Shown: piece by piece, positions 1 through 22,408 of the stretch | How the letters are laid out: each line of letters begins with the position of its first letter | Numbering within the stretch: position 1 is the first letter of the stretch | IMG/VR virus record: IMGVR_UViG_2869970738_000007 | Direction: 5' to 3' (one strand) | DNA length: 22,408 nt | Origin: a virus | Taxonomy: Duplodnaviria; Heunggongvirae; Uroviricota; Caudoviricetes | Notes under the pieces: model-generated | What the model was told of the DNA's origin: nothing | Database searches by the model: none | What the model saw: the letters and a program-made list of their open reading frames with translations, nothing else | Made by a program: the position numbers and the translations under genes

Positions 1-18068: not shown

Positions 18069-18194
18069 ATGTTAACTGCTGCCTGGTTAACATTTTCTGA
18101 AAAAGCCAGTTAACATTTTTTTTCGCACAACAAACTGAATAATAAAGATAAAAACCGCAAAAATACCCGGACAGCCAGTTAACATGTTAACTGG
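18069..18194. promoter_or_regulatory. Candidate cos / terminase-recognition region with repeated GTTAAC-centred motifs
   Basis: Five occurrences of about 10 bp (C)CAGTTAACAT or its complement at 18069-18078, 18084-18095, 18106-18116, 18175-18185 and 18184-18194, including the perfect 20-bp palindrome CCAGTTAACATGTTAACTGG at 18175-18194. Lies in the 290-bp gap between HNH and TerS. Confidence 0.45.
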
Positions 18195-18284
18195 CCTGAA
18201 ACGGGAATTTTTTCTCTGCGTGAGAGGGGGCGCGGTGTCCAAAGCGATCGTTTTTTACGCCGGATGATACCCCCCGGGGTCGGG

Positions 18285-18650
18285 TTACAGTCCGATGATG
18301 TCGTCCTCTCTGCCACTACCTCCGGACACCTCCGGCAGCGTCGGATCCGGCATATCACTCGCCGCTTCACGAGCAGACTTTTGTCGATGGCATTCGGTAC
18401 AGAGCGTCCAGAGATTCGTCTCCTCATTACCACCACCGAACTGAAGTGCAATTCGGTGATCGAGTTCACTGTCACAGAGGTCAACCACACGACCACAGAG
18501 ACGGCACTGCCCGGTGTCCCTGAGCCAGATATGACGCTTGAGGGAAACACGTGCACTGCCACTGACACGACGCTGTTCACCCTTCAGAATATTCACCCGT
18601 CGGGTATTCAGTGTTTTGATTCTGCTCTGGAGTGTACGAAGCTCAGCCAT
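18285..18650 (-). CDS. Phage HNH endonuclease (packaging-associated)
   Basis: 121 aa, ATG at 18650. HNH-type motif CRLCGRVVDLCDSELDHRIALQFGGGNEETNLWTLCTECH; location next to cos and TerS is typical of HK97-like cos phages. Confidence 0.85.
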   Translation of the reverse strand: MAELRTLQSRIKTLNTRRVNILKGEQRRVSGSARVSLKRHIWLRDTGQCRLCGRVVDLCDSELDHRIALQFGGGNEETNLWTLCTECHRQKSAREAASDMPDPTLPEVSGGSGREDDIIGL

Positions 18651-18691
18651 GTAAAATCCCCGTCATATGGCAATCAGTAAAGGAAATAAAT

Positions 18692-18892
18692 ATGTCATCG
18701 AAAAACCGTACCCGCAGAACCACAACCCGCAATATCCGTTTCCCCAATCACATGATTGAACAGATCAACATCGCCCTTGAGCATAAAGGGTCCGGTAACT
18801 TTTCAGCGTGGGTTATTGAAGCCTGCAGGAGAAGGCTGGCAACAGATGCAACGCATCTGCGCCCGGCCAGCATGACAAATAACGAGAAATGA
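18692..18892 (+). CDS. Small phage protein, YlcI/YnfO-like (DUF3950-type, family recalled from memory)
   Basis: ATG at 18692 with AAGGAAA upstream; 66-aa translation MSSKNRTRRTTTRNIRFPNHMIEQINIALEHKGSGNFSAWVIEACRRRL.... Divergent from the HNH gene with only 41 bp between the two starts. Confidence 0.5.
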   Translation: MSSKNRTRRTTTRNIRFPNHMIEQINIALEHKGSGNFSAWVIEACRRRLATDATHLRPASMTNNEK

Positions 18893-19023
18893 ACGTTCGG
18901 TTACAGGAGCAGGTACCCACTGTCCTCCAACAATATTTCATCTTCATATCCGACGGAACAAGACTTACCCTGCCGGGATGTACAGAATAACAACAGAGTG
19001 ATAATTAATTTCTGATGAAATAA

Positions 19024-19350
19024 TCAGGGTGCGGAAGGACTAAAGATAAACGTTTTCTTCACGCCTTTACACGGCCTGTCCTTCTCAAATCGCCATTTTG
19101 CCATCGCCTTTACAACCTGCTCATCAAACAGATGGTGCGGCTCTGAACGAATAAACTCAATTCGGGTGACAGTACCATCAGCACCAATATCAAACCTCAC
19201 ATCAACCCGTCCCTTTATATAATTTGCCGCTGCATAGGCCGGATATTGTGGTAATGCCTTAACCAACTGTCGGGGCATATCTGTTTTATGTTGCGTACAG
19301 CCCATAACCAGAGAAGACAACAAAATAATTAACGGAAGATTTCTTTTCAT
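19024..19350 (-). CDS. Prophage-encoded lipoprotein with a TonB C-terminal-like domain
   Basis: ATG at 19350 with GGGGA six nt upstream. Signal peptide and lipobox MKRNLPLIILLSSLVMGC, Thr at +2. Mature part LPQYPAYAAANYIKGRVDVRFDIGADGTVTRIEFIRSEPHHLFDEQVVKAMAKWRFE aligns by eye to the TonB C-terminal domain (YPA..A...G.V.V.FD...DG.V....S.P..F...V..AM..WR.E). Confidence 0.6.
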   Translation of the reverse strand: MKRNLPLIILLSSLVMGCTQHKTDMPRQLVKALPQYPAYAAANYIKGRVDVRFDIGADGTVTRIEFIRSEPHHLFDEQVVKAMAKWRFEKDRPCKGVKKTFIFSPSAP

Positions 19351-19688
19351 TTTCATTCCCCGCACAGATAAAAATAAGTCTTATTCTAACAATGCCGCCC
19401 TGTCGGTCATCAATCCTCTGCTTAATGGCAACGACAATTATCCGACTTAAATCACAAATCAGACACATGACATAACAGGGCTTGCGAGGTAACACATCGT
19501 CCTGTTTCTTCCACCATCGCACCGGACTGGCGACTATGAGGGGACAACGCCGCGCTCCGTTAACGCGGTAAACCCCGGTGTGTATCGTTTTAGATTATCC
19601 CCGCACACTCGCGCAGAGGAGTCTCCCTGTCGGGCTGCGGTCTCTGTTAATGAGGGAATACAGCGACGATACGGCGCATCAGCAAAAC

Positions 19689-20156
19689 TTAGTTCAGGCA
19701 CTGAGTGCGGATATAGTCCTGTGCCCCTTCCAGCTGCTTCTGCATTGTCATCAACCGTTCTCTGAGGATGAAATAATCCCGTTCAGCGGTGTCTGCCAGT
19801 CGGGGGCCGGTTGCATTATCCACGCCGGAGGTGCCGGTGGCTTCACGCACGGTACCGGAGCAGGTGGCGTTGATCCGCAGGCGCTTACGACCAGCGGCAA
19901 CATCAGCACGCAGAGTTTCATTTTCAGCTCTCGCATCGGCTAATTCCCTCGAGTATCTGGCATCAAGTGCAGCGACATCACGCTGGCGTATCTGCATATC
20001 AGTAATTGTCGCGTTCGCCAGCTCCAGCTCACTGGCTTTTTTATCGCGCTGCTCTTTGTAGATGATGGCGTGAACACGGTAATGATTCAGCCCCAGACTA
20101 AGCGCACCACAGGCCACCAGCAGGGCAATGATGACCACGCACAAAACACGGTTCAT
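19689..20156 (-). CDS. Rz (i-spanin) lysis protein
   Basis: ATG at 20156; translation MNRVLCVVIIALLVACGALSLGLNHYRVHAIIYKEQRDKKASELELANATITDMQIRQRDVAALDARY... is close to lambda Rz. Confidence 0.9.
   Translation of the reverse strand: MNRVLCVVIIALLVACGALSLGLNHYRVHAIIYKEQRDKKASELELANATITDMQIRQRDVAALDARYSRELADARAENETLRADVAAGRKRLRINATCSGTVREATGTSGVDNATGPRLADTAERDYFILRERLMTMQKQLEGAQDYIRTQCLN
19751..19936 (-). CDS. Rz1 (o-spanin) lipoprotein, embedded in the +1 frame of Rz
   Basis: ATG at 19936; translation MRELKMKLCVLMLPLVVSACGSTPPAPVPCVKPPAPPAWIMQPAPDWQTPLNGIIS is a proline-rich lipoprotein close to lambda Rz1. Confidence 0.85.
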   Translation of the reverse strand: MRELKMKLCVLMLPLVVSACGSTPPAPVPCVKPPAPPAWIMQPAPDWQTPLNGIISSSENG

Positions 20157-20157
20157 A

Positions 20158-20271
20158 TCACCACCAACGGATTGCCCAGACCAGAACAGCAATTGCCACA
20201 ATACGAATGGCAAAAGCTGCCGCTCTTGTTAAATCCAGACTGGCTGGCGTCTCCACTTCAATGCCTTTCAT
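20158..20271 (-). CDS. Hypothetical 37-aa hydrophobic peptide immediately upstream of Rz
   Basis: Hand-translated: ATG at 20271-20269 with GAGG nine nt upstream; MKGIEVETPASLDLTRAAAFAIRIVAIAVLVWAIRWW; its stop TGA at 20160-20158 sits one base before the Rz ATG (TGAtATG). Too short to appear in the supplied ORF track. Confidence 0.3.
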   Translation of the reverse strand: MKGIEVETPASLDLTRAAAFAIRIVAIAVLVWAIRWW

Positions 20272-20491
20272 AATGGACAACCTCAGAAAGAATCTTTTAT
20301 ACTTCCTCACAGGGAAAGCACCTCCCTCACCATAATTTCTCCCTTGCCTTACTCAAGGTCAGAAAACACAAAACCCCGCTTGCTGCCAACAAACGGGGTT
20401 TTTACTTTTATTCACTTAGGTTTTGCCAGTTCACAGGACTTCGTGTTATCCGCCCGCGTGAGCAAGCGTCATTTTTCAGCAAAATATTCTG

Positions 20492-21025
20492 CTACCTGTC
20501 GATACCCCAGCACGCCAGCGCGCTCTCCTGGTCACGCCGCGATACCTGCCCGTAACAGTTATTTGAGCGGTTCCGACAGTCCCTGCCGCCGTCATATATC
20601 CAGCGACGAATTTCAGCACATGCACCTTTCCGGTCTCCGGCGTTCAGTTTCCGGTAAAACGTTGAGCTGAAACACTTACCGGGGCCAATGTTGTACGGAC
20701 AGAATGACGCGATCCCCGATTTCTGAGGTTCGGTCAGCGGCACTTTGATGTTTTTCTCCACCCATGCCAGCGCCTTATCACGTTCAATGGCGTTAACCTG
20801 GTCGCATTTCTCCTTCGACAACTTCATGCCCGGGACGACAGGTTTACCATCCACCAGAATGGCACCGCGGCAGATGGTCCAGATACCCGCGCCATCACGG
20901 TATGCCGTGGTGTGGTTACCTTCCTTTTCATCCAGAAACTGGTCGAGAATGTCAGGCGCAGGCGCACCAGCGGCAATCAGCGCCAGAACGGCAGCCGACA
21001 GGCCGTATCTGATTTTTGCGTTCAT
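20492..21025 (-). CDS. Phage endolysin, lysozyme type with an N-terminal signal-arrest-release-like segment
   Basis: ATG at 21025; N-terminus MNAKIRYGLSAAVLALIAAGAPAP is Gly/Ala-rich and weakly hydrophobic; lysozyme-like body ...EKEGNHTTAYRDGAGIWTICRGA.... Confidence 0.9.
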   Translation of the reverse strand: MNAKIRYGLSAAVLALIAAGAPAPDILDQFLDEKEGNHTTAYRDGAGIWTICRGAILVDGKPVVPGMKLSKEKCDQVNAIERDKALAWVEKNIKVPLTEPQKSGIASFCPYNIGPGKCFSSTFYRKLNAGDRKGACAEIRRWIYDGGRDCRNRSNNCYGQVSRRDQESALACWGIDR

Positions 21026-21130
21026 GGATATTTATCAGGATTTATCGGTTTCTGAGCCCTGGATATGTTTATCAGTTCCAGCCTGTTGCCTCAGGCTGCT
21101 AACAGGTCAATACAATCATGAGGATTATTT

Positions 21131-21403
21131 ATGGACAATAACACCATTTCTCTACAGGAGTTGCTCGACAGCATTTCCAGGCTTCGGGAAGACGTGAATA
21201 CCCTTACCGTCGCCTTCTCATATCTGGCATTCTCAATTCCAAGGGAACAGATGCAATCAACGCTGGCATCAATCCAGTTTGAATCATGCAATCCCAAATG
21301 GTCTCAGGAACAACAAGACTCTTTCAGGCGGCTTGCTGTATTACTGGATGAAAAATATGCTGGTAAAATTACCATTTCGGCGGACTCTTCAGAGAACCCG
21401 TAA
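21131..21403 (+). CDS. Hypothetical 90-aa protein, antisense to the late (lysis) operon
   Basis: ATG at 21131 with GAGGA six nt upstream, TAA at 21401. Translation MDNNTISLQELLDSISRLREDVNTLTVAFSYLAFSIPREQMQSTLASIQFESCNPKWSQEQQDSFRRLAVLLDEKYAGKITISADSSENP is helical and soluble-looking; no family recognised. Its 3' end overlaps the YdfR-like gene convergently. Confidence 0.35.
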   Translation: MDNNTISLQELLDSISRLREDVNTLTVAFSYLAFSIPREQMQSTLASIQFESCNPKWSQEQQDSFRRLAVLLDEKYAGKITISADSSENP

Positions 21404-21713
21404 TTATTCCCGGTAGTTTTCCTCTGTAGGTTATCAACACATCCTGCGCCTCTAAAATTACGGGGCGCTTTTCCGGCGACTGCTCATCCCCTTCACATAA
21501 CCCGGCAGCAACATCCAGGAAGACCTGTCTGATGCTCCTTCTGGCTGCTGCCTCATAAAACTCCAGCGCGGCACCTTCAACACGGTCCAGCGAGATGTCC
21601 AGGTCAAAAATTTCACCGTCAAAGCGTTTTTTGTCCCGTAACGCTAAAGTTACCGTAACTTTATTCTCAAAATTGCGGATCCCTTTCACAATCAGTTCAT
21701 AGTTTTGAGTCAT
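21369..21713 (-). CDS. YdfR-like phage protein (DUF1327-type, family recalled from memory), the gene normally found between holin and endolysin
   Basis: ATG at 21713 with GGAGAG upstream; translation MTQNYELIVKGIRNFENKVTVTLALRDKKRFDGEIFDLDISLDRVEGAALEFYEAAARRSIRQVFLDVAAGL.... The track ORF extends upstream with no plausible start. Confidence 0.6.
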   Translation of the reverse strand: MTQNYELIVKGIRNFENKVTVTLALRDKKRFDGEIFDLDISLDRVEGAALEFYEAAARRSIRQVFLDVAAGLCEGDEQSPEKRPVILEAQDVLITYRGKLPGIITGSLKSPPKW

Positions 21714-21775
21714 TGAATTACTCTCCCCGTGCAGCCTTACGACGGTCCTCTCTGATTTTGAAATACAGGTTAGTC

Positions 21776-22077
21776 TGAAGTGGCACACTGAATTTGGCCA
21801 CCTGAACAGAGGTGATATGCTCACCTCAGAACAACACAGGTGCTCCAATGAAAAAAAGAAATTTTAGCGCAGAGTTTAAACGCGAATCCGCTCAACTGGT
21901 TGTTGACCAGAAATACACGGTGGCAGATGCCGCCAAAGCTATGGATGTTGGCCTTTCCACAATGACAAGATGGGTCAAACAACTGCGTGATGAGCGTCAG
22001 GGCAAAACACCAAAAGCCTCTCCGATAACACCAGAACAAATCGAAATACGTAAGCTGAGGAAAAAGCTACAACGCAT
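21776..22077 (+). mobile_element. IS911-like (IS3 family) left-end fragment, truncated by IS1 copy 4
   Basis: Begins TGAAGTGGCACACTGAATTTGGCC at 21776 (IS3-family TG terminus); contains the 5' part of orfA; ends abruptly at the IS1 terminal repeat. Confidence 0.75.
21848..22077 (+). pseudogene. IS911-like transposase OrfA, truncated
   Basis: ATG at 21848; translation [76 protein letters not shown], then reads into IS1. Confidence 0.7.
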
Positions 22078-22408
22078 GGTGATGCTGCCAACTTACTGAT
22101 TTAGTGTATGATGGTGTTTTTGAGGTGCTCCAGTGGCTTCTGTTTCTATCAGCTGTCCCTCCTGTTCAGCTACTGACGGGGTGGTGCGTAACGGCAAAAG
22201 CACTGCCGGACATCAGCGCTATCTCTGCTCTCACTGCCGTAAAACATGGCAACTGCAGTTCACTTACACCGCTTCTCAACCCGGTACGCACCAGAAAATT
22301 ATTGATATGGCCATGAATGGCGTTGGATGCCGGGCAACTGCACGCATTATGGGCGTTAGCCTCAACACGATTTTACGTCACTTAAAAAACTCAGGCCGCA
22401 GTCGGTAA
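22078..22408 (+). mobile_element. IS1 (copy 4), left part only; continues past the window end
   Basis: Terminal repeat GGTGATGCTGCCAACTTACTGAT begins at 22078; internal sequence matches copies 1 and 3. Confidence 0.9.
22133..22408 (+). CDS. insA: IS1 InsA, GTG start
   Basis: Translation (M)[42 protein letters not shown]...; 91 aa, ends at the window edge. Confidence 0.9.

Follow-up and report, generated by a model that had tools for sequence, protein, structure and literature searches.

A prophage remnant in the window, by which we mean the whole 22,408-nucleotide stretch of viral DNA that was analysed, carries on its minus strand a moron gene for a 108-aa protein in which a predicted lipoprotein signal peptide is joined to a TonB C-terminal domain. 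The protein may act as a decoy at the outer membrane which uncouples receptors from TonB, a reading that we regard as possible while placing it somewhat short of probable. The gene itself, its domain and fold, its lipobox and the selection acting upon it can be described with much more certainty, and the positions of all the features discussed are collected in Table 1.

Table 1. Features of the gene for the TonB-like lipoprotein and of its surroundings in the window.
Feature	Position	Strand	Basis
CDS, 108-aa lipoprotein with TonB C-terminal domain (stop codon included)	19024..19350	-	ORF listing, RefSeq annotation, dN/dS, intact copies
Signal peptide, lipobox L-V-M-G-C (Cys18 = 19297-19299, +2 = Thr)	19297..19350	-	PROSITE-type lipobox rule
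Tether, residues 19-25 (TQHKTDM), from the putatively lipidated Cys to the domain	19276..19296	-	Low pLDDT to ~residue 20-25, order from ~28
TonB C-terminal domain, residues 26-104 (E. coli TonB 153-231), beta-alpha-beta-beta-alpha-beta	19039..19275	-	Pfam, NCBIfam, BLASTP, PDB matches, AF2, Foldseek
Shine-Dalgarno sequence GGGGA	19357..19361	-	7-11 nt 5' of ATG, read off the sequence
Operator-like element overlapping the -10	19367..19385	-	13/19 against the Fur-box consensus; 16 nt 5' of ATG
Candidate sigma-70 promoter ATGACC-16-TAGAAT, TG extended -10 (weak prediction)	19383..19410	-	Consensus scan, 9/12
Moron cassette (149 bp 5' + CDS + 177 bp 3')	18847..19499	-	Absent from collinear Stx1a phage; low GC
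Conserved non-coding block after Rz (context, outside the moron)	19489..19678	-	398 phage records; precedes the gene in phage 21
Rz i-spanin (real spanins, context)	19689..20156	-	Pfam Phage_lysis PF03245, 168 bits
Rz1 o-spanin, embedded in Rz	19751-19936	-	Pfam Rz1 PF06085, 76 bits

A small gene with a TonB domain

The open reading frame begins with ATG and spans exactly the interval given for the CDS; its start codon is the same in phage 21, where AGGA is found at the equivalent Shine-Dalgarno position. As a sequence the gene is already known and annotated, and it is neither rare nor new as such: RefSeq E. coli genomes have a 'TonB family protein' at identical coordinates, hundreds of genomes carry the gene under that name, and the phage 21 allele is annotated 'TonB C-terminal domain protein'. 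An annotation from the EDL933 era calls the product a 'partial tonB-like' protein. An earlier note on this DNA had recognised here a lipoprotein with a TonB C-terminal domain, an observation confirmed by profile searches, BLASTP, AlphaFold and Foldseek and the lipobox; its author was aware of no characterised example, and our own literature search likewise turned up no functional study of the 108-aa TonB-like lipoprotein.

Pfam TonB_C (PF03544) matches the protein at 55.4 bits (cut-off 24.6, E 8.7e-15) and NCBIfam tonB_Cterm (TIGR01352) at 55.2 bits (cut-off 27.1), TonB_C and TonB_2 being its only Pfam matches. By BLASTP, residues 26-103 align with residues 153-230 of E. coli TonB at 38% identity and free of gaps (E 4e-21), whilst the solved TonB C-terminal domains 1u07, 2gsk and 2grx are matched by sequence at ~1e-15. 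The AlphaFold2 model, which was built from a 29-sequence alignment, reaches a pLDDT of 96-98 over the domain, the single-sequence model being poor (pLDDT 56), and consists of two helices (38-42 and 76-84) lying on a three-stranded sheet (47-55, 61-70 and 94-103) with the last strand at its edge. Foldseek superimposed this model on 2gsk_B, the TonB of the BtuB:TonB complex, with an rmsd of 1.1 A over 79 columns (TMt 0.91), and on 2grx_C with an rmsd of 1.1 A also. The top 11 PDB matches are all C-terminal domains of TonB or FusB, the crystal structures among them at 1.1-1.7 A, with TolA and other members of the fold far weaker (E > 0.06) than the TonB domains (E ~1e-7); the BFVD library of viral structures gave no significant match to the model. 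The span of the domain is coextensive with the fragment of TonB that is ordered in the BtuB:TonB and FhuA:TonB crystals. The resemblance to TonB first seen by eye is thus borne out by profile, alignment and structure, and the structural comparison, which the earlier note had proposed as a check, came out decisively in its favour.

Within the domain the YP motif and all aromatic core residues are kept, with Y163, P164, F180, F202, W213, Y215 and F230 of TonB corresponding to Y36, P37, F53, F75, W86, F88 and F103, and P34, Y36, G47, V49, G59, P71, F75, W86 and P93 are invariant across 19 sequences of the family and of TonB. TonB R158, Q160 and R166, which we take to be contact residues for the Ton box or the receptor, correspond to K31, L33 and Y39 in the window protein and are variable across the family, and the TonB segment 158-162 as a whole varies among the lipoproteins.

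Set beside the C-terminal domain of TonB (E. coli TonB 153-239; PDB 1U07, 2GSK chain B and 2GRX chain C), the protein is of the same family and fold, but it has no N-terminal transmembrane helix, no proline-rich spacer (a Pro-rich region is absent from the 108 aa) and no ExbB/ExbD coupling; its predicted lipoprotein anchor is presumably in the outer membrane, and the last ~5-8 residues of TonB are missing. Scores against the NCBIfam equivalogs for functional TonB (NF00808x) are 49-74 bits, far from their cut-offs of 265-448, with only profile positions ~152-240 matched. Together with the lipobox, this agrees with the earlier suggestion that a lipoprotein signal takes the place of the transmembrane and proline-rich part of TonB.

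Predicted membrane anchoring

The N-terminus, MKRN-LPLIILLSSLVMG-C18, matches the PROSITE PS51257-type lipobox rule (LVMG-C18), and its +2 residue is not Asp, so that the earlier prediction of a lipoprotein with Thr at +2 is upheld. Of 37 relatives examined with the same rule, 33 retain the lipobox Cys; among the four which fail it, two still have a Cys-containing, lipobox-like motif. The +2 position is occupied in the relatives by T, S, A or V, D being absent from it. In E. coli the '+2 Asp' rule of the Lol system governs the sorting of lipoproteins between the inner and outer membranes, and from the lipobox and this rule we infer that the 108-aa protein is lipidated and sorted to the outer membrane. 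The tether has ~8 residues (8-15 in most enterobacterial relatives) and would place the TonB-like domain at the periplasmic face of that membrane.

Position in the prophage

Where the window has 653 bp around the gene, the collinear Stx1a phage LC567819 (locus L094) has 246 bp of unrelated filler. BLASTN homology between the two runs from 20159 to 19500 and again from 18846 to 17400, the flanks having 91-92% nucleotide identity, and the GC content is 0.43-0.46 across 18800-19550 as against 0.52-0.57 in both flanks. Sit-carrying lambda-like relatives close to phage 21, e.g., 1H12, are also without the TonB-like gene. The gene is a genuine phage moron, as the earlier note had called it, carried on a low-GC insertion which the collinear phage does not have. 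No intrinsic terminator was predicted 3' of the CDS. The prophage around it is a remnant bounded by IS elements, to which the holin, the link to the late promoter and the tail genes have been lost.

Between Rz and the gene lies a conserved non-coding block of ~180 nt, which we considered as a regulatory element specific to the gene and rejected, as it occurs in 398 phage records, most of them without the TonB-like ORF, and the ORF itself in only 15. No Rfam match was found in 18800-19800.

The gene is separate from Rz and lies 340 bp downstream of it. Its best PHROG match, over the full length and with an E of 1.7e-42, is phrog_1267, 'Rz-like spanin', and in four phage lineages it is found directly 3' of the lysis cassette on the late-gene strand, so a spanin-like lysis protein, working with Rz/Rz1 or in place of them late in the lytic cycle, has to be weighed. 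We reject this role, which is hardly credible given that a complete Rz and an embedded Rz1 are both present just upstream: the TonB-like lipoprotein is not the spanin of this cassette. The mature protein is a globular, folded TonB_C domain ending in SPSAP, without a hydrophobic C-terminus, and thus has neither the short proline-rich character of an o-spanin nor the C-terminal membrane helix of a u-spanin; in phage 21 an oppositely oriented bor/iss separates the gene from the lysis genes, and the chromosomal homologues have no phage context. A non-coding-looking ORF in VT2-Sakai bears the same PHROG label, which suggests annotation by position, and the label is probably wrong.

The genes bor and iss are, like this one, small lipoprotein genes at the lambdoid lysis-packaging junction, and they are its neighbours in phage 21 and in E. 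coli Nissle 1917, where the TonB-like gene adjoins iss. There is, however, no similarity in sequence or domain, and bor/iss are oriented against the late operon whereas the TonB-like gene runs along it. The shared site invites the view that the protein is an envelope-structural or virulence-type lipoprotein with no role at the Ton box, its TonB/TolA-type fold binding peptidoglycan or protein to tether the outer membrane or alter the surface, with an effect comparable to that of the Bor/Iss morons. It occupies the moron site at which lambda and phage 21 have bor/iss, conservation does not extend to the specific Ton-box contact residues, an association of the TonB C-terminal domain with peptidoglycan and Lpp/OmpA has been reported, and some TonB-like proteins are structural. 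Even so we judge such a role decidedly improbable, as the domain is much nearer to genuine TonB domains than to TolA and the others by both Foldseek E-value and rmsd (see above), and the association with Fur boxes, described below, points towards iron physiology.

Relatives and descent

Relatives of the protein, ~105-135 aa in length and likewise composed of a lipoprotein signal and a TonB_C domain, are found across the Enterobacterales. Some are encoded on chromosomes, as stand-alone genes in ordinary metabolic neighbourhoods, and others are carried by unrelated prophages of E. coli, Klebsiella and Rahnella, where they separate the lysis genes from the terminase genes. At this junction, the kind of region in which the earlier note had proposed to look, the gene has been acquired independently in the three hosts by prophages that differ in their lysis and packaging genes.

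In complete E. coli genomes the window-type allele is present in 417 of 5426 (about 8%) and the phage-21-type allele in 1225 of 5426 (about 23%), the latter including ST131, Nissle 1917 and Stx1 phages. The phage-21-type allele is also in circulation in several frameshifted versions, one cluster of which comprises 130 member sequences. The iron/manganese transporter sitABCD is carried by seven of the seven phage records with the phage-21-type allele; we rejected this linkage as functional evidence, since there are 20 sit-bearing records without the gene and the seven carriers are close relatives.

A recent truncation of tonB was considered as the origin of the gene and rejected: the protein has 37-41% identity to enterobacterial TonB as against 43-53% to Klebsiella/Raoultella lipoproteins, and the E. 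coli phage alleles joined with enterobacterial TonB in none of 300 bootstraps. The lipoprotein clade itself was recovered with a support of only 23%, and the deeper history of the family, as traced from these sequences, is only weakly supported.

The gene is under strong purifying selection, with a dN/dS of 0.11 between the window and phage 21 alleles (dS being saturated), and the ORF is intact in 80 of 80 IMG/VR copies. An intact gene in a decayed prophage, taken with this ratio, fits a function in the lysogen. We considered also a non-functional remnant, i.e., a decaying fragment of a captured gene, for which one could cite the IS-bounded state of the prophage, the frameshifted alleles in circulation and the old 'partial' annotation. 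This is very improbable in view of the dN/dS and of the intact copies; furthermore, relatives in other genera with identities as low as 32-45% still have the conserved lipobox and domain, and the complete domain has its own signal peptide, so the protein is no fragment.

Regulation

In 80 E. coli copies the -10 region of the candidate promoter is conserved, and phage 21 shares part of it; promoter-like sites in the region are as numerous as expected by chance, and the prediction by itself is no evidence of function. The operator-like element that overlaps it reads as a perfect 8-1-8 palindrome, AGAATAAG-A-CTTATTCT, in most E. coli alleles, and the window copy departs from it by one mismatch. 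As a Fur-like site the window copy is marginal: when the 22-kb window is divided into windows of equal size, 2.8% of these score as well, and p is about 0.03-0.04. A Fur box in the window copy alone was accordingly dismissed as not significant, any weight that it has coming only from the position which it shares with the homologues, and phage 21 has no Fur-like site at the gene at all.

The Fur-box-like sites that we find in the sequence ahead of chromosomal members of the family are a new observation. Strong examples lie at the same distance from the ATG as the site in the window, and in many chromosomal members the site is 10-17 nt 5' of the start codon. Eight of 14 distinct non-E. coli loci have a site scoring 14-17/19 within ~60 nt 5' of the ATG (17/19 at L100; 16/19 at L091 and L103; 15/19 at L085; 14/19 at L084, L102, L107 and L108), and in these eight it is mostly the best, or the only, such site in a locus of 8-12 kb. 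Judging from these sites, the chromosomal homologues that have them are probably turned on when the need for TonB-dependent uptake is greatest, and their probable co-induction with this uptake makes a purely inhibitory role less obvious.

Such co-induction, with TonB and with its receptors, is what an accessory or modulator of TonB-dependent uptake would call for. The protein would in that case be an iron-starvation-induced docking partner at the outer membrane, which pairs with the TonB C-terminal domain or transiently holds Ton boxes and in this manner tunes, localises or recycles TonB, the phage copy being a fitness moron for iron-poor niches. The solitary setting of the chromosomal copies would suit this, TonB C-terminal domains are able to dimerise, and the constant company of sitABCD and the phage-21-type allele has been counted on the same side, although this association is confounded by relatedness and by the sit-bearing records that are without the gene. 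We consider a modulator unlikely, as a domain without a link to ExbB/ExbD is unable to deliver energy, and we know of no mechanism by which a TonB domain anchored in the outer membrane would aid transport. The sole experimental precedent for free TonB domains, as summarised in PMC9841981, is one of inhibition.

Possible function

With no transmembrane helix, proline-rich rod or link to ExbB/ExbD the protein cannot transduce energy, and hence its likeliest activity is occupancy. [quoted passage not shown] The domain would bind Ton boxes as TonB does, by beta-strand augmentation, whether those of the receptors themselves or those of group B colicins threading through the receptors; alternatively, its partner may be the TonB C-terminal domain. 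Either mode of binding would uncouple the receptors from TonB. In a lysogen one would then expect TonB-dependent phages (T1, phi80 type) to adsorb irreversibly to a lesser extent and group B colicins and microcins to be taken up less, with some cost to the uptake of siderophores and B12. Expression would probably come from a regulated promoter of its own and not from the late operon alone, and the homologues suggest that iron (Fur) may be in control.

Several published observations are in keeping with a decoy. It is chiefly backbone hydrogen bonding with the last strand that binds the Ton box (PMC6699858; PMC5413942), so that changes of side chain should be tolerated, and in the FhuA and BtuB complexes TonB lies close to the barrel (PMC6699858). 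A periplasmic TonB domain, when over-expressed, is reported to inhibit TonB-dependent iron import (Howard et al., 2001, as summarised in PMC9841981), and according to the same summary a Ton-box pentapeptide lowers both colicin killing and infection by phi80.

Other points weigh against the decoy. An N-terminal tether in the outer membrane is the reverse of the direction from which the TonB domain is normally held. The presumed contact residues are replaced (R158 to K31, Q160 to L33 and R166 to Y39), and the chromosomal homologues, if they are Fur-repressed, would be induced together with the TonB system, which one would not expect of a pure inhibitor. The receptors that depend on TonB are far more numerous than TonB itself, and a decoy directed at them would therefore need high expression. 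In addition, the Fur-like site of the window is marginal (13/19), the promoter is no better than chance, and a search of the PADLOC-DB defence models gave only a chance-level match (E 0.038, 11 bits).

A more specific version of the decoy, which we think rather unlikely, is that of a natural, phage-spread TonB decoy under Fur-type control, through which TonB-dependent phages, colicins and microcins would be excluded broadly and irrespective of the receptor. Iron starvation would derepress the receptors and so leave the cell at its most vulnerable, at which moment the lysogen would turn on a TonB tip anchored in the outer membrane, which would capture Ton boxes, both those of the receptors and those of group B colicins on their way in. 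For phage-21-like prophages (ST131, Nissle 1917), the TonB-independent iron/manganese importer SitABCD encoded on the same element would compensate for the cost of the decoy.

If the decoy reading is correct, a very common prophage gene would modulate three routes of clinical relevance together: the uptake of siderophores and of siderophore antibiotics (Trojan horses of the cefiderocol type), the killing of cells by colicins and microcins, and their infection by TonB-dependent phages. Mimicry of TonB, the energy transducer of the host, would be added to the mechanisms of superinfection exclusion; under Fur control, this new mechanism would occur in about one E. coli genome in four, or in more. 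The protein would also serve as a natural reagent with which to probe the interaction between TonB and the Ton box. Even if the effect runs otherwise, the Enterobacterales seem to have in this family an unstudied part of their response to iron starvation.

Resemblance to other systems

Cor (phi80, N15 and HK022) and Llp (T5) are small outer-membrane lipoproteins of phages which act from the periplasm on FhuA, a transporter that depends on TonB, and exclude phages. The outcome predicted for the TonB-like lipoprotein is similar, but the fold described for them is different, the 108-aa protein being TonB_C only.

The nearest experimental counterparts are the engineered periplasmic fragments of TonB (Howard, Herrmann, Stratilo & Braun 2001, J Bacteriol 183:5885, through PMC9841981), in which a TonB C-terminal domain is free in the periplasm, the energy-coupling N-terminus of TonB being absent. 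These fragments, as they are presented in that source, were soluble, over-expressed laboratory constructs, whereas the 108-aa protein is natural, under selection, predicted to be lipid-anchored and borne by phages and chromosomes.

Divergence of TonB_C domains for particular partners is seen also in FusB of Pectobacterium and HasB of Serratia. Both remain inner-membrane transducers energised by ExbBD, in contrast to the stand-alone lipoprotein domain described here, and the C-terminal domain of FusB (7zc8, E 2e-6) is among the top structural matches of the model.

A TonB C-terminal domain on a predicted lipoprotein

The product of the TonB-like gene falls within the TonB_C domain family. It scored 55.4 bits against Pfam TonB_C (cut-off 24.6) and 55.2 bits against NCBIfam tonB_Cterm (cut-off 27.1), and BLASTP aligned ORF residues 26-103 with residues 153-230 of E. 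coli TonB, gapless and at 38% identity; phmmer matched the TonB C-terminal domain structures 1u07, 2gsk and 2grx at ~1e-15. A single-sequence AlphaFold model was poor, and the model used was built on 29 relatives, with residues 30-100 at pLDDT 96-98. When searched with Foldseek, TonB domains ranked top and TolA domains far lower, the TonB chain of the BtuB:TonB complex fitting at 1.1 A (79 columns, TMt 0.91) and that of FhuA:TonB also at 1.1 A. In the gapless alignment TonB Y163, P164, F180, F202, W213, Y215 and F230 correspond to Y36, P37, F53, F75, W86, F88 and F103; the aromatic residues among these are known to be important in TonB. The full-length TonB equivalog models of NCBIfam were not matched, and the protein has neither membrane anchor nor proline-rich spacer. 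It contains all that is ordered in Ton-box-holding TonB, without the energy-transmitting parts.

The N-terminus, MKRN-LPLIILLSSLVMG-C18, satisfies a PROSITE-type lipobox rule, as do those of 33/37 relatives, in which position +2 is T, S, A or V and never Asp. By the E. coli Lol rule the protein is predicted to lie in the inner leaflet of the outer membrane, with about 8 residues between the lipid-bearing Cys and the first conserved domain residue (P26). The likeness to the TonB C-terminal domain and the lipoprotein signal peptide, both proposed in the earlier note, therefore hold, and its gene boundaries were exact, the ORF being read from the minus strand; the phage 21 allele has the identical start codon. 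Residue 94 (window 19069-19071), in the loop preceding the last strand, is polymorphic Cys/Arg across near-identical alleles (Cys in ~45%, 36/80 IMG/VR copies), and Cys94 is the sole Cys of the mature protein apart from the lipidated one.

Prophage setting

The gene sits within what remains of a lambdoid prophage, where the order is lysozyme, Rz (with Rz1), spacer, TonB-like gene, YlcI/YnfO, HNH endonuclease, small and large terminase subunits, then head genes. Owing to IS insertions the prophage is defective, its lysis cassette severed from the holin and late promoter, and the TonB-like ORF is nonetheless intact. The Stx1a phage LC567819 is collinear with the window (91-92% identity on both flanks), and in it 246 bp of unrelated sequence replace window 18847-19499, a 653-bp cassette over which GC drops to 43-46%. 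The gene is thus a moron, as the earlier note had taken it to be. Window 1-8541 is chromosomal and rich in IS, and also holds an HD-domain gene, dcm, vsr and an EamA transporter; three IS1 copies in 22 kb suggest a Shigella-like or other IS-rich E. coli genome.

Features of the window around the TonB-like gene
Feature	Position	Strand or orientation	Remarks
Porin gene, two pieces	1-528 and 1745-2299		split by IS3-family element 547-1820
IS1	2353-3050		
IS1	7845-8541		abuts prophage at tail-tube gene; tail module deleted
YlcI/YnfO (DUF3950) gene	after TonB-like gene	opposite	
TonB-like lipoprotein CDS	19024-19350	minus	108-codon ORF, MKRNLPLIILLSSLVMGCTQHKTDMPRQLVKALPQYPAYAAANYIKGRVDVRFDIGADGTVTRIEFIRSEPHHLFDEQVVKAMAKWRFEKDRPCKGVKKTFIFSPSAP
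Shine-Dalgarno GGGGA	7-11 nt 5' of ATG	minus	ATG at 19350
Spacer	Rz to TonB-like gene		340 bp
Rz	19689-20156		
Rz1	19751-19936		embedded in Rz
Lysozyme	20492-21025		
IS3-family element	21776-22408	plus	orfA 21812-22099; cuts holin gene at 21775/21776
IS1 inside IS3-family element	insA 22133-22408		

A role in lysis might be read from PHROG phrog_1267, which is labelled 'Rz-like spanin' and matched the protein end to end (E 1.7e-42), but the window encodes both Rz and Rz1, and we regard this role as very improbable. The label appears to derive from position beside Rz, not from spanin features, and it spreads into phage annotations (NC_000902, VT2-Sap50). The same words, 'Rz-like spanin', are given in VT2-Sakai to the 86-aa orf48, annotated on a block of ~180 nt (19489-19678, minus) directly 3' of the Rz stop. 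Conserved at 77-97% nucleotide identity, this block is present in 398 lambdoid phage records, against only 15 in which the TonB-like gene was found; the block was thus ruled out as a gene-specific leader and is part of the phage backbone. In phage 21 it also precedes the TonB-like gene, though without adjoining Rz, and is ~84% identical to that of the window, against ~72% for the neighbouring CDS. Nothing in Rfam matched it.

A lipoprotein family beyond E. coli

An exhaustive profile-free search retrieved relatives of 105-135 aa with identical architecture and 32-51% identity. Prophage members occupy the same junction, after holin/lysozyme in Klebsiella phage ST13-OXA48phi12.4 and between Rz and a lambda-type terminase in a Rahnella prophage. 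Other members are plain chromosomal genes without phage neighbours, adjoining yagU and lacI in Raoultella, araBA in Erwinia and among metabolic genes in Pantoea. As a whole family of the same architecture exists, the old annotation 'partial tonB-like' is misleading: the gene is a complete family member and not a broken tonB. On neighbour-joining the E. coli phage alleles grouped with enterobacterial TonB in 0/300 bootstraps; support for the lipoprotein clade was weak (23%).

A DUF1440/YagU membrane-protein gene directly adjoins the Raoultella ornithinolytica homologue (L085 6705-7268), and a DUF1440 gene lies ~3 kb upstream of that in the Klebsiella phage (L003 1277-1903), perhaps a vestige of the stretch of chromosome that was the source of the phage's gene. 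One chromosomal locus, on a Pantoea-type contig (L100 1208-2290, ERZ27336808), combines the TonB_C lipoprotein gene with an adjacent phage-type integrase, a gene for a pore-forming colicin domain and a probable immunity gene; its sister locus L101 has the integrase and TonB_C gene in common with it and differs in cargo.

Fur-like sites

Upstream regions were scanned with the 19-bp Fur consensus. At 10-17 nt before the ATG, matches of 17/19 were found in the Pantoea-type contigs L100/L101 (TATAATGATAATCTTTATC), 16/19 in L091 and L103, 15/19 in R. ornithinolytica (L085) and 14/19 in L084, L102 and L107, with a further 14/19 match 45 nt before the ATG in L108. Mostly these were the best or only site per 8-12 kb, so that the family appears to be under iron control in several genera. 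The window site (13/19, 16 nt 5' of the ATG and overlapping the predicted -10) is marginal on its own, and iron regulation of the E. coli phage copies is only suggestive. In most E. coli alleles, among 80 IMG/VR loci (L004-L083), this element (window 19367-19385, minus) is an exact 8-1-8 palindrome, AGAATAAG-A-CTTATTCT, and resembles the operator of a dimeric regulator; that of the window departs from it by a single mismatch (TTATTTT), and in phage 21 the right half is gone through a 13-nt deletion.

Proposed function

The function we consider likeliest, if tentatively, is competition with the TonB-Ton box interaction by a protein that would be tethered to the outer membrane, whereby TonB-dependent phages and group B colicins would be excluded. 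It is rated so because the domain is complete without energy coupling, Ton-box capture is backbone-based, TonB lies near the barrel and inhibition has precedents. Capture proceeds by beta-augmentation, with backbone hydrogen bonds to the last TonB strand (PMC6699858; PMC5413942), and in the FhuA and BtuB complexes TonB is close to the barrel (PMC6699858). According to PMC9841981, iron import was inhibited when the periplasmic domain of TonB was over-expressed (Howard 2001, cited therein), and a Ton-box pentapeptide lowered colicin killing and phi80 infection.

This reading has weak points. TonB R158, Q160 and R166 are not kept, being K, L and Y in the window protein and variable across the family; receptors are more numerous than TonB; and a Fur-induced inhibitor of iron uptake would be paradoxical, unless valuable for shielding derepressed receptors. 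An unlikely alternative of some weight is that the protein modulates TonB at the outer membrane, positively or neutrally, and an envelope lipoprotein of the Bor/Iss kind, unrelated to Ton boxes, is somewhat less probable again.

The expected action of a competitor would be most similar to that of engineered periplasmic TonB fragments, and its outcome would resemble Cor/Llp exclusion, in which lipoproteins bind FhuA from the periplasmic side; Cor and Llp have neither sequence nor fold in common with the window protein. The protein is not a TonB transducer, nor a spanin, nor among the PADLOC families. The earlier note, which had proposed competition for receptor TonB boxes and knew of no characterised example, offered an interpretation that is plausible but unproven, and no functional study was found in the literature. 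The interpretation needs refinement, as the lipoprotein family of this protein includes chromosomal members that are probably under Fur control, and the gene is very common and already domain-annotated.

Distribution and alleles

Of 5426 complete E. coli genomes 417 carry the window-type allele, in every case under the annotation 'TonB family protein', and the exact window protein occurs on at least 1000 contigs. The phage 21 allele, 71% identical, lies immediately before cos and is annotated 'TonB C-terminal domain protein'; its type is found in 1225/5426 complete genomes, among them ST131 and Nissle 1917, in the latter of which it adjoins iss in an icd-integrated prophage. That the gene is a dead remnant is contradicted by selection (dN/dS 0.11 between the two alleles, dS ~1.6), with an intact gene in 80/80 retrieved IMG/VR copies, and is most improbable. 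The phage-21-type allele also circulates in several frameshifted forms (P0010, P0012, P0013, P0016, P0018, P0019, P0021), one cluster having 130 member sequences; all depart around codons 86-104, so that the last strand is lost or altered, which could reflect a slippery site or inactivation that has recurred.

An ABC importer of iron and manganese, sitABCD, is carried in the b region of phage 21 (OL657228 21967-24502) and 26 further phage records. It is present in 7/7 phage records with the phage-21-type allele and in 20 without the gene; as the carriers are closely related, these counts show no independent association.

Follow-up and report, generated by a model that had tools for sequence, protein, structure and literature searches.

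The 335-bp interval that separates the genes of the endolysin and Rz (20157..20491) in the investigated tailed-phage DNA, a window of 22,408 nucleotides, represents a compact gene module, which is encountered repeatedly and at varying positions of phage genomes. It is composed of a hypervariable spacer, a terminator-like hairpin, a leader with an upstream ORF and a gene for a small membrane protein (family A), which ends directly in front of Rz. We give an even chance to the reading that this protein is an accessory inner-membrane component of the lysis cassette, which is encoded on the late transcript and whose translation is coupled to that of Rz.

All genes of the region are located on the minus strand, and the coordinates of the preliminary description all hold, including the borders of the 335-bp interval, which were rechecked on the sequence. 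The interval is preceded by the ORF of the endolysin R (20492..21025), a RrrQ-type lysozyme of 177 aa whose E. coli relatives are annotated as “lysozyme” or rrrQ. Its hydrophobic, Gly/Ala-rich N-terminus suggests a SAR (signal-arrest-release) endolysin, a type that has been predicted for Stx-phage endolysins of the RrrQ kind (PMC8136144). The ORF of the i-spanin Rz (19689..20156), annotated as “lysis protein” in relatives, follows downstream and harbors the embedded ORF of Rz1 (19751..19936). The spacer from the endolysin stop codon to the hairpin (20411..20491) carries most of the substitutions among 14 gap copies of the same type. Of the 5426 complete E. coli genomes, 668 cover at least 80% of a 451-bp stretch that contains the gap; the gap feature is far beyond chance.

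The interval had been regarded as unusual, a view that was not borne out by the comparison: 81 of the 82 sampled endolysin–Rz junctions of the same endolysin lineage are filled with an insert of 297 to 1899 bp. The fillers are small membrane-ORF cassettes, either of family A or of other families, sometimes together with an ant or a methylase gene. The insert is missing in K-12 Qin, where R and Rz (rrrQ/rzpQ) overlap, and rrrQ and rzpQ also overlap in one further locus (L019); the module is dispensable, because both live without it. Two further small-ORF families (B and C) are found in this slot, and Stx-phage records mostly lack an annotation for them; TL-2011c harbors a family C ORF in the R–Rz slot instead of the family A gene, whereas GER2, PhiR12_2 and a prophage of O145:H28 RM12761 are examples of an intact family A cassette. 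The possibility that the gap is the remnant of a deleted ant gene was rejected, since in ant-type gaps both the hairpin and the small ORF in front of Rz, which belongs to family B, are of another kind.

Judged from its substitution pattern, the small ORF is a real gene under purifying selection. The pN/pS ratio of the whole gene amounts to 0.41 in frame compared with 1.15 and 1.62 in the shifted frames, and gap copies of the same type differ by five synonymous versus three conservative replacement changes. The ORF is conserved in the R–Rz slot of E. coli and Salmonella, so that its genuineness, as proposed from the window alone, has withstood the comparison. PGAP places its start at an internal ATG, which results in a 37-aa hypothetical protein (20158..20271, minus strand; WP_000675931.1; MKGIEVETPASLDLTRAAAFAIRIVAIAVLVWAIRWW). 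This form significantly matches three PHROG profiles of phage proteins of unknown function, to which the small ORF hence belongs (phrog_4493, E 5.5e-16; phrog_1115, E 2.5e-5; phrog_3246, E 5.1e-5). The open frame runs upstream of ATG 20271 to GTG 20310, corresponding to a long form of 50 aa (20158..20310, minus strand; PHROG 4493; MRKYKRFFLRLSIMKGIEVETPASLDLTRAAAFAIRIVAIAVLVWAIRWW). The N-terminal extension is conserved as protein in homologues from Silvimonas, Klebsiella, Salmonella and metagenomes, and its pN/pS ratio is 0.37 in frame versus 0.66 and 3.04 in the shifted frames. Distant homologues match the same PHROG profiles over positions 1–54 of 56, i.e. including the extension. The true start is probably GTG 20310 rather than ATG 20271, and the latter may serve as an alternative start. 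The ribosome-binding site previously assigned to the 37-aa ORF is present, with a GAGG located 9 nt upstream of the ATG that is kept in enterobacterial and Silvimonas copies; the internal Met is retained in nearly all homologues and missing in one distant representative (P0170).

The predicted AlphaFold2 structure of the 50-aa form consists of two helices (residues 3–19 and 22–49), with a pLDDT above 90 for the C-terminal one. The N-terminal helix of the protein is basic and amphipathic; a short acidic linker connects it to a single membrane helix at the C-terminus, which ends with Arg-Trp-Trp. The preliminary description of a polar N-terminus followed by a single C-terminal membrane segment was correct for the membrane helix and needs revision for the N-terminus, which on the basis of the homologues is probably the basic helix of a 50-aa protein. 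Compared with full-length relatives, the copy in the window has a deletion of 7–11 residues in the hydrophobic segment, and an Arg interrupts its membrane helix. Searches of Pfam, NCBIfam and PADLOC with the small protein returned no matches. No holin family was hit in Pfam, NCBIfam or PHROGs, and the protein terminates with ...AIRWW without a charged tail; with two to three residues beyond the C-terminal helix and no lipobox it does not resemble a spanin either, and genuine Rz and Rz1 genes are located downstream. Dual-start holin/antiholin pairs are known from lambda (S107/S105) and phage 21 (S71/S68), where the longer form adds N-terminal positive charge. The in-frame starts GTG 20310 and ATG 20271 with their candidate 50- and 37-aa forms are reminiscent of this arrangement, and the extension adds five basic residues. 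However, the protein differs from these holins in its one membrane helix, the lack of a charged C-terminal tail, the RWW end and its usual location downstream of the endolysin.

The small gene is preceded by a bidirectional terminator-like hairpin (20360..20410) recognized by a terminator scan, which calls it on the minus strand, and by folding. The hairpin with a plus-strand T-run that had been noticed in the gap was recovered at 20370–20402; its 15 pairs comprise a CCCCG...CGGGG core (20374–20398) within AAAA/TTTT arms, the T-run extends over 20399–20409 on the plus strand, and a weaker U-run is found on the minus strand (20373–20360). All divergent homologues inspected manually have a hairpin in front of the ORF, with 5'-truncated relics as the exception. 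It was detected by a pattern search in 82 of 87 family A loci, and all three distant homologues that were checked separately possess one. Folding of the individual hairpins and tabulation of their pairs revealed 21 distinct stems with energies between -9 and -19 kcal/mol and three to four canonical pair types at each of the pairs 5–8. The hairpin is conserved as a structure, with compensatory changes in the stem. The subsequent leader of about 60 nt (20311..20369, minus strand) contains the strong Shine–Dalgarno sequence AAGGGAGAA (20337–20345), a motif common to E. coli and Salmonella modules (ACCTTGNNNAAGGCAAGGGAGAA) and a small hairpin (AGGGA-GGTGCTT-TCCCT, 20311–20327) with its polymorphism in the loop. 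An upstream ORF of eight codons (MVREVLSL*, 20307..20333, minus strand) can be read from the leader, and its stop codon TGA shares bases with the GTG at which the small gene begins (GTGA). Its length and overlap are unchanged in the Salmonella copies L091 and L099–L102, and we infer that it is functional.

Homologues of the small protein were detected in metagenomic phages, in a betaproteobacterium and in no fewer than seven genera of enterobacteria, and they form 298 clusters at 90% identity and 35 at 50% identity. A scan of contigs passed one locus (Silvimonas) and says little about the taxonomic range, because its exact-pattern filter was narrow. The module is found overwhelmingly within lysis cassettes, behind unrelated endolysin families and before spanin genes. 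The gene directly upstream codes for an endolysin in 65 of 77 classifiable IMG/VR loci, namely, of the RrrQ-type GH24 (38), GH108 with PG_binding_3 (23), “NNPGNIR” type (2), P21-type GH24 (1) and GH19 (1). Three glycoside-hydrolase families were confirmed by Pfam or annotation, and a fourth endolysin type is presumably also found upstream of the module. The downstream genes encode i-spanins of the Phage_lysis or DUF2514 type, within which a lipoprotein is embedded. The order in Salmonella is holin, lysozyme, small ORF and Rz; in Silvimonas the small ORF follows a Phage_lysozyme gene; one metagenomic phage harbors two copies beside a holin and a SAR-type endolysin; and in the distant homologue L181 a true holin (phrog_920) adjoins the gene. 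Of the earlier proposal of a lysis-timing or spanin-associated membrane peptide, the association with the lysis cassette is supported by these 65 of 77 loci, whereas its exact role is one that we infer.

Family members from metagenomic phages and from prophages of genera other than E. coli and Salmonella mostly reside in other slots. A minority is located outside lysis cassettes. In Klebsiella and Enterobacter these copies lie between the genes for the baseplate spike and the sheath initiator, and in Salmonella they follow tail-fibre genes; further copies are inserted between the tail tube and its chaperone or behind the tape-measure gene. A strict dependence of the protein on a lysis partner is therefore ruled out, and given these locations the endolysin–spanin junction may merely be a site that tolerates insertions. 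A moron without a role in lysis, which serves the lysogen or the infection in some other manner, for example in superinfection exclusion or in altering a host membrane function, would ride such permissive slots of late operons, with the endolysin–spanin junction as the commonest one. The module is indeed inserted between genes that adjoin or overlap in relatives (rrrQ/rzpQ of Qin and L019), copies are found in tail, baseplate and cargo regions, and the R–Rz slot also houses the clearly non-lysis genes ant and DNA methylase. Classical lambdoid morons such as bor and lom (Juhala/Hendrix) are bounded by an upstream promoter and a downstream terminator. The module shares with them the character of extra mosaic and mobile DNA between genes that are adjacent in relatives, but its terminator is located upstream, a promoter was not seen and its 3' end is translationally fused to the next gene. 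A promoter scan detected no forward promoter for the small gene in the window or in eight divergent modules, and there is no terminator between the small gene and Rz. The small membrane toxin-like moron that had been suggested earlier is at variance with this layout. Expression in the lysogen is unlikely, because a forward promoter is lacking and a terminator lies upstream; PADLOC contains no defence match at E <= 0.1 for families A, B and C and the associated lipoprotein. The permissiveness of the slot alone hardly explains the location behind endolysins in 65 of 77 loci and the holin neighbor in a distant phage, and we regard a moron without a role in lysis as quite unlikely.

A single base separates the stop codon of the small ORF (TGA, 20158–20160) from the ATG of Rz (20154–20156), exactly as initially reported, and TGGTGGTGA, which encodes Trp-Trp-stop, is also Shine–Dalgarno-like for Rz. 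Wherever a small membrane ORF directly precedes Rz, the distance from stop to start is 0–10 nt or the codons overlap as GTGA. This applies to all such gap classes and hence to almost every class; the last ORF before Rz in the 1898/1899-bp class is a methylase gene that ends about 17 nt upstream. The same junction could represent a mere translational bridge, on which ribosomes re-initiate on Rz, or a mosaic leftover of recombination, and the peptide would then be inert. The presence of the unrelated ORF families A, B and C in the same place is consistent with this explanation, as is the 642-bp gap class, where a 5'-truncated family A copy of 28 aa is retained next to Rz. It is nevertheless very improbable in the light of the purifying selection on the amino acids across genera, the conservation of the motifs GLE..AP, A.AFAIR and RWW in the 35 clusters at 50% identity and the conservation of the protein where the downstream gene is not Rz. 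The sequence IRWW that is shared by families A and C was also considered as a recombination scar at the Rz junction; this was rejected, because both families keep RWW where the next gene is not Rz.

The opposite strand of the small gene contains a sigma-70 promoter-like motif (TGGACA-18-TATACT, 20274..20303, plus strand). From its geometry, i.e. the distance between this motif and the T-run of the hairpin, a hypothetical antisense RNA of about 100 nt can be delineated (20310..20410, plus strand), which would be complementary to both Shine–Dalgarno sequences and to the upstream ORF. The module might accordingly be a unit similar to type I toxin-antitoxin systems, in which translation of a membrane toxin is blocked in the lysogen by a cis-antisense RNA that starts at the motif and ends at the T-run near 20403–20410. 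Such a function is compatible with the lysis reading, with the antisense RNA as a safety catch. The promoter-like motif is present at the homologous place in all eight divergent modules and in 59 of 59 distinct enterobacterial contexts, with TATACT or TATAAT as -10 element and a spacer of 18 nt in 58 of the 59. The -35/-10 interval is free of indels and shows a reduced synonymous divergence (pS 0.41 vs. 0.69). Most of the modules examined have a good T-run on the antisense side of the hairpin, and the predicted antisense RNA (-26.4 kcal/mol) folds better than shuffled sequences (z -3.35). The peptide also has the size and hydrophobicity of type I toxins, as a hydrophobic peptide of less than 60 aa, and HokW–SokW of the Stx2 prophage Sp5, a type I toxin system that aids phage release, provides a precedent (PMC8621323). 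The similarities to hok/mok/sok comprise the length of about 50 aa with a membrane helix, the possible coupling to an upstream ORF and the possible antisense RNA over the ribosome-binding region. In contrast to hok/mok/sok, the protein has no similarity to the Hok family (no Pfam match), a toxin promoter is lacking, the module is situated inside the late operon and the candidate antisense promoter is not universal among the homologues.

We consider a type I unit unlikely. The bases of the motif also encode Tyr-Lys, Leu-Thr-Met and the GAGG before the internal ATG, and the motif may be a coding by-product because these residues and the GAGG are conserved. It is absent or weak in two of the three distant homologues: L180 has lost it (the Tyr codon is TAC and there is no fitting -35 element) and it is weak in L181, while hairpin and protein motif persist in both. 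The promoter scan found one site in the region where 1.2 are expected by chance, and the absence of a forward promoter from the window and the eight modules also leaves the supposed toxin gene without a promoter. Rfam yielded nothing in the gap at the gathering threshold, and the best matches below it are terminator-driven (rimP leader, 24.8 bits vs. 47; ohsC, 18 bits vs. 50). The known prophage sRNAs AgvB, AsxR and PasA–D were considered as candidates; they are not located in the gap, but upstream of the holin or in structural operons. The Hfq-CRAC table of O157 Sakai (Tree 2014) lists no peak at the one R–Rz junction that was checked (Sp10, with an ant-type gap), which is weak negative evidence, because no Sakai prophage with the exact gap type was located. 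There is no R–Rz junction in Sakai Sp4, and in the same table EcOnc11 maps just 3' of Rz and EcOnc52 to an esterase gene.

According to the accessory lysis protein reading, the small gene lacks a promoter of its own and would be co-transcribed with the late lysis genes by the Q-modified polymerase, which would read through the hairpin, whereas in the prophage the gene would be silenced by this structure. The protein would insert into the inner membrane with a cytoplasmic N-terminus and might tune the triggering of the holin, the release of the membrane-tethered endolysin or the action of the spanins, and translation of the small ORF would deliver ribosomes to Rz. Several observations count against this reading: a strong upstream terminator is difficult to reconcile with phages that have no antitermination, a minority of the homologues resides outside lysis cassettes, Qin and L019 do without the module, and the window copy carries the deletion in its hydrophobic segment. 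The prophage of the window is crippled, as its holin and late promoter region have been destroyed by IS elements, and its copy of the gene is therefore probably a silent relic. The literature searched for the peptide, the WP accession, the PHROG ids and the R–Rz gap contained no experiment or expression data on the small gene, and no functional study of family A was found there.

A parallel in position is LysA of phage P2, a membrane protein of about 141 aa with several membrane segments that is thought to affect lysis timing and whose non-essential gene is located between those of the endolysin K and the Rz-like lysB. The likeness is the membrane-protein gene between endolysin and i-spanin genes, whereas LysA is larger and has several membrane segments; we know of no upstream hairpin module of LysA and expect no sequence relationship. 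Another small membrane protein of a lysis cassette is gp25 of phage Mu, which works with a SAR endolysin, is larger than family A proteins and has a periplasmic domain. Unlike gp25, family A also accompanies GH108 and GH19 endolysins. Gp25 is the releasin of phage Mu (PMC9239132).

Families A and C share the upstream hairpin and the C-terminal Arg-Trp-Trp. It is a tentative and rather doubtful proposal that these hairpin-led “RWW tail” small membrane proteins represent an unrecognized, widespread class of lysis-cassette proteins that time the action of endolysin or spanin and are silenced in lysogens by the upstream terminator and a cis-antisense RNA, i.e. a hybrid of a lysis regulator and a type I toxin-antitoxin unit. 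The lysis of Gram-negative hosts by phages is explained by holin, endolysin and spanin together with a small number of regulators, among them antiholins and the releasin of Mu. Family A is located in the lysis cassettes of enterobacterial prophages, including those of Shiga-toxin phages, beside at least three unrelated glycoside-hydrolase families of endolysins. Its module represents an unusual way to insert a gene without breaking an operon, as it has a terminator upstream, possibly an antisense promoter within its coding sequence and, at its end, its own ribosome-binding sequence for the gene that follows. Should it turn out to be a neutral passenger, the finding would shrink to an annotation correction from 37 to 50 aa. 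If the proteins tune lysis timing, they would affect burst size as well as the timing of Shiga-toxin release, because the latter depends on phage lysis.

The 177-aa RrrQ-type lysozyme of the window (endolysin R; 20492-21025) and Rz (19689-20156), which contains the embedded Rz1 (19751-19936), are all encoded on the minus strand and leave between endolysin and Rz the interval of 335 bp (20157-20491) that the preliminary description had reported. Its view that such a gap is unusual did not survive the comparison of 82 RrrQ-type endolysin-Rz junctions from the window, six database records and 75 IMG/VR contigs. A gap is normal for this endolysin lineage: it is present in 81 junctions, and the two genes overlap only in comparison locus L019, as rrrQ and rzpQ also do in K-12 Qin, which lies outside this set. 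A 451-bp query over the gap was covered to at least 80% in 668 of 5426 complete E. coli genomes. Apart from L019, the gaps sort into discrete length classes of 297-298 bp (22 junctions), 335-336 bp (14), 426-492 bp (15), 642 bp (21), 989-993 bp (7) and 1898-1899 bp (2). A reading of these classes showed that the slot holds small single-helix ORFs of three families, namely, family A (the window ORF and a longer 60-aa form), family B (43-44 aa, MSDKLITLAKILCVIVGISFSLMLVALFLS...GLLG), which is found at full length in 276 phage records, mostly of Stx phages and usually without annotation, and family C (about 45 aa), which shares the C-terminal IRWW with family A. The longer classes additionally harbor an antirepressor gene (ant) and a DNA methylase. 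Small membrane ORFs located directly before Rz always end 0-10 nt ahead of its start or overlap with it (GTGA); in the 1898/1899-bp class, Rz is preceded by the methylase gene at a distance of about 17 nt. Two such ORFs directly upstream of Rz are missing from the annotation of reference Stx-phage records, i.e. MISDKLITLVKSLCVLVGISFLVMLVAIFFSTAWRVLTLSGLVG of family B in phage VT2-Sakai (between ant and Rz) and MAEKLSTWKYILIWLVFVIMASGYFIGQIRWW of family C in phage TL-2011c (locus L006, 2058-2355).

The interval of the window starts just past the endolysin stop codon with a highly polymorphic spacer of about 80 bp (20411-20491). Among otherwise near-identical copies this spacer varies far more than hairpin, leader or ORF, some of its alleles contain the short palindrome GCGTTGGCCAACGC, and it may be a recombination junction. 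It is followed by a hairpin of 15 pairs (core CCCCGTTTGTTGGCAGCAAGCGGGG at 20374-20398, AAAA/TTTT arms 20370-20402), which the terminator scan assigned to the minus strand; U/T-runs are present on either strand. Between hairpin and small ORF lies a leader whose Shine-Dalgarno sequence is AAGGGAGAA, and the TGA of an upstream ORF of eight codons (20333-20307) overlaps the GTG at 20310. From this GTG the small ORF extends on the minus strand over 50 aa to the TGA at 20158-20160, with one base between its stop codon and the ATG of Rz; this one-base distance is as first described. The 37-aa form that had been proposed is present as well; it runs from the internal ATG at 20271 and corresponds to the PGAP hypothetical protein WP_000675931.1 of E. 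coli relatives, but its start is probably misplaced.

Full-length family A proteins comprise 55-60 aa with the pattern M.KYKR.LLRLTMKNGLE.APVT.EIS.A.AFAI(R/K)...LYG.A(R/K)LI.AIRWW. All family A lineages conserve, at the protein level, the residues ahead of the annotated Met, and in many of them gene callers start at the upstream position; this conservation points to GTG 20310 (MRKYKRFFLRLSI...) as the most likely start of the window gene. The internal Met is retained in nearly all homologs, the distant P0170 lacking it, and the preceding GAGG is kept in enterobacterial and Silvimonas copies, which makes the use of two starts, GTG 20310 and ATG 20271, possible, as in dual-start holins. Among 16 divergent family A genes pN/pS amounts to 0.41 in frame versus 1.15 and 1.62 in the shifted frames, and to 0.37 versus 0.66 and 3.04 for the N-terminal extension alone. 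The 37 codons of the window gap type exhibit five synonymous and three conservative replacement changes, and families B and C show the same direction of pN/pS with few sequences. The small ORF is a real protein-coding gene and longer than annotated. The idea that it represents a mere translational bridge or recombination scar is highly improbable, being contradicted by this selection at the amino acid level and by the conservation of the ORF also where the next gene is not Rz.

Three related PHROGs of unknown function match the small ORF, namely, 4493 (E 5.5e-16), 1115 and 3246; Pfam, NCBIfam and PADLOC gave no match. The ORF is already present in RefSeq and PHROGs as a hypothetical protein, and the gene call is not new. 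Profile searches retrieved 298 family A clusters at 90% identity from Escherichia, Salmonella, Klebsiella, Enterobacter, Citrobacter, Cronobacter and Yersinia, and every named one among the matches listed is called "hypothetical". At 50% identity no more than 35 clusters are found among 1.84 billion representatives, which is indicative of a narrow but genuine family. Further homologs were found in metagenomic phage contigs and in the betaproteobacterium Silvimonas terrae, whose protein is 56% identical to that of E. coli. AlphaFold2 (33-sequence alignment) predicts a helix at residues 3-19 (pLDDT 60-69), a break at Glu-Thr-Pro and a helix at 22-49, with pLDDT above 90 across residues 31-50. 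In the window copy, the hydrophobic segment is 7-11 residues shorter than in its full-length relatives.

The hairpin belongs to the small gene and not to the endolysin. It is GC-rich, flanked by an A-run before and a T-run after, and located 40-75 nt ahead of the ORF in every divergent homolog examined by hand, irrespective of whether an endolysin, capsid, baseplate spike or tail-fiber gene precedes it. A pattern search was positive in 82 of 87 loci, and among the five negative ones are copies whose CCCC run has one altered base. The folding energies of all 21 distinct stems range from -9 to -19 kcal/mol. Hardly any variation is seen in the four outer C-G pairs, and pairs 5-8 each occur with three or four canonical pair types, a pattern of compensatory change which documents that the structure is under selection. 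Two metagenomic contigs contain several tandem hairpin-plus-small-ORF units; the last small ORF is never followed by a hairpin and the next gene starts immediately, thereby defining the unit as hairpin, leader, small ORF and junction. At the junction the Trp-Trp-stop codons (TGGTGGTGA or TGGTGGTAG) provide a GGTGG that resembles a Shine-Dalgarno sequence and lies a few bases ahead of the start of the next gene. Taken together, we are highly confident that this is a real, conserved gene module. Tandem arrays between a capsid gene and a SAR-type endolysin are seen in the metagenomic loci L181 (2423-3410) and L180, where two family A paralogs, a holin and ORFs of 51 aa and of family C form the array and each hairpin-plus-small-ORF unit begins with a near-identical hairpin; the order in L181 is capsid, A, A', holin (PHROG 920), 51-aa ORF, family C ORF and endolysin.

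The family A profile yielded 80 IMG/VR loci, and the upstream gene could be classified in 77 of them. An endolysin precedes family A in 65, namely, RrrQ-type GH24 (38 loci), GH108 plus PG_binding_3 (23), P21-type GH24 (1), GH19 (1) and an 'NNPGNIR'-motif enzyme (2) that we take to be a muramidase and for which Pfam gave no confirmation as endolysin. The other loci have an unknown 112-aa protein (6), a baseplate spike (4), an Ig-like tail protein before the tail chaperone (1) or a Big_2 protein (1) at this position. The genes downstream encode i-spanins of the Phage_lysis or DUF2514 type in which a lipoprotein is embedded; GH108 cassettes contain family B and a 60-65-aa lipoprotein (PHROG 7528) instead. 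The order in Salmonella is holin, lysozyme, family A ORF and Rz, and in Silvimonas the ORF follows the lysozyme. A role related to lysis is suggested above all by this association, which holds for three confirmed endolysin families and for i-spanins of two Pfam families. Family A genes are also located at baseplate positions in Klebsiella and Enterobacter, at Salmonella tail-fiber genes and after a tape-measure gene, and these exceptions show that a lysis partner is not strictly required by the protein.

In the IMG/VR E. coli prophages L151 and L119 (about 774-2022) two holin-like genes, a GH108 endolysin and families A and B are followed by the PHROG 7528 lipoprotein (60-65 aa, MKRKHWTHR...LVGC...), and no Rz-like i-spanin was seen there; either the spanin is located elsewhere or the small proteins of these cassettes replace it. 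The S. terrae locus (L089, 2158-3887) is an isolated mini-cassette among ordinary chromosomal genes, composed of a 97-aa membrane/coiled-coil protein, a Phage_lysozyme gene, hairpin, family A gene and a weak PLD-like gene, and represents a surprising host jump of an otherwise almost exclusively enterobacterial family. In a Salmonella prophage (L091), the sRNA STnc100 (Rfam, 67.8 bits; 1653-1860, plus strand) lies just upstream of the holin of a family A cassette.

We class the small ORF with the morons or small accessory membrane proteins encoded in lysis cassettes of phages, and we see about an even chance that its product is a lysis accessory protein. No recognizable forward promoter was found for the gene in the window and eight divergent modules, and it would be transcribed solely within the late operon. 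In lambdoid phages the Q-modified polymerase passes through terminators; because of this readthrough, silencing by the hairpin would affect the gene in the lysogen but not during lytic growth. A moron expressed in the lysogen, e.g. for exclusion, is distinctly unlikely given the missing promoter, the terminator upstream of the gene and the absence of defense-family matches. As a lysis accessory, the protein would have its basic N-terminus in the cytoplasm, a helix across the inner membrane and Arg-Trp-Trp at the periplasmic interface, and may modulate one membrane step of lysis, i.e. the triggering of the holin, the liberation of the tethered endolysin or the action of the spanins. Ribosomes ending the small ORF would re-initiate on Rz.

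A scan also detected the plus-strand promoter-like sequence TGGACA-18-TATACT at 20274-20303. A cis-antisense RNA starting there, as an alternative or an addition to the lysis protein, would span about 100 nt to the T-run of the hairpin, with complementarity to the leader as well as to the upstream ORF and the two Shine-Dalgarno sequences, the same geometry as in SymR/symE and sok/mok/hok. All eight divergent modules tested and all 59 distinct enterobacterial contexts have an equivalent motif at the homologous position, with TATACT or TATAAT as -10 element, an 18-nt spacer in 58 of the 59 and an invariable TAT as its Tyr codon (59/59), and synonymous sites are more conserved across it (pS 0.41 versus 0.69). 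The motif, however, shares its bases with codons for conserved residues and with the GAGG ahead of the internal ATG. Among three distant homologs the motif is absent in L180 (Tyr = TAC), weak in L181 and good in L182, whereas hairpin and protein motif persist in all three. Moreover, the region has no Rfam match, and the one R-Rz junction checked (O157 Sakai Sp10, ant-type) has no reported Hfq-bound RNA. On balance, such an RNA appears rather unlikely. HokW-SokW of prophage Sp5 is a prophage type I toxin system able to assist phage release (PMC8621323). In Sakai Sp10 (L097), the abundant Hfq-bound RNA EcOnc11 maps to 1946819-1946867 (minus strand), about 74 nt beyond the Rz stop codon and opposite to the late operon; it has homologs in Sp12 and Sp9 (EcOnc10 and EcOnc12), and the literature searched contained no characterization of it.

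The prophage of the window is itself lysis-defective. The best E. coli matches stop at 21775-21778, which falls inside the holin gene of the relative L088, and about 60 nt of the holin 3' end remain (truncation region about 21715-22408). The cut and the IS elements beyond it, an IS3-family orfA fragment (21812-22099) and IS1 insA (22133-22408), indicate that the holin was lost, presumably together with the late promoter region. R, the small gene and Rz/Rz1 are intact and probably not expressed as a lysis cassette. Downstream of Rz, where lambda carries bor, a 113-aa lipoprotein-like ORF (19024-19365, minus strand) carries the annotation "TonB family protein" in an E. coli relative, and a YlcI/YnfO-family ORF lies on the opposite strand (18632-18892, plus). 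A full-length RseX, an Hfq-binding sRNA (Rfam RF01401, 97.7 bits, E 1e-12), is located at 3500-3589 (minus strand); as this sRNA is chromosomal, the window seems to contain host DNA next to the prophage.

In the literature searched we found nothing on three small-ORF families filling the R-Rz slot of Stx and related phages, on a gene start probably 13 codons ahead of the annotation, on a small gene traveling with a structurally conserved upstream hairpin or on its company with endolysins of several unrelated families. The role of the small gene is directly testable and bears on the timing of lysis in Stx phages.

Follow-up and report, generated by a model that had tools for sequence, protein, structure and literature searches.

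A conserved antisense gene of the Ybl58/PHROG 2411 family on a discrete insert in a lambdoid lysis cassette

The 90-codon open reading frame (ORF) that opposes the lysis genes in this viral DNA was identified, by its conservation among relatives, as a genuine protein-coding gene. The window analyzed here is the whole 22,408-nt stretch of IMG/VR record IMGVR_UViG_2869970738_000007. The ORF sits on a discrete insert, placed antisense to late transcription between the endolysin gene and a ydfR-like gene. The best reading of the data, to which we assign a probability of about 0.6, is that the ORF is a protein-coding moron, in the sense quoted in PMC2629481, whose product, a small modulator that binds another protein, is made in the lysogen. 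The narrower proposition, that the product is made while late transcription is off and works by binding another protein, is advanced only tentatively. The gene is already annotated as hypothetical in approximately one-fifth of complete E. coli genomes, and the finding is, to that extent, correct but ordinary.

The focal ORF occupies positions 21131–21403 of the plus strand, with its ATG at 21131 and a TAA stop codon at 21401–21403 (90 amino acids plus the stop). A Shine-Dalgarno-like GAGGA (21120–21124, plus strand) is located 6 nt 5′ of the ATG, and the sequence GAGGAT upstream of the ORF is identical across all aligned E. coli-type alleles. Both neighboring genes are encoded on the minus strand. 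The endolysin gene (20492–21025), which lies downstream of the insert in the late operon, specifies a 177-residue phage lysozyme (Pfam Phage_lysozyme, E=3e-26; PHROG 7, endolysin), and the ydfR-like gene (21369–21713) specifies a 114-residue DUF1327 protein (Pfam, E=7e-43). The sequence and the ORF list agree with the preliminary description, which had placed a plus-strand, 90-residue ORF with a ribosome-binding site between these two genes, and the coordinates bear out the 35-nt tail-to-tail overlap with the ydfR-like gene that it reported (21369–21403). The length of the ORF is by itself unremarkable, the window containing 63 ORFs of at least 90 residues; it is because the ORF is conserved, and not because of its length, that it can be regarded as more than a product of chance.

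The coding assignment is based on the behavior of the reading frames among homologues. The +1 frame was free of stop codons in all nine tabulated homologues, which represent several genera; every other frame was stopped in at least some of them. Pairwise dN/dS values ranged from 0.10 to 0.43 wherever dS was not saturated, and the start position, the length (83–106 residues), and the motif ELL..I..L....N.L..AFSYLAF......E are kept down to approximately 25–30% identity in an alignment of 54 sequences. These comparisons indicate that the focal gene is under purifying selection. Its frame is without stops or frameshifts in the relatives, and so the prospect raised in the preliminary description, that the ORF would be broken in otherwise similar prophages, was not borne out.

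In close E. coli alleles, dN/dS is equally low in the +1 frame and in the −2 shadow frame. This follows from the coincidence of the third codon positions in the two frames, and dN/dS alone therefore cannot assign the strand for such alleles. The frame is settled instead by the stop codons, since the +1 frame is never interrupted, whereas the −2 frame is interrupted in the window and in the Stx2k, plasmid, Citrobacter, Serratia, and Sodalis copies. The open −2 frame opposite the gene (minus strand; 21091–21297 in the window, 3081–3413 in L002, and 1644–1913 in L011) varies from 68 to 110 codons by allele, and its ends shift. A real minus-strand gene was considered and rejected, on account of this variable length, the stops in many homologues, and the un-protein-like character of the encoded sequence.

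Alignment with the ORF-less cassettes of O157 and of strain RIVM_C039205 defined the inserted cassette as a 308-bp segment (21070–21377), which consists of 61 nt of upstream sequence followed by codons 1–82 of the focal ORF. ORF-less cassettes are known from K-12 Qin, O157, and RIVM_C039205, and the junctions are precise. In K-12 Qin, ydfR abuts rrrQ with no ORF between them; in the O157:H7 prophage and in RIVM_C039205, YdfR is 114–116 residues long, and 50–63 nt lead to the lysozyme start. Homology with the ORF-less cassettes extends from the lysozyme ATG to position 21069, and is resumed at 21378. The segment at 21026–21069 is thus the older ydfR-endolysin spacer, which is also present in the ORF-less O157 cassette and lies outside the insert. 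The preliminary description had credited the ORF with 105 bp of potential promoter space; the upstream interval does measure 105 nt (21026–21130), but only 61 nt of it came with the inserted cassette, and the remaining 44 nt belong to the older spacer.

The right junction falls in codon 83, and residues 84–90 (ADSSENP) are therefore derived from the antisense strand of ydfR. The corresponding 3′ end of the ORF, comprising the rest of codon 83, codons 84–90, and the stop (21378–21403, plus strand), is native ydfR sequence read in antisense. Conversely, it is from the insert that YdfR obtains its last two codons (KW) and its stop; the protein ends in ...SPPKW here, as compared with ...TPPLA in the ORF-less O157 cassette. 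Three further observations agree with this junction: the Citrobacter homologue terminates at the position corresponding to residue 83, conservation within the family is lowest in the C-terminal tail, and the AlphaFold pLDDT falls below 50 exactly for residues 83–90. The GC content over the insert (300-nt windows) is 0.437, compared with 0.54–0.57 for the endolysin gene and 0.47–0.50 for ydfR. In strain 2012EL-2448 (L005, 2164–2568), a different hypothetical ORF of 134 residues, encoded on the late strand, occupies the same slot between ydfR and the endolysin gene, indicating that this junction is a recurrent insertion point.

The family to which the protein belongs had been catalogued previously. 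Residues 1–90 were matched to positions 1–90 of the 90-position PHROG 2411 profile (E=1.1e-58), and the Serratia and Atlantibacter homologues match the same profile. In E. coli genomes, PGAP annotates an identical protein, RefSeq WP_000369850.1, as a “hypothetical protein” at this position, and the UniRef name of the protein is “Ybl58”. PHROG 2411/Ybl58 and the focal ORF are one and the same family, with no difference between them, and the family is without an assigned function or a Pfam model. The preliminary description had seen no recognizable domain in the product; this holds with respect to Pfam and NCBIfam domains, but the protein does belong to a known, uncharacterized family. Literature searches with ybl58, WP accessions, peptide strings, DUF1327, and dinI/bssS/Serratia returned no relevant paper.

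The gene is common in E. coli. The exact protein sequence was found on at least 1000 contigs. Of 5426 complete E. coli genomes, 1130 contain the 385-bp region with a coverage of at least 80%; set against the cassette-bearing genomes, the carriers number approximately 1130 among some 4400. The copy in the window is identical to the commonest E. coli allele, and E. coli B/BL21 carries an 86.5% allele (NZ_CP117469, 3196399–3196671). Carriers include the laboratory B strains, ST131, avian-pathogenic (APEC) strains, and Stx2k phages. Among 160 relatives in IMG/VR, 80 copies of the ORF were retrieved and all were intact; in 78 of these, the lysozyme gene lies upstream and ydfR downstream. Three database entries labelled “ybl58” (P0061, P0045, and P0127) are frameshifted or truncated versions of the gene, P0061 being out of frame after residue ~27 and back in frame at the C-terminus; a minority of gene copies are decaying or mis-sequenced.

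Beyond E. coli, the reach of the family is limited. Protein searches recovered 62 proteins with the single sequence and 126 with a profile. Only 19 cluster representatives of the family were found among 1.84 billion, from which it can be concluded that the family is narrow. All named members are from Enterobacterales, apart from two entries labelled Pseudomonas. At 25–40% identity, the family extends to Citrobacter, Atlantibacter, Sodalis, Serratia, Chania, Gibbsiella, Chimaeribacter, and Acerihabitans, and further scans of IMG/VR, for which divergent members served as queries, recovered for the most part E. coli loci that had already been found.

Members of the family occupy several unrelated genomic settings. 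In Stx2k phages, the lysozyme has been replaced by an M15 peptidase and the holins are different, yet the block that runs from the old lysozyme ATG through the ORF to ydfR is kept, including the 61 nt of upstream sequence that belong to the insert. The homologue in Citrobacter meridianamericanus (60% identity) is likewise antisense and is flanked by a λ S-type holin gene and an ORF of 238 residues, with a tail-to-tail overlap of 14 nt. A 41%-identical homologue was found in Atlantibacter hermannii prophages and in two IMG/VR contigs, antisense between an M-like minor-tail region and tail gene L, and shares 7 nt with a small ORF of the late strand. The convergent partners in these three settings (YdfR, the Citrobacter 238-residue ORF, and a 71-residue ORF in Atlantibacter) are unrelated to one another. 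This indicates that the gene travels alone, and a conserved two-gene module formed with the convergent partner was rejected on the same grounds.

The family is also found outside phage genomes. A subfamily on IncF plasmids (58–64% identity, 89–101 residues) is located downstream of an AIDA/pertactin-type autotransporter gene; the plasmid copies, represented by an E. coli IncF plasmid (L003, 4002–4280) and similar E. coli contigs (L026–L028), lie ~300 nt past the autotransporter gene and upstream of a gene for an AraC/GyrI-like regulator. The orthologue in Serratia marcescens, Chimaeribacter, and one further lineage is a lone chromosomal gene (X) in the order rne-pyrC-dinI-X-bssS-solA. These chromosomal orthologues share approximately 30–35% identity with the focal protein (L008, 5001–5282; L016 and L017, 5001–5270; L023, 5001–5276), and the copies between dinI and bssS follow the dinI terminator and have approximately 100–200 nt of their own upstream sequence. 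Further chromosomal copies are isolated genes. We know of no gene in the dinI-bssS slot on the map of E. coli K-12. These distributions show that the focal gene is mobile, and indicate that the family has been picked up repeatedly by temperate phages and IncF plasmids. The gene for the anti-adapter IraM is another plus-strand antisense insertion; several prophages with the focal ORF, including Stx2k phages, have it immediately upstream of the holin gene (L001, 4665–5000; L011, 2674–2997; L013, 3569–3892).

The product is predicted to be a small, soluble, acidic (pI ~4.5), three-helix cytoplasmic protein. AlphaFold2 modeling with the 54-sequence alignment (mean pLDDT 82, pTM 0.55) placed helices at residues 8–35, 38–52, and 59–77, with residues 83–90 predicted to form a disordered tail. 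In all eight members for which these values were computed, the pI was 4.4–5.5 and the GRAVY score was negative. For the protein encoded in the window, the pI is 4.5 and the GRAVY score is −0.43; by inspection, its longest hydrophobic run is ~12 residues, and no long hydrophobic segment, signal peptide, or lipobox was seen.

Searches for a function gave no match of substance. Pfam, NCBIfam, and PADLOC scans of the focal ORF and of the 54 family members yielded nothing above noise, and the focal ORF matched no lysis-protein, defense, or DNA-binding family. With PADLOC, the window protein gave no matches, and the best hit among the 54 members (E=0.004) was to a candidate model, seen in five members. 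A match to the NCBIfam “anti-silencing protein Mip” (E=0.037, over 15 residues) was rejected as chance; the best PDB sequence profile match, YibL at E=0.17, was also rejected. Fold searches returned only generic helical matches. Comparison with DinI, BssS, and IraM revealed no homology (hhalign probabilities of 0.08–0.14%). As regards membership in the lysis cassette, the ORF is on the opposite strand, and the lysis families match its neighbors (endolysin and Rz) and not the ORF itself.

The signals that might drive expression are weak. A standard sigma-70 scan found no site at threshold upstream of the focal ORF. A relaxed scan of four alleles gave TTGCCT-N19-TACAAT (21086–21116, plus strand) as the best promoter-like candidate within the insert; its spacer is over-long, and just 14 nt separate the −10 element from the ATG. 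The TACAAT element (21111–21116) is invariant in E. coli-type alleles, and the −35-like element reads TTGCCT or TTGAAT among alleles. A weak plus-strand candidate, TTATCG-N16-TATGTT (7/12 in the relaxed scan), lies in the older spacer (21026–21069), and both candidates are conserved among alleles. In the Citrobacter homologue, a promoter-like GGGACA-N17-TATTAT is located 32 nt upstream of the start. No plus-strand terminator was detected in the scan after the focal ORF. The RNA fold of 21395–21490 was no better than that of shuffled sequences (z = −1.1), and the 5′ and 3′ flanks likewise folded no better than shuffled sequence and matched no Rfam family. Reading of the window revealed no LexA box or other shared operator, and the upstream regions of the chromosomal orthologues have no shared operator, the dinI terminator being all that they have in common. 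Literature searches found no transcript, ribosome-profiling, proteomic, or phenotypic data for the gene.

The copy in the window resides in a damaged neighborhood. Alignment with an intact cassette (L001) breaks at ~21775, and what is left of the class II holin gene is a 3′ remnant (21718–21775, minus strand). An IS3-family insertion that begins at ~21776, which we take to be IS911-like, has truncated the holin gene, leaving ~58 nt of its 3′ end. The IS region spans 21776–22408; the IS3-family orfA encodes an HTH_Tnp_1 domain, and the element is itself interrupted by an IS1 (InsA, 22133–22408). Because the IS interrupts the holin gene, the lysis cassette in the window is defective and cut off from the late promoter, an arrangement typical of Shigella-like, IS-rich genomes; despite this, the focal ORF, ydfR, the lysozyme gene, and Rz are all still intact.

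Other small features of the late region were also noted. The gap between the endolysin gene and Rz is ~280 bp (20214–20491), compared with an overlap of rrrQ and rzpQ in K-12 Qin. It contains a hairpin (20370–20402) with a 15-bp stem between an A-run and a T-run, which is terminator-like on both strands. A 37-residue minus-strand ORF (20161–20271) with a hydrophobic C-terminus and no Pfam match ends 1 nt before the Rz ATG. The cassette may have gained this endolysin-Rz stretch as a second small insertion. Downstream of Rz/Rz1, a minus-strand ORF (19024–19365) encodes a small lipoprotein-like product with a TonB_C domain (E=9e-15); in a related prophage (L005), its PGAP annotation is “TonB family protein”, and it is probably another accessory gene of the late region.

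The arrangement can be compared with that of known late-region morons. λ bor is a neighbor of the lysis genes and is transcribed against the direction of the late operon; it is active in the lysogen, and its product, Bor, is a secreted lipoprotein. Like bor and other lambdoid late-region morons, the focal ORF is a small additional gene that shows up as an insertion when related late operons are set side by side, and, as with bor, it adjoins the lysis genes, opposes late transcription, and has a GC content below that of its flanks. Unlike Bor, to which it bears no sequence relationship, the product is predicted to be cytoplasmic, with neither signal peptide nor lipobox. The focal ORF also differs from the classical morons, in that it is without a clear flanking promoter and terminator, and in that its 3′ end is fused into the antisense of its neighbor. 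The proposal in the preliminary description that the ORF is a moron is accordingly upheld as to structure (a discrete insert, lower GC, portability, and independent contexts), but an own promoter was not detected at the scan threshold.

DinI, BssS, and IraM offer a second comparison. DinI binds RecA, and IraM binds RssB. The focal protein is of comparable size to these three (80–110 residues) and is, like them, encoded as a single-gene unit; the genes for DinI and BssS are the genomic neighbors of the chromosomal orthologues, and IraM is encoded by an antisense moron in the same prophage type. There is no detectable homology with any of the three, however, and the likeness is one of functional analogy only.

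The preferred reading can be set out as follows. In a lambdoid lysis cassette, a 308-bp, low-GC segment has entered between ydfR and the endolysin gene, opposite to late transcription. It brought with it ~82 codons, preceded by 61 nt of 5′ sequence in which there is a strong ribosome-binding site; from there the frame continues for seven codons into the antisense of ydfR, up to a stop. We infer that a weak promoter of its own could drive the gene in the lysogen, where the convergent late operon is silent, and that the product might bind a host (or phage) protein, in the manner of other small, acidic, prophage-borne modulators, rather than DNA, and without a part in lysis. Roles in DNA binding or lysis are considered unlikely because the protein is small, acidic, helical, and cytoplasmic. 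The same properties, together with the one-gene unit and the chromosomal home among stress and biofilm modulators, suggest a protein-binder made in the lysogen; size, charge, fold, and analogy are the whole basis of the protein-binding proposal.

Several rival explanations are given less weight, chiefly because conservation of the protein extends to places where there is nothing for it to be antisense to and where no lysis genes are nearby. One is that antisense transcription itself is selected and the protein is secondary, with an unterminated plus-strand transcript running into ydfR and the holin gene, and damping leaky or premature expression of the late lysis genes through interference or RNA pairing. 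All three independent phage contexts are antisense, with tail-to-tail overlaps of 35, 14, and 7 nt with the preceding late gene, and no plus-strand terminator was detected after the ORF. There is also a precedent in the P22 “ant moron”/sar antisense region (PMC2629481), which is likewise an insertion in a late operon whose transcription could alter a downstream late gene, and at which read-through into downstream late genes was changed; unlike that region, the focal insert has no regulatory RNA, repressor, or antirepressor. The protein sequence, however, is conserved to 30% identity in chromosomal and plasmid settings, the nucleotide sequence is not conserved between the phage contexts, and neither significant RNA structure nor an Rfam family was found. 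In the window itself, the late operon has already been severed by the IS, yet the ORF is intact. Selection on the antisense transcript is thus improbable. A lytic-cycle accessory protein that regulates lysis, for instance a cytoplasmic modulator of the holin, endolysin, or YdfR, and that is expressed upon induction and not in the lysogen, is slightly less probable still. In its favor, lysis cassettes provide two of the three phage contexts, and in the E. coli-type cassettes the ORF is always accompanied by a 114-residue YdfR allele and a class II holin gene, even where the endolysin module differs. The strand, however, is wrong for transcription from the late promoter, the protein has no transmembrane segment, and ORF-less cassettes with an equally long (114-residue) YdfR, a holin, and an endolysin are widespread; in addition, the Citrobacter neighbor is not a YdfR homologue, and other members reside in a tail operon, on plasmids, and at chromosomal loci without nearby lysis genes.

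Protection of the lysogen is the commonest role found for small prophage morons, and the gene could accordingly encode a superinfection exclusion, anti-defense, or anti-phage protein. The moron architecture and the prevalence in prophages fit such a role, and the product is small and acidic, like many inhibitor proteins. No meaningful match to a PADLOC model was obtained, however, and the chromosomal orthologues hold a conserved housekeeping/stress locus (pyrC-dinI-X-bssS-solA) in several lineages, which a role in host physiology fits better; a protective factor is therefore unlikely, if marginally less so than the antisense and lytic alternatives. That the ORF is non-functional, whether as a chance occurrence, as the shadow of some gene on the minus strand, or as a remnant in decay, is very improbable. 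The 63 comparably long ORFs of the window, a −2 frame that is open for 89–110 codons in some alleles with an equally low apparent dN/dS, and the existence of some truncated or frameshifted database copies could be taken in its favor. The low −2 dN/dS is nevertheless expected from the coincident third positions, the −2 frame is stopped in many homologues and has variable ends while the +1 frame is never interrupted, and the 54-sequence family has a conserved start, length, and motif, with 80 of 80 IMG/VR copies intact. A more elaborate scheme would combine a host-directed protein with an antisense effect. The family would then be an ancestral Enterobacterales small-protein regulator belonging to the pyrC-dinI-X-bssS stress/biofilm locus that has been captured by temperate phages at least three times, each time antisense in a late operon, and that serves both to reprogram the host stress response and to act as an antisense brake on lysis. 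This scheme is speculative, and is held to be about as improbable as selection on the antisense transcript.

Were this dual-purpose scheme to be true, a host stress pathway (SOS, RpoS, or biofilm) would be reprogrammed in E. coli lysogens (approximately 20% of complete genomes, B/BL21 and ST131 strains among them) through the binding of a host protein, while the unterminated antisense transcript would also brake the leaky expression of the lysis genes. The contribution made here is that the ORF has been shown to be real, its insert has been defined to the nucleotide, and the origin of the family has been shown; it is otherwise one more uncharacterized moron. As a target for knock-out, overexpression, or pull-down work, the gene would, if expressed, be cheap and well defined. 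It would then be a lysogenic-conversion factor carried by approximately one-fifth of sequenced E. coli strains.
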